From assembly GCA_945865815.1 (NCBI GenBank), contig CAMBFR010000003.1:1258-65257 (forward strand): a stretch of 64,000 nucleotides of DNA, in the 5' to 3' direction. The stretch comes from Candidatus Sulfopaludibacter sp. SbA3. Its GTDB lineage: Bacteria; Acidobacteriota; Terriglobia; 20CM-2-55-15. The notes under the pieces are model-generated. The model did no database searches. It saw only the letters and a program-made list of their open reading frames with translations, and was not told where the DNA came from. Of the stretch, positions 1 to 64,000 are shown piece after piece. Numbering within the stretch: position 1 is the stretch's first letter; each line of letters starts with the position of its first letter. Both the position numbers and the translations under genes were made by a program.

Positions 1-141
1 GTGGGAGACCTCGAAAACACGTACTGTCCGGGCTGCAATGAGTTGCTGATCGAACGATGGGGACTTCAGGTCCGCAGCATGGCCGTTACGAACGGCGCGT
101 GTCCGAAGTGCCTGCGGCCAGTGCCTGGAGTCTGGAATTGA
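1..141 (+). CDS. 3' end of a gene that starts upstream of the window; C-terminal zinc-ribbon-like segment (CPGC...CPKC)
   Basis: Frame 1 is open from base 1 to a TGA at 139-141. It translates as VGDLENTYCPGCNELLIERWGLQVRSMAVTNGACPKCLRPVPGVWN, with two CxxC pairs. There is no start codon inside the window. It overlaps the coaE 3' end convergently. Confidence 0.3.
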   Translation: MGDLENTYCPGCNELLIERWGLQVRSMAVTNGACPKCLRPVPGVWN

Positions 142-718
142 CCGCTTCAACCTGCGCGCGCGTGGATTCCGGAGTGCCGGAGGTATCGATCACAAAGTCG
201 GCGAACCGGGCCTTCTCTTCCAGCGGCATCTGCGCCGCGATGCGGGCCGCGATCTGTTCCTCGGAAAGATTTGAACGCGTGCGCAGCCGCCGCCTCTGTG
301 CCTCCGGAGAACAGACCACCACGATGACCTTGTCATAGTTCTTGTAGGTGCCCGACTCCACCATCAAGGCGGCTTCGACAATTCCGACCGCTCCGGGCTC
401 CTCGGATTCCAGCCGATTGAGCCAGTCCTTCTGACGCTGGATGGTTGTGGGATGAACGAGGCTGTTCAGTGTCTTTCGCTCGGCCTCATCGCCAAATACG
501 ATTTCGCCGAGGATCTTTCGATCGATGGCGCCGCCGGCGCCGAGGACCCGGGGCCCAAAGGCGTCCACGACGGCCTTGTTCACAGCCTGTCCGGGCTCGA
601 ACAGTTCGTGAACGATGCGGTCGGCGTCGATCAGGTGGCAGCCGAGTTCGACAAACATCTTGCCGACCGCGCTTTTGCCCGAAGCGATACCACCGGTCAG
701 GCCCACTCGCAGCACTAT
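86..718 (-). CDS. coaE: dephospho-CoA kinase
   Basis: ORF 86..856 contains the P-loop VGLTGGIASGKS followed by a CoaE-like body. The upstream 46 codons are Arg-rich and overlap folD, so the real start is probably near 718. Confidence 0.8.
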   Translation of the reverse strand: MVLRVGLTGGIASGKSAVGKMFVELGCHLIDADRIVHELFEPGQAVNKAVVDAFGPRVLGAGGAIDRKILGEIVFGDEAERKTLNSLVHPTTIQRQKDWLNRLESEEPGAVGIVEAALMVESGTYKNYDKVIVVVCSPEAQRRRLRTRSNLSEEQIAARIAAQMPLEEKARFADFVIDTSGTPESTRAQVEAVNSRLQALAAGTSDTRRS

Positions 719-1635
719 ATCCCCCGGCGTCTTCGGGCAGCCTTGATGGTGTTCTTCATCAGCACGGCAATCGTCATGGGCCCGACCCCGCCCGGCACCG
801 GCGTCATCATGGACGCCACTTCCCTGACGGAACGCTCGTCCACGTCTCCCGCCCAAACGTAGCCTCGCTTTGCAAAATCGCTGAGTCTCGCTTCATCGCC
901 GCCGAAGAGGCGCTCGACTTCCGCGCGGCTGGAAACCTTATTTGTTCCCACGTCGATCACGACAGCCCCGGGTTTTACGAAGTCCTTCGTTACAAGAGCG
1001 GTTCGTCCAATCGCGGCCACGAGGATATCGGCCTGCCGGCAGACCTCGGCGAGGTTTCGTGTTTTGGAATGGCAAATCGTGACGGTTGCGTTCGCGTGCA
1101 TGAGCAGGATGGCCTGAGGCTTTCCGACGTCGTCGCTTCGTCCAAGCACGACGGCATTGGCGCCTTCCATTTGGACATTCGACCGGCGAAGCAGTTCCAT
1201 GACCCCGAGCGGCGTGCAGGCAACCAGTGTCTCGTGACCCAACAGCAGCGAGCCGAGATTTCCGGAGTGGAAGCCATCGACGTCCTTCTGCGGGTCCACA
1301 CCCTCGAGCACCGCATGCTTATTGACCTGCTTCGGCACCGGCAACTGAACGAGAATGCCGTCGATCAGCGGGTCTTCATTCAGCTTTCCGACTTCCCTCA
1401 GCAAGTCTTCCGTCGTAATGGCGCTTGGAAGAACGACCTTGCGGCTGAGAATTCCCAGCTGTTCGCAGGTCCTGGCCTTCATGTTTACATATGCCGAAGA
1501 AGCGGCATCGTCGCCAACCAGAACAACGGCAAGCCCGGGCTGGACGCCATTCTTCCGGAGTTGGTCCACCTCTGCCCGGACTTCTTGCTTGATGTCATCA
1601 GCGATTTTCGTTCCATTAATGAAAGTAGCGGCCAT
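715..1635 (-). CDS. folD: bifunctional methylenetetrahydrofolate dehydrogenase / methenyl-THF cyclohydrolase
   Basis: Full-length FolD-like sequence (MAATFINGTKIADDIK..., GILVQLPVP, NAVVLGRS). The ATG at 1635 was verified on the minus strand. The longer N-terminal extension in the ORF track is unlikely to be real. Confidence 0.9.
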   Translation of the reverse strand: MAATFINGTKIADDIKQEVRAEVDQLRKNGVQPGLAVVLVGDDAASSAYVNMKARTCEQLGILSRKVVLPSAITTEDLLREVGKLNEDPLIDGILVQLPVPKQVNKHAVLEGVDPQKDVDGFHSGNLGSLLLGHETLVACTPLGVMELLRRSNVQMEGANAVVLGRSDDVGKPQAILLMHANATVTICHSKTRNLAEVCRQADILVAAIGRTALVTKDFVKPGAVVIDVGTNKVSSRAEVERLFGGDEARLSDFAKRGYVWAGDVDERSVREVASMMTPVPGGVGPMTIAVLMKNTIKAARRRRGI

Positions 1636-1661
1636 GCGAAAATCATCATACACTGACTTCG

Positions 1662-3677
1662 ATGCATTTCGTTTTGCTACTGACACTGGTCTCCTCCACG
1701 GTATTCACTCCCACCGTCGAACGTGCCTTTTCGTTATTCAGGAGCGCCGATTGGGCCGGCGCGGCATCCGCATTGGACCAGGCGCACGCCGACGATTCCG
1801 AACTCTTTGCCGCAAACAATCTTCATTACCTTCGAGGCCGAATCGCGGAACTGCAGGCCGACTGGATGAGGGCGAGAGACGAGTTCACGAGACTGGCGCC
1901 GGCAAATCCTCTCTACTCGCTTGCGACGTGGCATGCAGCGCGGGCATCCGCCCGGCTGCGTGATGGCGCTGCAGCCGAGAAGTTTTTGAGCCGATTGCCG
2001 CGGACATTTCCGGCCGAATTGAGAATGCAGGTTGCGCGCGAGGCCACCGGCCCCATTGCGCTCAAGTTGTACCAGGGTGTTACGACGCGAGAAGCGCGGA
2101 TGGCGCGCGCGCGAATCCTCGGCGATAAGACGGCCTTCCGGGCGCTTCTTCGGGAACGCAAGGACGATGACATCGCGCTCGAGGGCGCGAGACTCTTGAA
2201 TGGATCGGCCGGGACCGCACAGCAGCGGCTTGATCTCGCCGACACCTACATGGCGCACCGGCAGTTCGAAGACGCACACTCGCTTTATCAGGACCTTGTG
2301 GGAACACAGGCCTTTGCGGCCCGCGCCCGATACCAGCTCGCCCGCATTCAGTTCCTTCGTGAAGACTATCGCGGAGCGATCCAGAGCTTCGAGCGGATCG
2401 CAAAGGATTTTCCCGGAACCGGCTGGGAGAAGGACTCCGATTATCAGATCGCAAGCTGCTATTGGCGCATGGGCGAGTTCGGCGATTCCGAAAAGGCTTA
2501 TCTTGGTTACATCGCAAAGTACGGCAGACTGGGCCAGGAAGAAGGCGCGGTTCGAAATCTCGTGGATGTCTACCGCGCAATGGGCAATAACCAGAAGGCT
2601 CTTGCGTTGATCGATCGAATGACCGCGCGGCGAACGTCGGTCGCGACGCGGCAGGTCCTGCTTTTTTCGAAAGCCAAGATTCTTTTCCTTCAGCAACGAT
2701 ATGCCGCCGCCGTTCAGATTTTCCGCGATCTTGCACGAGCCCGGCTGCGGCCGGCGCCCGGCGGTACGACAAGGGAGGAAGCGCGTTACTTCGAAGCGTT
2801 GTCCCTGTCAGAAGCAGGTGACCCGCGCGCCGCGGAAACTATCTGGCGCGGCCTCGCCCGAGATACATACGGCTACTACGGGCGAAAATCGGCGGAAAAA
2901 CTTGCGGGAAGTCTCCCGGCCGATCGGGTTGCTGTTTGCCAGCCGCCGCGCGATCCCGCAATGGACAAGGTTTCACAAAGTCTGAAAATAATGAGACGGC
3001 CCCTTTTGACGTTGTCTGAAGGCTCGCCGTCCGTGAATGACCCCGTGGCCGAACTGGCGTTTCTGCAGCTCTGGGACGAAGCGTCGCTCTGGCTGGAAAC
3101 AGCCCAGCGCCGGCCAGACCCGAAAGCCGCGGCAGAACTGGCTTATGCCGCCGGACGATACCATCGGTCTATCGTTTATGCCGGCAGACTCCCGAAGTCG
3201 GACGAAGCGTCGGCGATGTTGTATCCGGCAGGTTTCCGCCAAACGATCTGCGAGGCGGCCCGCGAACAGACAGTTGATCCGCTGTGGCTTCATGCGATCA
3301 TCTGGCAGGAGAGCAAGTACAACCCCAACGCTCGATCAGGGGCGTCCGCCCGCGGTTTGATGCAGTTCATTCCCGAAACGGCGCAGGCCGTGGGAAGGGC
3401 CCTGGGAATGAATGAACTCCCGCTCAACAGGCTTTATGATCCCGGAGTGAACATCCGGATGGGCGCATACTATTGGGCATCGCTGGTAAAACAACTGCGT
3501 GCGCCCGAAATGGCACTGGCGGCCTATAACGGCGGTATCGACAACGTCGGCCGATGGCGGGCGAAGTGGCCCGGCGGCGACGAGTTTTTCGTCGCCGATA
3601 TCGGCTTCACCGAAACGAAGCGGTACGTGATGGAGGTCTTCAGGGCTCGCGCGGCGTATCAAGCCCTGGGCCGGTAA
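1662..3677 (+). CDS. soluble lytic murein transglycosylase (TPR/superhelical N-terminal region plus C-terminal SLT domain)
   Basis: C-terminal SLT catalytic signature (IIWQESKYNPNARSGASARGLMQFIPETA ... AYNGG) preceded by TPR-like helical repeats. Confidence 0.8.
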   Translation: MHFVLLLTLVSSTVFTPTVERAFSLFRSADWAGAASALDQAHADDSELFAANNLHYLRGRIAELQADWMRARDEFTRLAPANPLYSLATWHAARASARLRDGAAAEKFLSRLPRTFPAELRMQVAREATGPIALKLYQGVTTREARMARARILGDKTAFRALLRERKDDDIALEGARLLNGSAGTAQQRLDLADTYMAHRQFEDAHSLYQDLVGTQAFAARARYQLARIQFLREDYRGAIQSFERIAKDFPGTGWEKDSDYQIASCYWRMGEFGDSEKAYLGYIAKYGRLGQEEGAVRNLVDVYRAMGNNQKALALIDRMTARRTSVATRQVLLFSKAKILFLQQRYAAAVQIFRDLARARLRPAPGGTTREEARYFEALSLSEAGDPRAAETIWRGLARDTYGYYGRKSAEKLAGSLPADRVAVCQPPRDPAMDKVSQSLKIMRRPLLTLSEGSPSVNDPVAELAFLQLWDEASLWLETAQRRPDPKAAAELAYAAGRYHRSIVYAGRLPKSDEASAMLYPAGFRQTICEAAREQTVDPLWLHAIIWQESKYNPNARSGASARGLMQFIPETAQAVGRALGMNELPLNRLYDPGVNIRMGAYYWASLVKQLRAPEMALAAYNGGIDNVGRWRAKWPGGDEFFVADIGFTETKRYVMEVFRARAAYQALGR

Positions 3678-3679
3678 CA

Positions 3680-4699
3680 ATGAAACAGGAAAAAGTATTC
3701 TTCGGCGCGCTATTCGCAACGATTACCGTGCTCGGCCTGGTGATCATGCAGCCGTTTCTCAGCTATATTGTTCTTGCCGGCATCCTCACTTACGCATTGT
3801 TTCCCGTTTACCAGCTCCTCTACAGCCGCACGCGGCGGCCGGGCCTGAGTTCTTCGCTTTCGATCTTCGCCGCGCTGGTCCTGATGGTGATTCCCTCGTT
3901 CTTTCTTGTGAGCGAGCTCGTACAGCAGGTGTCGGGCGCGTATACCAATTTCCAGGTCGAAAACATTCAGCGCATGGGCGATTACCTGAGCGGATTGACC
4001 GGCAATCGCGTGAATTTCCAGGAAATGATCGACTCGACGCTGGACCAGATCCGCCGGTCCATCGTCGGCCTGGCGCCCAACATTCTGGGATCGCTGACCG
4101 AGTTGCTGCTCGGCCTGTTCGTCATGTTTTTCGTGATGTATTACGGATTTCGTGAAGGAGAGAGTTTCCTCGCGCGAATCAAGTCCCTGATGCCCCTCGA
4201 TCCGGCTTTAAAGGAGTCGCTGTTTTACGAACTGCGAACGGTCACTCAGGCGGTGCTCTACGGACAGGTGATGACCGCCGTCATTCAGGGCACTCTGGGC
4301 GGTATCGGCCTTCTTGTGGTTGGAATTGAGAACTGGATCTTCTGGGGCGCACTCATGATCATCACGGCGTTCCTGCCCGTGCTGGGCACTCCGCTTATCT
4401 GGCTGCCTGCCGCAGTGAGCCTGATCCTGGATGGCGAGACGGCCCGCGGCGTAGGATTACTCATATACGGCGCCACGATCGTCATGAACATCGACAACTT
4501 CATCCGTCCCAGGTTGGTCAGCGGCCGGACCAAGGTACACCCGGTTTTGATACTGATCGGAGTCCTCGGCGGGCTGAAGATTTTCGGATTCATCGGCATG
4601 CTGGTCGGCCCCCTGGTGCTTGCGCTGCTCGTCGCCTTCATCAAATTCTACGAAGCAGCGTACCTGCAACCCAGAGCGGTAGGCCCCGCCGCGGATTAA
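3680..4699 (+). CDS. AI-2E family transporter (PerM/UPF0118)
   Basis: MKQEKVFFGALFATITVLGLVIM... polytopic membrane protein with AI-2E topology. The ATG at 3680 was verified. The upstream part of ORF 3554..4699 overlaps the slt 3' end. Confidence 0.85.
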   Translation: MKQEKVFFGALFATITVLGLVIMQPFLSYIVLAGILTYALFPVYQLLYSRTRRPGLSSSLSIFAALVLMVIPSFFLVSELVQQVSGAYTNFQVENIQRMGDYLSGLTGNRVNFQEMIDSTLDQIRRSIVGLAPNILGSLTELLLGLFVMFFVMYYGFREGESFLARIKSLMPLDPALKESLFYELRTVTQAVLYGQVMTAVIQGTLGGIGLLVVGIENWIFWGALMIITAFLPVLGTPLIWLPAAVSLILDGETARGVGLLIYGATIVMNIDNFIRPRLVSGRTKVHPVLILIGVLGGLKIFGFIGMLVGPLVLALLVAFIKFYEAAYLQPRAVGPAAD

Positions 4700-4714
4700 T
4701 TCGGGAGCCCTCCC

Positions 4715-4852
4715 TCAGTGGTGATGATCGTCTCCGCCGCCGGCGCCCGGCTGAGGCGAGATCGGACGGCTCTGCTCAGCATTCGGCTTTATCAGACTCC
4801 CGATAATGACTCCAACGATCAGTACTCCCAGTGCGATCAGCGCTTCTCTCAT
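4715..4852 (-). CDS. small single-pass membrane peptide (45 aa)
   Basis: Translates as MREALIALGVLIVGVIIGSLIKPNAEQSRPISPQPGAGGGDDHHH. A GGAGGTG Shine-Dalgarno sits 8 nt upstream of the ATG at 4852. One hydrophobic helix is followed by a Gly/Asp/His tail. Only the last 45 codons of ORF 4715..5299 are plausible. Confidence 0.35.
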   Translation of the reverse strand: MREALIALGVLIVGVIIGSLIKPNAEQSRPISPQPGAGGGDDHHH

Positions 4853-4982
4853 CAAAAACACCTCCAATGTGTCCGGAAACACTATAAGGCAGGATTTAAA
4901 ATCCGGGCGACTGATGTTGCGCCACCGAACGCCACAGCGAAATCGGCAACGTGATGTGTCTTTTGCAGTAAGGAGACGCAAT

Positions 4983-5109
4983 TCCCCTCCTGTTTTAGGA
5001 GGGGTGGCGCGAAGCGCCGGGGTGGTATTGAAGGTCCACAGACTCTTTCGATCATTATACCACCCCGCCCTCGCTGTCGCTCGGGCTCTCCTCCTAAAAC
5101 AGGAGGGGA
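4983..5109. repeat. copy A (short form) of the GC-rich nested-palindrome intergenic repeat family
   Basis: Hairpin CCCCTCCTGTTTTAGGAGGGG at one end and CTCCTCCTAAAACAGGAGGGG at the other. Between them lie GGGGTGGTAT...ATACCACCCC and a GGCGCGAAGCGCC hairpin. The CCCCTCCT..AGGAGGGG and GGGGTGGT modules are shared with copies B, C and D. Confidence 0.6.
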
Positions 5110-5160
5110 ATTTGATCGCCAGGGCGGATCGGAATCTTCGGGATTGGACTCCGGATTTCC

Positions 5161-6789
5161 CTACAGCATTTCGTAACCGGGACCGCCGCCACCTTCCGGC
5201 GTAACCCAGTTGATGATCTGATACGGATCCATGATGTCGCACGTCTTGCAGTGGACGCAGTTGGACGCGTTGATCTGCAGCCGGTTGGCATCGGTCCATT
5301 CATAAACGGCGGCGGGACAGAAGTGCTGGCAGGGATTTCCAAATTCCTTGGTACAGCGGTTGGTGCAGATGTCGGGTTCAAGGACAACGAGGTGGCAGGG
5401 CTGGTCTTCGTCGTGGTCGGTACCGGAGTTGTAGACGTCGGTCAGCTTATCGAACGTGAGTTTCCTGTCGAAGGCGGCTTCCACCGGCGCTGGAACCGCA
5501 CCATTGTAGTATTCGAGAACCTTCCGCATGCGGGCGTGACCGGGGTGGTTCGTATACCGGTTGCGCAGACCGCGGCCGCCAGTCGCCATCTGGAGGCTGG
5601 TATGGATCATTCCCGAAAGGAAACCGTGTTCGAACGCCTGATGGAAGTTTCGAACCCTCCATAATTCCTCTTTCACCCAACTGCTCTCGACAAGGTCGTG
5701 GAAGCGCTTCAGTCTGGCTTCCGAGAAGTCGTCAGCCGCAAGAGCTTCCGAAGCGGCCTGCGCCGCGAGCATGCCGGTCTTGAACGAGAGGTGAATTCCC
5801 TTCAGGCGCATGGCATTCAGGAAACCGCCCGAATCGCCAATGATCATTCCGCCATTAAAGTAGTACTGAGGCTGAGCCCAGTAACCGCCTTCCGGAATTG
5901 TCTTTGCGCCATAAGAATAGAGCGTGCCGCCTTCGAGAATGGTTCGAATGTAGGGATGCGTCTTGAATTCCTGGAAGCGCTTGTGCGGATCCAGCCGGGG
6001 ATCCAGGTAATCCAGGCCTACAACCAGTCCGATCGAAACGCGTCCGTCGGCCATGTTGTAGATGAAACCGCCGCCGAATTCCTCGGTGGTCAGGGGCCAG
6101 CCCATGGTGTGGATGACGCGGCCGTCGACACCTTTCTGGCTCGGGACATCCCAGATCTCTTTCACGCCGACCGTATACACCTGCGGATTGCGCCCCGCGT
6201 CGAGCTTGAACTTCTGCACCAGTTGTTTCGTGAGCGAGCCGCGTGAGCCTTCCGCAAGGATTGTTATCTTCGCGCGGATATCGATGCCGGGCTCGTAGTT
6301 CCCTTTCTTGTTCCCGTGCTTGTCGATACCTTTGTCGCCGGTACGGACGCCGGCCACGGCGCCGTCTTCGATGAGGAGATCGGCGCCGGAAAACCCGGCA
6401 AAGATATCGACGCCGTTCTTTTCGACCTGCTCGCCGAACCAGCGGATGAACTTGTTCAGCGAGATGATGTAGTTGCCGTGGTTCTTCAGGGGAGGCGGAA
6501 TTATGGGAAGGTCGAACTTCCGGTTGCTGGTCAGATACGTGACATGGTCTTCCCGGACGGGACGCTCGACCGGCGCGCCTTTCTCCTTCCAGTCGGGCAT
6601 CAATTCGTTGATGCCTCGCGGATCCATCACCGCACCGGAAATGATGTGGGCGCCAATCTCCTTTCCTTTTTCCAGGACCGCGATCGACGCATCCGGATTC
6701 AGGCTGCGCAAGTGATAAGCGGCTGCGAGTCCCGACGGGCCGCCGCCGACGATGAGTACGTCAACTTCCAACGTTTCACGCTCGGCCAT
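5161..6789 (-). CDS. electron-transfer flavoprotein:ubiquinone oxidoreductase
   Basis: FAD-binding VDVLIVGGGPSGLAAAY, an ETF-QO body, and a C-terminal 4Fe-4S ferredoxin segment CVHCKTCDI. The ATG at 6789 (MAERETLEV) was verified. Confidence 0.9.
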   Translation of the reverse strand: MAERETLEVDVLIVGGGPSGLAAAYHLRSLNPDASIAVLEKGKEIGAHIISGAVMDPRGINELMPDWKEKGAPVERPVREDHVTYLTSNRKFDLPIIPPPLKNHGNYIISLNKFIRWFGEQVEKNGVDIFAGFSGADLLIEDGAVAGVRTGDKGIDKHGNKKGNYEPGIDIRAKITILAEGSRGSLTKQLVQKFKLDAGRNPQVYTVGVKEIWDVPSQKGVDGRVIHTMGWPLTTEEFGGGFIYNMADGRVSIGLVVGLDYLDPRLDPHKRFQEFKTHPYIRTILEGGTLYSYGAKTIPEGGYWAQPQYYFNGGMIIGDSGGFLNAMRLKGIHLSFKTGMLAAQAASEALAADDFSEARLKRFHDLVESSWVKEELWRVRNFHQAFEHGFLSGMIHTSLQMATGGRGLRNRYTNHPGHARMRKVLEYYNGAVPAPVEAAFDRKLTFDKLTDVYNSGTDHDEDQPCHLVVLEPDICTNRCTKEFGNPCQHFCPAAVYEWTDANRLQINASNCVHCKTCDIMDPYQIINWVTPEGGGGPGYEML

Positions 6790-6803
6790 AGGGCAAGTAT
6801 CTC

Positions 6804-8066
6804 CTAATCCGTATAACGCTTGAACAGCAGCGAGGCGTTCGTTCCGCCGAATCCAAAGGAGTTTGAAAGCGCATACTTGATGCTGGCCTTGCGCATTTGA
6901 TTCGGCGTGTAATCCAGATCGCAATCGGGATCGGGGGTGTCGTAGTTAATGGTCGGGGGTATGACGCCGCGTTCGATGGCTAGTACCGTGATTCCGGCTT
7001 CCACCGCGCCCGCCGCGCCAAGCAGGTGCCCAACCATCGATTTTGTCGAGCTGATTGAGAGCTTGCGGGCGTGTTCGCCGAACAGGCGCTTTATCGCATG
7101 GGTTTCGATGCGATCGTTGGGCGGAGTCGACGTGCCGTGCGCGTTGATATAGTCCACCTCTTCAGGTTTGATTCCCGCATCCGTAATTGCGTTCAACATG
7201 ACGCGCATGGCGCCGTGGCCGTCGTCTGGAGGGAGAGTGATGTGGTATGCGTCGCCGCTCATGCCATAGCCGACGAGTTCGGCGAGGATGGTCGCGCCCC
7301 GCTTCCTTGCCAACTCCAGTTCTTCAAGGATGACGACGCCTGCGCCTTCTCCGACGACAAATCCGTCGCGATCCTTGTCGAAGGGCCGGGACGCGCGCAA
7401 CGGTTCTTCGTTTCGAGTGGATAGAGCGCGCATCGCCGCAAAACCGCCGACGCCCATGGGAGTGATCGCTGCCTCGGAGCCTCCTGCGATCATTGCATCC
7501 GCGTCGCCGCGCGCGATCGCGCGGAACGCATCCCCGACTGCGTGCGCGCCCGATGAGCATGCCGTGCATGGCGCCGAGTTCGGGCCGCGGGCGCCGAACC
7601 GGATCGAAACCTGGCCAGCCGCAAGGTTGATGATGCTGGACGGAATAAAGAACGGGGATATCTTGCGCGGTCCGCCCTCGAGCAATGCCGTGTGCTCACG
7701 CTCGATTATCGCGAATCCACCAATTCCCGATCCGATGAATACTCCGGTCCGCTCCCGGAGTTCATCCGTAATCTGGAGGCCGGACTGCTTCATAGCAAAG
7801 TCCGCGGCTGCCACCGCGTAATGGATGAAGCTGTCCATCTTCTTGACGTCTTTCTTTTCGAACCATCGCAACGGATCGAAGTTTTTGACTTCAGCGGCAA
7901 TTCGCGTTGAAAACTGAGCCGTGTCGAAACGCGTGATGGCCGTAACGCCACTGCGCCCTTCACATAAACCCTTCCAGGTTTCCTCAGTTCCTGTTCCCAG
8001 CGCCGTAACCAGCCCGACGCCGGTAACGACGACTCTTCTCTTCTGCAATTCGTTAATTCCCTTCAC
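6804..8066 (-). CDS. fabF: beta-ketoacyl-ACP synthase II
   Basis: KAS II signature across the whole ORF: RRVVVTGVG, active-site Cys region [14 protein letters not shown], and His-His [15 protein letters not shown]. Confidence 0.9.
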
Positions 8067-8104
8067 GGCCGCAACGTAGCCTTAGGTCTCGCGCCAGCGC
8101 GCTG

Positions 8105-8350
8105 CTATGACTTGGGCAGGTGAGTCTCGATGTAACTGATCGCGTCCTTGACAGTGGTGATTTTCTCGGCATCTTCATCGGGAATCTCCATCCCGAATCC
8201 TTCTTCCAAAGCCATGACGAGTTCAACCGTATCGAGCGAATCCGCGCCAAGATCATCAATAAAGGAAGCGGTCGGAGTAACTTCCGATTCGTCCACCCCA
8301 AGCTGCTCGACGATGATCTGTTTAACCTTATCTTCGACTGAAGAAGCCAT
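8105..8350 (-). CDS. acpP: acyl carrier protein
   Basis: [50 protein letters not shown] carries the DSLD phosphopantetheine site. The ATG at 8350 follows GGAGGAG. Confidence 0.9.
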
Positions 8351-8415
8351 TCTTATCTCCTCCTGTTTTCTTGAACCAACACTGTGTCCGCTTATTCGCG
8401 GGAGCAAACCTGAAA

Positions 8416-9345
8416 TTATAGAAGTGCGCTTAACGTATTTTCCACCGAATTCTCGTCATCGGCATTGAGCATTGTAACCGACTTATCGACGCTGCGAATC
8501 AAGCCCAGCAAGACTTTTCCGGGACCGACTTCGACGAAGGCGCGAACGCCCTCGTCCAGCAGACGCTCGACGCTCTCCTGCCAGCGCACCGGACGCGACA
8601 CCTGGCGCTTCAAACCGCTGCGAGCCTCGCCTCCCGTTTGAATCGGCAGCGCGTCGACATTTGTGATCAACGGGCATCGAAGGTCCGCAAATTCGAGATT
8701 ATCCAGGTCGACGCTGAGGCGCTCCTCGGCCGGCTTCATCAGCGCACAATGGAATGGCGCGCTCACCGGTAATGGAATGGCGCGTTTGGCGCCCGCTTCC
8801 CTGGCCAGTATCATCGCGCGCTCGACGGCCTCCCGGTTCCCCGCAATCACAATCTGCCCGGAAGAGTTCATATTCGCCGGAGAAACCACCTGTCCTTCAG
8901 CGGCGCGCTCGCAAACGGACTGCACCCCAGCCAGGTCCAACCCGAGCAACGCGGCCATGGCGCCCACGCCAACCGGAACCGCTTCCTGCATGTAACGTCC
9001 CCGCCGCCGCACGAGCCCGGCTGCATCGCCCAGCCTCAGGGATCCTGCGGCAACCAGAGCCGAATACTCGCCGAGGCTGTGACCCGCAACGAAGTCCGGC
9101 CGGATTCCACGCTCTTCCAGAATGCGAAACACGGCAATCGATGTCGCAAGAATCGCGGGCTGCGTATTCTCGGTGAGCTTCAGATCCTCTTCCGGACCTT
9201 CAAAACAAAGACGGGAAATCCCAAAATTCAAAGCGCGGTCGGCTTCTTCGAAGGCGGCCCGGGCAACGGGATACTTTTCCGCTATCGCCCGGCCCATACC
9301 GGCATGCTGGGATCCCTGGCCGGGAAAGACGAATGCAATTTTCAT
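8416..9345 (-). CDS. fabD: malonyl-CoA:ACP transacylase
   Basis: [18 protein letters not shown] with the [10 protein letters not shown] active-site motif. Confidence 0.9.
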
Positions 9346-10364
9346 GTTACGGCGGCGCTTTTCGAGAGGCCCAGCTTGTGGAATTCCGTTTCGATAACCT
9401 GGTTGACGTTGTGCTTGCAGAACTCGTTCGCCACACGGACTGCGTTCTTGATGGCATTCGCCTTGGACCGCCCATGACAGACGATCGTAATTCCATTCAT
9501 GCCCAACAGCGGCGCGCCTCCGTATTCCGAGTAGTCCAGGCGCTGCTTGAACTGGCGAAAAGCCTTCTGCGCGAAGATGTAACCCACCTTCGCCGCCAGG
9601 GTCTTCTGAAGTTCCTCGCCGAGCATTGCTGTGAAAGTCTCGATAAGACCCTCGCTCAGCTTGAGCGCAACGTTGCCGGTAAAGCCATCACACACGATAA
9701 CGTCCACATCGCCCTTGAAGATATCGCGGCCCTCGACATTTCCGAGAAAGTTGATTGGAGCGAGTTTCAAGGATTTGAACGCTTCCTTTGTGAGTTCGTT
9801 ACCCTTGGAAGCCTCTTCGCCAATCGACAGCAGGCCGACGCGCGGCCGCCGGATGCCGAAGACAGTCCGGGAATAGATGTCGCCCATGATGGCGAACTGT
9901 TCCAGGTGATGTGGCTTGCAATCGACATTGGCGCCCACATCAAGAAGGATGGCGGGCTTGCCCTTCTGCGTGGGAAGGACCGTTGAAAGAGCGGGCCGAT
10001 CGACTACAGGCAGAGTGCCCAGAACCATCTTGACCGTCGCCATCACCGCGCCCGTGTTTCCAGCGCTGACGACGCCGGATACACCCCCATCACGCATGAG
10101 CAGCGCTGCAACTCGAATGGATGAGTCTTTCTTGCGGCGGGCTGCCGTAGCGGCCGAGTCTTCCATCGTAATCACTTCGCTGGCGTGAACGACTTCGATG
10201 GGGAGGCTTCCGGCATCGTGCTTTTCGAGAGCTTCGCGAATGCGCGGTTCCAGGCCGACGAGCACGATAGCGACCCCATATTGGGCGGCAGCCTGAACGG
10301 CGCCCTCAACCTCGGGAAGAGGCGCGTGATCGCTGCCCATCGCATCGACTGCGATCTTGATCAT
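9342..10364 (-). CDS. plsX: phosphate acyltransferase
   Basis: [15 protein letters not shown]... full-length PlsX. Its stop overlaps the fabD start by 4 nt. Confidence 0.9.
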
Positions 10365-10547
10365 CTATTTTTCCGCTGTTTCGATGACTTCCCGGTCCTT
10401 GTAGTGCCCACAGGCAGGGCAGACACGATGAGGCATTTTCATTTCGTGGCAATTGGGGCATTCGGACAGTGATCGGGTCGTCAAATGATCGTGCGCCCGG
10501 CGGCTGTTTTTGCGCGCCTTCGAATGTCGTCGTTTTGGATTTGGCAT
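10365..10547 (-). CDS. rpmF: 50S ribosomal protein L32
   Basis: MPNPKRRHSKARKNSRRAHD... with the CPNC...CPAC zinc ribbon. It lies immediately upstream of plsX, as in the classic cluster. Confidence 0.9.
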   Translation of the reverse strand: MPNPKRRHSKARKNSRRAHDHLTTRSLSECPNCHEMKMPHRVCPACGHYKDREVIETAEK

Positions 10548-10548
10548 C

Positions 10549-11100
10549 TTAAGAACTCCGCTCTTCTAGTCGTTTTTTTATTTCAAGCAACGTGTCCATG
10601 TGGGGACTGAACTGCTCCTGGAGACATTGACACGTATTCACATTAAGATTCGTCCCACAGGATGGACAAAGACCCTTGCAGTCTACCTTGCAAAGCGGCT
10701 TCATCGGAAGAGCCAGCAGCAATTGCTCGCGCAGAATCTCGGTGATCGCCAGCTTCGTACCGGTGAAAAATGCCGTACGCGTCTCTTGATCGTCCAGTTC
10801 CACTTCTTCGTCCTCATCGAACATCATTTCATCGCGCTGCCGAAAGTAGAGGTCAAACGGCTTCGTGACCTCGCAACGCGCAACCTCAAGACACCGCGAA
10901 CACGGAAGTTCAACGCCCGTCTTGAGTGTTCCTGTAACGCGAACTTCACTGCCGGCGCGTTCCGCTGCGACAGACCAGTCCAAAGTCCCGGCTTGCTGCA
11001 GGTTCTCGGCGGCAAGATCGATAAGGCCGGACTCGAACGAGCCCTGTACCGAAACCTTACCCTCAGCCAGGTCATTGAGTTCTATGAAATACTGCTTCAT
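10549..11100 (-). CDS. yceD: YceD/DUF177 family protein (large-subunit rRNA accumulation)
   Basis: Acidic protein with C-terminal CxxC...CxxC (CKVDCKGLCPSCGTNLNV). It sits immediately upstream of rpmF, the conserved yceD-rpmF-plsX arrangement. Confidence 0.8.
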   Translation of the reverse strand: MKQYFIELNDLAEGKVSVQGSFESGLIDLAAENLQQAGTLDWSVAAERAGSEVRVTGTLKTGVELPCSRCLEVARCEVTKPFDLYFRQRDEMMFDEDEEVELDDQETRTAFFTGTKLAITEILREQLLLALPMKPLCKVDCKGLCPSCGTNLNVNTCQCLQEQFSPHMDTLLEIKKRLEERSS

Positions 11101-11155
11101 TTTTCAGTCTGGCGCCCGCCCCGCCCTGGTGGCGGGTGCGGGGAACTCGGAAAAC

Positions 11156-11878
11156 CTATTGTGCCGCAGGAGGTGTCTGGGCCGCAGGCGGTGCAGGCGT
11201 CACGCCGAGGCGCTTCAGGGCCTCGTCAGTCGGCCCACGGAAGGGTGAGTCCGCGTGTTCCGCAACTACTTTCTGATAGTAATCCTTGGCCTGGTCCACT
11301 TGATTGTTCGACTCGTGAAGTTGTGCCAGCTCAAACGCCACAGCGGCCTTCGAATATCCGCCGCTATCATAGAGCTGTTTGTAGAGCTCAATAGCCTTGG
11401 CAAAGTCGCCGTGCTTCTTGTGAATGCCTCCCAGGGCAAACCGCGCGACACCCTTGATGCTCTCATCCCCACGGTCGATCACCTGCTGCAACGTCTCGGT
11501 AGCTTTGGCTGTGTCGCCCAGCCCTTCCTGGCTCAGGCCGATGTAATACTGCGCAATGACACCGGCGGGCATGGAGCCGTACGCGTCAAAGGTCTTCTGG
11601 GCTTCCACAATCGTCTTCTCGTACCGTTCCTTGTCAGTCGGAATCACAGGATTGCTGAAGGCGGTAATCGCCAGGGATAGCTGGTCCTGGGCACTCGCGT
11701 CTCGACTCGAGGAATAGACGCTCCAGCCAATCAGAACGATGCCGATAACCACCAGTACCGAAACACCGGTTATGACCTCTTTCTTATGGTCATAGACGCT
11801 ATCTGTAAAATTTCGCAGTGTGGTCGTGATCTCATCCTGAACCTTCAGGTCATGACGAGTCATTTTGGTGCGCGCCAC
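11156..11878 (-). CDS. membrane-anchored TPR-repeat protein (YfgM-like)
   Basis: N-terminal transmembrane helix (VITGVSVLVVIGIVLIGW) followed by TPR-like helical repeats and an Ala/Pro-rich tail. Confidence 0.55.
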   Translation of the reverse strand: MARTKMTRHDLKVQDEITTTLRNFTDSVYDHKKEVITGVSVLVVIGIVLIGWSVYSSSRDASAQDQLSLAITAFSNPVIPTDKERYEKTIVEAQKTFDAYGSMPAGVIAQYYIGLSQEGLGDTAKATETLQQVIDRGDESIKGVARFALGGIHKKHGDFAKAIELYKQLYDSGGYSKAAVAFELAQLHESNNQVDQAKDYYQKVVAEHADSPFRGPTDEALKRLGVTPAPPAAQTPPAAQ

Positions 11879-11946
11879 AAATCCTCCCTAAACTCGTATC
11901 TGAAAACCAGTAAGTTTAGTGTACAAATGGCTTCTTTTACAAACGA

Positions 11947-12102
11947 ATGATGCATCTGAGCGCCGAAACAGCCCTGGATCTGATCGAAGGCCGCCTGAGT
12001 CCTGACGAGCGCGCCGCGTGGGAAGCGCACGCCCAGGCATGCAAGGACTGCGAGAACGAGATCGAATACTGGAAACGCGCGCTGGGGATGCTGGAATGAA
12101 GA
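11947..12102 (+). CDS. small zf-HC2 (putative anti-sigma-factor zinc finger)-like protein, 51 aa
   Basis: Translates as MMHLSAETALDLIEGRLSPDERAAWEAHAQACKDCENEIEYWKRALGMLE. The pattern H...C..C plus the 'LSPDE' segment matches the zf-HC2 anti-sigma N-terminal motif. There is no obvious Shine-Dalgarno and no adjacent sigma factor. It is below the size cutoff of the ORF track. Confidence 0.3.
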
Positions 12103-12107
12103 CGCGG

Positions 12108-12165
12108 GCATAAAGCCCGCGGCTGCGTAGCCGCAGGCTTTACGCCTGCGTTCAGGCGAAGAGGT
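12108..12165. terminator. cluster of GC-rich hairpins; GCGGGCATAAAGCCCGC motif also found at 18205-18238
   Basis: GCGGGCATAAAGCCCGC stem-loop followed by GCAGGCTTTACGCCTGC stem-loop. It lies between convergent genes. The same hairpin sequence recurs between the two giant genes. Confidence 0.4.
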
Positions 12166-12170
12166 TTGAG

Positions 12171-13151
12171 CTACCTGGCCGCTTGTGCCGGCCGGGGCGC
12201 CTGCACTACAAGAAAGTCCGTTGTTCCATCGCCGAGCACCGGCTTGGCCCAACCGATGTTCCCGCCGGTAATTCCTGTGGACGCGCTCACGCCGGAAACT
12301 GTCAGTGTGTAGACGCGCTTGTCACCAGCAGGCAGGCTGGGCAGGTTCCACACTGCAGTCTCGGCATTCCTCGCATCCCGCTTCACTCCCTGATAGCCTG
12401 CGCCGGTATTGGCCGCAACCGTGATCTCCGGGGCCAGTGTCAACGAGACAGTGAGGTTTTCAGCCTTAAGCCCCTTGTCCGCTATGCCGACATTACTCAC
12501 GGTGAGCGTGAAGGTGGTGCCTCTGTCGCCGGAAGTTCCGGCGCTGATCTGGCCCGTGATGGGCACGCGCAGCCCGGCCTCGACGGTCATGAATTCCCAG
12601 ATTTGCCGCAATGCCACTTCCGGCAGTCTCGTCCGCGAGTAATTGCCCATTCGGAGACGGGCCTGGTCCCCCATCGCTGTAGTGTGCGTATACACCATCG
12701 ATTTGAACCATTCAAAATCCGCGCCTTCGCCGCCCGCATCTCTACGTGGATTCCCCATCACCGCGCCGTGGCACTGGCCGCAGCCATTGGCAATAAGGAT
12801 CGCCTGCCTGTCGCTGGCATTCGGAGGAATGGGTGTCCGCCAGTTTCCAGGAGCCGCAACCTTCGGCAAGCTGCCCATGTACGCCGCGAGATTGGCAACA
12901 TCCTGATCGCTGAAATTCTTCTCGGGAGTGAATCTTGGCATCACGCCCCATGGCTGACGCACGGCGCGCATGAACTGCGCCGGGGTCAGTTGATGACCGG
13001 CTAGATCGGGACCGAACATGCCCTCGCCGTTGTTGCCGTGGCAATTGCTGCAGGCGTTGTTGGTCGTCCAGAGAGTCTTCCCGGCCGCAACGTCGCCTGC
13101 CGGACCCTGAGCCAGGGGAAGCAAAAGCATCGCAATGAGAATAGCGTTCAT
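12171..13151 (-). CDS. dihaem c-type cytochrome with C-terminal beta-sandwich domain (paralog 1)
   Basis: Signal peptide MNAILIAMLLLPLAQG. Two haem-binding motifs, CSNCH and CGQCH. The C-terminal Thr/Gly-rich region resembles a DUF11-like fold. About 55-60% identical to the ORF at 25600..26619. Confidence 0.8.
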   Translation of the reverse strand: MNAILIAMLLLPLAQGPAGDVAAGKTLWTTNNACSNCHGNNGEGMFGPDLAGHQLTPAQFMRAVRQPWGVMPRFTPEKNFSDQDVANLAAYMGSLPKVAAPGNWRTPIPPNASDRQAILIANGCGQCHGAVMGNPRRDAGGEGADFEWFKSMVYTHTTAMGDQARLRMGNYSRTRLPEVALRQIWEFMTVEAGLRVPITGQISAGTSGDRGTTFTLTVSNVGIADKGLKAENLTVSLTLAPEITVAANTGAGYQGVKRDARNAETAVWNLPSLPAGDKRVYTLTVSGVSASTGITGGNIGWAKPVLGDGTTDFLVVQAPRPAQAAR

Positions 13152-13230
13152 TTTTTTCTCCTTAATGTCGGACTACTTTATGCCAAACCGGTTGGAGCGC
13201 AAAGAAAGTTTACGCGCGGGAAAGATCAAT

Positions 13231-13304
13231 AGCCCCGGGCAGATTCGAACTGCCGACCTCCGGTTTAGGAAACCGCTGCTCTATCCATCTGAGCTACGGG
13301 GCCG
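13231..13304 (-). tRNA. tRNA-Arg (anticodon CCT)
   Basis: Minus-strand sequence GGCCCCGTAGCTCAGATGGATAGAGCAGCGGTTTCCTAAACCGGAGGTCGGCAGTTCGAATCTGCCCGGGGCTA folds as a cloverleaf. It has a 7-bp acceptor stem, D-arm GCTC/GAGC, anticodon loop TTCCTAA and T-arm GGCAG-TTCGAAT-CTGCC. No CCA is encoded. Confidence 0.85.
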
Positions 13305-13314
13305 TGTTGTGATT

Positions 13315-13752
13315 CTAACAAGTTACGATCGGTTTGAGCATAGCTTCGGCGCCCTCCAACCCTTCCTCAGATCGAATCGGCCGCAGTGGAAAAGTGCGGA
13401 TCAGTTGTAGACATTTCGATGAGATCTTTGCCATAACCGCGGTCACGATCGCACTCGCCTCCAGCTCCTTTTGATGCGAATTGAGTACGGACAAACAGAC
13501 CGACGCGTGCTGCCGGACTGAAAAACCCACGACTCGAATAATTCCGTGATGCGGAAGGCCGCGCAGAATCGCGAGTTCGCCGAAATCTTTATCTAATGTC
13601 ACGCGAACTCGACTATCTGCATGAGCGCGGTTGAGAATTTCTTCGTCGCCTGGATCTACTTCCCAATCGCCTGTCCAAATGACGTCGTGGCCGGCGGCCC
13701 GGATTTCAATCTGGGCGGGTCCCCATACACACGTATCCAGCAGAACCTTCAC
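13315..13752 (-). CDS. DUF5615 (PIN-like/Mut7-C) family protein, putative toxin partner of DUF433
   Basis: MKVLLDTCVWGPAQIEI... has the DUF5615 N-terminal pattern. Its start overlaps the stop of the upstream DUF433 gene by 4 nt. Confidence 0.6.
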   Translation of the reverse strand: MKVLLDTCVWGPAQIEIRAAGHDVIWTGDWEVDPGDEEILNRAHADSRVRVTLDKDFGELAILRGLPHHGIIRVVGFSVRQHASVCLSVLNSHQKELEASAIVTAVMAKISSKCLQLIRTFPLRPIRSEEGLEGAEAMLKPIVTC

Positions 13753-14015
13753 AAGGCGGTTTCAACAGCAAAGGGCTCAATTCTCTCGTGACCGACGATC
13801 TTACGAGCGTAAACCAGGCATGCTTGAATATCTTGTCTCTCGAGGAAGGGATACCCGGATAGGATCGTCTCAACCGAATCGCCAGCGGCAAGCATATCCA
13901 GAACATGCTCGACGGCAATGCGCCGCCCGCGAATGATTGGCTTACCGCCGAAAATGGACGGATTCACTGTGATGCGCGATAGCAACTCTATTTCATTCAT
14001 GGTGTGATCCTCCAT
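13749..14015 (-). CDS. DUF433 family protein (putative antitoxin)
   Basis: VNPSIFGGKPIIRGRRIAVEHVLDMLAAG is the canonical DUF433 core. A 15-bp tandem duplication (CATGGTGTGATCCTC x2) spans the start and gives MEDHTMNE. Confidence 0.7.
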   Translation of the reverse strand: MEDHTMNEIELLSRITVNPSIFGGKPIIRGRRIAVEHVLDMLAAGDSVETILSGYPFLERQDIQACLVYARKIVGHERIEPFAVETAL

Positions 14016-14097
14016 GGTGTGATCCTCTCGCTGGTTCGATTATACCTTTCCTTAACTCCTTAACGTTTTACGGCCGTGAGCTTACCATGCTCTTCAG

Positions 14098-17000
14098 CTA
14101 GTTCAGCGAAAGCGTCAGGGGGGCGCCGTCGTCTCCGAAGAAGCGCAGGCTTCCGCTCGGCGACTGGCCCGCCGCTCCGCTGAATACGATGAATTCGGTT
14201 GTGAATCCCCCACCATTGACGATATGCGGGAACAGGAGTTCGGTGGATGATGCAGCCGCTCCTTCGTTCGTGGGAGGAGTGGTTGTCATGAGGTAACTGC
14301 CGAGCTCGTTGTATCGGCTTCGTATTCCGACAACAGAAATGCCGGAGGATGCCGACATTCGGAGCACGCCACGAAACGGATTCGGCAGGTTCGAAAAAAA
14401 GCTTCCGAGAGAATCCACGATCTGCCCGGCCGCAGGCAAAGTGCGGGCGACTGGCGCGGGCAGTCCCGTGGTGGATCCATCCATGTTGGTCAACTCCAGC
14501 GTGACAGTTCCCGCCGCGTTCGATGTATTTGCAATCGCGAAACCGCTTTCGATGTTGCCTGCCCTCCCCGGTATGCCGGACAACTCCACGTACATTCGAA
14601 AAGCAGAACCCTGAATCGCCGGCACACTCGCTTCGGAAAGCGTGATTCCGGCAGGCTTGTACGTGAAGACCGCCATCGCTGACGGCGCCACGCCTCCGCC
14701 CGCAGGGACTACGCGTACGGATCCCTGGGTCAAAACGGCGCCGCCTACACCGGACAATCTGGCCGAATCGCGGCCCGCCACCGAGTAAGGAACGCTGCGG
14801 CTCAGCTGACCGCCCTGGCTGTAAACCTCCACCGCACCCGTCAGCGCGTTATCGGTGGGATTGACCAACAGGATCTGGGTGGTCATGCCGCCACCATCGG
14901 CAAAGTGCGGAATGTACTGCGTGCCACTGGAAGCGGAAAGCGATGTATTCACCACGGGCAATGTGGTCATGAGGAATTCCGCAGGCGTCCGCTCGTTGAA
15001 GAAGGATCGGAGAGCGACTGCTGAAACGGGAACGCTGGAGCTGAAGCTGAATGTGCCCTGAATCGCATTGCCGCCATTGACCGGTTCACTATTCAGGAAG
15101 AACGCTTTCTGCGTGTTCGCGGGAATCGTAAACGTTCCGGTTCGGCCGGGCCCCGCGCTGTTTGTGATTTGAAAGGTGATGACAGCGGCCTGGCTATTGG
15201 GGTTGGCAATGGCAACACCGGTATTCAGCGGCCCATTCACTTCGGCATAAATACGTCCGTTCTGGATCGGGGACGACGCAGGAACGCCGGCTTCCGAGAC
15301 CAGCACATTGTTCTGGCGGAATCCTAGAATCGCAATTCCGGATGCCGTCGTGCTTCCCGAATCGGGCTGAATGCGCGTGTACCCCTGCACCAGTGCGCCG
15401 GCGCCGTCGGTCCTGAGAGAGGACCCTCCGCGATTGGCAACTGTAAAAGGCCGGACCGGAAGGGGCGGATCGGCCTGAAGAAGCACGATCCGCTGGCCCG
15501 CAACACTCGTGGTGATGTCTGTAAAGAACACATGACCCGCATCGCTGAGGTTGAGGTCGAGGAAAGTGCCGGTCAGCCACTGCCGATCCAAACGATCAAA
15601 ACGCCGCGCGACGGCGATATCGCGGCCGTCGGACTTATGCACGACAGCGATAACTTCGCCGGCGCCTGCGAAGTACGCGATATCGCCGCTCGCCGATGCA
15701 ACGAACTTGTTATTGTGGAACCACTGAACCGACGAGCCGAAGCTGAGGCCGCTGCCCCGCGACACGACAGGCCGCCACCCGCTTCCGTCGTAGTAAGCGA
15801 TGTGTTCCGCCGAATTGCCGGCCCATAAGAACGCATAAAAGCGGTTACCGGCTGCTTGAAGACTGGTGAAATTGGCGATTGGTTGGCCGCCCGGCCCCGA
15901 ATCACCAGCCGAACCGATGCGCCGTATCTGGCCGTTCTCCCAAAGAAACGCTGCCACGCCGCCACCGTTCAGTGTCGCGACAAAAGCCACGCGGCCATTT
16001 TCGTCGATGGCAATTTCGTTCAGGTAACTGTATGTTCCGCCGCCTGGTGCTGCAGTTCCCCCGCTCATTACCAGAGTCGGCCGCCCCCCGGCGCCCGGAA
16101 AGAAGAACACTCCGACTGACTGGTCGAAGCTTGCCTGCACCGCCATTTGACCGCGGTCGTTCACCGCATGCGGGCCGTATATCCAGCCCACATTCACACT
16201 CGCGAGACTCGCCATCTGGATCGCTCGGCCCGCAGCCATCACGAGTGTGGCAACGCTGTTGCGCCACAAGTGAATCGACCGGCCGACTGTTGTCTGGGTT
16301 TCGAACAGAATGTTTCCGCTGCGGCTCGAGAAGTGCTGGTCGATTGAGATCAATCTCCCTTCCGATCCCATAACGTCGCCGGGCGAAATCAACGGCTGAA
16401 TGGCATTTCGTGTAATCGCCGCCAGAATACCGCCAGCGGTTTTAAGAACAGGACCGCTGGGATTGATGCCGCGGCCCAGTTCCCTCCAGCGAAGGCCCGT
16501 CGACACGGCGCCGTCGATGGCGCGGCCGGTTTCCACAAGGGGCGCTGATGAGGTTGATACGCCGCTTACAAGCGCGATCCTCCCTGCCGAACTTCCGTGG
16601 CTTCCCCGCACCATGACGTCTCCGGTTGACCGGACCACTGCATTGCTGATGTCCAGCCAGTCATTGGCGCTGCTTCCTCCGTAGGGGGCAACCATGGAAA
16701 TCTGCTCGCCTTCCAACCGGAACACGCCGCTGCCCTGATCGGAGTCTCCCTTGAACACAACGGTGCTGCCGCGAGCATCGAACAGGTTATGGATGCCCCA
16801 GATGTTCGGAGAGTTCGATCCCGCGAGAGCAGGCACGACCTGCCGCCATGAACCGGTCGAATACTTGCCAATCATGTTGAAATCAGGGCCGCCAAAACGG
16901 CCGTACAGGTCGCCGGAATCGGTGCGCATGGGCACATCAAGCCATTGGATCGTCCGGCCCAGAACGACGTCGCCCGTGACGTACACTTTCTGAACTTGTC

Positions 17001-18201
17001 TGGCGTCCCACAAGAAACCACCTTGCCCTCGCGCGTTCCCGGCCATAAAGGTAACAGCGCCCGAGTTCGAAATCAGCGGCGGATTCATCCAGTCGGCAAC
17101 ACCAAGGCCAGGCAAAGTCTGCCCGCCGGTGACGACTGCTTCCGACTGTCCATCGGCGCGCATAACCCACATCTCGTTTGCGCGGCCGGTCCACAAGGTG
17201 ATTGCCAGATCTCCATTGTCGTTCAGAGATTTCGGACCGATATTAATGCAGCACGAACAGCACGCGCCGGATCGCAAAGGCGGGGGCATGACTACAGGGG
17301 AAAACGATGCACCGCGAAACGCCACAACAATGTCGAGGGGACGGTTGATCAGAACAACAACTTCGCCGCGGCCATTCATCGCAATTCCGTCGATGGTTTG
17401 AATGATTGCGTCTGCAACCGCCAGATTGTCGCCGGTAACGGCCAGAGTTCGAAGCGATCCGTTCTGGTAAACCATGGCGGCCTGCGAGCCGTTTGAGAGC
17501 GTCCCGATGAAGGCGAAGCGGTCGGCGCCGCCGTAGCTGATGTCTCCCATGGCGCGAAGCGTGACGGCGCTCGTCCGCACATCGTTGGCAATCGCCTGGC
17601 TCAGGCGATACGTGGGCCGCGTGCGAACCGTCACTGAAGCCTGACCGCCAAAGTGATACCTGGAATCGGCTGCGCCAATCAGTGCCGCAATCGTGGTCTC
17701 GCCCGCCTCAAGACCAGTGACGGTTCCCAGCGAATTCACCGACACGACGGCCGGCAGGCTCGAGAACCAGACAAACGGGACGTCGGCGAGAACGCGCCTG
17801 TCCGCGTCGACTGCTCTTACACTGACTGTTGCCGTCTGGCCAACTTCCAGCTCCACCCGGCTCGGCGTGATTTCAACCGCGAGAGGATAAACTCGGACTT
17901 CGAACCGTCCGGTTACCGAGTCTCCGGTCGCCTGGATTTCGGCGACGCCAGGCATCAGACCCTGCAGTTGGCCACGCTCGTCAACGCGCGCAATCTCGGG
18001 CCGGTTCGATGTCCAGACCGGTCGAAAACCCGAAACCGTAGCTCCTGTCACCGTCCTTGCCGTGGCACGCAACTGAAGGGAACGGGCGCTGATGACGAAA
18101 TCCTGCGGCGCCGTAATCTCAATAGTCGCCACGCTTACCGGCAGGTTTTGAGTCCACGCGGGAATGGATGCCAGAAAGCAGATCGCGGCCAGGAGCAGCA
18201 T
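14098..18201 (-). CDS. giant secreted protein with Big_2 Ig-like domains, NDxGxVAF-type beta-propeller-like repeats and C-terminal ~100-aa tandem modules
   Basis: Signal peptide MLLLAAICFLASIPAWTQ begins at the ATG near 18201. Big_2-like segments (TARTVTGATVSGFRPVWTSNRPEIARVDERGQLQGLMPGVAEIQA). Many repeats of the form I(N/D)xxGxVAFxAxLNGG. Three C-terminal GxAIANxxNxAxxT(F/L)xxTN modules. The N-terminal 56 codons of ORF 14098..18369 are not plausible coding. Confidence 0.7.
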   Translation of the reverse strand: MLLLAAICFLASIPAWTQNLPVSVATIEITAPQDFVISARSLQLRATARTVTGATVSGFRPVWTSNRPEIARVDERGQLQGLMPGVAEIQATGDSVTGRFEVRVYPLAVEITPSRVELEVGQTATVSVRAVDADRRVLADVPFVWFSSLPAVVSVNSLGTVTGLEAGETTIAALIGAADSRYHFGGQASVTVRTRPTYRLSQAIANDVRTSAVTLRAMGDISYGGADRFAFIGTLSNGSQAAMVYQNGSLRTLAVTGDNLAVADAIIQTIDGIAMNGRGEVVVLINRPLDIVVAFRGASFSPVVMPPPLRSGACCSCCINIGPKSLNDNGDLAITLWTGRANEMWVMRADGQSEAVVTGGQTLPGLGVADWMNPPLISNSGAVTFMAGNARGQGGFLWDARQVQKVYVTGDVVLGRTIQWLDVPMRTDSGDLYGRFGGPDFNMIGKYSTGSWRQVVPALAGSNSPNIWGIHNLFDARGSTVVFKGDSDQGSGVFRLEGEQISMVAPYGGSSANDWLDISNAVVRSTGDVMVRGSHGSSAGRIALVSGVSTSSAPLVETGRAIDGAVSTGLRWRELGRGINPSGPVLKTAGGILAAITRNAIQPLISPGDVMGSEGRLISIDQHFSSRSGNILFETQTTVGRSIHLWRNSVATLVMAAGRAIQMASLASVNVGWIYGPHAVNDRGQMAVQASFDQSVGVFFFPGAGGRPTLVMSGGTAAPGGGTYSYLNEIAIDENGRVAFVATLNGGGVAAFLWENGQIRRIGSAGDSGPGGQPIANFTSLQAAGNRFYAFLWAGNSAEHIAYYDGSGWRPVVSRGSGLSFGSSVQWFHNNKFVASASGDIAYFAGAGEVIAVVHKSDGRDIAVARRFDRLDRQWLTGTFLDLNLSDAGHVFFTDITTSVAGQRIVLLQADPPLPVRPFTVANRGGSSLRTDGAGALVQGYTRIQPDSGSTTASGIAILGFRQNNVLVSEAGVPASSPIQNGRIYAEVNGPLNTGVAIANPNSQAAVITFQITNSAGPGRTGTFTIPANTQKAFFLNSEPVNGGNAIQGTFSFSSSVPVSAVALRSFFNERTPAEFLMTTLPVVNTSLSASSGTQYIPHFADGGGMTTQILLVNPTDNALTGAVEVYSQGGQLSRSVPYSVAGRDSARLSGVGGAVLTQGSVRVVPAGGGVAPSAMAVFTYKPAGITLSEASVPAIQGSAFRMYVELSGIPGRAGNIESGFAIANTSNAAGTVTLELTNMDGSTTGLPAPVARTLPAAGQIVDSLGSFFSNLPNPFRGVLRMSASSGISVVGIRSRYNELGSYLMTTTPPTNEGAAASSTELLFPHIVNGGGFTTEFIVFSGAAGQSPSGSLRFFGDDGAPLTLSLN

Positions 18202-18238
18202 GCAGCCGCGGGCATAAAGCCCGCGGCTACCGCCTGCG

Positions 18239-20998
18239 TTAGAAGAGTGGTTCTGCCACATAAACCACAGTCCGGTCTTTAATATCTCTTCCCCTGAAAT
18301 AAACTCTCCGGTCGTCGCCCAGGACAATATGGGTGACTCCCATGATGTAGTCTCCGTCTTCGGTGGCAACCGTGCTCGTTTGAATCATGCCCACCCTGTC
18401 GGCGCCACGAAAAACCAGTCCGTTCATGCCGCCCCTGAAGCCTGCCGCAAACGCGATGTCGCCTTGCCGATTTACAGCGAAATTGCCGATGAAGTTGATC
18501 TCCGCGCCGTTTGGACCTGTGTCGGCATTGGTCACAAGCGGAATCCATTCTCGATCCCGATATTCCGCAAGAACGTTTTGGCCGCCACTGAGGTTAAGAA
18601 TGGCGTAGAAGCGGCCATTCGCTGCTTCCAGCTGGCTGACCCGCGTGATGGTCTGGTTGTTCACCCGGGTGACGTCCATCAAAGCAGCCGCTATCCAGTT
18701 CCCGTTTTCATGGAGGAACAAGCCCGAGGGTCCGCCATTGACAGCCAGATACGTCATGACGCGGCCGAGCGAATCCACAGCCTGAGGCCACCCCAAATTC
18801 CGTACGACGCCGCCGGCCGGGCTCGTTGTCTGCCAGAGCGGGTTCCCCACGCTGTAAGCCAGCACGGTGGTACGGCCGTTGGCCAGGAGAAGCAAACGCT
18901 GATGCTGCCGGTCCGTGTCGGCTCTCACCAGCGCGAACCCATTTTCGCTGACCGAGAGCAGCGTGGCGCTCGACAGCAGGACTCCATCGCTCGCGGATGT
19001 GTTGTGCGCCATAACCACTTCGGCCCGGCCACCGGCTAGACGATAGATATTTCCCGCGGAACTGAAATAGAGTCCCTGGCTGCTCTGGTACGAGATCCCG
19101 TCGATTCCGTCGAAGATGGATCTATCCGGGAGGCGGTCTCCATTAAGCAATCGTGGAATCGGACCTCGCGGATTCAATGAGAAAAGATTGGCGCGCCCTC
19201 CGCCCAGGAGCACGTAAGGCTCTCCGGCGTCACTGCCGGAAGCCAGGCCGTTGATGGTTATGTTCGCCGTAACGTTGACCTGGCTACCCGCCTGAAAAAG
19301 CACCATTGGGTCCGGCGCCGCCCGAACCACGACGAACTGATTGTCCACGGTTGCGACATCCGCATACACCCGGCCGTCCGCGGTGATGGCGACAGCGTTT
19401 ATGCTTCGAATCGGCTCGCCATTGGGAGCGATCCCTCCTTCGGCCAGGATCAGCGACGGATTGCCGCTCTCCCATCGATACAGCGCGGATCCCGCTCCAG
19501 TGTCGGCGACAAAAGCGACACTGCCGTTGGAAGCAATTGCGAGGCGGTTCCCCCACCATCTCAGTGCTACGTTTTCAGTGCGCACGGCGGTTTTGCGCGA
19601 CAGATACATTTGTCCGCCGTCCACCTCCAGGACGAACGCGAGGGTTCCATCGGCCGCATTGGCGAGATCGTAAATACTACGGACTGTCGAACCGGCGAAA
19701 GAATCGCCGGTTCCAATGACCTTCACCGGACTCTGCGCGCGCTCCCTTCGATAGATGGCGTTACCTGTGCCGCTCCACGCCCTGAAATACACCGTCCCGG
19801 CGCGATCGATTCCAATCTCGTTGACACCGAGCACGCCTTCCAGTCCGGGCAGAGGCTCGCCTTCCCACCACGCCAATTCCAACCCCGATTCCGAGCGCAC
19901 AAATAATCCATTCCGCCCAAGAGGAATATTGGCCCATTGGAATTGCGCCCCGAAGGCGATATCACCGTTGTCGTTCAGGTCGAAACCGCGGCCGCAGCAC
20001 AAGCGCAGATTTTCGAAGCCGCCTGCGGATTCGCCCTCGAGTAAGACGAAGGATTTTCCCTGCCGCGATGCGAGCACCAAAGCGATCCCAGGCTGGCCGT
20101 CAATTCCGGCCAGCGTCAGAACGTCGCCGCGGCTGTTGATCACCGGCGGCTCCATGCCCATAATGGTGCCGCCGGGCAGAGGCCCGAGCGTTCCGGCGCC
20201 GACCAGGAGGTCGAAGACACCCCTGTCATACAGCATCAAGCCACTGGTCATGCCATTCAACGACGCATTAAATGCAACCTGGCCGGCATCATTGACTGCG
20301 ATTTTGTGACTGCCAGTCGGCGGGCGCAACGAAGCCGATGGCAGCACCTCGTCAGATGAAAGCAACCGGGTGAGCCGGTACGACGCCGGCGCCCGCACAT
20401 CAATCGCCGCGCTGCCGCTGACCTGCGGCGCAAACTGGCCCTGACCCGCGGGATAGTTGATCGATGCGACCACCGTAAACCTGCCCACGGCACTGGCGGA
20501 CAACACGCCGGTGTTGTCGATTCGCGCAGCCTGGGTCTGAAACCCTCCGGCCCCGATGACCTGCCATAGAAAGGTCACGCCCGGAATCGGTTGCAGATCC
20601 ACGTTCAGCGCGGAGGCCCGAAACTGAAACTGATCTCCCACGATGACGACCTTTGATGAAGGGGACACATCAATTCTCAGCGGCAGGACCTGAATGCGGA
20701 CACTCGCCGACAGGCTGGTCAGCGAAGCGGCAATTTCAGTGACCCCCAGGCCGCGAGCCGTTACCAGGCCGTTCGCGTCCACCGTGGCAATGTTTGTGTT
20801 GTTGGATCGCCAGCTGAACTGGTCGCTTGCACGCAGCGAGCCGTCCGAATTGCGGGCGGAAGCGAGAACAAGAGTCTGTTGCCCGGAAATGAGCCGTGGC
20901 TGCTCGATGAAAAGATGGATGCGGCTCACACGAGTCTGTGCGAACCCGGACGCCGTAGCGGCGAGGTAGAGGATTGCCAGGAAACGGGAGACTCTCAA
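18239..20998 (-). CDS. giant secreted Big_2 / beta-propeller-repeat protein (second copy of the family)
   Basis: A TTG start with GGAGGA about 10 nt upstream gives the signal peptide (M)RVSRFLAILYLAATASGFAQT. The TTG overlaps the TGA of the DUF1501 gene. Big_2 segments and repeats LNDNGDIAFGAQF, VNDAGQVAFNASLNG, VNRQGDIAFAAGF. The first 156 codons of ORF 18239..21466 are Arg-rich out-of-frame overlap and not real. Confidence 0.7.
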   Translation of the reverse strand: MRVSRFLAILYLAATASGFAQTRVSRIHLFIEQPRLISGQQTLVLASARNSDGSLRASDQFSWRSNNTNIATVDANGLVTARGLGVTEIAASLTSLSASVRIQVLPLRIDVSPSSKVVIVGDQFQFRASALNVDLQPIPGVTFLWQVIGAGGFQTQAARIDNTGVLSASAVGRFTVVASINYPAGQGQFAPQVSGSAAIDVRAPASYRLTRLLSSDEVLPSASLRPPTGSHKIAVNDAGQVAFNASLNGMTSGLMLYDRGVFDLLVGAGTLGPLPGGTIMGMEPPVINSRGDVLTLAGIDGQPGIALVLASRQGKSFVLLEGESAGGFENLRLCCGRGFDLNDNGDIAFGAQFQWANIPLGRNGLFVRSESGLELAWWEGEPLPGLEGVLGVNEIGIDRAGTVYFRAWSGTGNAIYRRERAQSPVKVIGTGDSFAGSTVRSIYDLANAADGTLAFVLEVDGGQMYLSRKTAVRTENVALRWWGNRLAIASNGSVAFVADTGAGSALYRWESGNPSLILAEGGIAPNGEPIRSINAVAITADGRVYADVATVDNQFVVVRAAPDPMVLFQAGSQVNVTANITINGLASGSDAGEPYVLLGGGRANLFSLNPRGPIPRLLNGDRLPDRSIFDGIDGISYQSSQGLYFSSAGNIYRLAGGRAEVVMAHNTSASDGVLLSSATLLSVSENGFALVRADTDRQHQRLLLLANGRTTVLAYSVGNPLWQTTSPAGGVVRNLGWPQAVDSLGRVMTYLAVNGGPSGLFLHENGNWIAAALMDVTRVNNQTITRVSQLEAANGRFYAILNLSGGQNVLAEYRDREWIPLVTNADTGPNGAEINFIGNFAVNRQGDIAFAAGFRGGMNGLVFRGADRVGMIQTSTVATEDGDYIMGVTHIVLGDDRRVYFRGRDIKDRTVVYVAEPLF

Positions 20999-22311
20999 CC
21001 GAAAACTTCCTCCACTGCCGTATACACTCCGTACTCGGCATATGGAACGTACTCGAACTTTCGGCCCGACGGAGTATCGGTAATGCTCTTGGTCCAGTTG
21101 ATCCCAAGGGCGGAATAGATCGTTGCCGCCAGATCCTCCATAACGATCGGGCGCTGAGCGCTCCACCCGGGAGTAGTAACCCTGTCGCCAATTCTGTCTG
21201 TCGCACCGATGGCCCGGCCGCCCCGGACGCCGCCACCGAGCATCGCCACGCTCATCGCATACTTGTGGTGGTCGCGGCCGCCTCGTGAATTCAAGTCTCC
21301 AGGCGTGCGCCCGAATTCTCCCATCATCACGATAAGCGTCTGGGCGAAATCGCCGCTTGCCTTGAGATCTTCCACCAGCGCGCCAACAGCCCGGTCGAGC
21401 TCGTTTGTGAGTTGATAAATACTGGGGGTGTAGCGGCGATCGAACATGTTCTGGTGCGTGTCCCATCCCTGTTGAGTGACGTTCACGAACACCGTCCCGC
21501 TTTTTGCCTGGATCGCATTGCGTGCAACGATAACCGAGCGCGCGAAATTCGTGTCTCCGTACCGCCCGGTGTCGTCACTCGAGAACCGGAATACATTCGA
21601 AATTCCCTGCTGATACATCAGCTGCCGGGCAGACTTGTAGAAGTCGGAGTGGTCGGCCATCCGCCTGTCGAAGGGAGCGGCGCGCAATGGTCCCTCCAGA
21701 TCTTCAAGGAGCTTGAACTTCTCTTCGAACCGCGTCTGGCTCTCGTTGCCATAGAAACTGTGTTCGAGGGTTGCAAGGCCGCCGGCGTTGGTCGGCGCCG
21801 TCATCGGCTGAAGCTTTCCGCCCAGAAACGTCGCCCCCTGCCCCGCAAACGAGTTGAGGGTGAAGAACGGGGGCAGCCGGTCATCGCTGCTCTTCTCGAG
21901 TCCAACGACTGCTCCGATATGAGGAGTCTCCGCGACGAATGCAGGGTTGGAGGGATGCGCGGTCTGCATGTAGAACTGGCCGCGCGTGTGCTCGGCTTCC
22001 CAACTGGAAACGGAACGAAGAACGGCGAGGTCGTTCGTGATTTTGGACAATTGCGGAAACAGCGTATTTGAAAGAACGATGCCGCCCGGATATTGCCGGA
22101 GATCGGCGTCGAAGGGATTCCACGGGCCGTCCTTGGGATCAAACGTATCCAGGTGGCTCGGGGCTCCGGAGAGATTTATGAAAATGCAGGCTCGGGCCGT
22201 GCCGCGAACATTTGCGGATGGCGAGACGCTCACCTGTGCTTCTCCCGTTCGAGCCAGAGACATGAACGCAGTCCAGCTCGCCGCCTGCTTCAGCCAGTCG
22301 CGCCGTGTCAT
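20995..22311 (-). CDS. DUF1501 family protein (sulfatase-like fold, Tat signal)
   Basis: MTRRDWLKQAASWTAFMSLA twin-arginine leader. The DUF1501 hallmark is ...MLGGGVRGGRAIGATDRIGD... The ATG at 22311 was verified. Confidence 0.75.
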   Translation of the reverse strand: MTRRDWLKQAASWTAFMSLARTGEAQVSVSPSANVRGTARACIFINLSGAPSHLDTFDPKDGPWNPFDADLRQYPGGIVLSNTLFPQLSKITNDLAVLRSVSSWEAEHTRGQFYMQTAHPSNPAFVAETPHIGAVVGLEKSSDDRLPPFFTLNSFAGQGATFLGGKLQPMTAPTNAGGLATLEHSFYGNESQTRFEEKFKLLEDLEGPLRAAPFDRRMADHSDFYKSARQLMYQQGISNVFRFSSDDTGRYGDTNFARSVIVARNAIQAKSGTVFVNVTQQGWDTHQNMFDRRYTPSIYQLTNELDRAVGALVEDLKASGDFAQTLIVMMGEFGRTPGDLNSRGGRDHHKYAMSVAMLGGGVRGGRAIGATDRIGDRVTTPGWSAQRPIVMEDLAATIYSALGINWTKSITDTPSGRKFEYVPYAEYGVYTAVEEVFG

Positions 22312-22345
22312 CTTGTAACAGCTCGGACAGCCCTTCACGTGACTC

Positions 22346-23524
22346 CTAGTAGTTGAATATGAAATCCAGCTTGTTGAGCAGCACCCATTGGAGATTGGAC
22401 AGCCACCTTTCGCGGTCATCAATCTTCGCTGCGTTGACCGTGGCCATCTCATGCTCGGCGGGATCGCGCCCAAGCGTGGCCAGGAACATCTGGCGCACCA
22501 GCTCGTCGTCGCTCGCCGTTGAACGCAACAGCGTGCTGACGCGGGTATTCATGCCGCGGTTGTCGAAAGTCCTGTTGTTGATCGCCGAATCATTCATGAA
22601 ATAGAGGACCTGAATGACGGTTGTCGTCGAATTTCGGGGAAGCTGCCACCAATCGCCGCGTCCGAAGTTGGTCAGGAAGTTCCGGACGTTGAAATCCTGG
22701 GAAGGCTCGGTCGGATCGGGAAGCTGCGTCGCGTAGAGCACGGGCTTGTCGAATCCCTGGACGCTCATCGGCGCTTCGGTCCGGGTGGCCGTTATGACGG
22801 CGTCGTAAATTTCCTCAGCCAGGAGACGCCGCGGAAAGTGCTTGGCAAAATAAGGAGCAAATTCCGGCTTCCATTCACCCGGATACCGGCTCGACAACTG
22901 GTAGGCGTTCGACTCCACCATCAAACGGATCATCCGGCGGACGCTGTAGTTCGACCGGATGAACTCATCGGCCAACGCCTCGATCAACTCCGGATGCGTC
23001 GGGTGCAAACCCCACGGCGCAGCAGGCGGCTGCTTTGGATTGATTCTGCCAAGATCCCAGGCATCCGGCGGGTCTACGATGCCAACCGTGAAGAAATGCG
23101 CCCACAGGTAATTGACAGCGGCCCTCGCAAACTGACGATCTGAAACCAGCATCCGGGCAAATTCTTCGCGCCAGTTGCCGCCGCGGGGTTTCTCACCGGT
23201 CAGCATGAATACAGGCTCGTATGGAGCACCCACTCTCGACGGACGCGGCCCGGGATTATTGGAATTCACATAGCCGTGGTAGCTGCCGACCGGCCGATCC
23301 GAAATAATCACGCGGTTCTGCTGATTGAAGGCGTCCACCGGAATGACGTTCATGTTCATGCGCGAAAAAAACGCCGACATGCGCATGAATTCGGAGCGCC
23401 GGCGCACCGCCATGTACGTATTGATCTCCTCCAGGTGACGCCGCCCGTCGTGACAGGAAATGCATTCCGTCTTGATACCGAGAAATCTTGTGGTGACGCG
23501 GTCGGTGAGCGTGTCCCAGGTGTC
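22346..23524 (-). CDS. DUF1553 (PSD1) portion of a DUF1549-DUF1553 protein; downstream half of a gene split by an in-frame TAG
   Basis: Ends ...WVLLNKLDFIFNY, the typical DUF1553 C-terminus. Between the TAG at 23525-23527 and the first Met at 23413 it reads DTWDTLTDRVTTRFLGIKTECISCHDGRRHLEEINTY in the same frame. That segment carries the conserved C..CHD motif that links PSCyt2 to PSD1. Confidence 0.55.
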   Translation of the reverse strand, partial: DTWDTLTDRVTTRFLGIKTECISCHDGRRHLEEINTYMAVRRRSEFMRMSAFFSRMNMNVIPVDAFNQQNRVIISDRPVGSYHGYVNSNNPGPRPSRVGAPYEPVFMLTGEKPRGGNWREEFARMLVSDRQFARAAVNYLWAHFFTVGIVDPPDAWDLGRINPKQPPAAPWGLHPTHPELIEALADEFIRSNYSVRRMIRLMVESNAYQLSSRYPGEWKPEFAPYFAKHFPRRLLAEEIYDAVITATRTEAPMSVQGFDKPVLYATQLPDPTEPSQDFNVRNFLTNFGRGDWWQLPRNSTTTVIQVLYFMNDSAINNRTFDNRGMNTRVSTLLRSTASDDELVRQMFLATLGRDPAEHEMATVNAAKIDDRERWLSNLQWVLLNKLDFIFNY

Positions 23525-24157
23525 CTAAATCGGATCACCCTGCTGGGACGCGCGAATCAGGAAATTCGGTGGACCCGATGTGTGGGAGTCTCCGGTTGCC
23601 GTGATCAACTCGGTGGCGATCTCCTGATAAGAACGATCCCTTGCGACGAAATCACGAAGGTAGGAATGGAAGAGATTGCGTCCCGGAATCCCAATCAGGT
23701 TGTAGTACCGTCCCGTAACCTCGAAAAAGTTCGCGTAGTAGAACGTCCAGTTATCGATGAATGCTTCAGACCCGACCAGGGAATCGATAAGGAAGGAACG
23801 CTTGTCGGCGCGCCCATCGGCAAGAAACGCCTCCACCTGCTCGGGCTGGGGAATCCGCCCTGTCACGTCCAGGGAAAGGCGCCTTAGAAATTCCGCATCC
23901 GTCGTGAGAGGCGCCGGCTGAACGCCTGCGGCCGCCATTTTGCCGAAAATGAAATCGTCGATGAAATTGTTGCTGCCCTGGGCGAACCGGATATCGCCCG
24001 GCTCGCCAAGCGAGGAAACCAGCACCTCCGGCGCCGCGTCTTTCTGAGACCGCGCGAACTCCGGCGGAAACTGACTGTGGGGATATACGGGGCAATGATC
24101 GCTTCCTGCCCAGACCGACATCGCGCCGAGAAGAAGCGCTACGGAAACTCGATGCAT
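23525..24157 (-). CDS. DUF1549 (PSCyt2) portion of the same DUF1549-DUF1553 gene; terminated by an in-frame TAG at 23525-23527
   Basis: Signal peptide MHRVSVALLLGAMSVWA. DUF1549 motifs DDFIFGKMAAAGVQPAP...EFLRRLSLDVTGRIPQPEQVEAFLAD...KR..LIDSLVGSEAFIDNWTFYYANFF. Confidence 0.55.
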   Translation of the reverse strand: MHRVSVALLLGAMSVWAGSDHCPVYPHSQFPPEFARSQKDAAPEVLVSSLGEPGDIRFAQGSNNFIDDFIFGKMAAAGVQPAPLTTDAEFLRRLSLDVTGRIPQPEQVEAFLADGRADKRSFLIDSLVGSEAFIDNWTFYYANFFEVTGRYYNLIGIPGRNLFHSYLRDFVARDRSYQEIATELITATGDSHTSGPPNFLIRASQQGDPI

Positions 24158-24207
24158 CCAGCGAAACTCCAGGCCGCGATGTTAGTCACGGGGCTAAATC
24201 GAGTCAA

Positions 24208-24238
24208 TTGAATCCTGTACCGGGTAGTGGCGTATAAT
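24208..24238 (+). promoter_or_regulatory. candidate sigma70 promoter for the cytochrome c-propeller gene
   Basis: TTGAAT (24208-24213), a 19-nt spacer, then a perfect TATAAT (24233-24238). AGGAGG sits 8 nt upstream of the ATG at 24282. The spacer is on the long side. Confidence 0.3.
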
Positions 24239-24281
24239 CGCGCAAATTTCCATACAGTCTTCAAGCAGGAGGGTAAGGCGC

Positions 24282-25499
24282 ATGCGAAGCAAAGCGTTCC
24301 CAGTTCTGACATCAGCGATGTTTGCCGGTCTCCTTGTTGTTGTGCCGGCAGAAGCACAGCGGGGCGGCACGGTTCAGTTGCCGGCAGGAGCAGGCCGGGA
24401 AATTCTCCAGAGTAAGTGCACCCAGTGCCACGGACTAAACCTGATCACCAACTCGGCCGGCTTCAGCAGAGACGTCTGGGGAGCCCTGATCCCCACGATG
24501 GTGGCGATGCCCGCCGATGAAGCCGGAGTGCTCAGCGGATACCTGGCAGCGAACTTCCCCGCAAAGCCCGGGACTCGTCCCTCGCTGGTTTCGGGTGAGA
24601 CGTCGATCAAGATCAAGGAGTGGATGGTCCCGACCCTTGGCCAGCGGTCGCGCGACCCCATCGAGGCGCCGGACGGCTCGATCTGGTGGACCGGTATGTG
24701 GGCAAGCCTGGCGGGAAGGCTCGATCCCAAGACGGGACAGATGAAAGAGTACCCTCTGCCGCCCAGCGCAAAACCGCACACCATATTTCCCGACAAAGAT
24801 GGAACCATCTGGTACACAGGCAACAGCAACGCCACGATCGGCAAGCTGGATCCCAGTACCGGGAAGACCACAGAGTATCCGACCAAGGCGCGAGATCCTC
24901 ATTCCGCCGTTATCCACCAGAACGGCAGAATCTATTTCACCGCCCAGGGCGCGCGCATGATCGGGCGTCTCAGTCCCGAGACCGGCGAAATCACCGAGGT
25001 CCCGACAGAGGCGAATCCTTACGGAATCCAGGCGGCTCCCGACGGCACGCTCTGGGTTGCCTACAACGGGACAAACAAAATCGGCGCCGTTAATCCGGAT
25101 ACGCTGAGTATCCGTTACTACGAGGTGCCGGACACGGCGTCGCGTATTCGCCGCCTCGGACTTACCAGTGACGGCATGGTCTGGTATGGAAACAACACGC
25201 GAGGCCGAATTGGCAGGCTCAACCCGAAGACGGGCGAGGTCCGGGAGTGGCTGTCGCCGAGCGGCCCGACATCCGATCCTTATGCCTTCGTCGTCGTCAA
25301 GGACATCATCTGGTACAACGAATCAGGAATGAGACCGGACACGCTCGTGCGCTTTGACCCGAAGACGGAACGATTCCAAAGCTGGCCGATTCCCTCCGGA
25401 TTCGGCATCATCCGGAATTTCGGCGTGACCCGGGAAGGTAACCTGATTATCCACCAGAGCAGCTCGAACCGCGTGGGCCTGGTTGAAATCCAAAACTAG
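24282..25499 (+). CDS. cytochrome c domain fused to a six-bladed Vgb-like (streptogramin-lyase-type) beta-propeller
   Basis: Signal peptide, then CTQCH haem motif with ...DVWGALIPTM. Six repeats follow of the type DGSIWWTG..GRLDPKTGQMKEYPLP, DGTIWYTG..GKLDPSTGKTTEYP, NGRIYFTA..GRLSPETGEITEVP and so on. Confidence 0.75.
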   Translation: MRSKAFPVLTSAMFAGLLVVVPAEAQRGGTVQLPAGAGREILQSKCTQCHGLNLITNSAGFSRDVWGALIPTMVAMPADEAGVLSGYLAANFPAKPGTRPSLVSGETSIKIKEWMVPTLGQRSRDPIEAPDGSIWWTGMWASLAGRLDPKTGQMKEYPLPPSAKPHTIFPDKDGTIWYTGNSNATIGKLDPSTGKTTEYPTKARDPHSAVIHQNGRIYFTAQGARMIGRLSPETGEITEVPTEANPYGIQAAPDGTLWVAYNGTNKIGAVNPDTLSIRYYEVPDTASRIRRLGLTSDGMVWYGNNTRGRIGRLNPKTGEVREWLSPSGPTSDPYAFVVVKDIIWYNESGMRPDTLVRFDPKTERFQSWPIPSGFGIIRNFGVTREGNLIIHQSSSNRVGLVEIQN

Positions 25500-25519
25500 A
25501 CCGAACTGCCGAAAACAAA

Positions 25520-25591
25520 GCGGGCGCGGCCGGAGCCGCGCCCGCCCATGCCCTGCTTAGGAGATTTCAGGGGGACTTGGAAGTCTCCCCC
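25520..25591. terminator. two GC-rich hairpins between convergent genes (putative bidirectional terminators)
   Basis: GCGGGCGCGG-ccggag-CCGCGCCCGC (25520-25545), preceded by an A/T-rich stretch for the minus-strand gene. A second hairpin GGGGGACTTGGAAGTCTCCCCC lies at 25570-25591. U-tracts are weak. Confidence 0.4.
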
Positions 25592-25599
25592 GAATCACT

Positions 25600-26619
25600 C
25601 TATTGCGCTGAGGCGCGCGCGACGTTTATGGGAATGACATCCATACCGCCATCGCCGAGCCGCGGCTTCCCCCAGTTCACGTAACCGCGAGCAATTCCCG
25701 CTGCCGCTGTTGCACCGGTAATGGTCAACGTGTAGGTCCGGCGTTCCCCGGCAGCCAGAAACGGTATCTCCCAGGCTGCGGCTTCGGTGTTCGTATAGTT
25801 ATCGCGGCGGATACCGGTATAGCCGGCTCCCGTCGTTGCCGTCACCGTGACGCCTGCCTGTTGCGCCGCGGCGGCGCCTCCCGGCAACGGAAGAAACATG
25901 GTCAGGTTCTCGGCCGCAAGACCTTTACCGCGCGCGCCGCCGTTGGAAAGCGTGATCGTATAGGTGACCGTGTTGCCCGAAGCAGGCGGGGCGGTGATAT
26001 TCGCGGAGATATTGGCGCGCAGTCCCTGATCCACGCCAAAGAACTGCCAGATCTCGTGCAGCGCCTCTTCACTCAATCTCTGCCGGGAATAGTTCCCCAT
26101 GCGAAGATGTGCACGGTCGCGATTCGCCTCACCGGTGGTATGCGCGTACACCTCCTCTTTGAACCATTCGAAGTCCGCGCCCAGGCCGCCCGCGGTTCTG
26201 CGCGGATTCGCCATGAGCTGGCCATGGCATTGTCCGCACCCGTACGAAATCATCAGCCGCTGCCTTTCGGTGGCATTGGCCGGAACGTTCGTTAACCACT
26301 GGCCGGGCTCGGGAACCTTCGCCAGGGTCGCCAGGTAAGCCGCAGCCTGACGAACTTCCTGATCGGTAATGTTCTTATCGGCCGCAAAGGCGGGCATGAC
26401 TCCCCATGGCTGCCGGACAGCCCGCATGAACTGCGCGGGAGTCAAAGTATGGCCGGCGAGATCCGGACCTAGTCCACCCTCTCCCCTCACGCCGTGACAC
26501 AGCCTGCAATCGTGGTTGAAGCTTTCCCAGATAGCTTTCCCCGCCTGAACGTCTCCGCCGCCACCGGCAGGACCCTGGGCCAAAGGAATCAAAAGTAGCG
26601 CAATGAAAATGGGGTTCAT
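25600..26619 (-). CDS. dihaem c-type cytochrome with C-terminal beta-sandwich domain (paralog 2)
   Basis: MNPIFIALLLIPLAQGPAG signal. CRLCH and CGQCH haem motifs. Collinear with and about 55-60% identical to the ORF at 12171..13151. Confidence 0.8.
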   Translation of the reverse strand: MNPIFIALLLIPLAQGPAGGGGDVQAGKAIWESFNHDCRLCHGVRGEGGLGPDLAGHTLTPAQFMRAVRQPWGVMPAFAADKNITDQEVRQAAAYLATLAKVPEPGQWLTNVPANATERQRLMISYGCGQCHGQLMANPRRTAGGLGADFEWFKEEVYAHTTGEANRDRAHLRMGNYSRQRLSEEALHEIWQFFGVDQGLRANISANITAPPASGNTVTYTITLSNGGARGKGLAAENLTMFLPLPGGAAAAQQAGVTVTATTGAGYTGIRRDNYTNTEAAAWEIPFLAAGERRTYTLTITGATAAAGIARGYVNWGKPRLGDGGMDVIPINVARASAQ

Positions 26620-26706
26620 ACTCGGCCTCCTGCGCGTAACTCTACGCCACAACTTTCGGAGCGCAAAAAACTTTCTGGGAGGTAATTGACGAGTCGGCAG
26701 GCTGTG

Positions 26707-27022
26707 GGCGCGGGGCTTTAGCGCTGTGCAAAGTTCCAGAAAATTTCTATTTGATCCCTGGCACCGGGCTAAAAGCCCCGCGCCTGCGCAAAAACTCCCC
26801 TCCTGGATTAGGAGGGGTGCCGTTCGCGCGTTTTTTAGCGAACGGCGGGGTGGTGTCCAATCAATTAATGAGCGCTACGCGAGCATCCATAAGGTGGCTT
26901 CGCGTCATTCCGTACCACCCCGTCTGCGCCAATAAGGAACGGGACCATTCCCCTGGTGGCGCAGCCACCCCTCCTAACACAGGCGGGGAATAGGAGTGGC
27001 ACGGGGCTGAAGCCCCGCGCCT
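26707..27022. repeat. copy B of the GC-rich nested-palindrome intergenic repeat family (~315 bp)
   Basis: Modules: GGCGCGGGGCTTT...AAAGCCCCGCGCC, CTCCCCTCCTGGATTAGGAGGGGTG, CCGTTCGCGCGTTTTTTAGCGAACGG, GGGGTGGTGT...GTACCACCCCG, CCACCCCTCCTAACACAGGCGGGG and GGCACGGGGCTGAAGCCCCGCGCC. Same orientation as copy D. Confidence 0.65.
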
Positions 27023-27040
27023 ACGGGTCGACTGCAGGGT

Positions 27041-27814
27041 TTATCGAGCCGAGCACGGAGTCGGACTGAACTTTGAACCGTCGGCTTCTTTCTTGAACTG
27101 GGTGCTGAAAATGAACGGCGTGGTCAGATACTGCGAATCGGTAATCTTGCTCGTCACGATAAGCCACTGCTCACCCTGGGGCCCGGCAACGATGTCATAA
27201 AACTCGTCGACCACCACGTTCTCGCTGTAAGGCACGCCATTCTTGCGGATGTACCCCGGACGAACCTGGGTTGTAGCCACTTTGAGGTTGCCCCTGTTGG
27301 GTCTCGCTCCGCGCGCCGGAGGAGGCGCCGGTTCCCAGGCGGCCACGGAGTGGCCTTGCCAGGTCCGTGGTCCGGCAGGCGCCGGCTGGTTGCCGAAGCG
27401 GAACAGGCGAGTCTGCGTTCCGGAATCGATATCCAGGCGAAGCGTGTTGTCATTTTCCCAGCTAAAACGGAAACGCCCGGGTTCGCGCATGATGTGCGGA
27501 GCGCCATACCCTTTGCACTGCTCGCCTGCGGCCTCGTCCTTCGCAGGATCCCATGCGCCAGCTATCTGGCGGGCAGCGGCGTTGAGCGGAATGCCCGGAA
27601 AGTCATTTTTCTGGGGCGTGATCATGCGGATTCGCCAGTCTTCGCTGACGACCGATACCCAGGTCCCCGTAAGATCGATCGGGGCATTCGCCCGCGCCGT
27701 CGGCGGCGGGGCGGCCTGACCACGCTGTTGGGCATGGATCGGCGACACGAATATAACAGCGGCCAGGGCGGCGGCCGGGAGCGGCGCTGTCCACGCGCGG
27801 ATTCTGTAATTCAT
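27041..27814 (-). CDS. secreted protein of unknown function (family with GIPLNAA motif; paralog of 29351..30199)
   Basis: Signal peptide MNYRIRAWTAPLPAAALAAVIFVSPIHAQ. Shares the ...G(T/E)W.S....ED(W/F)..R......D(F/Y)(P/L)GIPLNAA..... block with the ORF at 29351..30199. Confidence 0.5.
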   Translation of the reverse strand: MNYRIRAWTAPLPAAALAAVIFVSPIHAQQRGQAAPPPTARANAPIDLTGTWVSVVSEDWRIRMITPQKNDFPGIPLNAAARQIAGAWDPAKDEAAGEQCKGYGAPHIMREPGRFRFSWENDNTLRLDIDSGTQTRLFRFGNQPAPAGPRTWQGHSVAAWEPAPPPARGARPNRGNLKVATTQVRPGYIRKNGVPYSENVVVDEFYDIVAGPQGEQWLIVTSKITDSQYLTTPFIFSTQFKKEADGSKFSPTPCSAR

Positions 27815-27852
27815 CTTCCCTCCAATGCCCTCCGATGCCCTCCGGCAAACGT

Positions 27853-28248
27853 TTAGTCGACGACTTCGCCCGGTCTGGTTCCCCATCCGAACCCATCGGA
27901 CGGTCTGCGAATACTGGTCAGTCTCATCCGGGTGTCGCCGTTACGCGCCGGATTCCCGGTGACGAGAACCTTGTCTCCGATTTTCAGCGAATTCCGGTCC
28001 ACACCCTGATTCACAAGCTGTCCTGCGCCGCCCCATTCGAGGGCCCAACGCTGTATCACACCCTTGTCGTCGGGAGCTTCGACTTGAATGAACGAATGCG
28101 GATTGCGCAGTTGAACCTGCACCAGCTTTCCGTCGAGCTTTACTTCCTTCTTGAAATCGTAGGTTCCGATTATCGAGTGATGGGCGAGGACGGTCATACC
28201 CAGCAATACAACTCCAGCGATCATCAATAAACCGGTTCGAGCTTTCAT
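27853..28248 (-). CDS. small secreted protein of unknown function
   Basis: Signal peptide MKARTGLLMIAGVVLLGMTVLAHH, then a beta-rich 100-aa domain. Sits between the secreted paralog and the MBL-fold gene. Confidence 0.45.
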   Translation of the reverse strand: MKARTGLLMIAGVVLLGMTVLAHHSIIGTYDFKKEVKLDGKLVQVQLRNPHSFIQVEAPDDKGVIQRWALEWGGAGQLVNQGVDRNSLKIGDKVLVTGNPARNGDTRMRLTSIRRPSDGFGWGTRPGEVVD

Positions 28249-28257
28249 GCTTCCTCC

Positions 28258-29349
28258 TTATTTGTTCGCCGTCAGATTTTTATGCACTGCGTCGATGAAC
28301 ATATCTGTTGTCCATGGACCCGTAGTCGAACCCCAACGTCCGTCGAAGTCCATGGTGAGCCTGGCGGCCTTAATCTGCTGCAAGGTCAATCCTCTGCTTA
28401 TGGCGTCCTGAATCCGGTCCCGCACCACGGCCAGCATGTCGCGATAGTAAACCACATCCGCGAGGTCTGTAAGCCGTCCATGGCCCGGAATTACCATGGT
28501 GCCGCCCTGCGTCCTGAACTCGGGAATGCCGATCTCGAGAATCTTGTTAAGCCCCTCGATAATTCCGTTAATGCTGCCTCCCTTTTCCACGTCGATCATG
28601 GGATAGCTGACCGTCGACATGATGTCGCCCGCGACGATAACGTCCGAGTAACGGAAATATACGAGGCTGTCGCCATCGGTGTGCGCATTAGGCATATGGA
28701 TCATCTGAACGCCCTCGCCGTTGAAAAAATGGCTCAGCTTGAACGTACTGAGGCGAAACGTCTCGGTCGGCAACTCATCTCCAGGCAGGGTCTCGGCCAT
28801 TCGGCTGAGCACGTTCTCATGCGTGATCAGCCCCGCCCCCTGCGGAACAGCGCCGGAACTCGCGATATTGCCGCCGGTGTATGTGACGCCTGCCGTCACG
28901 ATCTTCTTATTGCCGCCGACATGATCCGGGTCGATGTTCGTGTTGATCACGTAACGGATGGGCTGCGGTGGCGCGGGCGAACTGATGATGTCGTTGATCG
29001 CCGGATTGGACCATCCATATGGATTGTGAAATTCGCGACAGCGCAATCCCACGCACGGCGTGACCGGCATAGGATTTGAATTCACCGCCAGGGACAGCTT
29101 GTTCACGGTTTCCAGAACTTTGTCCGCATTCGCCGCCGTGCCGGTGTCGACAATCAACACACCGTCTCTTCCGACGGACACCGCGATGTTTCCGCCCGCG
29201 CCCACCAGCATGTAGACATTTCCGCTGACAGGCAGAACCTGAATTTGATTCTGCCGGCCATAAACAAGTTCCGTAAGACCGGAAATTCCGGAGAAACCAA
29301 TAGCGGCAATCACAGCCGTCCACAGCGCCGATTTGAGTGTTCTTCTCAT
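28258..29349 (-). CDS. MBL-fold metallo-hydrolase, secreted
   Basis: Signal peptide. N-terminal beta-lactamase-fold segment VYMLVGAGGNIAVSVGRDGVLIVDTG. Metal-site segments NIDPDHVGGN and HTDGDSLV. Confidence 0.75.
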   Translation of the reverse strand: MRRTLKSALWTAVIAAIGFSGISGLTELVYGRQNQIQVLPVSGNVYMLVGAGGNIAVSVGRDGVLIVDTGTAANADKVLETVNKLSLAVNSNPMPVTPCVGLRCREFHNPYGWSNPAINDIISSPAPPQPIRYVINTNIDPDHVGGNKKIVTAGVTYTGGNIASSGAVPQGAGLITHENVLSRMAETLPGDELPTETFRLSTFKLSHFFNGEGVQMIHMPNAHTDGDSLVYFRYSDVIVAGDIMSTVSYPMIDVEKGGSINGIIEGLNKILEIGIPEFRTQGGTMVIPGHGRLTDLADVVYYRDMLAVVRDRIQDAISRGLTLQQIKAARLTMDFDGRWGSTTGPWTTDMFIDAVHKNLTANK

Positions 29350-29350
29350 T

Positions 29351-30199
29351 TTATTTCGAGCCCTTCAATTTCAACCGGTACTCCGGATACATCATGTCCG
29401 CGCCACCACGCCTTGCCGCTTCTTCAGGCACACCGTACTGTGTCAACCAGTCGTTCAGGTACGGGTTCTTTCCCGGCAGGTAGTGCGGCACCGCCGCCGA
29501 AATGTTTTCCTCGATGATCGTACACGGAAAAAAATCGAGTTCCGTTTGCGTGTCCAGTTCATAGTTGGACGACAGGATGTAAGGCTCTTCAAGATAGATG
29601 GGATCGGTCACGATGGTCGTGATTGTGAAGAGGCCTTCGTGCCGCGTCCAGTATTCGTGCATGATCGCTTTGTCGGAAAGCGGCACGTCATTGTCCTTCA
29701 GATAACCCTGCTTCATGTGGGTCGTGGTAATCACCAGCGTTTTCCCGTCCCACTTCCCGGTCGAAAAGCCCGACCACGTGTGCGGCGCGTGCTCGGGCGG
29801 GTGCGGACGACCATCCATATATATAGGCCGGTCCAGGGAACGGAGCCAGGCGACATGGTAGGCCGTCAGCTGCCGCGAAACCGGGTTAATTTCTTTCGTG
29901 ATACGCAGGTTGCCTGCCGCGCGCCACTGGTAGGGCGATGGATGGGGCCGGCACTGAAACTCCGGCAGGCCCCATTCCGCAACGTCACTGGTTTCCGCTC
30001 TCATGCGCCCCGCGGCGTTCAGGGGAATACCGAGATAGTCTCCCAGTTGCTCGCCCATGCCGCATCGCGCAATAAAATCTTCCGTACACCGGGAGGACCA
30101 CTCCCCCGCAAAATCGGTTCCTTGCGCCTGCACTGGAATCACATACAAAACGGTTGCCGCGAAAAGGAATAAGAAAACTCGTTTCATCTGCCCTCCCAA
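29351..30199 (-). CDS. secreted protein of unknown function (paralog of 27041..27814)
   Basis: Signal peptide MKRVFLFLFAATVLYVIPVQAQG. Shared GIPLNAA block. Its stop is 2 nt from the start of the MBL-fold gene. Confidence 0.5.
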   Translation of the reverse strand: MGGQMKRVFLFLFAATVLYVIPVQAQGTDFAGEWSSRCTEDFIARCGMGEQLGDYLGIPLNAAGRMRAETSDVAEWGLPEFQCRPHPSPYQWRAAGNLRITKEINPVSRQLTAYHVAWLRSLDRPIYMDGRPHPPEHAPHTWSGFSTGKWDGKTLVITTTHMKQGYLKDNDVPLSDKAIMHEYWTRHEGLFTITTIVTDPIYLEEPYILSSNYELDTQTELDFFPCTIIEENISAAVPHYLPGKNPYLNDWLTQYGVPEEAARRGGADMMYPEYRLKLKGSK

Positions 30200-30204
30200 G
30201 CCTG

Positions 30205-31977
30205 CTAGTTGGACGTGACCATCAGATAGTAGCTATTGGACACGCCACCGCCGGAGCCGGGCTGCACCACCACCAGCGGGTACGTTCCAGGCTGCCGGAA
30301 CGAGCCCGCCGGAACGGATATTTTCAGTTCGCTTGTTCCCTGCGGCGTAGCGCGCAGGATCTTGTCGTTCAACAACACAAAACTATTGGGGGAAAAATTC
30401 TCTCCGCTGATCGTGATCTCCGTATTCCTCGAACCGGTGGAAATCAGCTCGGGCCACATGTAAGTGATGAACGGAACCTGGAGAGCCGGATTTGAAAAGT
30501 TTTCCTGTACCAATCCGGGCTTGGGAACAACTTCCTTCCAGTTGGCAAGCGACTGCCGGTCGACAACGGCTCCGCCTTGAATGAGCTGGAAAATGTCCGT
30601 GGTTGCGGCAAGGTCATCGAGCGGATTTCGATTCAAGACCAGGACGTCCGCCCGTTTACCCGCTTCCAGAGTTCCAACCTCCCTTAATTTACCCCAGGCA
30701 TCGGCCGCCCAGCTCGTCGTGGCCTGGATCGACTGCATCGGAGTGAGGCCGACTTCGGTGAGCATCATCATATCCAGATGCAATGCGAGACCTGCCGTAC
30801 CCAGGTTCCCGGCGCCGGCATCGGAGCCCGAGATTATCTTCCCGCCCCGGCTTACAAATTCCTTAACGAACATTCCCGCCCGCCTGTAACCCTCCGCCAG
30901 ATCCTGGGCGGCGGCCGGCGGGCCTGGTTTGAAGGCGGAGGCGTATCTGTCACGAATGACTTTGGGCAGGCCGGCGGTAACGGGACTCGCGACAAAGGCG
31001 ATATTCAGGCGGTCGAAGGCTTCACGATGCCTGCTCGCTTTCTCGAACTGCGCCCTGAGCGTGGAGTTGATAAACATCCTTCGATCGGCCAGCTTCTGTG
31101 CAAGCGCGGGGAACTTGGCGGTATCCATAAGATGCCACCCCTCGATATTGTCGCCGCGCATGATGCGGTCCAGGGTCTCTTTCGGAACCGTATCTTTGAT
31201 CAGGCCGAACAGATGCACTGCCGTATTGATTCCGGTATCGGCAATGTCCTCGAATCCAAGGACCACTCCGATTCGCGGGCTGGCCGAGGTGTAGTGCGCA
31301 AACACCGGCAGGCCCTGTTTGTGAGCGGCGTCCACGGTGATCTTCATCAATGAGGGTTCCATGCGCTGAAACATCTTGATGGCATCCGCGCCCAGTGCTT
31401 TGACTTCCGCAACTTTTTTCTCAGCGCTGGCGGCATCCGTGACGATCGCGGTCCCAAGATTTCCGGTGAGAAAGCTTGCGGCAGGCGCCACATAGCCGGG
31501 ACCGCCCGGAACAGCAGGCGCGTTGAATCGTTGCGTGGCTACCAGGACGTAAGGGCCAACGGCTCGTCCCTTCTCGACCGCGGCTCGATAAGAAGCCACC
31601 CAGCCTGGCGAGTTGCCCAGATCACCCACGGTTGTCACACCCCAATAGAGGTAGGCCTGGGGCTGGTAATTCCGAAGGTGGACGTGGGAATCGATAAGGC
31701 CTGGAATGATCGTCTTTCCCGTCGCATCGATGACTGTTGCGTTGGCTGGAATCGTAACGGATCCTTCACGCCCAACGCTCTGGATCGTGCCATTCGCAAT
31801 CACGATCACCGAATTGGCGACAGGAGCCGCTCCGGTTCCATCGATCAGAAGGCCGCCGCGCACGACAAGCGGCCTTTGATTGGCCGCCTGGCGCGCCGGT
31901 TGATTCTGCGACACCGCCACTGACGACGTCAGCGTCATTAGTAATGCGGCCACCAGGAAAAATTTCATTCTTCCCAT
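30205..31977 (-). CDS. amidohydrolase-family metal-dependent hydrolase with extra C-terminal beta domain
   Basis: Signal peptide. PGLIDSHVHL metal-binding start of the amidohydrolase TIM barrel, then a catalytic body, then a ~100-aa C-terminal extension. Confidence 0.8.
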   Translation of the reverse strand: MGRMKFFLVAALLMTLTSSVAVSQNQPARQAANQRPLVVRGGLLIDGTGAAPVANSVIVIANGTIQSVGREGSVTIPANATVIDATGKTIIPGLIDSHVHLRNYQPQAYLYWGVTTVGDLGNSPGWVASYRAAVEKGRAVGPYVLVATQRFNAPAVPGGPGYVAPAASFLTGNLGTAIVTDAASAEKKVAEVKALGADAIKMFQRMEPSLMKITVDAAHKQGLPVFAHYTSASPRIGVVLGFEDIADTGINTAVHLFGLIKDTVPKETLDRIMRGDNIEGWHLMDTAKFPALAQKLADRRMFINSTLRAQFEKASRHREAFDRLNIAFVASPVTAGLPKVIRDRYASAFKPGPPAAAQDLAEGYRRAGMFVKEFVSRGGKIISGSDAGAGNLGTAGLALHLDMMMLTEVGLTPMQSIQATTSWAADAWGKLREVGTLEAGKRADVLVLNRNPLDDLAATTDIFQLIQGGAVVDRQSLANWKEVVPKPGLVQENFSNPALQVPFITYMWPELISTGSRNTEITISGENFSPNSFVLLNDKILRATPQGTSELKISVPAGSFRQPGTYPLVVVQPGSGGGVSNSYYLMVTSN

Positions 31978-31995
31978 ATCGAACTCCTTTGTTTC

Positions 31996-32343
31996 CTATT
32001 TTGCCGAAAGCTCGGCATACAACTGGCCGATGAATCGCTCCGTTATTTGCGGTGTAATTCCCGGAACGCGCGCATCGAAGTCTGCCGTCGGCTTGGCGGC
32101 GGCCACAATCTTGTCCGTCAGCGGCGCAAACTGGCTATCGACAAGGAACACGCCGTCCGGGCCGACCAATGCGCCGATCATTCCGCCCTGCCCTTCGAGT
32201 GTGTAAAAGTTGTTGGCGATCCGGGTGGTTTTGATCTCGACCCTGCTGAAGTCCTGCTGGTTTTGCGCCGCAGCCGGGAACGCCGTTGTGACCGTCACAA
32301 ACAAGGTAAGAAGGCGTGAGAACCACATTATTCTTACTGTCAT
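31996..32343 (-). pseudogene. 115-aa ORF matching only the N-terminal ~1/3 of an MBL-fold hydrolase (likely remnant)
   Basis: Signal peptide plus NNFYTLEGQGGMIGALVGPDGVFLVDSQ. It is collinear with the N-terminus of the 28258..29349 MBL protein but stops before any metal-binding motif. Confidence 0.4.
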
Positions 32344-32553
32344 CAGATCGCTCCCCCTCGAGCGGCGCTATGATATCAGCAGCTTCCGCAGCTTCAAATC
32401 AAACTCGGGCCATCACCTGCCCTGTCCTTCGATTTCATCAATTGTCGATTGGATGCAGGGAATCGCCGCGAGGTCCTTTGGGGCGTTCGGCCCGCTTCTT
32501 TATGGCCAGGAGTGATAGTTCCTCGTTGCGTTCAGGGTCGAGGACCTTCTCGG

Positions 32554-34044
32554 CTAGCCCTTACCGCTTTTGGCTCTGGCAGCGGAAGACAGGACCGGTG
32601 CGATTAAAACAACGCACGCGATCAGCAGAATTGTGGCCGAAATGGGACGCGTCAGGAAGATCGTGGGATCTCCGACGGAAATGGCAAGCGAGCGGCGGAA
32701 GTCCTGCTCGATAAGAGGACCGAGGACAATTCCCAGTATGACCGGCGCAATCGGAAAGCCATGCCGGCGCATGAGGAAGGAAACGGCGCCAAGCGTGAAT
32801 ATGACTCCAAGATCAAAGATGCTGTTGTTCACCGCATAGGCGCCAACAGTCGAGAAGATGACAACGGCCCCCATCAGCAGCGGCTTTGGAACGTCGAGCA
32901 GCCGGACCCAGAGTCCAATCAGGGGCAGATTCAACACGAGCAGCATCGCATTCGAAACGTACAGGCTCGCAATGAGGCCCCACACCAGGCTCGGGTTCTC
33001 CGTAAACAGCAGCGGACCCGGACGAAGGCCGTAGAGTTGAAACGCCGCCAGCATCACGGCGGTTGTTCCGGATCCCGGGATACCCAAAGCAAGCAGCGGA
33101 ACCATGCTGCCGCCGGCGCTGGCATTATTCGCCGCCTCAGGACCGGCCACTCCTTCGATCATGCCGGTCCCGAATTTCTCCGGCGTTTTGGACCACCGCC
33201 GCTCCACATTGTAGGAAAGAAACGTGGCCAGTGTTGCGCCGGCTCCGGGAAGAACGCCGATGATGAATCCGGTGAACGTACCGCGCAGCCAGCTTGGGAG
33301 CGAACGGCGCCAGTCGTCTGCCGTCATCCGTGCCGGCCCCCGGTGCCGCACGGCCTCCTGCCCGGTGTACTTCAACGTCGCCGCCATCCAGAGAACCTCT
33401 CCGATGGCAAAGAATCCGATTGCGGCAATGACCACGTCGATTCCACCGAGCAACTGCGGTATTCCGAATGTGAACCGCGCCTGGCCCGTCTGTGTCTCGA
33501 TGCCGATCGTCCCAAGCCCGAGTCCGAGAAATGCGGCGAACATGGTCTTCGGCATCGATTCCATTCCAAGGCCCGCAACGGTAGTCAATGCCAGCACCAT
33601 CAGCGCGAAATACTCGGGCGGACCGAAACCCAGCGCGAAGGTCACCAGGAACGGCGCAAGGAGCATGAGCATGGCGGTCGCAAATGTTCCCGCGACGAAT
33701 GAACCGATTGCCGCGGTCGCAAGCGCGGCGGCGGCGCGGCCTTTTTTGGCCATCTGGAATCCGTCGAGCGTGGTCACCACGCTTGCCGCTTCCCCGGGAA
33801 GATTCACCAGGATCGAAGTAGTCGACCCGCCATACATCGCTCCGTAATAGATCCCCCCGAACATGATGAACGCGGTTGTCGGATCGAGCCCGAATGTCAG
33901 GGGAAGCAGCAGCGAAATCGTCAGCGCCGGCCCAATGCCGGGCATGACGCCAATCGCCGTGCCAATCGTTACCCCCAGGAAACCGAAGAGAAGGCCCCGC
34001 GCCGTCAGCGCAATGCCGAACCCAGTGACCAGGTTTTCGATCAT
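32554..34044 (-). CDS. tctA: tripartite tricarboxylate transporter permease TctA
   Basis: MIENLVTGFGIALTARGLLFG... polytopic TctA-family sequence. The ATG at 34044 overlaps the upstream stop (ATGA). Confidence 0.85.
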   Translation of the reverse strand: MIENLVTGFGIALTARGLLFGFLGVTIGTAIGVMPGIGPALTISLLLPLTFGLDPTTAFIMFGGIYYGAMYGGSTTSILVNLPGEAASVVTTLDGFQMAKKGRAAAALATAAIGSFVAGTFATAMLMLLAPFLVTFALGFGPPEYFALMVLALTTVAGLGMESMPKTMFAAFLGLGLGTIGIETQTGQARFTFGIPQLLGGIDVVIAAIGFFAIGEVLWMAATLKYTGQEAVRHRGPARMTADDWRRSLPSWLRGTFTGFIIGVLPGAGATLATFLSYNVERRWSKTPEKFGTGMIEGVAGPEAANNASAGGSMVPLLALGIPGSGTTAVMLAAFQLYGLRPGPLLFTENPSLVWGLIASLYVSNAMLLVLNLPLIGLWVRLLDVPKPLLMGAVVIFSTVGAYAVNNSIFDLGVIFTLGAVSFLMRRHGFPIAPVILGIVLGPLIEQDFRRSLAISVGDPTIFLTRPISATILLIACVVLIAPVLSSAARAKSGKG

Positions 34045-35408
34045 CCGAATACCCCTGAAGGCAGCCCGATCTTCAACACAAAGTTGAAGAGGGCATACAC
34101 CGATGCGCTGGTCACCACACTGAAAACCGCGTCGCGCACAGCGGAGCGGCTGCCGAACAGCCGGGCGATCGAGAAGAGAAATCCGGCTGTCGCGAGCAGG
34201 TATCCCAGGGGATTGAACAAGAGGGCGTAGGCAACGAGCAGAACGCAGGCTCCGGCGACCGTTCTCCAATCGATCTGCTGCAGGGGCGCTCTCTGACCGC
34301 CCGCGCGCTCATAGAGCGCGCCTGCAGAAGAAAGGAGCAGGCCGATCGCGACCAGGACAGGGAACACAAACGCTCCTACCGCCGCGTACTCGGCCGTGGA
34401 CTGGTCATCGGTCACGAGTCCGATGGATCTCAGAATTTGCGCGTTGGAATCCATTTCCCTTTCAATGAAATTTTCCAGATCCGAGCCTGTGAGAAAGCTG
34501 TCCGCCCAATAATTATTTCGGAGGGCATCCTGCCAGCCCCGGCTCTGGCGCATACGGCGCAGGGCTTCAGTAAGCCAGGCGCGAGTAACTGCGTCGGTGC
34601 CGGGTGGGGCGACAACAGCCCGCCAATTCGAGACGGAGAGGTTCAAGCCGCTTTCCCTGATGGTCGGGGGCGAGCCGGGGCCGGGACGTTCGGCGGACGA
34701 GATCGCAAGGAATCGCATTTTCCCGGCGTCCGCATAAGGCCTCCATTCGCTGTATCCTGAAACGCCGGCGGACACGTTTCCGCCCATCACAGACACGGCG
34801 GATTCGCCGCCTCCGGCATACGCGATGTAATTGATGTTTTTCGGATCGACGCCGGCGGCCTGCGCAATCATGGCGACAAGAATGTGATCTGTTCCGCCCG
34901 CCGATCCCCCACCCCAACTGATCCGCTGCGGGTCGCGTTTGAAATCCGTGAGAAGGTCCTCAAACGTCCGATATTTCGAGTCCGCCGGCACGGCAATGAT
35001 CTCGTATTCATCGAGCAGCAGGGCGAGCGGCACGGTGTCTTTCAACGTGACGGCACTCTCGTTTGTCAGGATCGATCCGAGCATGACCCGTCCCATCACC
35101 ATGATCGTGTGCGGATCGTCTCGCGCGACGAGTTCGGCCAAACCGATCGTTCCGCCCGCGCCGCCTCGATTGATCACTTCCGAAGGAACCGGAAGGATCC
35201 GTCCCGTGCTCAGCAACTGCTGCACGAGGCGCGCCGTCTGATCCCAGCCTCCGCCGGGATTGGCGGGCGCCATGATCGTGATCGCTTTTCGAGGGAATCC
35301 GGACTCGGCGGGAGCGAGAGTATCGGAAGAAGGAGGCTCGGCGGAACGGCATGCCGAGAGCAGTAAAACCAAGCCGACTATTGCCGTTCGACGCATGTGG
35401 CTATGCAC
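34041..35408 (-). CDS. TctC substrate-binding protein fused to a C-terminal TctB-like membrane domain
   Basis: Lipoprotein-type signal (LLLSAC). A TctC/Bug-family periplasmic domain of about 300 aa. Then a C-terminal 4-helix hydrophobic region (AAVGAFVFPVLVAIGLLL ... LLVAYALLFNPLGYLLATAGFLFSIARLFG) typical of TctB. Confidence 0.65.
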   Translation of the reverse strand: MHSHMRRTAIVGLVLLLSACRSAEPPSSDTLAPAESGFPRKAITIMAPANPGGGWDQTARLVQQLLSTGRILPVPSEVINRGGAGGTIGLAELVARDDPHTIMVMGRVMLGSILTNESAVTLKDTVPLALLLDEYEIIAVPADSKYRTFEDLLTDFKRDPQRISWGGGSAGGTDHILVAMIAQAAGVDPKNINYIAYAGGGESAVSVMGGNVSAGVSGYSEWRPYADAGKMRFLAISSAERPGPGSPPTIRESGLNLSVSNWRAVVAPPGTDAVTRAWLTEALRRMRQSRGWQDALRNNYWADSFLTGSDLENFIEREMDSNAQILRSIGLVTDDQSTAEYAAVGAFVFPVLVAIGLLLSSAGALYERAGGQRAPLQQIDWRTVAGACVLLVAYALLFNPLGYLLATAGFLFSIARLFGSRSAVRDAVFSVVTSASVYALFNFVLKIGLPSGVFG

Positions 35409-35422
35409 GATAACCTGACACG

Positions 35423-36415
35423 TCAGTCCGTCGTATCCAGAGCGTGCATTGCCGCTTCCGGATACCGCAACCCCGCGACTTGAAACGATTCAAGAGCTTT
35501 ATCCAGTTCCGACCACGCGGATTCCGGCAGCATCAACGTTTCCGAGGCGGTATTCTCTTCCAGGTACTGCACGTGCCGCGTTCCGGGAATCGGCACGATG
35601 TCGGATCCCTGCCGCAACACCCAGGCAAGCGCCACCTGCGCGGGCGTCACGTTACTTGCAGAGGCAATTCTTCGGACTGATTCCACGAGCTCGAAATTGT
35701 GTTGGAAATTCCCGGCTTGAAATCGTGGATTGTTCCGGCGCCAGTCGCCGCTTGAAAGGTCGTCGAGACTTCGAATCTTCCCGCTGAGAAATCCGCGGCC
35801 AATCGGGCTGTAGGCGACCAGTCCGATTCCCAGTTCGCGCAGGGCCGGAAGAACCTTTTCTTTCACGCCCCGTTCCCAGAGTGAGTATTCGGTCTGCACC
35901 GCACTCAGCGGATGCACGGCATTGGCTCGGCGGATGGTGCCGGGACCTACTTCGGAAAGCCCGATGTATCGAACTTTGCCCGCCTTGACGAGATCCGCCA
36001 TGGCGCCGACCGTATCCTCTATTGGAGTGGCCGGATCGAGGCGATGCTGGTAGTAGAGGTCGATATAGTCGGTTCCGAGCCGCTTCAGCGATCCCTCAAC
36101 GGCTTCCTTCACATGTGCGGGACTGCTGTCCAGACCGGCCATCTGACCGTTCTCAATACGGAAAGCAAACTTGGTCGCAACCACGACCTTGTCGCGCCGC
36201 ACGGTTCGAAGCGCGCGGCCGACGAGTTCTTCATTCGTAAACGGACCGTAGATTTCCGCCGTATCCCAGAAGTTGGTCCCGATCTCCAGCGCTCGGTGCA
36301 GCACGCGAAACGATTCGGCTTCGTTCGAAGGTCCGTAGGCATAGGACATTCCCATACATCCCAGACCCAGTGTGGAAACCTGAAGACCCTGGCGGCCTAA
36401 GCTGCGTTTTTGCAT
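35423..36415 (-). CDS. aldo/keto reductase
   Basis: MQKRSLGRQGLQVSTLGLGCMGMSYAYG... AKR family 11/12-like. The ATG at 36415 was verified. Confidence 0.85.
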   Translation of the reverse strand: MQKRSLGRQGLQVSTLGLGCMGMSYAYGPSNEAESFRVLHRALEIGTNFWDTAEIYGPFTNEELVGRALRTVRRDKVVVATKFAFRIENGQMAGLDSSPAHVKEAVEGSLKRLGTDYIDLYYQHRLDPATPIEDTVGAMADLVKAGKVRYIGLSEVGPGTIRRANAVHPLSAVQTEYSLWERGVKEKVLPALRELGIGLVAYSPIGRGFLSGKIRSLDDLSSGDWRRNNPRFQAGNFQHNFELVESVRRIASASNVTPAQVALAWVLRQGSDIVPIPGTRHVQYLEENTASETLMLPESAWSELDKALESFQVAGLRYPEAAMHALDTTD

Positions 36416-36440
36416 GGAACACTCCTCTGCTATTCGCTGT

Positions 36441-36720
36441 GGGCGCGGGGCTTCAGCCCCGTGCACTGAAGTTTGGACATCACACGTATGCCGAGCAAGC
36501 GAAACGTGAGTCCGAACTCCCCTCCTGTCTTAGGAGGGGTGGCTGCGCCGAAGGCGCAGACGGGGTGGTACGGAATGACGCGAAGCCAAGTTATGGATGC
36601 TCGCGTAGCGCTCATTCAATAAGGATGCTTCGCATCATGTACACCACCCCGCCGTTCGCAAAAAACGCGCGAACGGCACCCCTCCTAATCCAGGAGGGGA
36701 GTTCGGGGCTGAAGCCCGGC
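36441..36720. repeat. copy C of the GC-rich nested-palindrome repeat family (inverted relative to copies B and D)
   Basis: Contains GGGCGCGGGGCTTCAGCCCCGTGC, CCCCTCCTGTCTTAGGAGGGGTGGCTGCGCCGAAGGCGCAGACGGGGTGGTACGGAATGACGCGAAGCC ... CGTTCGCAAAAAACGCGCGAACGG ... CCCCTCCTAATCCAGGAGGGG. It is the reverse complement of the module order in copy D. Confidence 0.65.
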
Positions 36721-36733
36721 ACCCACAGGAGTC

Positions 36734-37717
36734 TCAGTATCCCACACTGCAATCCACAAGATTCAATGGCGGCTCTCCCCTTTGAAAGCGTCGAAGACTC
36801 TCGCTGAACAAATCAATGATGTCGTCCCAGTGATCGGGACGAAAACCAGAAGAGTGCGGGGTAATGACCACATTGGGGAGCGTCCACAAGGGGCTGGAAG
36901 GTTCGAGCGGCTCACGGTCGAAGACATCCAGGACGGCGCCGCCGAGATGTCCGCTCTCCAGCGCGCGGATCATTGCGCCGTCATCCACGATTTTTCCCCG
37001 GGCGACATTGACGATTATCGCGCCTCGATTGAGCAACGCGATCTGGCCGGCGCCGATCATGCGTTCCGTTTCGGGCAGGGCGGGCGCGGCAATAACAAGA
37101 GCATCGCATCCGCGCAGAGCGTCGTCGAGCTGGTCAGGCGGCAGAACGCGATCGACGAACGCCGGTTTTAGCTGATCGGTGCGGCGGCGGATGCCGGTGA
37201 CGCGCATGCCGAAGGCGTTTGCCCGGCGCGCGACTTCCGTGCCGGTCGTACCGAGGCCGACAATCGTCATCGACTTTCCATGTAACGCCCATGGCCACGC
37301 ATTACCGTTGAGCTCATTCTGAATCCATCGCCGCTCGCGTTGCGCGGCGAGAGTTAAATCGAAGCGCCGGCTGAGCACAAGCAGTCCGCCCATGACGTGC
37401 TCGGCCATCGTAATCGCCTGGACGCCCCGCGAATTGCTCAGCACAATCCCGCGCGAAGCCAGTTCGCTCAGGGGAAGGCTGGCCACTGCAGAGGCAGTGG
37501 AGTGGACCCACCGCAGGACCGGGGCCTGCCGGACGGCCTGAGCGCTCAAGCGGGATGACAACGCCACGTCCGCGCTCTCGATTTCCCTAAGAGCCTCGTC
37601 TTCGTCGAGTGCGTGGGCGAAGTCCACATCTGGAAATCGTTCCCTCAACTTCGACACTTGGGACTCCGAAATCACCCAGAACGCAACCGGCCACCTGGTA
37701 TAAACAAGCACTTTCAT
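36734..37717 (-). CDS. D-isomer-specific 2-hydroxyacid dehydrogenase (NAD-binding)
   Basis: GLGTTGTEVARRANAFGMRV Rossmann motif with the catalytic R/E/H arrangement of the D-2-hydroxyacid dehydrogenase family. Confidence 0.8.
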   Translation of the reverse strand: MKVLVYTRWPVAFWVISESQVSKLRERFPDVDFAHALDEDEALREIESADVALSSRLSAQAVRQAPVLRWVHSTASAVASLPLSELASRGIVLSNSRGVQAITMAEHVMGGLLVLSRRFDLTLAAQRERRWIQNELNGNAWPWALHGKSMTIVGLGTTGTEVARRANAFGMRVTGIRRRTDQLKPAFVDRVLPPDQLDDALRGCDALVIAAPALPETERMIGAGQIALLNRGAIIVNVARGKIVDDGAMIRALESGHLGGAVLDVFDREPLEPSSPLWTLPNVVITPHSSGFRPDHWDDIIDLFSESLRRFQRGEPPLNLVDCSVGY

Positions 37718-37768
37718 ACGGACTGTCAGCCGCGGAGCGGCGGCACTGTTTTACGCAGTTCATTCAAG

Positions 37769-38290
37769 CTAGTAGTTGACCAGCGAAATGACGTTGTAGC
37801 CATTCAGACGATCGCGGCCCTTCAGGAAGTCGAGTTCCACGACGAACGTCGTGGCGGCGACCTTTGCGCCCAGTTTCTCCACAAGCCGGATTGTGGCCAG
37901 CGCGGTGCCTCCCGTCGCAAGAAGGTCATCGGCAATGACAACGCGGGCGCCGGGCTTCAGGGCGTCCTTGTGAATTTCCAGCTTGTCCGTTCCATATTCG
38001 AGTTCATAGCTGACGCTTTCGGTCGGCGCCGGCAATTTCTTAGGCTTGCGAACGGGGACGAAACCTGTACCGAGATGGTAGGCGAGGGCAGGCGCGAATA
38101 TGAATCCACGGGCTTCAATGCCGAGAATCAAATCGGGTTTCAGGGGGCGAACTTTTTCGGTCAGGCAGTCGATCACATTTCGGAAACCCGTGGGATCCTT
38201 GAGCAACGTCGTTATGTCATAAAAAAGGATGCCAGGCTTGGGAAAATCGGGAACCTCGCGAATCAACTTCTTGAATTCATCCATGATCAA
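37769..38290 (-). CDS. apt: adenine phosphoribosyltransferase
   Basis: Full-length Apt with PRPP-binding motif [13 protein letters not shown]. Confidence 0.9.
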
Positions 38291-38311
38291 CCTCGAATAA
38301 GAAAGGAGCGT

Positions 38312-38335
38312 TTTGCGCGTATCACGGACGGATTG
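38312..38335. promoter_or_regulatory. perfect 24-bp AT-rich palindrome GATTCGAATTTCGAAATTCGAATC between nadA and apt
   Basis: Self-complementary over all 24 nt, in an 83-bp gap between the nadA stop and the apt start. No U-tract follows on the minus strand. Confidence 0.4.
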
Positions 38336-38373
38336 TAACTGGAATTGCCGGATTCGAATTTCGAAATTCGAAT

Positions 38374-39462
38374 CTAGTTGGTGATTTCCAGCATTCGGTT
38401 GAGGGCAATGCGGGCGGATGCGGCGACGTCTGGAAGGACTGAAATTTGATTCACAACACGGCCTTCAAACAGGTTCTCCAGAGTCCAGAGCAGGTGCGGC
38501 GCATCGATGCGGAACATCGTCGAACAAAGGCAGCCGCAGTCGTCGAGCGGAATGATCAGGCGGTCAGGGTTCTCGTTCCGGAGGCGGTTGACCAGATGAA
38601 TCTCGGTGCCGATGGCCCACTTGCTGCCGGCCGGAGCCTCTGTAACGCGTTTGATGATGTGTTCGGTGGAACCGACGTCGTCAGAAAGCCGGGTGACTTC
38701 AAAGCGGCATTCCGGGTGGGCGATGACGCGGATTCCGGGATGCTTCGCCCGTACCTCGGCAACGTGTTGCGGCAAAAAACGCTGATGTACCGAACAATGC
38801 CCCTTCCAGAGAATGAACCGGGCGGCGCTCACTTCGCTTTCGGTGTTTCCTCCCAGCTCTTCGTAAGGGTCCCACACCATCATTTCGTCAAGACGATAGC
38901 CAAGCGCATAAGCCGTGTTCCTCCCCAGATGCTGGTCGGGAAGAAACAGAACCTTGTCCCCGCGGTCCAGCGCCCAGCGCATTACCGCTGAAGCATTCGA
39001 AGAGGTGCAAACGGCGCCGCCATTTCGGCCGCAGAACGCTTTGATATTCGCAGCCGAATTCATGTAGGTGATTGGAACGATTTTTTCCGGCGTAATCCCG
39101 GCGAGGTCGTTCCAGCAGGTTTCGACCTGGTCGATTGCGGCCATGTCGGCCATCGAGCAGCCGGCGCTCATATCCGGGAGGACGACCTTCTGATTGGCGG
39201 AGCTCAGGATATCCGCGCTTTCGGCCATGAAATGAACGCCGCAAAACACAATGTATTCAGCGTCTTTGCGGTTGGCGGCCCACTCGGCAAGTTTGAACGA
39301 ATCGCCCCGCACGTCGGCGAATTTGATCACTTCGTCACGCTGGTAGTGATGCCCGAGGATCACCAGACGCCGGCCAAGGCGCTCACGCACCTCACGGATT
39401 CGGGCATCGGTCTCGTGTTCGGTCAATTCGCCGAACTGTTCCGGCAGGATGGTCTGAAGCAT
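38374..39462 (-). CDS. nadA: quinolinate synthase
   Basis: Full-length NadA with the three conserved Cys for the 4Fe-4S cluster. Confidence 0.9.
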
Positions 39463-39492
39463 AGTCTAGAACCTTTGATGTTAGCACAAGTA

Positions 39493-39792
39493 GGCGCGGG
39501 GCTTCAGCCCCGCGCAAAACCTCCCCTCCTGGATTAGGAGGGGTGCCGGTCGCGTTTTTTCAGCGAACGGCGGGGTGGTGTACATGCTGCGAAGCCACCC
39601 TATGGATATTCGCGCAGCGCACCGATTTGAATGAGCGCTACGCGAGCATCCATAAGGTGGCTTCGCGTCATTCCGTACCACCCCGTCTGCGCCTTCGGCG
39701 CAGCCACCCCTCCTAAGACAGGAGGGGAGTTCGGACTCGCGTTTCGCTTGCTCGACATAATGTCCACACTTCAGGCACGGGACTGAAGCCTA
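39493..39792. repeat. copy D of the GC-rich nested-palindrome repeat family
   Basis: Same module order as copy B. Reverse-complement of copy C, about 85-90% identical by eye. Confidence 0.65.
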
Positions 39793-39837
39793 AAGTCTTT
39801 GGACGCCGCACCCGATATAACAATCGGACCTTCTTAT

Positions 39838-40629
39838 ATGACAACAGCGGTACAAGACTACAGGCGCAGACTCCATGCGATCCGGGACCTGCCGACGTTG
39901 CCGGTTATCGCACAGAGAATATTGACTTTGGCAGACGACTCCGACACGGGAGCGGAAAAGCTGTCGGAGATCATCCGTAGCGACCAGGCGTTGTCGGTCA
40001 AGGTTCTGAGCCTCGCAAACTCGGCGTATTTCGGATATCGCGCGAGGATCGGCACGATCCATCAAGCCGTCGTGGTCATCGGCGCCAACATGCTGAAACA
40101 GCTCGCGCTCAGCGTATTGGTCTGCGGTTCAATCGACAAGAACCGGCGAAGCCGAACCGAATTCTGGCGGCACTCCCTCGCAACCGCAATGGCGGCATCA
40201 TTGATCGCAGCAAAGGCAAGGATTCCCTCCCCCGACGTGTGCTTCATGGGCGGATTGCTTCACGATGTCGGGAAACTGATCCTTTGCACCTATCCGCCTG
40301 AAGCAGATGACAACGAGGAATCCACCGTGAATCACTCCGAAGTTGGCGGATGGATGGCCGAGCGCTGGCAACTTCCTCCCGAGCTCGTCGACGCCATCGC
40401 TTTTCATCATTCGCCGGATTACGGCGGCCTGCCCACTGCGCGAACCGTGGCATGTGTCAGCCTGGCCAATGCATGCGCGCATATCGCCGCCGCGGATTCC
40501 GAGGGGGAACACGCGGTCGAAGTTCATCCGATTACATTGCATACCCTGGGGTTCAGTGATGCGGAGTTCGTGGAAGTCGCCGCAGATCTGCAGAGCCGCA
40601 TCGACCAGGTCAATGAGCTCCTGATATGA
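39838..40629 (+). CDS. HDOD domain signalling protein
   Basis: HDOD signature (LPTLPVIAQRILTL...SDQALSVKVLSLANSAYFG...GGLLHDVGKLIL...AFHHSP). Confidence 0.75.
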   Translation: MTTAVQDYRRRLHAIRDLPTLPVIAQRILTLADDSDTGAEKLSEIIRSDQALSVKVLSLANSAYFGYRARIGTIHQAVVVIGANMLKQLALSVLVCGSIDKNRRSRTEFWRHSLATAMAASLIAAKARIPSPDVCFMGGLLHDVGKLILCTYPPEADDNEESTVNHSEVGGWMAERWQLPPELVDAIAFHHSPDYGGLPTARTVACVSLANACAHIAAADSEGEHAVEVHPITLHTLGFSDAEFVEVAADLQSRIDQVNELLI

Positions 40630-42626
40630 CGACGCCGCAAGACCTCGAACGGCGAATCTCTTTCCTGGCCTCCGCGCTCGAACAGGCCAACGCCACGATG
40701 CGCGGCAAGCTGGATGAACTGTCGCTGGTCCGGCGCGTGGGCGACGCGATCAGCCAGCACACATCTTCCTGGTCGTTGTGCGCCGAGCTGTCGGCGGCAG
40801 TGGCTGAAAGCGTGAACTGCAAATATACGTTGATCTACACGTGCGATGCCTCCTCCACGTTCGATCTGCAGACGGTTTCAAGCATCTATTCAATAACGGA
40901 GGGATTTCCGAAAACCCTCCGTGACTCGAAACTCGCTGAACACTTCGAACACCATTCGGACCCGGTGCACATTGAAAATCTGGCGGAGTGTCCGGAGTGG
41001 AACGCGGACTGGCCATTTCCTCGAGACCTGTCGTCGTGGCTTTGCGTCCCTCTCCTCACGCGGGACAAACTGCGCGGCGTGCTGTGCCTTGCGGACGACG
41101 TTTCCGGAAGCTTCGACGAACGGACGCTTCGAACGCTGATGACGGTGGTGCCGCAGATGGCGTCCGCCCTTGCGAATATCGGCCTGTATAGCCACCTTCG
41201 GGAATCCGAAAAGAAGTACCGCACACTTGTCGCCGGGATGCAGGACGTTGTCTATATCTGCGATTCAAACTGGCAGATCGTGGAATGCAATCCCGCCGCC
41301 GAAACACTATTCGGCGAAAGAGTCGTCGGGAAGATCCTGACGGACCTTTTCGCATCGCATTCGGCGGCGACCGAATTCGTCGAAAAGATCGGCGCGTCCG
41401 GGGCGGCGCAGAACCTGGAAATCGAGATGGTTACCGCGCAACACGAGCGCATTGCCGCGTTGTTGAGCTGCGTCAAAGACCACAATCGTTATTCGGGAAT
41501 CATCAAGGATGTTACCGAGCGGAACCGGCTGTTCGAACATGTTGCTCGATCCCAGAAAATGGAGTCGATCGGCACGCTTGCCAGCGGCGTCGCTCACGAT
41601 TTCAACAACATCCTGGGAATCATTCTGCCCAACGCCGAACTCATCAAGATGAAGCTCAATTCGGAAGGCCCCGCAATTAAGTACGCAGACGTGATCATCA
41701 ATGCCTCCAAGCGGGCTTCCCAGATCACCAAACAACTGCTCTCGCTGTCGCGCAAGGATCCGCGAAACCTGAGACCCGTCAGCCTGAACGAAGCTGTCCG
41801 GATGACAGGCAGGCTCCTCGGCGAGACCATGGACCGCCGAATCCGCGTTGAGTTCAGCCTCACGCCGGAATCCACTGTCATCAGGGCCGACGAGACGCAG
41901 ATTGAACAGGTCCTGCTGAACCTTGCGATCAACGCCCGTGATGCCATGCCGGAGGGCGGCCAGCTGAAGTTCACAACGGAAAACCGGAATGGCGAAGTTT
42001 CGGTTCGGGTCTCCGACACCGGCACGGGAATCGATCGGACGGTACTGCCGAAAATATTCGATCCGTTCTTCACTACCAAGGAAAAATCCAAAGGGACCGG
42101 GCTCGGGCTGAGCGTCGTTTACGGAATCGTGAAGCAGGCCGGAGGGTCCGTGGATGTTGAAAGCGAACTCGGCAAGGGCACGGAGTTCATCATGAAGTTT
42201 CCGTGTTCGGAGGAGTCCGCCAAACGCACTGCCGCCTCCAACAGCCCGATGAGGGGAGGTTCGGAGCGAATCCTGATTGTGGATGACGAACCGGAGATGC
42301 TCAACCTGCTTGAGAACACCCTGAGCAGCGTCGGCTACTCGGTCGTCCGGGCGGAGAACGGCCTCGAAGCCGTTGAAGCGATCTCCGGCGATGTCGAACT
42401 CGTGATTCTCGACATGATCATGCCGGTCATGGATGGTCTTACTGCACTACGGGCCATCAGGCAGAAGGTCCCGGGCATGAAGATACTCATCTCCAGCGGA
42501 TTCACCTCTTCCGAAAAGATCTCAATGCTCGAAAGAATGGGCGTTGAAGGCTTCGTCCAGAAGCCGTTCGAGCTGCGGAAACTCGCGTCCACTATCCGGG
42601 ACGTGCTTGACGGGGTCGCAGTCTAA
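40626..42626 (+). CDS. hybrid sensor histidine kinase (GAF-PAS-HisKA-HATPase_c-REC)
   Basis: H-box SGVAHDFNNILGII. N/G1/G2 boxes LLNLAINARDAM / DTGTGI / GTGLGL. C-terminal receiver ILIVDDEPEM...DMIMPVMDG. Its start overlaps the HDOD gene stop. Confidence 0.85.
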   Translation: MTTPQDLERRISFLASALEQANATMRGKLDELSLVRRVGDAISQHTSSWSLCAELSAAVAESVNCKYTLIYTCDASSTFDLQTVSSIYSITEGFPKTLRDSKLAEHFEHHSDPVHIENLAECPEWNADWPFPRDLSSWLCVPLLTRDKLRGVLCLADDVSGSFDERTLRTLMTVVPQMASALANIGLYSHLRESEKKYRTLVAGMQDVVYICDSNWQIVECNPAAETLFGERVVGKILTDLFASHSAATEFVEKIGASGAAQNLEIEMVTAQHERIAALLSCVKDHNRYSGIIKDVTERNRLFEHVARSQKMESIGTLASGVAHDFNNILGIILPNAELIKMKLNSEGPAIKYADVIINASKRASQITKQLLSLSRKDPRNLRPVSLNEAVRMTGRLLGETMDRRIRVEFSLTPESTVIRADETQIEQVLLNLAINARDAMPEGGQLKFTTENRNGEVSVRVSDTGTGIDRTVLPKIFDPFFTTKEKSKGTGLGLSVVYGIVKQAGGSVDVESELGKGTEFIMKFPCSEESAKRTAASNSPMRGGSERILIVDDEPEMLNLLENTLSSVGYSVVRAENGLEAVEAISGDVELVILDMIMPVMDGLTALRAIRQKVPGMKILISSGFTSSEKISMLERMGVEGFVQKPFELRKLASTIRDVLDGVAV

Positions 42627-42674
42627 AACGTACCATTCCCACGCAGTTACTAATCTTCAGGAGAATGGTGTTTA

Positions 42675-43049
42675 ATGGCGGACCGCTCGGAAACCAAAGA
42701 AAAATGGCCCTCATACACGATGGTCGATCCGCGAATGCGGAAGATTTATTTTCAGTTCTACCAGGAAACCTACAAGTCCTCTCATCTTGATCGAAAAACG
42801 AAGGAACTGATTGCGATTGCCGCATCAATGGCAACGCACTGTAAAGGATGCCTGGAAGGACATATCAAGAAGGCCCTGAAATACGGCGCCACCAAAGAAG
42901 AGCTTAGTGAAACCATCGCAATAACCATGGGCGTAGGCGCCGCTGCCATGGTGGACCTAACCGACATCGCAGCGGAAAACCTGAGGATCCGGCACTTCGA
43001 TGGCACTCGTGCTCCGGAGGAACCGCGGGAAGTTTCGCCGGAGGACTAA
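42675..43049 (+). CDS. carboxymuconolactone decarboxylase (AhpD-like) family protein
   Basis: AhpD-like CxxxH motif within THCKGCLEGHIK, in a 4-helix CMD fold. The protein is 124 aa. Confidence 0.7.
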   Translation: MADRSETKEKWPSYTMVDPRMRKIYFQFYQETYKSSHLDRKTKELIAIAASMATHCKGCLEGHIKKALKYGATKEELSETIAITMGVGAAAMVDLTDIAAENLRIRHFDGTRAPEEPREVSPED

Positions 43050-43050
43050 C

Positions 43051-43992
43051 ATGCCTCGTCGACTGCTTCGACTTCTCGTACTTTCTGCATTACTGGCCTG
43101 CACGCTCGAACTGATCGCTCAGCGCGGCGCGCCCGGCCAGCAAGGACAGCAAGGCCAACAGCAGCGCGACGCCATCCCACCCGGATCGCGCGTCGAGTAC
43201 AAGACATTTCAAAGCAAGCTGCTTGCCCGCGAACTCCGGTACGCGATCTACCTGCCTAAGTCCTACGCGGCCTCGAATACCAGGTATCCCATCGTCTACT
43301 TCCTGCACGGACTTCAGGAAAACGAGATGCGATGGAGCACCCGCGGTCGGGCCGACTTGATGCTCGACAGCATGGTGAGCGAAGGCAGGATCGGCGAATT
43401 CATCGTTGCGATTCCGTTTGGCGCCACCAGTTTCTATACCAACACCCGCGACGGCAGCGAGCCGTGGGAGGACATGGTAATCAAGGAGTTCATTCCGCTG
43501 ATCGAGACGTCTTATCGCGTGAACAACACGCGGCAGAATCGCGGAATCAGCGGAATTTCCATGGGAGGTTACGGAGCACTGAAAATTGCCCTGAAAAATC
43601 CCGACATGTTCGGCGCCGTCAGCGCCCACAGCCCCGCGCTCATCGAGGATTTTTCCACCACGAATGTCGCGGGACGGCGTCTTCAGATGTTCGAAGCGCT
43701 TTTCGACAGGATCTACGGCATGAAGCAGGACCTTGCCTACTGGGACCAGAACAACCCGCTCACTCTCATCCGGAATACAGGCCGCCTCAACGGACTGAAG
43801 ATCTACGTCGATTGCGGCACCGAGGACGAGTACGGCTTTTATCTCGGAGCGAAAACGCTCGACGACATCCTGACCAAAGCGTCCTACGCTCATGAGGTTC
43901 ATCTTTATCCCGGTAATCACGGCTGGGACTATGCCGCGCGGCACGTACCCGAATCGCTGCAGTTTCACTGGCGGGCATTCAGGGGGCTGTAG
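43051..43992 (+). CDS. secreted putative esterase (esterase D / enterochelin-esterase-like alpha/beta hydrolase)
   Basis: Signal peptide MPRRLLRLLVLSALLA. YPIVYFLHG and nucleophile-elbow GISMGG motifs. GGAGGA lies before the ATG at 43051. A Gln-Gly microrepeat (GQQGQQGQQQ) follows the signal peptide. Confidence 0.75.
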   Translation: MPRRLLRLLVLSALLACTLELIAQRGAPGQQGQQGQQQRDAIPPGSRVEYKTFQSKLLARELRYAIYLPKSYAASNTRYPIVYFLHGLQENEMRWSTRGRADLMLDSMVSEGRIGEFIVAIPFGATSFYTNTRDGSEPWEDMVIKEFIPLIETSYRVNNTRQNRGISGISMGGYGALKIALKNPDMFGAVSAHSPALIEDFSTTNVAGRRLQMFEALFDRIYGMKQDLAYWDQNNPLTLIRNTGRLNGLKIYVDCGTEDEYGFYLGAKTLDDILTKASYAHEVHLYPGNHGWDYAARHVPESLQFHWRAFRGL

Positions 43993-44012
43993 CCTGATCT
44001 GGGCTGGACAGC

Positions 44013-45131
44013 ATGGAGTTCCTCTTCCAGTCTATTCAATACAACAAGTCGTCCTTCCTCGAACAGTCGTTACCCGCAATTCCAAAACACTCCGGCATCT
44101 ACAGAATCTTCGATCTTCGCGGCAAGCTGATCGTTCTCGATAAGACCAGCAACCTCCACAACCGCCTGGAACGGTTTTACGGACCGCGTTCCGAATTGTT
44201 GCGCGACCTGGACCTGCGGGAGATCACCGGGCACATGGAATTCATCCGAACAGATTCCACTTTTGAAACCCTGTACCTGCTCTATCTGGAACGGCGGCGG
44301 CTGTTCCCGAAAACGTATCGCAAGATGCGGACGTTCCGGCTGTTTCCGCTCATGAAAATCAATCGCAGGCAGCGGTTTCCCCGTATCTATTCCAGCCGGC
44401 AAATCAAGAACGGCGTCGACTATTTCGGGCCATTTGTCACACGCGGGCAGTTCTCCCGGCTGAAAACCGCTCTCGAGCGCACGTTCAAATTGCGCCCCTG
44501 CCTTTACAACATCCGTGGAAACGATCCGCACGCCGACTGCATGTACTTCCAGATGCGAACGTGCTCACGTCCGTGCAACAACGACCTCGACCGGCGCGCC
44601 TACCTGGAGGACGTGGACCAGGCGATCGCCTTCATTCGGGGCGGCGATGAAGAAATCGAAAGATCGCTTCTCGAACAGATGAGTTCCCTCTCGGCGGAAA
44701 TGAAATTCGAAGAGGCAGAGCTCCTGCGCCGAAGGCTGGACAGGATTCAACGCGCACGGCAGGACGCCAAAGACACATTCTTTTCGATCTGGAATTTCAA
44801 CTACCTGGCGGTATTGCCATCGGACTCTGTTTCGCGCTGCAGAATCGCTTTCGTGCGGGAGGGGAGCATCGTCGCATTCCAGCAATACGATATCGAGTCG
44901 CTGAAGGATTTGCTCAGTCCGGACCTTCAACGATTCTATGATTCCTCAACGCTCACAATTTCGCGCGAATACCAGTACGACGAATTTTGCCTGGTCTGTA
45001 ATTTCATCGTAGACCCGTTGCAAACGGTCGAACTGATCCCCTTTCGCGGCCACGAAGATATGCCCGAAGCCGTGATCACGCGAATACAGCAGAAGCGGCG
45101 AAAGCGAAACAGCTCAGTGCCGCCCGTTTAA
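44013..45131 (+). CDS. UvrC N-terminal-half homolog: GIY-YIG nuclease + Cys4 + UVR domain, without the UvrC RNase H-like and HhH domains
   Basis: Collinear with E. coli UvrC residues ~15-250: SGIYRIFDLRGKLIVLDKTSNLHNRLERFY (GIY-YIG), VDYFGPF...FKLRPC...ADCMYFQMRTCSRPC (Cys-rich), EDVDQAIAFIRGGDEEIERSLLEQMSSLSAEMKFEEAELLRRRLDRIQRA (UVR). The C-terminal ~120 aa are unrelated to UvrC. Confidence 0.6.
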   Translation: MEFLFQSIQYNKSSFLEQSLPAIPKHSGIYRIFDLRGKLIVLDKTSNLHNRLERFYGPRSELLRDLDLREITGHMEFIRTDSTFETLYLLYLERRRLFPKTYRKMRTFRLFPLMKINRRQRFPRIYSSRQIKNGVDYFGPFVTRGQFSRLKTALERTFKLRPCLYNIRGNDPHADCMYFQMRTCSRPCNNDLDRRAYLEDVDQAIAFIRGGDEEIERSLLEQMSSLSAEMKFEEAELLRRRLDRIQRARQDAKDTFFSIWNFNYLAVLPSDSVSRCRIAFVREGSIVAFQQYDIESLKDLLSPDLQRFYDSSTLTISREYQYDEFCLVCNFIVDPLQTVELIPFRGHEDMPEAVITRIQQKRRKRNSSVPPV

Positions 45132-45371
45132 TTTGTGCTGGGAAATTTTGCGATTGAGAGTGTTGCGATGCATCCCAAGGACTTTTGCCGCCTTGGTTTG
45201 ATTTCCGCCTGTCCTGGCGAGCGCGTTCTGTATGAATTTTTTCTCGAACTCATTGACCGCCTCCCCCAAAAAGATCCGGCGTTCAATCATTTCTATAACG
45301 AGGGATTCCAGCTTTTCTTTCACTTCTGATCCTTGCTTGCGTTTCTTACGTTTCTCGCCACCATTGCTCAA
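45114..45371 (-). CDS. small Fis/NtrC-C-terminal-type HTH DNA-binding protein
   Basis: C-terminus FIQNALARTGGNQTKAAKVLGMHRNTLNRKI is a classic HTH_8 (Fis-type) motif. Its 5' end overlaps the cvpA 3' end, so the real start may be the internal Met near 45290. Confidence 0.5.
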   Translation of the reverse strand: MSNGGEKRKKRKQGSEVKEKLESLVIEMIERRIFLGEAVNEFEKKFIQNALARTGGNQTKAAKVLGMHRNTLNRKISQHKLNGRH

Positions 45372-45885
45372 TTGCGCGATAGCCCACGAGGAACCTGGCC
45401 TTCAACTCGTACGGCGTCACCAGCGCAATTACTCGCGAACCAGGCAGCAGGTATGGAGCCAATTCTGAATTCTTTACCCTGTCTGTCTGAATTTCGAACG
45501 CAGTAAGGCCCAGCAGCAGCGCTGCTCCGATCACCCAGCCGCGGATGAAGCCGAATGCGGCGCCCAGAATACGATCCGCCCATTCGAGCTTCGCGGCCTT
45601 GATGAACTTCCTTGCCAGCCAGATGATCGCGGCGCCGGCGAGAAGCGTCCCCACAAAGACCACAGAGGCCCCCAAGAATAGAGCAAGGTTTTCCGTTCTG
45701 ACAACATCTTTGAAGAGCGGCGCCACCCCGCGATACGACCAGGATGCAAGAAGGATAGCGGCGACGAGCGTGGCCAGTCCCAGCGTTTCACGAACGAAAC
45801 CGTGAAACGCGCTGGCAGCAACCGAATAAACGATCAACGCAAGCAGAACCCAGTCCAGTATTGAGAAATTCATGATTGCCGTCAT
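45346..45885 (-). CDS. cvpA: CvpA family membrane protein
   Basis: Four-helix hydrophobic protein (ILDWVLLALIVYSVAASAFHGFVRE...). It lies upstream of purC, as in many genomes. Confidence 0.8.
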   Translation of the reverse strand: MTAIMNFSILDWVLLALIVYSVAASAFHGFVRETLGLATLVAAILLASWSYRGVAPLFKDVVRTENLALFLGASVVFVGTLLAGAAIIWLARKFIKAAKLEWADRILGAAFGFIRGWVIGAALLLGLTAFEIQTDRVKNSELAPYLLPGSRVIALVTPYELKARFLVGYRAIEQWWRET

Positions 45886-45964
45886 CTACTTGATGGCTGC
45901 GCCCTCGGCTTAGGTTTCGCGCTTTCGCGCTCACGCTTCGCGTCGGGCTTGCATTCGCAGCCGC

Positions 45965-46849
45965 TCATTGTAGCCCCCGGCCTGTCAGGATCGTCAGGGC
46001 CTCGACGTATTTTGCGCTCGTCGCCTTGACAATGTCTTCCGGAAGCTCGGGGCCGGGCGCCTGCTTGTTCCAGCCGATTCTTTCCAGGTAATCGCGAACG
46101 AACTGCTTGTCGAACGACGGTTGTGGCTTGCCGGGAGAATACTGATCCGCGGGCCAGAATCGCGAGGAATCCGGAGTCAGCATTTCGTCGACGATGCTGA
46201 TCTTTCCATCAATAGTTCCAAATTCAAACTTGGTGTCGCAAATAATGATTCCGTGGGCCGCCGCATACTCGACGCCCCGGCTGTATACCGAAAGCGTCAG
46301 TTCCTTCAGGCGCCGGATGTTGTCGGCCCCGATGACCTTCGCTGCCTGCTCCTCCGAAATGTTCTCGTCGTGTCCACTTTCCGCTTTTGTGGCGGGCGTG
46401 AAAATCGGCTGTGGCAAGCGGTCGGAGTCGCGAAGACCGGCAGGCAGGGCAATGCCGCAGACTTTCCCGGTCGACTTGTAGTCCTTCAGGCCCGACCCCG
46501 TAAGGTAGCCACGCGCGACGCATTCGACCGGAAAAACCTTCGCTTTCTTCACCAGCATGGAGCGGCCGTCGAGCTGGTCCCGGAACTCCTGAACGCCGGC
46601 GGGAAAGTCCCGGACGCTGGTGGCAACGACGTGATTGGGAACCATGTCCTTGAAGAAATCGAACCAGAACGCCGACATCTGGGTCAGTACTTTTCCTTTA
46701 TTCGGAATCGGCGTCGGCAGGACGACATCGAAGGCTGAAAGCCTGTCGGTCGCCACGATGAGGTAGTGTTCTCCTAAATCGTAAATATCGCGCACCTTGC
46801 CGCGGGCATGGAGCTTCACGCCGGGAAGGTTAGTTTGAATTATGGCCAT
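45965..46849 (-). CDS. purC: phosphoribosylaminoimidazole-succinocarboxamide synthase
   Basis: Long-form SAICAR synthetase (GKVRDIYDLGEHYLIVATDRLSAFDVVL...). Confidence 0.9.
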   Translation of the reverse strand: MAIIQTNLPGVKLHARGKVRDIYDLGEHYLIVATDRLSAFDVVLPTPIPNKGKVLTQMSAFWFDFFKDMVPNHVVATSVRDFPAGVQEFRDQLDGRSMLVKKAKVFPVECVARGYLTGSGLKDYKSTGKVCGIALPAGLRDSDRLPQPIFTPATKAESGHDENISEEQAAKVIGADNIRRLKELTLSVYSRGVEYAAAHGIIICDTKFEFGTIDGKISIVDEMLTPDSSRFWPADQYSPGKPQPSFDKQFVRDYLERIGWNKQAPGPELPEDIVKATSAKYVEALTILTGRGLQ

Positions 46850-46897
46850 ATCCAGTTTTTAAGTTGATTGTGGGCGACCATAGCTGGCGCACAGTCT

Positions 46898-49800
46898 CTA
46901 ATTCAGCCGCACGGAAACAATCTTCGATATTCCGGGTTCTTCCATCGTGACGCCGTAAAGCGCTGAAGCGGTCTCCATTGTACGCTTGCTGTGTGTGATC
47001 ACGATGAACTGCGTGCTCTGGCTCATGCTGCGCACCATGTTCGCAAAGCGATCCACGTTGGCATCGTCGAGCGGCGCATCCACTTCGTCGAGGATGCAGA
47101 ACGGGCTGGGCTTGTAACGGAACAGCGCAATCAGCAGCGCCAGCGCGGTGAGGGCTTTTTCGCCGCCGGAGAGCAACAGCACGTTCTGCAGCTTCTTTCC
47201 CGGAGGCTGCGCCACAATCTCCACTCCCGCATCCGGGTCGGCTGCTTCGTCAAGCAGCCTCAATTCCCCGTGGCCTCCGCCGAACAGCGAAACGAACGAT
47301 TCCTGGAATCCGAGGTTTATCGCCTCGAATGCCTCCTTGAACTGGCGGCGGCATACCGCATCGATTTCCTCGATCGCCTGCGCGGTATCGCGAATCGAAT
47401 CGAGCAGGTCCTGCCGTTGCGCCGTAAGGAAATCGAATCTTTGTTCCGCCTCCTGGTACTCTTCGACGGCCATCATGTTGACGGCTCCCATGGAATCAAT
47501 CTTCTCTCGAAGGTCGCGGTATTCCTGTTCGCGCGCTTCCAGCTCTTCAGGCGGCAGCGCCTGGAAAAACTCAATGCAAACCGATTCGATGGTTTCATTG
47601 AGCTCGCTGAGGCATAAGGCAGAGAGATGTTTGAGTTCGGAATCCACCTGGGTCTTTTCGATTTCGAGCTGATTGTGCCGGTCCTTCCAGGTGTCGAGCA
47701 GGCCGCGAGTTTCGTCCCACTTCGTTTCGGTCTCGTGAAGTTCGCGCCGCAGCTCTTCAAGGTGCGAGCCGGCTACGGCGATGGTCTCTGTCAGATGCTC
47801 ACGCTCCTGAACCAGCGCCTGGCGCGTCTCATCGAGTTCCGTAATGGTGGCCCGCATCTGGCTCTGCTGCTCGCCGGCTTGCGCGGTCTGGCGATCGGCG
47901 CGCGCGATGCGCTCATCGAGTTCCGCCTGACGCTGGCGAAGCGCGTTGATCTCACGCACCGCCGTGGATCTGCGTTCCTGCAGTACCGCCATGTTCGACT
48001 GATGCCCGGCCAGGTCGCGGGAGAGCGAGTCGGCCTCGATCCGCAGTTCCTCGTTCCGGCGCACTCTCGACTGAGTTTCCTGCTCGATGGCGGACTTCCG
48101 CGCCGCGATGGTCTCCAGTTCCAGGCCGGCATCAACGACGGACTTTTCGATATCCCGAAGCTCGGTCTTAAATCTCTGGATTTCCGCTGCCGCCAGCTTC
48201 CAGCGCTGCTCGGCCCGGCTGAAATCCGAGGCCAGCGCCTGAATTCGATGATCGCTGGAAAGGATGGCCTTCTCGGCATCCTGCAGTTCGACGAGGAGCC
48301 GGCCCTTGAGCGTTTCACTCTCTCTTACAAGTTCTTCGAGCCGCGCGACGTCGTCCTGCAACGCCACTGTTTCGCGCTGTGCCGCGGCCATGCGGCTATC
48401 CAGCTCGCGAATCTCCTTCCTCAGTGAAAGAGGACCGTGAGCCTCGTGCTCTCCCCAGCCGATGACGTGGCCGCGAACCACTTCTCCGGTACGGGCAAGG
48501 AAGACATACCTTGGATATTTTTCAGAAAGACTCCATGCCGTATCCACGGAATCGACGATATAGGCATCGCTCACGTGTTCGGCAAAATGCCGGACGCGCT
48601 CGTCGAGCCGCAGTACCGAACCGAGCGGAACCGCCCCGGTATCGGATGCAAGCGCCTCCGGCGGAGTGGGAGCCGTGTGGCCGTTCATGACCAGGCACTC
48701 CAGTCGTCCCTTCGTCACATCCTTTGCAACGCCGAGCGCTGCCTGTGCTTTCGTGCGGTCCTGCACCACGACATACTGAAGCTCGCGCCGCAGATAATCT
48801 TCAACGAGAGCCTCGTAGCCCGGCTCCACTTCGACGAAGTCGGCGAGCAGGCCAAGGGGGGACCAGTCCGAGCCGCGCACGTGACTGAAGAACTGCTGGA
48901 CGGATTCGGTGCTGTATGCGCGCTGGACGGCAAGTTCGCCGATCGTCTGCAGGCGGTGCCGGATGCTGTCTTCGCGGGTCCGGGCCTCTGCGGCGGCCTT
49001 GACAGCTTCGGCATGCGCCGCCTTGTTCTGCGCAAACTGCCGCTCCGCGCTTTCCAGACTGGTCTTCAGTTGGATAAAGCCGGCCTGTTGGCCCGAGTTT
49101 TCCTCTCGCGCCGAATTCAGCTGCTGCTCCATCTCGCGCGCAGCGGCGGTGGCTTCGGCCTCCTCGCGTTCGAGCCGCTGAACCTGCGCCGCCAGACGGC
49201 TCATCATTTCCGTGCGGCTGGAAATCTCGTTTCGGATTCGCGCCTCGCGGCCAACAATTTCAAACTGCTGGTCGCGCAGGCCGGCGATCGCGACATCCTC
49301 GCCGCGCCGGTTGTCGGCAACCACAACAGCAGCGGCCGTGGTTTGCTCGATAGACAGCTCTACGGCGCGCCTGGCGCCTTCCAGTTCGGCCAATTGAGTG
49401 GTCCGGACGTCATATTCCTGCTTCTGCCGGGCCAGGTCCTCGACGGCAATTCTCTTCTCCTCCGCCAGCACCTGTTTGCGTTCTTCCAGCGACCGGATCT
49501 GATCCTGCAACCGTTCGATTCGCTGGACGGCCTTCTCGTGTTCGAGTTCCACTTCGGAATGGCGATCGCGCGCTTCCGAAAGCACACGCTCCTGGTTCTC
49601 GAGATCGGCGCGGTGACGGCGGACCAGCGTTCCCAACCGGTCAATTTCGAGCTCGAGCCGTTTCCCTTCGTCTCCGATCGCGCCCAACGCAAGTTCGACA
49701 TTCTCCTGCTGGTTGATCATCATTTCGGCTTGAGTGGAAAACACGGAGGAAAGGATTTCCCTCATCCGGTTACGCAGCTCGATGAAACGCCGCGCTTTCC

Positions 49801-50500
49801 CTGCCTGGCGTTTGAGCGAATTCCGCTGCCGGTCGACTTCGGCCAGAATGTCGTTCACGCGCGACAGGTTCAGCCTTGCCGCTTCCAGCCTCGACTCGGC
49901 GAGCTTTCGCTTCGCTTTAAATTTGGTGATTCCCGCGGCTTCTTCAATGAGAGTGCGGCGATCGTGAGGCTTGGAGCTGAGCAATTGCCCCACGCGGCCC
50001 TGCTCGATGATGGCGTAGCTGTTGGGCCCCAGCCCCGTGCCCAGGAAGATTTCCTGAATATCGCGAAGCCGGCAGGGCCTGCCGTCGATGAGGTAAATAC
50101 TTTCGCCCGACCGATAGAGGCGGCGCTGAACGACAATGTCGCGAGGACCGTGCCCGTTCCCATTGGCCGCGCCATTGCCGTTGCCGTTGCCATTGCCGTT
50201 CCCATTCCCATTCCCGTTCGAGTGCTCGGGCTCGGTTTCGGTGAGTGTGATCGTCACCTGGGCCATTCCCATCGGAGCGCGGCTTCGCGTCCCATTGAAG
50301 ATGACGTCTTCCATTTTCTCGCCGCGCAGCGACTTCGCGCTTTGCTCGCCCAGAACCCAGGCAATGGCGTCGGAAACATTGCTCTTGCCGCACCCATTCG
50401 GGCCGACAATAGCGGTCACGCCGTTCTCATTTATAAGGATGTCGCCTTTATCGGAGAAGGACTTGAACCCGATCATCTCGATTCTTCGCAGTTTCAACAC
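46898..50500 (-). CDS. smc: chromosome segregation protein SMC
   Basis: Walker A GPNGCGKSN at the N-terminus. Long coiled coils. Hinge region. C-terminal signature LSGGEKALTALALLIALF plus Walker B ILDEVDAPLD. It carries an (NG)n low-complexity insertion at about aa 95-122. Confidence 0.9.
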   Translation of the reverse strand: MLKLRRIEMIGFKSFSDKGDILINENGVTAIVGPNGCGKSNVSDAIAWVLGEQSAKSLRGEKMEDVIFNGTRSRAPMGMAQVTITLTETEPEHSNGNGNGNGNGNGNGNGAANGNGHGPRDIVVQRRLYRSGESIYLIDGRPCRLRDIQEIFLGTGLGPNSYAIIEQGRVGQLLSSKPHDRRTLIEEAAGITKFKAKRKLAESRLEAARLNLSRVNDILAEVDRQRNSLKRQAGKARRFIELRNRMREILSSVFSTQAEMMINQQENVELALGAIGDEGKRLELEIDRLGTLVRRHRADLENQERVLSEARDRHSEVELEHEKAVQRIERLQDQIRSLEERKQVLAEEKRIAVEDLARQKQEYDVRTTQLAELEGARRAVELSIEQTTAAAVVVADNRRGEDVAIAGLRDQQFEIVGREARIRNEISSRTEMMSRLAAQVQRLEREEAEATAAAREMEQQLNSAREENSGQQAGFIQLKTSLESAERQFAQNKAAHAEAVKAAAEARTREDSIRHRLQTIGELAVQRAYSTESVQQFFSHVRGSDWSPLGLLADFVEVEPGYEALVEDYLRRELQYVVVQDRTKAQAALGVAKDVTKGRLECLVMNGHTAPTPPEALASDTGAVPLGSVLRLDERVRHFAEHVSDAYIVDSVDTAWSLSEKYPRYVFLARTGEVVRGHVIGWGEHEAHGPLSLRKEIRELDSRMAAAQRETVALQDDVARLEELVRESETLKGRLLVELQDAEKAILSSDHRIQALASDFSRAEQRWKLAAAEIQRFKTELRDIEKSVVDAGLELETIAARKSAIEQETQSRVRRNEELRIEADSLSRDLAGHQSNMAVLQERRSTAVREINALRQRQAELDERIARADRQTAQAGEQQSQMRATITELDETRQALVQEREHLTETIAVAGSHLEELRRELHETETKWDETRGLLDTWKDRHNQLEIEKTQVDSELKHLSALCLSELNETIESVCIEFFQALPPEELEAREQEYRDLREKIDSMGAVNMMAVEEYQEAEQRFDFLTAQRQDLLDSIRDTAQAIEEIDAVCRRQFKEAFEAINLGFQESFVSLFGGGHGELRLLDEAADPDAGVEIVAQPPGKKLQNVLLLSGGEKALTALALLIALFRYKPSPFCILDEVDAPLDDANVDRFANMVRSMSQSTQFIVITHSKRTMETASALYGVTMEEPGISKIVSVRLN
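50150..50225. repeat. imperfect hexanucleotide tandem repeat (GCCRTT/CCCATT)n inside smc, encoding NGNGNGNGNGNGNGNGAANGNGHG
   Basis: Plus strand reads ...GCCATTGGCCGCGCCATTGCCGTTGCCGTTGCCATTGCCGTTCCCATTCCCATTCCCGTTCGAG... It is in-frame within the SMC head domain. Confidence 0.7.
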
Positions 50501-50726
50501 GTAGACCCCTCGGTTGTTCGTTTGTCGACCTCTAGCTTCGCTACGAACACAGACAGATTGGGTCCATTCCCTGGTAGTGGTCTAATTCGGGGACAGGCCA
50601 CTAATGTGCTCGGACAATGGCCGGCCTTGCTGAGCTACTTCAGTTATGGTTGTTTTAGTAGAGATTTGGGTAGGCGTCTTAATTCGCGCGGCGCTGTAAA
50701 GATATCCACGGCCTTGGGGGCATTCA

Positions 50727-50760
50727 GCCAAAAAATGGGGCGGCGTATTGAACGCCGCCC
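50727..50760 (-). terminator. rho-independent terminator
   Basis: On the minus strand GGGGCGGCG-ttcaata-CGCCGCCCC is followed by ATTTTTTGG. It lies about 200 nt downstream of the 50955..52301 gene. Confidence 0.6.
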
Positions 50761-50954
50761 CCAGCTTGATCGCCATCTTAGGTGTGACTCCTCACGCAGG
50801 ATTTCTCCAGGCGTCGCAGGCTTTCGGCGCAGGGTCACCATGGAAACCTTCCTCCGCGTCTGGAGAAAACCACGGCGCCCGACTGCCGGTCTGGCTTTTG
50901 CCGCATCGCGCATCTCCCGATCATGAAGACAAGGTGATACGGAATGCGAAGAGG

Positions 50955-52301
50955 CTACGCCGTCTTTTCAAATTCCCCGCTGGTTCGCTCCTTGAGACGA
51001 TCCAGAACAGCCTTGTAGCTCTTGGCGGCGAGCGTCATCGTGTTTTCGACCGTCGCGACCGCGGAGTTCGGATGGTACAGGCTTGCCTTAAACTGTCCGT
51101 CTTCGGATACAGGAGCTTCGGATTCCTGGCCACGGATCGTCATCTTAAGGTTCCCGGCCGCGAAGCCACGATTTGCGCCGCCGGCCACCGGTTCGCCCGC
51201 TGTCGCGCTGAACATCATGTTGCGAAGGGCGAACTTGATGGAGACGGTCTCGGATATTCCTTTTCCCTTGGGTTCGGCCTCGGCTTTCCTGGTCTCCAAG
51301 GCTTCCTGGATTTCCGGCTTGATGCCGAGCGGATGGACAGGCTTCGAAGACGTGCCGGTTGCTTTCTTCTGTCCGTTCCCGTTGCCCTGACCATTGCCCT
51401 GAGCGTTCGCGGGCTTGGAAAGAGCCTGGTTGCCGATTCCCAGGCCAAGACCGGGATTCAAATTCGACTCGTTTCCAAGGCCGGCTCCCTTGACGTTGTC
51501 CAGGAGTCCCGAGGACGGGGCCGGCGTCTCTTTCTTTGGCTGTGCAGAAACATTGATCAAGAGCGTTGTCGGGAGCTTCGGACCTCCGGGGGCCTCTTCG
51601 GCTGTTGTCTCTGACGCGGGTTGGCCGCTGGCTGCGCTTTCGCCAGGTCCGGCTGGAGGTCTCGTTGGCTCCGCGGGAGGCCGAACGATGACGCTGGGCT
51701 TTTCACCGACCGATGCGGAGTTCGGTCCACTGGGAGAGACCAGGACCACCGGGTTCTTTTCGGACGGCGCCACATTGGTGGGCGCCTTGTATGTCTCGTC
51801 AGGTTTCGGCGTGTTTTTACTGCCCTCCCTCAGCGATAGAGAGACCGTATCGCGCTTAACATTCCTGGCTAGTTTCAGATTCGTCTTGATCTTCCGGCTC
51901 TCGCTGACGGAGACTTCCCGGGCAGTAGCGATGTTTTCTTGTACCTTCGAATTTCCCTGGCTGACGGAGGGCTGCGAGGTCCGGACCTTCATGCGCCTGC
52001 TGCCCTTCGCAGGCGTATCGGCGACGGAAGAATTCGCGTTTGTCTGGGCCGCATTGGCGGCGTTTACGGAAGAATTCGAGTTTGCTTGGCCCGCATTGAC
52101 GGAGTTTACTGACGGCATGAGTGTTCCCCTCTGAACGCTGGACTTTGTAGGCGGCCCGTTATTTTGCTGGGCGCTTTCGCCCGGCCAGACTCGCCCCATG
52201 CGGATCTTATCGACCGATTGCTTTCCAACTTTAGAGATAAGATCGGAATATTCCTGCAAGGTCGCTGAGTCTGACACTGAATCACGTTCATTTGACGGCA
52301 T
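50955..52301 (-). CDS. low-complexity Ser/Asn/Pro/Gly-rich protein of unknown function
   Basis: 448-aa ORF with an N-terminal region of SVNAxxANSNSS repeats, then Pro/Ala/Ser-rich stretches and (QGNG)n. Only the last ~90 aa look globular. Start codon choice is uncertain. It is divergent from the Rrf2 gene. Confidence 0.45.
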   Translation of the reverse strand: MPSNERDSVSDSATLQEYSDLISKVGKQSVDKIRMGRVWPGESAQQNNGPPTKSSVQRGTLMPSVNSVNAGQANSNSSVNAANAAQTNANSSVADTPAKGSRRMKVRTSQPSVSQGNSKVQENIATAREVSVSESRKIKTNLKLARNVKRDTVSLSLREGSKNTPKPDETYKAPTNVAPSEKNPVVLVSPSGPNSASVGEKPSVIVRPPAEPTRPPAGPGESAASGQPASETTAEEAPGGPKLPTTLLINVSAQPKKETPAPSSGLLDNVKGAGLGNESNLNPGLGLGIGNQALSKPANAQGNGQGNGNGQKKATGTSSKPVHPLGIKPEIQEALETRKAEAEPKGKGISETVSIKFALRNMMFSATAGEPVAGGANRGFAAGNLKMTIRGQESEAPVSEDGQFKASLYHPNSAVATVENTMTLAAKSYKAVLDRLKERTSGEFEKTA

Positions 52302-52356
52302 CTCCCTGCCGGTCTCAGGAAAACATCCTGGTCCATGCTATTCTGGCCACCCGTTT

Positions 52357-52806
52357 ATGAAGATTTCCGCCAAGGACGAGTATGCCTGTTCCGCCGTTCT
52401 GGAACTGGCGCTGAACTACGACGGCGACACGCCGGTTCGAGTGCAGGACATTGCCAAACGCCAGGGGATACCGATCAAATTCCTGTTTCAGATCATGCAG
52501 ATTCTAAAACGCGTCGATATCGTCCGCAGCAGACGCGGAACCGAAGGAGGATACGTGCTGGCCCGGCAACCAAACCAGATTGCCGTCGGCGAAGTCATCC
52601 AGGCGATCAGCGGGCCGTTCGTCCAGCTTTCGTGTCTCGATTCGGGAAGTTTCAAGGACAACTGCGAGCGGGAAAGCATGTGCCACTTCAAACCGATCTG
52701 GGCCGACGTGGACCGCGCCATCGCGTCCGTCCTCAATAACGTGACGTTCGAAGACCTGGTCCGGCGGGCACAGGCCAATCAACGCCAGTTGATGTATCAC
52801 ATATAA
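52357..52806 (+). CDS. Rrf2-family transcriptional regulator (three-Cys, likely Fe-S-binding, IscR/NsrR-like)
   Basis: MKISAKDEYACSAVLELAL... winged HTH, with CLDSGSFKDNCERESMC cysteines. The ATG at 52357 was verified. Confidence 0.8.
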   Translation: MKISAKDEYACSAVLELALNYDGDTPVRVQDIAKRQGIPIKFLFQIMQILKRVDIVRSRRGTEGGYVLARQPNQIAVGEVIQAISGPFVQLSCLDSGSFKDNCERESMCHFKPIWADVDRAIASVLNNVTFEDLVRRAQANQRQLMYHI

Positions 52807-52810
52807 GCAA

Positions 52811-55447
52811 ATGAGGTTCATCCTCCACATCGACATGGACGCGTTCTACGCGTCGATCGAGCAAATCGATCATCCGGAGTACAAGGGGAAACCGGTGATT
52901 GTCGGCGGGGACCCGAAGAACGGCACGGGCCGGGGCGTCGTTGCGGCGTGTTCCTACGAGGCGAGGAAGTTCGGGGTGAGGTCGGCATTGCCCATCACGC
53001 GGGCCTGGCGCCTCTGCCCGGAAGGCGTTTATGTGCGGCCGAGGATGGAACGGTACGTTGAAGTCTCCCGCCAGGTGATGAGCGTTTTCCGCAAATATAC
53101 GGACCTCGTGGAACCCCTCAGCATCGACGAAGCGTTTCTCGATATCACCGGTTCCATCGCCCTCTTCGGTCCTCCGCAGGAAATTGCCCGATCGATAAAG
53201 AAAGAGATCCGCGAAACCACGGGCTTGACCGCCTCCACCGGAATCGCGCCGAACAAATTCCTGGCCAAAATTGCGTCCGACCTGAAGAAGCCCGACGGCT
53301 TCGTCATCGTTGAAGAAACGAACGTCGAGTCCTTCCTCCGGGACCTGCCGATCTCCAGGCTCTGGGGTGTCGGACCCAAAACCGAGCAGCGGCTTCAGCA
53401 GGAGGGCCTGCGGACTATCGGAGAAATTGCAGCCAGGCCGCGCGAATTGCTGGTGCGGATGCTTGGCGGGCTTGGCGAACATCTTTACCAGCTTTCCAGG
53501 GGCATTGACGACCGGCCCGTCGTTCCCAACTGGGAGCCCAAATCCATCAGCAGCGAAACCACTTTCGATGAGGACACCGGCGATCGCGAACTGCTTCTTC
53601 GCACGATCCTCGAACTTTCCGATCGTATTGCCGAACGGCTTCGCAAGGAGGGATACCGGGCGCGCAAAGTCACGCTGAAGCTCCGCTACTCCAGCTTCTC
53701 GACGCACACGAAACAGCGCTCGCTATCCAACCTCGCGCAGGACGGAAGTGAAATCGCCCGCGAAGCCCGCGACCTGTTCGGCCGGTTCCCTTTGGATGAA
53801 AAAATCCGGCTGATCGGCGTCAGCGCTGGCGATCTGCATCGCGATGGCGATAGCCCGCAGTTGGCGCTCTTCAACACCGAAGATCCCGCAGGCGCCGGAA
53901 CCCAACGGCTGGAGAAACTCGGCCACACCATGGATAACATCAAGGGCAAGTTCGGCGCCGGCTCAATGCGGCGAGGATCGGATCTGCTGAGCCTGGGTTT
54001 GCTCGTACTCTGCCTGGCGCTTGGCGCATGCGCGAAGCCCCAACCCGTGGCCGTTCAACCTCCACCACCTCCCATACCCGAAGACATTGTTCAGCAGGAG
54101 CAGGGCCTTCGGGCGCTTCACGAATTCACGCCGCAAGGCTACGGGCGGGCCATTCAGCATTTTGGCCGCGCCATCGAGCTTCAACCCGGCAACTGCGGCT
54201 ACAAGCTCATGTACGCGGAATCGAACCTCTTTCTGGCCCTGGAACAGAAACTGAACTACGAAGAATTTCGTCCGGCCTGGGAACGGGCGGCCGATCCGCT
54301 GTGCGCTCCCGAAAGCGCATTCGCGCTGCGCCTGGAGGTGTTTCGGTCGCTGGATGATTTCGGCCCGGTCCGCGACCGCACGGTCCTGAACAAGATTAAT
54401 CAGGCAATTCTTCTGGAGCCGGATGAGCCGCTGAACTGGTTCATCCGCTGGAAGCTCAATCCCACGACGAACCGGCAGGAGAATTCCATCCTGAAGGCCG
54501 CCGAGCTAAAGCCCGATCTCGCATTGATTCAATACGAGCTCGGAAATTATTTCCTTGTGAAGGGCGAGTATCCGGCAGCGCGGTCGGCGTTCGAGCGGGC
54601 GCTCGAACGGAGTCCCCGGCATTTCCGTTCGTACATCGGCCTGGCACAGGCAATATCCGCGCTGGACGAAGAACAGGACGTCACCCACCTGTATAAGCGC
54701 GCCGTCGAACTCGGCCCGGAATTCCTGGAAGGACGCATCCTTCTCGGAGACTACTACTTCGGACTCGAAGAACACGACCTGGCACGGGAGCAGTACGTTG
54801 CGGCGGTCGAGCAAAATCCGGGATATGAAGTCGCGCACCTCCGGCTGGGCCTCAGCTATCTTCAGAGCAACAGCCCTGATGGGCTTTCCGGGACTGCTGG
54901 GCTCGACAGGGCGGAAAGAGCGTTCAACACTGCCATCGCGATCAACCCCGCCAGCTACGAGGCGTATTACTACCGTGGCAATGTCTGGCTTGCCAGGGGC
55001 AATCTCGAAAAAGCGCGGGAGCAGTACGAGGAATCCCTGAAATACGTCCTGAACTTCCCAGACGCCGTATATGCCCTGGGCACCGTGCTGTTCCGGCAGG
55101 GGAAAATGGATCTTGCGCTCGACCAGTTCGAGAACATCCTTCGTCGAAACCGAAACCATGCCGACGCCTATTTTTCGCGCGCGGCCATCCGGTCGCAGCG
55201 GCGCCAGACCTCCGACGCCATCGAAGATTACACTCGCGCGCTGGCCCTGTATGACAGGCAACTGGTGGCGGCCATGGAATCGATTGTCGAGTTCGAGGAA
55301 CGGGAGTTGTTGAGAAAGGCCGAAGCGGAAAAGAGGAAGAAGGAACGGCTGGAGAGTAACATGCAGCGAGCTCGGCAATTAAAAATGAGACTCGAAGATC
55401 AGATCATGAGCGGCTGCGAATGCCAGCCCGATAGGGCGCAGCCATAA
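52811..55447 (+). CDS. dinB: DNA polymerase IV (DinB) whose reading frame continues without a stop into a hydrophobic/lipobox segment and a ~480-aa TPR-repeat domain
   Basis: N-terminal 390 aa are a complete DinB (MRFILHIDMDAFYASIEQ ... little finger ... canonical C-terminal ...IKGKFGAGSMRRGSDLL). The same frame then continues SLGLLVLCLALGACAKPQ..., followed by many TPR repeats up to 55447. Confidence 0.7.
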   Translation: MRFILHIDMDAFYASIEQIDHPEYKGKPVIVGGDPKNGTGRGVVAACSYEARKFGVRSALPITRAWRLCPEGVYVRPRMERYVEVSRQVMSVFRKYTDLVEPLSIDEAFLDITGSIALFGPPQEIARSIKKEIRETTGLTASTGIAPNKFLAKIASDLKKPDGFVIVEETNVESFLRDLPISRLWGVGPKTEQRLQQEGLRTIGEIAARPRELLVRMLGGLGEHLYQLSRGIDDRPVVPNWEPKSISSETTFDEDTGDRELLLRTILELSDRIAERLRKEGYRARKVTLKLRYSSFSTHTKQRSLSNLAQDGSEIAREARDLFGRFPLDEKIRLIGVSAGDLHRDGDSPQLALFNTEDPAGAGTQRLEKLGHTMDNIKGKFGAGSMRRGSDLLSLGLLVLCLALGACAKPQPVAVQPPPPPIPEDIVQQEQGLRALHEFTPQGYGRAIQHFGRAIELQPGNCGYKLMYAESNLFLALEQKLNYEEFRPAWERAADPLCAPESAFALRLEVFRSLDDFGPVRDRTVLNKINQAILLEPDEPLNWFIRWKLNPTTNRQENSILKAAELKPDLALIQYELGNYFLVKGEYPAARSAFERALERSPRHFRSYIGLAQAISALDEEQDVTHLYKRAVELGPEFLEGRILLGDYYFGLEEHDLAREQYVAAVEQNPGYEVAHLRLGLSYLQSNSPDGLSGTAGLDRAERAFNTAIAINPASYEAYYYRGNVWLARGNLEKAREQYEESLKYVLNFPDAVYALGTVLFRQGKMDLALDQFENILRRNRNHADAYFSRAAIRSQRRQTSDAIEDYTRALALYDRQLVAAMESIVEFEERELLRKAEAEKRKKERLESNMQRARQLKMRLEDQIMSGCECQPDRAQP
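53966..55447 (+). CDS. alternative interpretation: separate TPR-repeat lipoprotein starting at the internal ATG 53966
   Basis: MRRGSDLLSLGLLVLCLALGAC has signal-peptide shape with an L-A-L-G-A-C lipobox. Downstream are TPR repeats (AIQHFGRAIELQP..., YELGNYFLVKGEYPAARSAFERALERSP..., YYYRGNVWLARGNLEKAREQYEESLKY...). This start is in-frame inside the dinB ORF. Confidence 0.35.
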   Translation: MRRGSDLLSLGLLVLCLALGACAKPQPVAVQPPPPPIPEDIVQQEQGLRALHEFTPQGYGRAIQHFGRAIELQPGNCGYKLMYAESNLFLALEQKLNYEEFRPAWERAADPLCAPESAFALRLEVFRSLDDFGPVRDRTVLNKINQAILLEPDEPLNWFIRWKLNPTTNRQENSILKAAELKPDLALIQYELGNYFLVKGEYPAARSAFERALERSPRHFRSYIGLAQAISALDEEQDVTHLYKRAVELGPEFLEGRILLGDYYFGLEEHDLAREQYVAAVEQNPGYEVAHLRLGLSYLQSNSPDGLSGTAGLDRAERAFNTAIAINPASYEAYYYRGNVWLARGNLEKAREQYEESLKYVLNFPDAVYALGTVLFRQGKMDLALDQFENILRRNRNHADAYFSRAAIRSQRRQTSDAIEDYTRALALYDRQLVAAMESIVEFEERELLRKAEAEKRKKERLESNMQRARQLKMRLEDQIMSGCECQPDRAQP

Positions 55448-55466
55448 AGTAAATGAGGGGCGGCCT

Positions 55467-56534
55467 ATGAAATCACTTCTCTTTCTGGTGCTTTTTCTGG
55501 TTCCGCAGGAAGATCCCAAACAGCTGCAGGCGGTGTTCGACACGTCGGCCGGAACATTCATCGTCGAGTTCTATCCGGACCAGGCGCCCAATCACGTCGC
55601 CAGGTTTATCGAGCGCGCGCGGCAGGGTTTCTATAACGGAACATCGTTTCACAGCATGGTCGGCCACGGCATTGTTCAGGGCGGCGATCCGGAAACCCGT
55701 GACATGAATGCCCGCGCCAAATACGGAACCGGCGGATTCAACCTGGGACTGAAACCCGAACTCAGCGATGTGCCGTTTGCCCAGGGCACGCTCGTCGCAA
55801 CGATACTGCCCGGCGAACCCGATAGCGCGGGAACGCAATTCTTTATCTGCGTCACGGACCAACTGCAATTCACCCGGCAGTTCACGGCTTTTGGAAAAGT
55901 CGTCGAAGGAATTGAAGTCGTCGACAAGATCTCGACCACGCCCGCAGACGACAACCAGATTGCGCGGGAACGCGTGGACCTGAAGAGCGTCACGATACGG
56001 CCGATTCCAAGACCCGCTCCACCGCCATTCACGACAGAAACGATTGATGAACTCCGCCAGCATAGAGTTGTGATGGAGACCTCGAAGGGGAACATCGTGC
56101 TCGAAATGCTGCCCGATAAGGCCCCGGACCATGTGCGGCACTTCCTGAGGCTGACCTCGCTCGGCGTGTACGACAAGACGGCGTTCCATCGAGTCGCTCC
56201 GGGATTTGTGATCCAGGCCGGCGACCTGAACACCCGCACGGAGCCCGTCCCTCAGGTTGCGCAAAAGTACGTTGTGAACATCCGGGCGGAAATCAACGAT
56301 GTGAAACACGTTGCCGGAATCATTTCGATGGCGCGCGGCGAAGCGATCGACAGCGGGCTGACGTCATTTTTTATCGTGCTGTCGAATCAGCCCGCGCTGG
56401 ACGGAATCTATACCGTCTTCGGCCGCGTCGTGGAAGGCATGGATGTTGTCGAGAAAATCACGGCCGTGCCCAACGAGAATGAGCGCCCGACCGAGCGGAT
56501 TGACATCTATTCAATGAAGGCGGAGAAGAGGTAG
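55467..56534 (+). CDS. tandem-domain cyclophilin-type peptidyl-prolyl cis-trans isomerase, secreted
   Basis: Signal peptide, then two cyclophilin domains (FHSMVGHGIVQGGDP... and FHRVAPGFVIQAGD...). Confidence 0.85.
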   Translation: MKSLLFLVLFLVPQEDPKQLQAVFDTSAGTFIVEFYPDQAPNHVARFIERARQGFYNGTSFHSMVGHGIVQGGDPETRDMNARAKYGTGGFNLGLKPELSDVPFAQGTLVATILPGEPDSAGTQFFICVTDQLQFTRQFTAFGKVVEGIEVVDKISTTPADDNQIARERVDLKSVTIRPIPRPAPPPFTTETIDELRQHRVVMETSKGNIVLEMLPDKAPDHVRHFLRLTSLGVYDKTAFHRVAPGFVIQAGDLNTRTEPVPQVAQKYVVNIRAEINDVKHVAGIISMARGEAIDSGLTSFFIVLSNQPALDGIYTVFGRVVEGMDVVEKITAVPNENERPTERIDIYSMKAEKR

Positions 56535-57193
56535 CGCCCTTCGGCGAAATCCGAAATCGCACATTCGGCGCCGGACTCGCGAAGCTCATCGACGTTGTAG
56601 TCGCCGGTGGCAACGCCGACGGCCCTGAAGCCGGCATCGAGCGCGGCTTCGATATCGAGAGGCGTATCGCCGATGACGAAAATGTCCTGCGGATCGATGT
56701 CACTGCCGAAACTTCGGCAGGCACGATCGGCGGCGCGGCGGACCAGCTCCGGGCGCTTCTCCGAATCCGAACCAAAGCCGCCAAAGGCAAAATAGCTATT
56801 CAGTCCGCCCCGGTCCAGCTTGATGCGGGCGCCCATTTCCACGTTGCCGGTGGCTAGCCCAACCATTGCGTCCGCGCGGCCGCTCAATTCGCGGAGAATT
56901 TCCACGATTCCAGGCAGGACCCGATAGGTTTCCGACAGCTCTACTTCTTCGCGCAGGAACGAGAGATAGGCCTCGATGATCGTTTCAAGCACGTCCGGAG
57001 TTGCGGCATCTTCACCAACCCGGGCAGTCAGGGCGTGACGTACGATGCTCGTGTCGGTTCGGCCATGCCGCGGGACTCCCTCCATCGCGTTATCGACGGA
57101 AAGGATTTTCCTGAAGGCACGATCGAGAGCGCGCACACCTGCGCCGCCGGTGTTGATGAGCGTCTGATCCACATCAAAGAGAAGCAATTTCAC
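56507..57193 (-). CDS. HAD-superfamily hydrolase (phosphoglycolate phosphatase-like)
   Basis: Motif I MKLLLFDVDQTLI. Motif IV FVIGDTPLDIEAA. Confidence 0.8.
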   Translation of the reverse strand: MKLLLFDVDQTLINTGGAGVRALDRAFRKILSVDNAMEGVPRHGRTDTSIVRHALTARVGEDAATPDVLETIIEAYLSFLREEVELSETYRVLPGIVEILRELSGRADAMVGLATGNVEMGARIKLDRGGLNSYFAFGGFGSDSEKRPELVRRAADRACRSFGSDIDPQDIFVIGDTPLDIEAALDAGFRAVGVATGDYNVDELRESGAECAISDFAEGRYLFSAFIE

Positions 57194-57264
57194 GAATACT
57201 ATTCTAGCAGCGCGCGGAAACGCGAACCGCGCAAGGCACGGCGGGGGAACTTCGGCAGGACAAA

Positions 57265-57426
57265 TTACGCGCAGGCCACCAGTGCTTCGGCCGGTTCCAG
57301 AATTTCCAGCGCCTCGCAGCCGTCCATTTCGAGTTCAAACCCGCAGCCTGGCTCAAGACAGATCAATCCGTTCGATAGAACGGAATACGCCATCTCATTC
57401 GAACTTTCACATCCTGGGCAGATCAT
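57265..57426 (-). CDS. 53-aa Cys-rich zinc-ribbon-like small protein
   Basis: Translates as MICPGCESSNEMAYSVLSNGLICLEPGCGFELEMDGCEALEILEPAEALVACA. GAGGAGG sits 6 nt upstream of the ATG at 57426. It is below the size cutoff of the ORF track. Confidence 0.4.
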   Translation of the reverse strand: MICPGCESSNEMAYSVLSNGLICLEPGCGFELEMDGCEALEILEPAEALVACA

Positions 57427-57545
57427 GCTAAACCTCCTCAATTCTCTCTGTGTTCAGTGCACGTCGGTTGCCAACAGGCCGGGTTAGACATTCTCCGCAA
57501 AAGAAAGGTTAGATCCGCCCGGAAATTTGTTTTATATTCTCCGAC

Positions 57546-57848
57546 TTGTTCAGAAAGAAGGAGATGCCCTTGATCGAAACCGCCACGATTACGATCGACA
57601 GGCTCCGCATTTTTTCGGACCGCACTCACACGCTCGTTACTATTGACGCGCCGCTGTTCGGCAGTGTCATGATTCTGAACGGGCAGATGCTGGAGAAGGG
57701 CTACGAGATCGAGGTCGGCAACTCGAAGGGATTCCCGTACCCGGAACACATCATTGCCGAAGCCACTCGATTCTGGGTCCTCAACGGCACTGGTATTCGG
57801 AAGCGAATGAGCCGCGAAGAAATGGCCAAGCTTCTTGATGCAAGCTAA
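57546..57848 (+). CDS. hypothetical ~92-100-aa protein
   Basis: ORF MFRKKEMPLIETATITIDRLRIFSDRTHTLVTIDAPLFGSVMILNGQ... The best Shine-Dalgarno (AGGAG) is placed for a TTG at 57570. A candidate promoter TTAGAT-N18-TATATT lies upstream. Its 3' end overlaps the next gene start. Confidence 0.4.
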   Translation: MFRKKEMPLIETATITIDRLRIFSDRTHTLVTIDAPLFGSVMILNGQMLEKGYEIEVGNSKGFPYPEHIIAEATRFWVLNGTGIRKRMSREEMAKLLDAS

Positions 57849-58527
57849 TGCCGCGACTGATGCCGAGACCCGAAAACTAACCCGCCGTCAGCGGATCAAG
57901 GCCGGCCTGATCGCGTGGCTTGGATACTTCGTGATTGCCCTCGTCGGGCGGACCATCCGATGGCAGACCGCCGGCGACTCCCACCTCGACGATATTTACA
58001 AATCCGGGAATCGCGCGATTTTCACGTTCTGGCACGGCCGGATCTTCCCTGCAACATACTATTGGCGCCACCGGCAGATCGTGGTGATGACCAGCATGAA
58101 CGTCGACGGTGAAGCCATCGCGCAGTGCATTCAGCGTTTCGGATACGGCGCCGCCCGGGGATCCAGTTCACGCGGCGGATTCCGGGCTCTGGCGCAGATG
58201 GCGCGGGAAATCCGGCGCGGCCGCGATGCCGCATTTACAATCGATGGCCCGCGCGGCCCCCGCTACGTCGCCAAACAGGGGCCCGTCCTGCTGGCGCTGA
58301 AAACCGGGGCCGCTATCTTCTGTTTTCATATTTCAATGAAGCACAAGATCCAGCTCAATTCGTGGGACGAGTTCCAGATTCCAGTCCCCTTCACCCCCGC
58401 GGTTGTTCTGCAGGCGCCACCGATATGGGTTCCTTCCGGCGCCTCCGAAGAGAACCTTCGCGACATCCACCAGAAAATGCAGCGCGTTCTCGATGATCTG
58501 CGTCAAAGGGGAGACGCCTGGTGGTGA
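57835..58527 (+). CDS. DUF374 domain protein (lysophospholipid-acyltransferase-like superfamily)
   Basis: FTFWHGRIF...MTSMNVDGEAIAQCIQRFGYGAARGSSSRGGFRAL...TIDGPRGPRY matches the DUF374 core. Confidence 0.7.
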   Translation: MMQANAATDAETRKLTRRQRIKAGLIAWLGYFVIALVGRTIRWQTAGDSHLDDIYKSGNRAIFTFWHGRIFPATYYWRHRQIVVMTSMNVDGEAIAQCIQRFGYGAARGSSSRGGFRALAQMAREIRRGRDAAFTIDGPRGPRYVAKQGPVLLALKTGAAIFCFHISMKHKIQLNSWDEFQIPVPFTPAVVLQAPPIWVPSGASEENLRDIHQKMQRVLDDLRQRGDAWW

Positions 58528-58551
58528 GTCGGGCGGTGTGTCAGGAGACTT

Positions 58552-58679
58552 GGAAATTGGACGAATCCTGCATCTCAGATCCGAAATCCCGAAATATCAG
58601 ATTGGACCGTTGGGAGGATCGCCAGTCCAATTGAAGGTTTCGGATTTCGGATTTGAGATGCAGGATTCGTCCAATTTCC
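58552..58679. repeat. long imperfect inverted repeat (43-bp arms, ~42-bp spacer containing a nested 9-bp IR) upstream of the rhodanese-ThiF gene
   Basis: Left arm GGAAATTGGACGAATCCTGCATCTCAGATCCGAAATCCCGAAA (58552-58594). Right arm TTTCGGATTTCGGATTTGAGATGCAGGATTCGTCCAATTTCC (58638-58679). Spacer contains AGATTGGAC...GTCCAATTG. Another hairpin CCCCTTGAGGGG follows. Confidence 0.7.
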
Positions 58680-58763
58680 AAATGCCTCCCCTTGAGGGGC
58701 CTTCCCTTGATGAAATGGATAGTGTAAATTCGAGATCACCAAATCAATCGAGTAAGGGCGTAT

Positions 58764-59939
58764 ATGAGTACAGACTTCAGAGACATGTTGAGTCAGGTAA
58801 AGAAGCAAATTCGTGAGGTGTCCGTCCAGGATGTAAAGGATAAGTTCAATATTGACAATGGCTTTACCCTGCTGGACGTCCGCGAGAAGGACGAGTGGGA
58901 CCAGGGCCACCTGCATCAGGCGATCTTTCTTCCCCGCGGCTTCCTCGAAGTAAAGGCTGACAAACTTTTGACTGATCGGGACCAGAAGATTGTCGTTTAT
59001 TGCGCCGGCGGCACTCGGTCCGCGTTCGCGGCCAAGACGCTCCAGGACCTCGGATATAAGAATGTTGTCTCCATGGCCGGTGGGTTTGGCGCCTGGAAAG
59101 ACAGCGGCCTGCCCGTTGTCGTTCCGGAAAAGATCGGCAGCGATCAGATGGCCCGGTACAGCCGCCATCTTCGCGTCCCCGAGGTTGGCGAAAAGGGACA
59201 ATTAAAGCTGCTCCGGAGCAAAGTGCTGCTGGTTGGCGCAGGCGGACTGGGCTCGCCGGCCGGCGTCTATCTGGCGGCTTCCGGCGTAGGCACAATCGGT
59301 TTGATCGACAATGACGTCGTGGACGAATCGAATCTCCAGAGGCAGATCCTTCATTGGACCTCTTCAATCGGAATGCCGAAGGTCGATTCCGCGCGGCGGA
59401 CTCTTTTCGAAGTCAACCCGAACGTGAAGGTGCGGACCTACAACCTGCGGCTGGATGCATCGAACGTTCTCGATATTTTCAACGACTACGACGTGATCGT
59501 CAGCGGTTCCGATAATTTTTCGACCGCCTACCTTGTCAATGACGCGGCGGTGATGCTCAAGAAGCCGGTCGCATACGGCAGCATTTTCAGGTTTGACGGC
59601 CAGGCATCCACATTCATTCCCCACGAAGGACCCTGCTTCCGGTGCCTCTATCCCGAAGCAACGCCGCCGGAGCTTGCGCCAAGCTGCGACGAGGCGGGAG
59701 TGCTCGGAGTCCTTCCCGGAGTAGTCGGCCTGATCCAGGCGACGGAAACCGTAAAGCTCTTGCTGACCGCGGGAACCTCGCTGTCGGGACGGTTGCTGAT
59801 CTATGACGCGCTCGAAATGTCGTTCCGCCAGGTCAAGTTCCGGCGCGACCCGGCGTGCTCGGCGTGCGGTTCGGACCCTCATATTGATCTGGAATCCATT
59901 CCCGAGTTCGTTTGCGCAATACCCGCGAAGCAAGGGTGA
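58764..59939 (+). CDS. N-terminal rhodanese domain fused to ThiF/MoeB-type E1-like adenylyltransferase
   Basis: Rhodanese active-site loop VVYCAGGTRS at aa ~75. Then the ThiF/MoeB domain (YSRHLRVPEVGEKGQLKLLRSKVLLVGAGGLGSP...) with the CFRC...CSAC zinc motif. Confidence 0.8.
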   Translation: MSTDFRDMLSQVKKQIREVSVQDVKDKFNIDNGFTLLDVREKDEWDQGHLHQAIFLPRGFLEVKADKLLTDRDQKIVVYCAGGTRSAFAAKTLQDLGYKNVVSMAGGFGAWKDSGLPVVVPEKIGSDQMARYSRHLRVPEVGEKGQLKLLRSKVLLVGAGGLGSPAGVYLAASGVGTIGLIDNDVVDESNLQRQILHWTSSIGMPKVDSARRTLFEVNPNVKVRTYNLRLDASNVLDIFNDYDVIVSGSDNFSTAYLVNDAAVMLKKPVAYGSIFRFDGQASTFIPHEGPCFRCLYPEATPPELAPSCDEAGVLGVLPGVVGLIQATETVKLLLTAGTSLSGRLLIYDALEMSFRQVKFRRDPACSACGSDPHIDLESIPEFVCAIPAKQG

Positions 59940-60358
59940 AGAAACCGGATTCGATCCACGTCGGCGATTTCGTCTATTGCCGGTCGAAGTACTATCGTGA
60001 CCAGCTCCAGCTTCCCCAGGAACTGGGGCTGGTCATCGAGATCAAGCGAAGCAATCTCAAGGTTCTCTACTCGGGCGACAAACGCTGCTGGCTTCCCCTC
60101 GAAACCGTGGCGAAGGTGAAACCCGATCTCTCACACTCCACCCTGGCCGAAAAGCTCCACTACCTGATCAAGCGCGTGCACGCCGATGAATGCGAAATTG
60201 TGTCCGATGGCCGAATCACGCGAGTCACGCTCCGGATCGACCACATCGATCATGAAGCGGTTGACGATGTGCGGACATTTCTCGCCGGTAATTTCATTTC
60301 GCTGGCGGTTGTGCCCGAAGGGATGGCGTTCATGCAGGTGGAGATAAAGTTTTCTTAA
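59936..60358 (+). CDS. hypothetical protein translationally coupled to the rhodanese-ThiF gene (N-terminal SH3/KOW-like segment)
   Basis: The GTG at 59936 overlaps the TGA of the upstream gene (GTGA). Sequence reads ...HVGDFVYCRSKYYRDQLQLPQELGLVIEIKRSNLKVLYSGDKRCWLPLETV... then a ~80-aa second region. Confidence 0.45.
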   Translation: MKKPDSIHVGDFVYCRSKYYRDQLQLPQELGLVIEIKRSNLKVLYSGDKRCWLPLETVAKVKPDLSHSTLAEKLHYLIKRVHADECEIVSDGRITRVTLRIDHIDHEAVDDVRTFLAGNFISLAVVPEGMAFMQVEIKFS

Positions 60359-60504
60359 CCTCCGCAAATCCAATGGAGAATCGCGAGGGCGCCCTGGAAA
60401 ATCTACCCGGCCTGATCCCAGGGGGATACTCTCGACCAGAGGTAATTGCCTGCGTATTACGAAAATGATAATGTGTATATACGCAGAAATGGAGGCAGCC
60501 GATT

Positions 60505-60696
60505 ATGGCGAAAGAATTGACCTCGTTACGCCTTAACGACCGGCTTGTGAGGAGAGCCCAAAAGGCTCTGGGAGCAAAGACGAGAACTCAGACGATCGAG
60601 TTGTCACTTGAAGCGGTCGTCGAAGCTGAAAAACATCGGAAACTCATCAAGAAATACAGCGGAAAGGCAAGGCCGGGCGACTTTGAGCGGAGCTAG
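60505..60696 (+). CDS. vapB: type II antitoxin, VapB-like
   Basis: 63-aa protein MAKELTSLRLNDRLVRRAQKAL... with RHH/antitoxin character. Its stop overlaps the start of the PIN gene. Confidence 0.6.
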   Translation: MAKELTSLRLNDRLVRRAQKALGAKTRTQTIELSLEAVVEAEKHRKLIKKYSGKARPGDFERS

Positions 60697-61096
60697 TTTC
60701 GCAATCCTCGATACATCCATCTACATCGACAACCTCAGAACTGGGCGTTTCAAGCAGGAGATCATGGATCTTCCGTTTGTAGTTCGCTGTAGCGCCGTCG
60801 TCTTGGCGGAATTGTCCAGAGGCGCCCGGTCCCGGGAGATGACGAAGTTTGTACTCGATTTGGAAAGGAACCTTCGCGTCATTACACCGACTGAGGGGGA
60901 ATGGTCAGAGTCAGGACGACTCGTCAGTCGAATTACCGCGGCCAGACATTACGATGCCCATAAGACCAGAGACATCCACTTCGACATCCTCATCGCTCTG
61001 GGCGCGCGCCGGATCGGCGCCGTGCTCATCACGCGCAACGATCACGACTTCAAAACCATTCTCGAATTCCTGAATTTCAATCTTGTTTGCTGGTGA
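60683..61096 (+). CDS. vapC: PIN-domain toxin VapC
   Basis: (M)SGASFAILDTSIYIDNL... The first acidic residue sits in ILDTS. Later D/E residues lie in DIHFDILIAL and the C-terminal region. The TTG start at 60683 overlaps the vapB stop. Confidence 0.7.
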   Translation: MSGASFAILDTSIYIDNLRTGRFKQEIMDLPFVVRCSAVVLAELSRGARSREMTKFVLDLERNLRVITPTEGEWSESGRLVSRITAARHYDAHKTRDIHFDILIALGARRIGAVLITRNDHDFKTILEFLNFNLVCW

Positions 61097-61119
61097 GAGC
61101 CGCATCAGCAGCCCGGATC

Positions 61120-62001
61120 TCAATGCTTGCGGATAAACTCAATTACGGCGCGATTGAAGATCTCCGGCTGTTCCCAATATGCGGAGTGGCCGACTTCCGG
61201 CACGATCTCGGATTCGGAGTCCCGAATACGAGCTGCGAAGAGCCGCAGCACGGGAGGCGGTGCGTACATGTCGGCCCCGCCCGTGAGCAGAAGGGTAGGT
61301 ATTCTCAGCGTCTCCAGCCGGGCGAAGGTGATCAGGTTCCGCATCGTCTGTGCGGGCGCGAGTGGTCCTTCCGGCCGGCTGATGCGCTCCAACTCCACCC
61401 ATCGCAGTGTGCCTTCCGGATTCGCCACCCGGTATGAAGGCCCCAGCTCGCGCAGTTCCGGGGGCAACGCCGCGAACTGTGGAGGCCGGATTCTCCGCCC
61501 CAGTTCAAGATACTCTTCGTCCTGCACCCCGCCGATGCTATTGGCGACAACCAGGCTTCGCAACCTCTGAGGGAACGAGAGGGCGAAGTCCAGGGATGCA
61601 ATTCCGCCGGCTGCCGTTCCTACCAGGTGGAAACGATCAATGCCCAAATGGTCCATCAAAGCGCGAAGGTCGTCCGCGGCGGTTCCGGGCTGCCCGCCCG
61701 CCGGGTCGATCACAGATCGGCCCCACCCCCGCCGGTCATAGGCAATGACGCGATAGCCTGCCCCCGCGAATGCCGGAGTCTGGTACTCCCAGACGCGGCT
61801 GCTGCCCGTTGCCGCGTGCATAAGTACCACGGGCACTCCTCCGCCGCCAGTGTCTGTGTACCAGATCCGTACACCCGGAAGGTCGGCATACGTCTCGCGC
61901 GCAGGCGCGGCCTGACCCGGCCTCGCCTGAAGTGACGAGGAAAAGAACGTCCCGAAACCGAGAACTGCAACTACGGTCCACGATAAGCGGATTCGATGCA
62001 T
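61120..62001 (-). CDS. secreted alpha/beta-fold hydrolase
   Basis: Signal peptide. HG(A/G)..S oxyanion region VVLMHAATGSS. Nucleophile elbow GTAAGG. C-terminal His (VGHSAYWEQPE). Confidence 0.75.
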   Translation of the reverse strand: MHRIRLSWTVVAVLGFGTFFSSSLQARPGQAAPARETYADLPGVRIWYTDTGGGGVPVVLMHAATGSSRVWEYQTPAFAGAGYRVIAYDRRGWGRSVIDPAGGQPGTAADDLRALMDHLGIDRFHLVGTAAGGIASLDFALSFPQRLRSLVVANSIGGVQDEEYLELGRRIRPPQFAALPPELRELGPSYRVANPEGTLRWVELERISRPEGPLAPAQTMRNLITFARLETLRIPTLLLTGGADMYAPPPVLRLFAARIRDSESEIVPEVGHSAYWEQPEIFNRAVIEFIRKH

Positions 62002-62018
62002 CAGCCTCTCCCTGTGGC

Positions 62019-63038
62019 TTAACGCCCGTTTCTCTCAAAAATTCCGATGTTGTACAGGCGGGCAAGCTTTTCTACGGCGGGAACAGCCTTACGAACAGCC
62101 AGGCTGTTCAGCGCGAGGCTTCCATAAAATGCAGGCAGGCTCGGGCGGGCAGCCTGGCAGGTCTGGCACAGCGGATATGCGCTGAGGTCGCCCGTGATGT
62201 GCGCCTCGCGAAGCTTCACCATTTCCTCTGAATTCCAAACTTCCATTACGGTCTGCGTCTTGAGATTGCCGATTGGCGGCTCGTCGTACATGTAGCAACA
62301 GGGATACGCCTGCCCGTCGTAGCGGACGTAGAGCGGGCCGCGCCACAGCAAGTGGCAGGGATTGTGGCGCTGCTTCCTGAACTCCTCGCCGGGAATCTTT
62401 GATCCGTCGATCTGGATCTCGTCGCGCTTGAATCGGATCTCATCGACGCCTGGAATCGACCAGAGTTGCTTGTACGCTTCGGTCTCGCTGATGTTGTCCT
62501 TCAGGAGAACCATCTGGAGAACCACATACATTTTCGATTTTCGATCGAGTTTCTTATCCAGGAAGCCGAGGATATTCCCGCGTGTCTTCTCGAATACGGC
62601 GCCGGTGCGGTACCTCTCGTAAGTCTCCTTGGTCGCTCCGTCAAAAGCGAGGATCACATAGTCCAGGCCGCATTCCAGCAGTTGATCGGCGCGCTTCTCA
62701 TCGAGCAGCGTTGCGTTTGTCGACATGCCGGTGCGGATTCCCGCGTCGCGTGAAATCCGGATCATCTCGAAAATATTGGGATGGATCATCGGCTCGCCGA
62801 TGCCGTAGGGCCACACGAATTCGACGTATTCCCTGCAGTCCTGGATGATCTTCTTGTAAAGATCCAGGTCCATGTTCTCGTTGTCGAACGTATAGATGTG
62901 GCGCGGACACATCGGGCAATAGAGGTTGCACTTCGCGGTGCTCTCGAGAGTGATCTCGACCGGACCGCCGTGAAGCACGGTTTCATGCCGGAAGTAGTCG
63001 GCGGCGATTTTCAAACGATTGCCTAAATTACCGGTCAT
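62019..63038 (-). CDS. radical SAM enzyme with C-terminal SPASM/twitch Cys cluster
   Basis: CNLYCPMC (CxxxCxxC) about 30 aa from the ATG at 63038. C-terminal Cys-rich region PCHLLW...AYPCCYMYDE...YPLCQTCQ. Confidence 0.8.
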   Translation of the reverse strand: MTGNLGNRLKIAADYFRHETVLHGGPVEITLESTAKCNLYCPMCPRHIYTFDNENMDLDLYKKIIQDCREYVEFVWPYGIGEPMIHPNIFEMIRISRDAGIRTGMSTNATLLDEKRADQLLECGLDYVILAFDGATKETYERYRTGAVFEKTRGNILGFLDKKLDRKSKMYVVLQMVLLKDNISETEAYKQLWSIPGVDEIRFKRDEIQIDGSKIPGEEFRKQRHNPCHLLWRGPLYVRYDGQAYPCCYMYDEPPIGNLKTQTVMEVWNSEEMVKLREAHITGDLSAYPLCQTCQAARPSLPAFYGSLALNSLAVRKAVPAVEKLARLYNIGIFERNGR

Positions 63039-63748
63039 TCCTTCGAACCCTCGCAGATGAAGCCCAATGTATACGCACGATCCGTGTCGATGAAATCGAG
63101 ATAATAGCAGCATAGCGGGAGCAGGAAGCCGAAAACAGGCGCAAGGACGGGGAAAAACACCCAGCGCCACCCCTGCTGCGTGAACGCCAATACCCCCATC
63201 AGCCGCCGGCCCAGCTGCCAGAAGAAGCCGCCCACAGGCTCAATCCGCTTCACGCGGAATCCGGAAGACTGCAACAGATGCCGGATGCCGCTCGATGTAA
63301 AACGGAAAAAGTCGTGCGGCCGCTGATGCTCTTCCCACATGTGCGGCACCACCATGTGCAGCATCCCGCCGGGCTTGAGCACGCGCCGGCACTCCTGGAT
63401 CACCTTCGCGGGCTCGGGCGTGTGCTCGAGAACCACGATCGAAATCACCCGTTCAAATGAGTAGTCCGGAAAAGGCAATTCTTCGAGGCGCGCAATGACA
63501 TCGAGCGTCGAATAATTCCACCGGGGATCGCCCTGCGCGAAATCCACGCCCAGATATTTCGCATGCGCGAACAGGGGCTTGAACCGGCATTCGCCGGCGC
63601 CGGCGTCCAGGACGCGGGCTTGGGATGGAACCCCGGCGGCAATGCCGCTGACGAAATCGTGAATCGAGGCTTCGAACGGGTCGAGCCTGCGATAAAGGGC
63701 TGAGGGAACAAGGCTCCTGGCAAGAGCCATCAAACGGGGATTAAACAA
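63035..63748 (-). CDS. class I SAM-dependent methyltransferase
   Basis: SAM-binding motif I VLDAGAGEC, then a methyltransferase-type-11-like body. Its stop overlaps the radical SAM start (ATGA). Confidence 0.8.
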   Translation of the reverse strand: MFNPRLMALARSLVPSALYRRLDPFEASIHDFVSGIAAGVPSQARVLDAGAGECRFKPLFAHAKYLGVDFAQGDPRWNYSTLDVIARLEELPFPDYSFERVISIVVLEHTPEPAKVIQECRRVLKPGGMLHMVVPHMWEEHQRPHDFFRFTSSGIRHLLQSSGFRVKRIEPVGGFFWQLGRRLMGVLAFTQQGWRWVFFPVLAPVFGFLLPLCCYYLDFIDTDRAYTLGFICEGSKE

Positions 63749-64000
63749 GCTGGGATACTCGCTGAACCGGCGTGTATAGCGTGTCGCGCTCTATGGGCGT
63801 GCGTCCCGCATCACGAATCAGTTTCTCGATCTGCGGCCGGGTCATGCCGAGGCCGGTCGGCGTGCCGGCGCCATGAATGATCCGCTCTTCAATGATGGTG
63901 CCGTCGAGGTCGTCGGCGCCGAAGCGGAGGGCAACCTGGGCAAGCGATGGCGTAAGCGTGACCCAGTAGGCTTTGATGTGCGGAAAGTTGTCGAGCATCA
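63741..64000 (-). CDS. 3' end of a radical-SAM MqnC/MqnE/CofH-family gene (runs off the window)
   Basis: Last 85 aa ...HIKAYWVTLTPSLAQVALRFGADDLDGTIIEERIIHGAGTPTGLGM... resemble the conserved C-terminus of futalosine-pathway MqnC/MqnE enzymes. Confidence 0.45.
   Translation of the reverse strand, partial: MLDNFPHIKAYWVTLTPSLAQVALRFGADDLDGTIIEERIIHGAGTPTGLGMTRPQIEKLIRDAGRTPIERDTLYTPVQRVSQLV

Follow-up and report, generated by a model that had tools for sequence, protein, structure and literature searches.

The gene analysed here, which we call the UvrC-N gene, occupies positions 44013 to 45131 of the window, the whole 64,000-nucleotide stretch of DNA that was examined. Two genes lie upstream of it on the same strand, and a convergent gene for a Fis-type HTH mini-protein meets it at its 3′ end. 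In window coordinates, the features are:

42675..43049, plus strand: gene for a CMD-family protein, conserved upstream (Pfam match)
up to 43992, plus strand: PF00756 esterase gene, conserved upstream (Pfam match)
44013..45131, plus strand: ORF of 372 aa, stop codon included in the coordinates, for a UvrC-N / class III Cho-like paralogue (ORF listing, profile matches)
44082..44327, plus strand: GIY-YIG-fold domain with a degenerate active site, residues 24-105 (hmmalign, 1yd6 profile alignment, Foldseek)
44328..44438, plus strand: β-sheet linker motif, including invariant QRFPR and YFGP, residues 106-142
44439..44588, plus strand: helix α5 and Cys-rich motif, presumed [4Fe-4S] site, residues 143-192
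44589..44768, plus strand: helical bundle with the UVR (UvrB-binding) hairpin, residues 193-252
44769..45050, plus strand: C-terminal domain, a homologue of UvrC's central non-catalytic "RNase H1" domain, residues 253-346
45051..45128, plus strand: variable C-terminal tail carrying a basic patch that is conserved, QQKRRKR (RLQQRKRKRK in the family consensus)
45114..45371, minus strand: Fis-type HTH mini-protein with a TTG start (85 aa) or a GTG start at codon 17 (69 aa), PF02954

The neighbourhood of the UvrC-N gene offered no repair-related clue. Since the esterase gene ends 20 bp before the ORF, cotranscription of the two is possible. Nearly every locus has the genes in the order CMD, esterase, ORF, many with spacings of 7-37 bp, and a promoter/terminator scan found nothing above background and no such site in the interval separating esterase and ORF. 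Related genomes are syntenic across the entire nadA...HAD region, so the order of genes here says little about function. Two other readings of the locus were discarded. A "formaldehyde repair" operon comprising the esterase and CMD genes was rejected on the signal-peptide-like N-terminus of the esterase and the synteny of the nadA...HAD region, and a mobile element or defence gene was rejected on stable chromosomal synteny and a PADLOC search that returned no defence-system match for the ORF.

The Fis-type HTH mini-protein recognized next to the ORF in an earlier note on this DNA was confirmed by PF02954, with a score of 59.3 bits where the cut-off is 22 (E 3.1e-16). In the window, as in its closest relatives, the two genes share 18 bp at their 3′ ends, an arrangement that might suggest a functional pair in which the mini-protein acts as a regulator or as a DNA-binding partner. 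We consider such a pairing very improbable. Cotranscription is impossible for convergent genes; 1-3.5 kb of other genes lie between the two in related loci L004, L006, L007, L018 and L023-L025; and the HTH gene was undetected in L019-L022 and L026, just as the Phycisphaerae family described below has no such neighbour. In every locus where it was detected the HTH gene adjoins cvpA, as a member of a convergent smc-purC-cvpA cluster. Because it stays with cvpA even where other DNA separates it from the UvrC-N gene, its adjacency to the latter is incidental, that of a neighbour and not of a partner.

The relationship of the 372-aa ORF to UvrC was established by profile searches. An HMM built from 74 canonical UvrCs matched it with an E value of 2.8e-60 across HMM positions 6-312 of 615, and TIGR00194 aligned residues 17-297 with profile positions 2-276 of 574 (E 1.2e-37); overall, the N-terminal ~300-315 residues are homologous to canonical UvrC at 25-30% identity. 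The whole-protein TIGR00194 score of 129.8 bits falls below the curated cut-off of 285.45, placing the protein outside the UvrC equivalog. NF005906 aligned residues 16-352 with profile positions 205-546 of 563 (E 6.9e-36), with a score of 123.7 that is far under the family cut-off of 495. Of NCBIfam models, 13 matched at E≤1; all are UvrC or DEDD-exonuclease models and none is named for Cho. With the full-length UvrC HMM, neither an EndoV/RNase H 5′-incision domain nor an HhH domain was found in the ORF product, which stops just before the 5′-incision nuclease of UvrC and so has neither the DDH-triad RNase H2/EndoV domain nor the (HhH)2 domain. These results bear out the earlier description of a stand-alone UvrC N-terminal half. 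The ORF has 564 homologues, of which the best 120 are 349-404 aa long and carry only PF27096 (UvrC_M) among precomputed Pfam matches, and the AF2 model of the ORF product reached a pLDDT of 88.6 and a pTM of 0.86. Literature searches returned neither papers on PF27096 nor any account of a UvrC or Cho paralogue lacking activity. Current pipelines label the family "excinuclease ABC subunit C" (JGI) or "hypothetical protein" (NCBI), and the JGI label is misleading.

Downstream of the GIY-YIG-fold domain, the modules of UvrC-N follow one another in order. The linker (entropy 0.42 bits), with model strands at residues 113-116, 125-128 and 136-139, corresponds to the three-stranded β-sheet motif described for UvrC-N (PMC10085695). 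The Cys-rich segment beyond it is the best-conserved stretch of the protein (0.28 bits): C163, C176, C184 and C188 are present in 122/122 homologues, which upholds the four-Cys region initially proposed, and their spacing follows the CX6-14CX3(H/Q)X3CX3C pattern of the UvrC Cys motif (PMC10085695). The low pLDDT of this segment in the AF2 model (56-57) is consistent with a site that would require its cofactor.

The UVR helix proposed from the letters alone was recovered by Pfam only below threshold, PF02151 matching residues 218-247 with 12.9 bits against a cut-off of 21.5 (E 0.099), but other evidence points to it. The motif is collinear with the UVR of UvrC, F232, E233 and A235 are invariant (122/122), and the AF2 model has helices at residues 194-208, 212-228 and 232-251, with a helical hairpin at 212-251. 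In D. radiodurans UvrC (DrUvrC), F213 and R220 are residues of the UvrB interface (PMC10085695), and F232 and R239 of the ORF product correspond to UvrB/UvrC interface residues; at the latter position, F+7, the family has Arg in 81/122 and His in 36/122. The UvrB C-terminal domain was undetected when PDB chain sequences were searched with the family profile.

The last ~120 residues had been taken to be unrelated to UvrC, and this was refuted. Not only does the NF005906 match reach residue 352, but a profile of the isolated C-terminal domain aligned with the UvrC profile in hhalign (E 5.6e-6), over the stretch of UvrC that follows the UVR motif and precedes the catalytic RNase H domain, where the central "RNase H1" domain lies (PMC10085695); the same isolated profile aligned with that of the DEDD fusions over 108 columns (E 6.5e-5). 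In the tail, pLDDT drops below 60 after residue 360.

A GIY-YIG domain combined with a UVR motif and no C-terminal nuclease is also less unusual than first supposed. It was named "Cho-like" as a subfamily of UvrC-like GIY-YIG proteins by Dunin-Horkawicz, Feder and Bujnicki in 2006 (PMC1564403), and the "class III Cho" of Seck et al. 2023 is equivalent to it (PMC10085695), so that the architecture itself is already known. The ORF product has the same architecture, namely a GIY-YIG fold, C4 motif, UvrB-binding module and C-terminal domain without EndoV or HhH, and it also matches the D. radiodurans UvrC-N construct. E. coli Cho (YdjQ; orthodox or class II Cho) is likewise a stand-alone homologue of the UvrC N-terminal half with a GIY-YIG fold and Cys motif. 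Orthodox Cho has an active GIY-YIG site, no UvrB-binding domain and a Cho-specific C-terminal domain of its own (PMC1564403), whereas the ORF product has a UVR hairpin and a UvrC-type C-terminal domain and thus falls outside orthodox Cho. The best end-to-end profile match is to the DEDD-exonuclease/Cho-like fusions ("Cho-like+Exo"; NF005906 / PRK07883), with which the C-terminal domain is collinear, although the ORF product has no N-terminal DnaQ-like exonuclease. Canonical UvrC (TIGR00194) and the ORF product share the Cys-rich FeS motif, and both have the UVR hairpin and the beginning of an RNase H1 domain; canonical UvrC differs in possessing the catalytic RNase H2/EndoV domain, (HhH)2 and the GIY-YIG catalytic residues.

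The new point, as read from the alignments, is a degenerate active site that is essentially invariant throughout the family. The GIY-YIG module put forward in the earlier note was only partly recovered by standard models: PF01541, the Pfam GIY-YIG model, did not match the ORF at E≤1 and was never scored by the family, whereas acidobacterial UvrCs do score it. The assignment holds because UvrC-wide profiles and the predicted fold support it. The best Foldseek matches of the model were the UvrC GIY-YIG domains 1yd6 and 1ycz (probability 0.96-1.0, target TM 0.63-0.74), with 1yd6 at a probability of 1.0 and a target TM of 0.70-0.74.

Catalytic columns, which in T. maritima numbering are Y19, Y29, R39, E76 and N88, were read from an hmmalign alignment to the HMM of 74 canonical UvrCs that was ungapped across the motifs, and an independent PDB profile alignment to 1yd6 (E 3.5e-4) gave the same mapping. 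The ORF product retains Y30 (the Y19 equivalent), K44 and R51, and carries V41 at Y29, D43 at G31, L90 at E76 and Y102 at N88. These replacements recur across the 122 family sequences, with Y29 replaced by Val in 120/122, G31 by Asp in 118/122, E76 by Leu in 117/122 and N88 by Tyr in 121/122. By comparison, Y19, G31, K32, R39, E76 and N88 are present in 74/74 canonical UvrCs and Y29 in 73/74, and the DEDD fusions keep all GIY-YIG catalytic residues (10/10). All 21 genomic members share the substitution pattern, and a deep branch has in addition exchanged Y19 for Phe. Substitutions had been suspected at the second Tyr and the Asn; scoring against the HMM alignment confirmed both and extended them to the metal-binding Glu and the Gly of the YIG motif.

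Three of the five canonical catalytic residues (Y29, the metal-binding E76 and N88) are therefore replaced in every family member. In DrUvrC, the E72A substitution at the position equivalent to E76 abolishes incision (PMC10085695), and class III Cho proteins have been described as nucleases expected to have a direct role in NER (PMC10085695), a description from which the Terriglobia family departs at these three positions. Because the general-base-side Tyr, the metal-binding Glu and the Asn are lost, the family protein is most likely unable to cleave DNA through the canonical one-metal mechanism. The doubt already raised about nuclease activity thus appears well founded for the family as a whole, and the suggested "3′-incision-only nuclease" is unlikely.

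Lost catalytic residues, a length shorter than that of UvrC and the absence of a PF01541 match could also mark a decaying uvrC remnant or an annotation artefact. The conservation data effectively refute this. Values of dN/dS are 0.09-0.12, with 0.113 for the gene overall against related locus L017, and the GIY-like domain has the lowest in the gene (0.038) together with low entropy. The reading frame is intact, at 355-381 aa, in all 21 species genomes, with 46-88% identity and conserved synteny; 60 positions are invariant across 131 sequences, and the fold is predicted with confidence. Purifying selection on the gene is strong, and with the conserved synteny it excludes a "degenerate uvrC" if by that a gene in decay is meant. 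The gene is vertically inherited.

Given the modules that are kept and the catalytic residues that are not, the family protein is probably a non-catalytic, UvrB-binding FeS protein that serves as an accessory factor or regulator of excision repair. Retention of the motif suggests that the UVR hairpin, through F232 and R239, would dock the protein onto the UvrB C-terminal domain, and contacts with DNA could be made by Lys44 and Arg51, which are retained, as well as by the FeS module and the basic tail. Such a protein would be a non-cutting accessory or regulatory subunit of NER. It may occupy or stabilize UvrB-DNA pre-incision complexes; alternatively, it may compete with canonical UvrC or hand over to it.

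The polar residues around the old site and the concentration of constraint in the GIY-like domain are equally compatible with a rewired catalytic site, and a working Cho-like 3′-incision nuclease has to be weighed. In such an enzyme D/E43, perhaps with E93, would bind the metal instead of Glu76, Y102 or Y30 would act as the base, and K44 and R51 would hold the scissile phosphate. Across 131 sequences these residues are strongly retained (D/E43 in 130/131, K44 or Arg in 131/131, R51 in 131/131, Y102 in 130/131, E93 in 123/131), the GIY-like domain has the lowest dN/dS of the gene together with low entropy, and the swaps look reciprocal, an acidic residue and a Tyr having been relocated and not simply lost. 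Isolated D. radiodurans UvrC-N incises, so the architecture can cut DNA (PMC10085695). Several of the proposed residues, however, vary within the family, position 30 being Phe in the deep branch, E93 being Gln or Ala in 7 members and D43 being Ala in one. The helix Glu, moreover, is invariant in 74/74 UvrCs and 10/10 DEDD fusions, and we know of no GIY-YIG nuclease that works without it. We regard a rewired nuclease as unlikely, and a second family of the same architecture argues further against it.

This second family, annotated as "UvrB/UvrC motif-containing protein" (P0153, P0272 and relatives), occurs in Phycisphaerae. It has the same length and architecture as the Terriglobia family, from which it differs in belonging to another phylum and in lying in another gene neighbourhood. 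The two share the derived motifs FET and P..YRK and the Tyr at the position of Asn88 (Y102) at 21-27% identity. The Phycisphaerae proteins have only three Cys and have lost K32 and R39; at positions 43, 44, 51 and 93 they carry hydrophobic or small residues, with no charged residue left in the site and no acidic one close to it. The family is conserved despite a still more degenerate active site, and it shares Y102 and the architecture while lacking the residues on which a rewired site would depend.

In phylogenetic analysis, the Terriglobia family, which is confined to uncultured Terriglobia, formed a separate, long-branched clade. It grouped with the Phycisphaerae family in 200/200 bootstraps, a grouping that long-branch attraction may inflate, and the DEDD fusions were sister to this degenerate clade in 155/200. 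It is possible, if on balance doubtful, that the two families represent an old, undescribed clade of pseudo-nuclease UvrC-N paralogues that function as a non-cutting fourth component of excision repair. Members of such a clade would have kept the FeS cluster and the UvrB-docking hairpin while giving up catalysis, and they might act as regulators of UvrB-DNA complexes, as anti-incision factors or as redox/damage sensors.

We also considered whether the ORF product could be the organism's only UvrC, either as a divergent but functional excinuclease or as one half of a split UvrC with its C-terminal half encoded at another place. The full-length UvrC HMM, applied in six frames to the window and 26 related loci (457 kb in total), detected this gene as its sole match and no canonical uvrC, and D. 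radiodurans UvrC-N and UvrC-C can act in trans (PMC10085695). Those 457 kb are only a small fraction of the genomes concerned, however, and in the protein itself the RNase H2/EndoV and HhH domains are entirely missing and the GIY-YIG site is degenerate. A search for canonical UvrC, carried out with the acidobacterial UvrC P0269 found among 20 canonical UvrC representatives, showed that a full-length UvrC with the complete set of domains is the norm in MAGs of Terriglobia, Terriglobales and Acidobacteriia, which demonstrates co-occurrence with the family at class level. The family grouped with acidobacterial UvrC in 0/200 bootstraps and instead shared a long branch with the Cho-like fusions. 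Taken together, these observations make it highly improbable that this gene supplies the organism's only UvrC.

As a non-catalytic, UvrB-binding accessory factor, the family protein would resemble dead-nuclease partners such as ERCC1, a repair-nuclease paralogue that pairs with XPF and has lost its catalytic residues while keeping its fold and interaction modules. The likeness would be an analogy of mechanism and not homology, since the folds are unrelated (ERCC4 versus GIY-YIG).

The usual account of bacterial NER comprises UvrA, UvrB and UvrC, to which some species add Cho. The gene described here is a natural separation-of-function variant, in which the FeS and UvrB-binding modules are kept and the canonical catalytic residues are not. 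Of UvrC's modules these two, the FeS cluster and the UvrB-binding bundle, are the least understood, and the UvrC-N family could reveal what they do apart from cutting. If the protein proves to be active, it would define a GIY-YIG site able to function with no canonical helix Glu and would be relevant to the mechanism of the superfamily. As a non-cutting protein, it would suggest that NER in the abundant soil Acidobacteriota and in Phycisphaerae has a regulatory or scaffolding layer.

The UvrC-like ORF is a 372-aa reading frame:

44013..45131, + strand, UvrC-N ORF

Its homology to the N-terminal half of UvrC, proposed in an earlier note, is real. NCBIfam, which was much more informative than Pfam for this protein, aligned residues 17-297 with TIGR00194 (uvrC; profile positions 2-276 of 574, E 1.2e-37) and residues 16-352 with NF005906, "DEDD exonuclease domain-containing protein" (positions 205-546 of 563, E 6.9e-36), both scores falling well under the curated cut-offs. 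Local Pfam gave no GIY-YIG match and a sub-threshold UVR match (residues 218-247, E 0.099). In alignments, the GIY-YIG domain, the YFGP and Cys-rich region, the UVR motif and ~100 further residues are collinear with canonical UvrCs and with DEDD-exonuclease/Cho-like fusion proteins (DEDD fusions). Since NF005906 reaches residue 352, the C-terminus is not the unrelated segment that had been supposed. The 5′-incision domain is indeed missing: the full-length UvrC HMM covers the ORF at positions 6-312 of 615 only, and the protein ends where canonical UvrC runs on into the catalytic RNase H/EndoV domain. A confident AF2 model (pLDDT 88.6, pTM 0.86) has the same layout: a GIY-YIG alpha/beta domain followed by three short strands, a Cys loop modelled with low confidence, three helices (194-208, 212-228 and 232-251) and a beta-beta-beta-alpha-alpha-beta-alpha C-terminal domain. 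The best Foldseek matches in the PDB were UvrC GIY-YIG domains (probability 1.0, target TM 0.70-0.74). This architecture, first taken to be unusual, had already been described. Dunin-Horkawicz et al. (2006; PMC1564403) defined "Cho-like" proteins as C4-UvrBb without ExoIII, represented by one Gloeobacter protein, and a "Cho-like+Exo" type in Actinobacteria, and the class III Cho proteins of Seck et al. (PMC10085695) share the architecture of the ORF.

A search of 5.8 billion proteins returned 564 relatives. The best 120 of these are 349-404 aa long and 64-100% identical, with PF27096 (UvrC_M) as the sole recurrent precomputed Pfam match; relatives are called "excinuclease ABC subunit C" by JGI and "hypothetical protein [Terriglobia bacterium]" by NCBI. 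Scanning 1.84 billion cluster representatives exhaustively with HMMER showed this Terriglobia family to be tight and isolated. Full-length representatives occur at 49-55% identity, followed by a gap in E-value from ~1e-110 to 1e-32. Beyond the gap start the canonical UvrCs of ~600 aa (24-31% identity), interspersed with DEDD-fused proteins (~560-590 aa) and with members of a second stand-alone family (P0153, P0222). Among 185,579 species genomes, two exact peptide patterns located 21 loci, a lower bound, all in uncultured Acidobacteriota/Terriglobia, Solibacteraceae MAGs included; the nearest, at 88% identity, is from Candidatus Sulfopaludibacter sp. SbA3.

To compare active sites, four groups were aligned to an HMM built from 74 canonical UvrCs. 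The alignment runs without gaps through the active-site motifs, and an independent profile alignment to PDB 1yd6 gave the same column mapping.

Active-site columns (T. maritima numbering): canonical UvrC (n=74); DEDD fusions (n=10); Terriglobia family (n=122); window protein
Y19: 74; 10; Y 119, F 3; Y30
Y29: 73; 10; V 120, I 1, L 1; V41
G31: 74; 10; D 118, E 3, A 1; D43
K32: 74; 10; K 120, R 2; K44
R39: 74; 10; R 122; R51
E76: 74; 10; L 117 (E in 2); L90
N88: 74; 10; Y 121, F 1; Y102

Whereas the DEDD fusions keep all seven columns in 10/10, the Terriglobia family is substituted at Y29, G31, E76 and N88, a pattern common to 21/21 genomic members; in a deep branch (46-54% identity) Y19 has also become Phe. 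The suspected Tyr and Asn substitutions thus extend family-wide (Y29 to V in 120/122, N88 to Y in 121/122). Loss of the Glu is more serious: this residue binds the metal directly in the one-metal GIY-YIG mechanism, and replacing it by Ala in D. radiodurans UvrC abolishes incision (PMC10085695). The four Cys and the F, E and A of the UVR motif are invariant (122/122), and the interface position seven residues past the UVR Phe, an Arg (PMC10085695), is R in 81 and H in 36 of 122.

The ORF is a functional gene and not a decaying uvrC, the "degenerate uvrC" of the earlier note. Against the SbA3 orthologue its dN/dS is 0.113, with the minimum in the degenerate GIY-like domain (0.038), followed by beta/Cys (0.086), C-terminal domain (0.119) and UVR bundle (0.120); 60 positions are invariant across 131 sequences. 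Column entropy is 0.28 bits in the Cys region, 0.42 in the beta motif, 0.59 in the GIY-like domain, 1.30 in the UVR bundle and 1.35 in the C-terminal domain. The protein is very unlikely to be the only UvrC of its organism, because it has no 5′-incision domain and its 3′-incision site is degenerate. No canonical uvrC was found in the window or 26 related loci (457 kb total). A search with P0269, an acidobacterial canonical UvrC, returned at least 120 full-length UvrCs (589-655 aa); the matches listed carry PF01541, UvrC_M, RNase H and HhH domains, nearly all with UVR, and several are named Terriglobia, Terriglobales, Acidobacteriia or Acidobacteriaceae. Among these matches, no contig equals in length any contig that bears a Terriglobia-family gene. 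The genome that encodes the UvrC-N protein would probably have a canonical uvrC as well.

The second stand-alone family, P0153, comes from Phycisphaerae/Planctomycetota MAGs, some of them near-complete chromosomes, and is named "UvrB/UvrC motif-containing protein" by NCBI; the 120 matches listed are 38-69% identical to P0153. Two of its genes are:

8001..9185 in L027 (CP070691.1, Phycisphaerales)
8001..9164 in L028 (CP070790.1)

These ~390-aa proteins resemble the Terriglobia family in length and architecture and share its derived motifs (FET, P..YRK, Tyr at the Asn88 position). They have three Cys only and none of the GIY-YIG catalytic residues, Y29, K32, R39 and E76 being lost, and their genes lie among neighbours unrelated to those of the Terriglobia family. 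In a neighbour-joining bootstrap (352 columns, 57 sequences, 200 replicates) the two degenerate families grouped together in 200/200 replicates. Their sister group was the DEDD fusions in 155/200, and they grouped with acidobacterial UvrC in 0/200; long-branch attraction may have contributed to these groupings. Read literally, the tree implies a single, ancient loss of the active site in a Cho-like lineage. Further decay of the site in Phycisphaerae argues that a function common to both families would need no catalysis.

The region is syntenic across the Terriglobia family: nadA (-); HDOD, GAF/HK/RR, CMD, esterase and the UvrC-N gene (all +); a variable insert; Fis-HTH, cvpA, purC and smc (all -); then Rrf2, dinB, PPIase and a HAD gene. 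Related genomes conserve this block as a whole, so gene order says little about function. Synteny is not absolute, as one locus (L013, CAZPBY010000069.1) shares none of the window's neighbouring genes; there and in L008 the UvrC-N-like gene lacks its usual CMD-esterase upstream neighbours. In many loci the esterase ends 7-37 bp upstream of the UvrC-N gene, and in the window nothing resembling a promoter or terminator separates them, making co-transcription plausible. One 90%-identity protein cluster (P0016) contains both UvrC-N-like proteins of 372 aa and esterases of 286 aa named "S-formylglutathione hydrolase FrmB", the product of the conserved upstream neighbour (43000/43051..43992 in the window); this points either to a fused or read-through esterase-UvrC-N ORF somewhere or to an artefact of clustering. 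PADLOC gave no defence-system match for the ORF. Downstream lie:

45114..45371, - strand, Fis-type HTH ORF, 85 aa (PF02954, E 3e-16)
50153..50218, - strand, low-complexity insert within smc (46898..50500)

The Fis-type HTH gene does adjoin the UvrC-N ORF, as noted earlier; the two converge and overlap by 18 bp. Their adjacency is incidental, because the HTH gene, the last of the convergent smc-purC-cvpA cluster, stays with cvpA in loci with a 1-3.5 kb insertion, was not detected in five loci, and the Phycisphaerae genes have different neighbours. Its start is ambiguous: TTG at 45371 gives 85 aa, overlapping cvpA, with a Lys/Arg-rich extra N-terminal segment, and other pipelines call a 69-aa product that starts at the GTG of codon 17. 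The SMC insert, (NG)8-AA-(NG)2, occupies residues 95-116 in the N-terminal head region. The Y-family polymerase (DinB/IMS; 52811..55447, +) has 878 aa with a long TPR-rich C-terminal extension; at the syntenic position a related MAG (L004) has an orthologous DinB of the ordinary kind, 387 aa long, and in both a Rrf2-family regulator (52357..52806, +, in the window) lies directly upstream.

The best-supported reading is that the ORF probably encodes a non-catalytic UvrC-N paralogue. It retains the fold, the presumed FeS motif and the hairpin predicted to dock onto UvrB, together with, in the Terriglobia family, the phosphate-contacting Lys and Arg, and it has lost the metal ligand and the second Tyr. 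The main rival, a nuclease with a rewired active site, is unlikely. Three highly conserved residues of the most constrained domain could serve it: D/E43 and Y102, which occupy the Gly31 and Asn88 positions respectively, and E93, a helical turn beyond the missing Glu. However, seven members carry Q or A in place of E93, the deep branch has Phe for Y30, and nothing comparable occurs in the Phycisphaerae sister family. As a pseudo-nuclease, the UvrC-N protein would bind the C-terminal domain of UvrB and would bind damaged DNA without cutting it, and may as a result modulate or scaffold excision repair. We found no description in the literature of a conserved, catalytically degenerate Cho-like clade in Terriglobia and Phycisphaerae; this clade is what is new here, the architecture itself being known. 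For specialists, it may offer a natural separation-of-function form of UvrC-N with a predicted function.

Follow-up and report, generated by a model that had tools for sequence, protein, structure and literature searches.

A single open reading frame of 878 codons plus stop occupies positions 52,811 to 55,447 on the forward strand of the window, the whole 64,000-nucleotide stretch of DNA analysed here. It encodes a DinB module, a signal segment and a TPR domain, in that order. Translation gave no internal stop, and the first stop codon was found at 55,445 to 55,447, in agreement with the first-pass annotation, which had described the dinB frame as open up to 55,447 and whose coordinates were all correct. 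An identical copy of the 878-residue protein was also present on a second contig. Upstream lies an Rrf2-family regulator (52,357 to 52,806, forward strand; Pfam Rrf2, 121 bits), the stop of which is 4 nt before the dinB ATG. It is the first gene of a conserved row, rrf2-dinB-TPR-PPIase, and was found as the same neighbour in loci L002, L004 and L028. The downstream neighbour is a cyclophilin-type peptidyl-prolyl isomerase (55,467 to 56,534, forward strand; Pfam Pro_isomerase, 257 bits) with a signal-like N-terminus, MKSLLFLVLFLVP. This gene was conserved in L002, L004, L027 and the P0129 contig.

The DNA polymerase IV module (aa 1-393; 52,811 to 53,989, forward strand) is complete to its natural C-terminus, judging by Pfam, NCBIfam and the ends of DinB in relatives. 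Pfam placed IMS at aa 7-157, IMS_HHH at aa 170-197 and IMS_C at aa 243-353, so that palm and fingers, thumb HhH and little finger were all found, together with the catalytic acidic residues. The latter are DMD (aa 8-10) and SIDE (aa 104-107), which align with E. coli D8 and the D103/E104 region. NCBIfam DNA polymerase IV equivalogs covered aa 1-397, and both NF002677 (396 bits, cut-off 256) and NF002751 (378 bits, cut-off 371) scored above their cut-offs. Both databases thus agree with the earlier proposal that the first ~390 codons are a complete DNA polymerase IV. QLALF (aa 350-354; 53,858 to 53,872, forward strand) is a putative beta-clamp-binding-type motif, presumed from the consensus QL[SD]LF, and L004 has QLQLF at the equivalent place.

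A stand-alone DNA polymerase IV (PDB 7YLL) matched the module over its full length (49% identity-class, 313 bits). The module resembles this protein and E. coli DinB (4IRC) in its tail motif, ...G..I.KGSELL, and in its conserved catalytic residues. Unlike them, it has no stop after the tail and is followed by 485 more residues. In relatives the DinB stop comes directly after the equivalent of L393, and DinB homologues in a library of 1.84 billion proteins terminate at query residues 383-393. A stand-alone DinB should have about 350-420 residues and end soon after the conserved tail; here no stop followed L393 and the frame ran on to residue 878.

The junction reads ...KFGAGSMRRGSDLL, then SLGLLVLCLALGAC, then AKPQ, with an in-frame ATG at 53,966 and Cys407 at 54,029 to 54,031. 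Its hydrophobic h-region, L392 to A406 (53,984 to 54,028, forward strand), consists of 15 uncharged residues and coincides with the hydropathy maximum and with a predicted helix (aa 390-406). No other stretch of the fused protein was strongly hydrophobic on the Kyte-Doolittle scale; this one has its centre at aa 392-406 and a 15-aa mean of 2.6. It ends in an L-G-A-C lipobox (54,020 to 54,031, forward strand). Here Cys407 is the predicted site of lipidation and LspA cleavage, based on a rule match and on conservation, the Cys being invariant across the alignment of 36 TPR orthologue sequences. The PROSITE PS51257-type rule, which asks for a lipobox [LVI][ASTVI][GAS]C after an uncharged h-region, was matched by LLSLGLLVLCLALGA followed by C407. 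The rule for Cys position (about 15-35 from the N-terminus, with Lys or Arg in the first 7 residues) fits only when counting starts at Met386, where Cys is residue 22 and RR are residues 2-3. Read from the start of the full frame, the lipobox Cys is residue 407 and far beyond that range. A hydrophobic segment with a lipobox after DinB had been recognised in the first reading of the sequence and is borne out. The cryptic transmembrane segment suggested there is better described as the retained h-region and lipobox of a lipoprotein signal peptide. Compared with 51 orthologues, the hydrophobicity of the h-region in the fused lineage was in the upper range and no outlier, and therefore gave no hint of adaptation to a permanent anchor.

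The signal segment leads into a proline-rich tether, AKPQPVAVQPPPPPIPED (aa 408-423; 54,032 to 54,079, forward strand), which is a coil in the AF2 model and has a similar P-rich counterpart in orthologues. A TPR superhelix follows (aa 424-868; 54,080 to 55,414, forward strand). Pfam TPR families covered approximately aa 570 to 830 and scored above their thresholds (TPR_1 97 bits, TPR_2 95 bits, TPR_16 83 bits). In the AF2 model the TPR half was built of helical repeats with pLDDT above 90 over most of the span, while the DinB half was poor owing to the shallow alignment there. A structural search with the TPR half gave the OGT TPR superhelix as its best match, and the PDB fold search as a whole returned only generic TPR superhelices and no functional clue. 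The TPR half also did not reach the family cut-off of any of the named TPR lipoprotein families in NCBIfam (PrsT, PilW, NlpI, LapB, Tgl, GltE), with bit scores against cut-offs of 93/312 for PrsT, 64/154 for PilW, 38/250 for NlpI and 29/363 for LapB. About 58 TPR orthologues were found as stand-alone proteins, the full-length ones having approximately 440-525 aa, and a lipobox is present in nearly all whose N-terminus is complete. Two cysteines in the TPR part, C462 and C498 (columns C77 and C113 of alignment A2), were invariant.

In 13 related loci dinB lies directly upstream of the TPR gene, as it does in every related locus having upstream DNA. The dinB stop was found right after ...RRGSQL[LR] in 11 of the 12 related loci read, and the ending in L021 was ...QKGSELS. 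The two genes are separated by 15-220 nt in these relatives, in a varying relative frame, and a TA[GAC]AAT box precedes the TPR ATG by 7-12 nt in L007-L013, L019, L021, L022 and L024. This box, at the relatives' spacing, was absent from the window and from L002. The same junction, RRGSDLL followed by SLGL, was recovered in P0001 (L002/L003/L005) from Ca. Sulfopaludibacter sp. SbA3, which is 87% identical to the window in nucleotides and 89% in amino acids, and in P0328, a one-residue variant of P0001. A scan of genome contigs matched only the SbA3 MAG and one unrelated TPR protein, and among the 1.84 billion representatives of the protein library no protein matched both the DinB and the TPR halves. 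The window lineage has lost the dinB stop, the spacer, the TA[GAC]AAT box and the original TPR start. By this comparison the fusion is shown to be the derived state, which the window genome and Ca. Sulfopaludibacter sp. SbA3 (Bryobacterales, Acidobacteriota) inherited from their common ancestor.

The comparison with orthologues proposed in the first-pass annotation thus gave a continuous frame with an identical junction in a 13%-diverged genome and two genes in more distant relatives. Since the junction is shared, and since the dinB stop of the two-gene relatives falls exactly at it, we regard this as a genuine fusion by loss of the stop. Of the explanations offered there, a genuine DinB-TPR fusion is upheld by the recurrence of the junction residues. 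A lost dinB stop is right insofar as the stop is gone; the cause was not a point mutation, though, but a deletion that included the spacer, the promoter-like box and the start codon. The third, an indel or assembly error, is at odds with the recurrence of the junction. In principle, the erroneous loss or gain of a base or a chimeric assembly could mask the dinB stop of what are really two genes. Both genomes are metagenome assemblies, and one T inserted after 53,989 restores CTG CTG TAG, the stop of several relatives. However, the same junction was found in independent assemblies of the 13%-diverged genome and in a third, near-identical variant, and what is missing includes the spacer, -10 box and start codon as well as the stop. 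Moreover, neither alternative frame contains an ATG, GTG or TTG ahead of the lipobox with which the TPR part could begin, so that two genes cannot be restored by one indel, and an artefact is extremely improbable. A one-base deletion turning TAG into AGC was also considered as the origin of the junction and was discarded, because the resulting TPR frame would lack a start codon.

Both halves have been maintained. Between the window and L002 (dS about 0.5), dN/dS was 0.114-0.117 for DinB, against 0.110-0.119 for comparably diverged pairs of unfused DinB; the mature TPR part gave 0.112 and the signal segment 0.10. As measured by these ratios, purifying selection is shown to have persisted on both halves after the fusion, with DinB as constrained as in unfused relatives. 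This equality is indirect evidence that DinB may have retained its polymerase or lesion-bypass function. It also bears on the idea that dinB is functionally dead, either a translated leader that brings ribosomes to the TPR part or the source of a read-through product that is discarded, and that only an internally initiated lipoprotein matters. The lineage-specific and correctly placed Met386 is consistent with that idea. A mere leader would drift neutrally, however, and the DinB dN/dS equals that of unfused pairs; the catalytic and putative clamp motifs are also intact. We consider a dead dinB very unlikely.

The fused protein could alternatively be a stable, bifunctional type II membrane protein that is never processed, with DinB in the cytoplasm at the inner membrane and the TPR domain in the periplasm. 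The topology signals fit, with RR before a predicted helix (aa 390-406) between two folded modules, and selection acts on both halves. DNA-binding proteins tethered to the membrane are known, among them ToxR and CadC. The fused frame resembles them in having a predicted cytoplasmic DNA-binding module, a single hydrophobic helix and a periplasmic domain. ToxR and CadC are, however, transcription factors that are held by true membrane anchors and lack a lipobox, whereas the fused frame combines a Y-family polymerase with a cleavable-type signal segment. Its lipobox and Cys are kept under selection and are functionally identical to those of the stand-alone orthologues, and lipoboxes that have been translocated are as a rule modified and cleaved. 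For a permanent anchor the hydrophobic stretch is also short. An uncleaved protein of this kind is an unlikely, though not negligible, outcome.

Since no stop is left, each ribosome on dinB should yield a DinB-signal-TPR precursor, and free DinB could arise by proteolysis only. A programmed +1 frameshift in the DinB tail would offer another source, ending at TGA 53,988 to 53,990 and giving free DinB of about normal length. In the window, the +1-frame TGA coincides exactly with the position of the ancestral stop, and the same CTG CTG AGC is present in L002. In a GC-rich genome, however, these are simply the codons most often used for Leu-Leu-Ser; neither a shift-prone motif nor a stimulatory element could be recognised, and the conserved tail would become AQCGEDRIC. 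Such a frameshift is hardly credible.

The in-frame internal ATG (Met386; 53,966 to 53,968, forward strand) is a candidate independent start for the lipoprotein, Met at this position being restricted to the fused lineage. The equivalent residue was Val or Leu in 11 of the 11 syntenic relatives tabulated and Leu in L028, and none of 118 DinB homologues had Met there. From Met386 the sequence begins with a rule-conforming lipoprotein signal peptide, MRRGSDLLSLGLLVLCLALGAC. The segment MRRGSDLL (53,966 to 53,989, forward strand) would thus serve two purposes, as the C-terminal 8 residues of DinB and, if Met386 is the start, as the n-region of the signal peptide; we assigned it by aligning DinB tails and because the sequence that begins at Met386 satisfies the PROSITE-type lipoprotein rule. 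A model based on microhomology would make MRRGSDLL the N-terminus of the lipoprotein itself; it was rejected, since the DinB tail of every relative except L021 (QKGSELS) shows the conserved RRGS.LL.

No SD-like motif precedes ATG 53,966, a finding that is uninformative as such motifs precede only 11 of the 47 long ORFs in the window. The mRNA around this ATG was not open: its folding energy of -18.2 kcal/mol was more stable than that of 72% of ORF windows, compared with -11 to -15 kcal/mol at real starts. A scan for sigma-70 consensus sites between 51,800 and 56,800 detected neither a promoter-like site nor a terminator on the forward strand within the ORF. The sole TAnnnT hexamer in the last 470 nt of dinB, TAACAT at 53,935, lies 25 nt before the ATG and is common to L002; it is no more than chance allows and hence a mere lead. 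Among the features sought for internal initiation, a sensibly placed in-frame start was therefore present and an SD motif, a leaderless promoter and open mRNA were absent. The earlier suggestion that ATG 53,966 could start an independent lipoprotein agrees with the data, since Met386 is lineage-specific, and finds no other initiation signal in its favour. Proteoforms made by internal initiation are known for ClpB, CheA (long and short) and IF2 (PMC13515050), and the fused frame is like them in having an in-frame ATG and a possible shorter, differently localised product. Unlike those cases, its two products would be unrelated proteins, and its internal start comes with no SD, promoter or open-structure signal.

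We conclude that the fusion is, very probably, real, under selection and made by deletion. An ancestral deletion took the dinB stop, the dinB-TPR spacer, the -10-like box of the TPR gene and the start codon and n-region of the lipoprotein, placing DinB L393 in frame with the h-region of the signal peptide. We infer two candidate routes to separate products, one in which LspA cuts the precursor and one in which ribosomes start at the internal ATG. In the first route the retained h-region and lipobox would act as an internal export signal (N-in, C-out), by which Sec would translocate the TPR domain; Lgt would lipidate Cys407 and LspA would cleave between A406 and C407. The products would be a normal mature lipoprotein and a DinB with the signal peptide as its C-terminal membrane tail, which may act at the membrane or be freed upon degradation of the signal peptide. 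In the second, the change of residue 386 from Val or Leu to Met would permit internal initiation of the prolipoprotein MRRGSDLLSLGLLVLCLALGAC..., with the DinB tail as its n-region; the change probably adds this route. The two routes are not exclusive. We give about even chances to export and LspA cleavage of the precursor, and judge a contribution from internal initiation to be just as evenly balanced. The deletion-born fusion with its two-product proposals is, taken as a whole, the explanation that we favour with good though not full confidence.

The hydrophobic stretch, at just 15-17 residues, has the length of an ordinary lipoprotein h-region and not of a long membrane anchor, and access to DNA would be restricted for a membrane-held Pol IV; both points count against the precursor route. 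The fused frame is like the bacterial prolipoproteins processed by Lgt and LspA (PMC8689077) in its h-region, L-G-A-C lipobox, Pro-rich tether and ordinary-lipoprotein orthologues. It is unlike them in that the Cys is residue 407, behind a folded enzyme of 393 aa rather than a signal peptide of 15-35 residues. In the literature searched we found no DinB-membrane fusion and no documented processing of an internal lipobox by Lgt/LspA (~400 residues in), and the latter also weighs against the precursor route.

The fusion is a real but narrow evolutionary oddity, kept by selection and not an error, and its scope is two uncultured acidobacterial genomes. It resembles Rosetta-stone composite proteins in that co-oriented neighbours, separate in relatives, have become one frame through a small deletion at their boundary. 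Unlike those fusions, it unites proteins of different compartments, a polymerase of the cytoplasm with a lipoprotein of the periplasm, and the downstream promoter-like box and start were deleted too. Since such halves were joined via a signal peptide, the fusion does not imply functional interaction. This serves as a warning, as Rosetta-stone inference would falsely link DinB with the TPR protein in function and automatic annotation will pick one identity or the other.

The locus is also a natural experiment, in which a signal peptide came to link a cytoplasmic polymerase to an exported lipoprotein, with normal purifying selection acting on each of them over a long time (dS of about 0.5). It poses the questions of whether Sec, Lgt and LspA can process a signal segment behind a folded domain of 393 residues, whether Pol IV works while tethered to the membrane or after release, and how a gene without promoter and start recruits a new start from its neighbour's coding sequence. 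More tentatively, all Pol IV may be produced as an N-terminal extension, on the cytoplasmic side, of a prolipoprotein, and Lgt and LspA would then process a polyprotein that spans two compartments. After cleavage at Cys407, Pol IV would stay at the inner membrane by its tail anchor, and its release by degradation of the signal peptide would set the level of translesion polymerase that reaches DNA. If this doubtful but possible reading is true, LspA would accept a lipobox approximately 400 residues from the N-terminus.

The dinB frame had been described in the first-pass annotation as entering a hydrophobic lipobox segment and a TPR domain without a stop, and this was borne out: 878 codons were translated without interruption from window 52811-55447 (+). 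The N-terminal part was, as also claimed there, a complete DNA polymerase IV, with the Pfam domains IMS (aa 7-157), IMS_HHH (aa 170-197) and IMS_C (aa 243-353), and with NCBIfam DNA polymerase IV equivalogs spanning aa 1-397 above their cut-offs. A Pfam TPR family block followed at about aa 570 to 830. The junction read ...KFGAGSMRRGSDLL-SLGLLVLCLALGAC-AKPQPVAVQPPPPPIPED, with an in-frame internal ATG at 53966 (+; Met386) and the lipobox cysteine, Cys407, encoded at 54029-54031 (+). Residues 392-406 were the only strongly hydrophobic stretch of the fused protein. The window protein carried a nine-residue insertion, PDGLSGTAG (aa 689-697; window 54875-54901), in one of its TPR loops. The insertion was missing from the fused locus L002 of a second genome and from the homologous protein P0002, and AF2 confidence dropped at this point.

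The closest solved structure to the DinB half, 7YLL (313 bits), has the same tail, ...KKGSELL, four residues ahead of its own C-terminus, and the DinB homologues retrieved from 1.84 billion representative proteins stopped at query residues 383-393. On these grounds we place the natural DinB end at L393. The catalytic DMD and SIDE motifs were intact, as was QLALF, which we take to be a clamp-type motif. By every sequence criterion but its stand-alone architecture, the DinB half is classified as a DNA polymerase IV.

When the TPR half was the sole query, about 60 orthologues (35-68% identity) were detected; apart from P0001, the fused protein of the second genome, they were stand-alone proteins. 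Full-length stand-alone orthologues were about 440-525 aa long and nearly all had an N-terminal signal peptide of lipoprotein type with a lipobox, the cysteine of which was invariant across a 36-sequence alignment. No protein in the representative library of 1.84 billion matched both halves; the best match (536 bits) was a TPR protein alone. The TPR half fell below the cut-off of every named TPR lipoprotein family in NCBIfam, its fold was a generic TPR superhelix, and it belongs to an uncharacterised acidobacterial TPR lipoprotein family.

DNA 5' of the TPR gene was covered in twelve loci (L004, L007-L012, L015, L016, L021, L024 and L028), and a gene table was available for the contig of the homologue P0129. 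In all of these dinB lay directly upstream. Comparison of the dinB orthologues, as had been proposed, placed a TAG or TGA stop exactly at the L393 position in each unfused locus with readable DNA, after the tail ...RRGSQL[LR] (...QKGSELS in L021). The gap to the TPR start ranged from 15 to 220 nt (100 nt on the P0129 contig, from the gene table), and the relative reading frame varied. In one sub-group (L004 6005-6095; L028 2128-2205; L015 and L016) the spacer held a long GC-rich palindrome, gaccctcacccggc ... gccgggtgagggtc, which resembles a REP element or a terminator. Read through as PLPLGEGGAKRRVRV, it makes gene callers stretch the TPR ORF back over the dinB stop. In P0121 (L027), at 68% identity the nearest of the unfused orthologues, the start architecture was unlike that of the other relatives: the TPR start is preceded by a hairpin at L027 1-34 (cccctcc-taaaata-ggagggg), the 3' arm of which also supplies an AGGAGG SD. 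The contig has just 31 nt of upstream sequence and does not reach the dinB end.

An indel or assembly error, also raised by the first-pass annotation, was not upheld. The exact fusion protein was present on two contigs, one of which (L001) was 100% identical to window 47811-60447 and therefore represents the same genome. The same continuous ORF with the same junction residues was found in a second MAG of Candidatus Sulfopaludibacter sp. SbA3 (GCA_945861845.1; Solibacteraceae, Bryobacterales, Acidobacteriota; loci L002, L003 and L005), at 87% DNA and 89% protein identity, and a one-residue variant of that genome's protein, P0328, on yet another contig. A single-base correction restoring two genes was ruled out: although a TGA occurs at 53988 in the +1 frame, neither alternative frame contains an ATG, GTG or TTG 5' of the lipobox.

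In eleven relatives (L007-L013, L019, L021, L022 and L024) TA[GAC]AAT was found 7-12 nt before the TPR ATG, with no SD in between (box regions: L007 2960-2982; L009 2436-2457; L010 2972-2991; L011 2974-2994). In L007-L009 its first half is the dinB TAG stop. Its spacing, and its conservation among relatives sharing only 50-65% protein identity, suggest that it serves the TPR gene as a -10 box of its own, from which an mRNA with no leader or a very short one would be made. In the window and L002 the dinB stop, spacer, box, original start and n-region were all missing; DinB ...DLL continued directly into SLGLLVLCLALGAC, which, counted back from the cysteine, aligned with orthologue h-regions such as MSKCGTIMLCLTLAAC. 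The event therefore deleted a few dozen bases or more. The proposal of a lost dinB stop therefore holds in that the stop carried by relatives is gone, but not as a point mutation.

Since both genomes share the junction, every difference that separates the window from L002 arose in the fused state. The DinB half had a dN/dS of 0.117 (dS 0.47; 98 synonymous and 46 non-synonymous differences), against 0.110-0.119 for DinB in unfused pairs of similar divergence; values were 0.112 for the mature TPR part and 0.10 for the 22-codon signal segment. By these ratios the DinB half is neither a decaying remnant nor a mere translated leader, and the need for the TPR protein persists. The fusion is real, derived and selectively maintained, within a narrow phylogenetic range.

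The gene row rrf2 - dinB - TPR - cyclophilin was conserved among relatives. The downstream neighbour (window 55467-56534) encodes a cyclophilin-type PPIase of 355 aa that is matched over two stretches and starts with a signal-like sequence, MKSLLFLVLFLVP; it and the TPR lipoprotein may act as a pair in protein folding in the envelope. This pair always comes after rrf2-dinB. The rrf2 start (ATG 52357; window 52340-52359) has TATTCT 12 nt before it and no SD, the layout of the relatives' TPR genes. Upstream of rrf2 the window shares with L004 a 1200-aa SMC gene (46898-50500, minus strand) and a 448-aa ORF without a Pfam match (50955-52301, minus strand). In L002 these are replaced by DUF6152 and a 542-aa TPR-like gene, and the synteny of the two fused genomes therefore breaks just upstream of rrf2.

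As each dinB translation must run into the TPR part, DinB would obligately be made as a precursor. The signal region comprises a predicted helix (aa 390-406), preceded by RR and followed by the lipobox and a Pro-rich tether. Export could be directed from within the protein by the retained h-region: translocation of the TPR domain would be followed by lipidation of Cys407 and LspA cleavage just before it, yielding a normal mature lipoprotein and a DinB whose C-terminal membrane tail is the signal peptide. Two invariant TPR-domain cysteines, C462 and C498, agree with a periplasmic location. This processing, to which we give about an even chance, would have been functional at once after the deletion, which would help explain the fixation of an event that cost a selected gene its promoter and start. 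An uncleaved, membrane-tethered bifunctional protein appears unlikely.

Alternatively, initiation at Met386 would yield MRRGSDLLSLGLLVLCLALGAC..., with the DinB tail as n-region. That ATG 53966 could start an independent lipoprotein, as first suggested, fits the data: the product conforms to the lipoprotein signal-peptide rule, and Met386 is limited to the fused lineage (Val or Leu in 11 tabulated syntenic relatives and in L028; Met in 0 of 118 DinB homologues). Against it, the ATG lacks an SD and a -10 box at the relatives' spacing, and mRNA structure around it is above average. In the window as a whole, however, just 11 of 47 long ORFs are preceded by an SD-like motif, so translation in this organism seems to start largely independently of SD sequences. 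TAACAT (window 53935-53940; L002 4853-4858), 25 nt before the ATG, is the sole TAnnnT hexamer in the final 470 nt of dinB and owes its existence to a Glu-to-Asn substitution specific to the lineage (VDE[IL]K to MDNIK); it could serve as a newly formed -10 box within the ORF, although its occurrence is within chance expectation. Internal initiation we consider roughly balanced between operating and not, and it does not exclude internal export.

Neither a DinB fusion of this kind nor lipobox processing so far from the N-terminus turned up in a literature search. The present case is a variant of adjacent-gene fusions. Unusually, its halves work in different compartments and the joint is a signal peptide, eight codons serving both as polymerase tail and as potential n-region. 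This overlap locks the arrangement, as a new stop after L393 would destroy the signal peptide.
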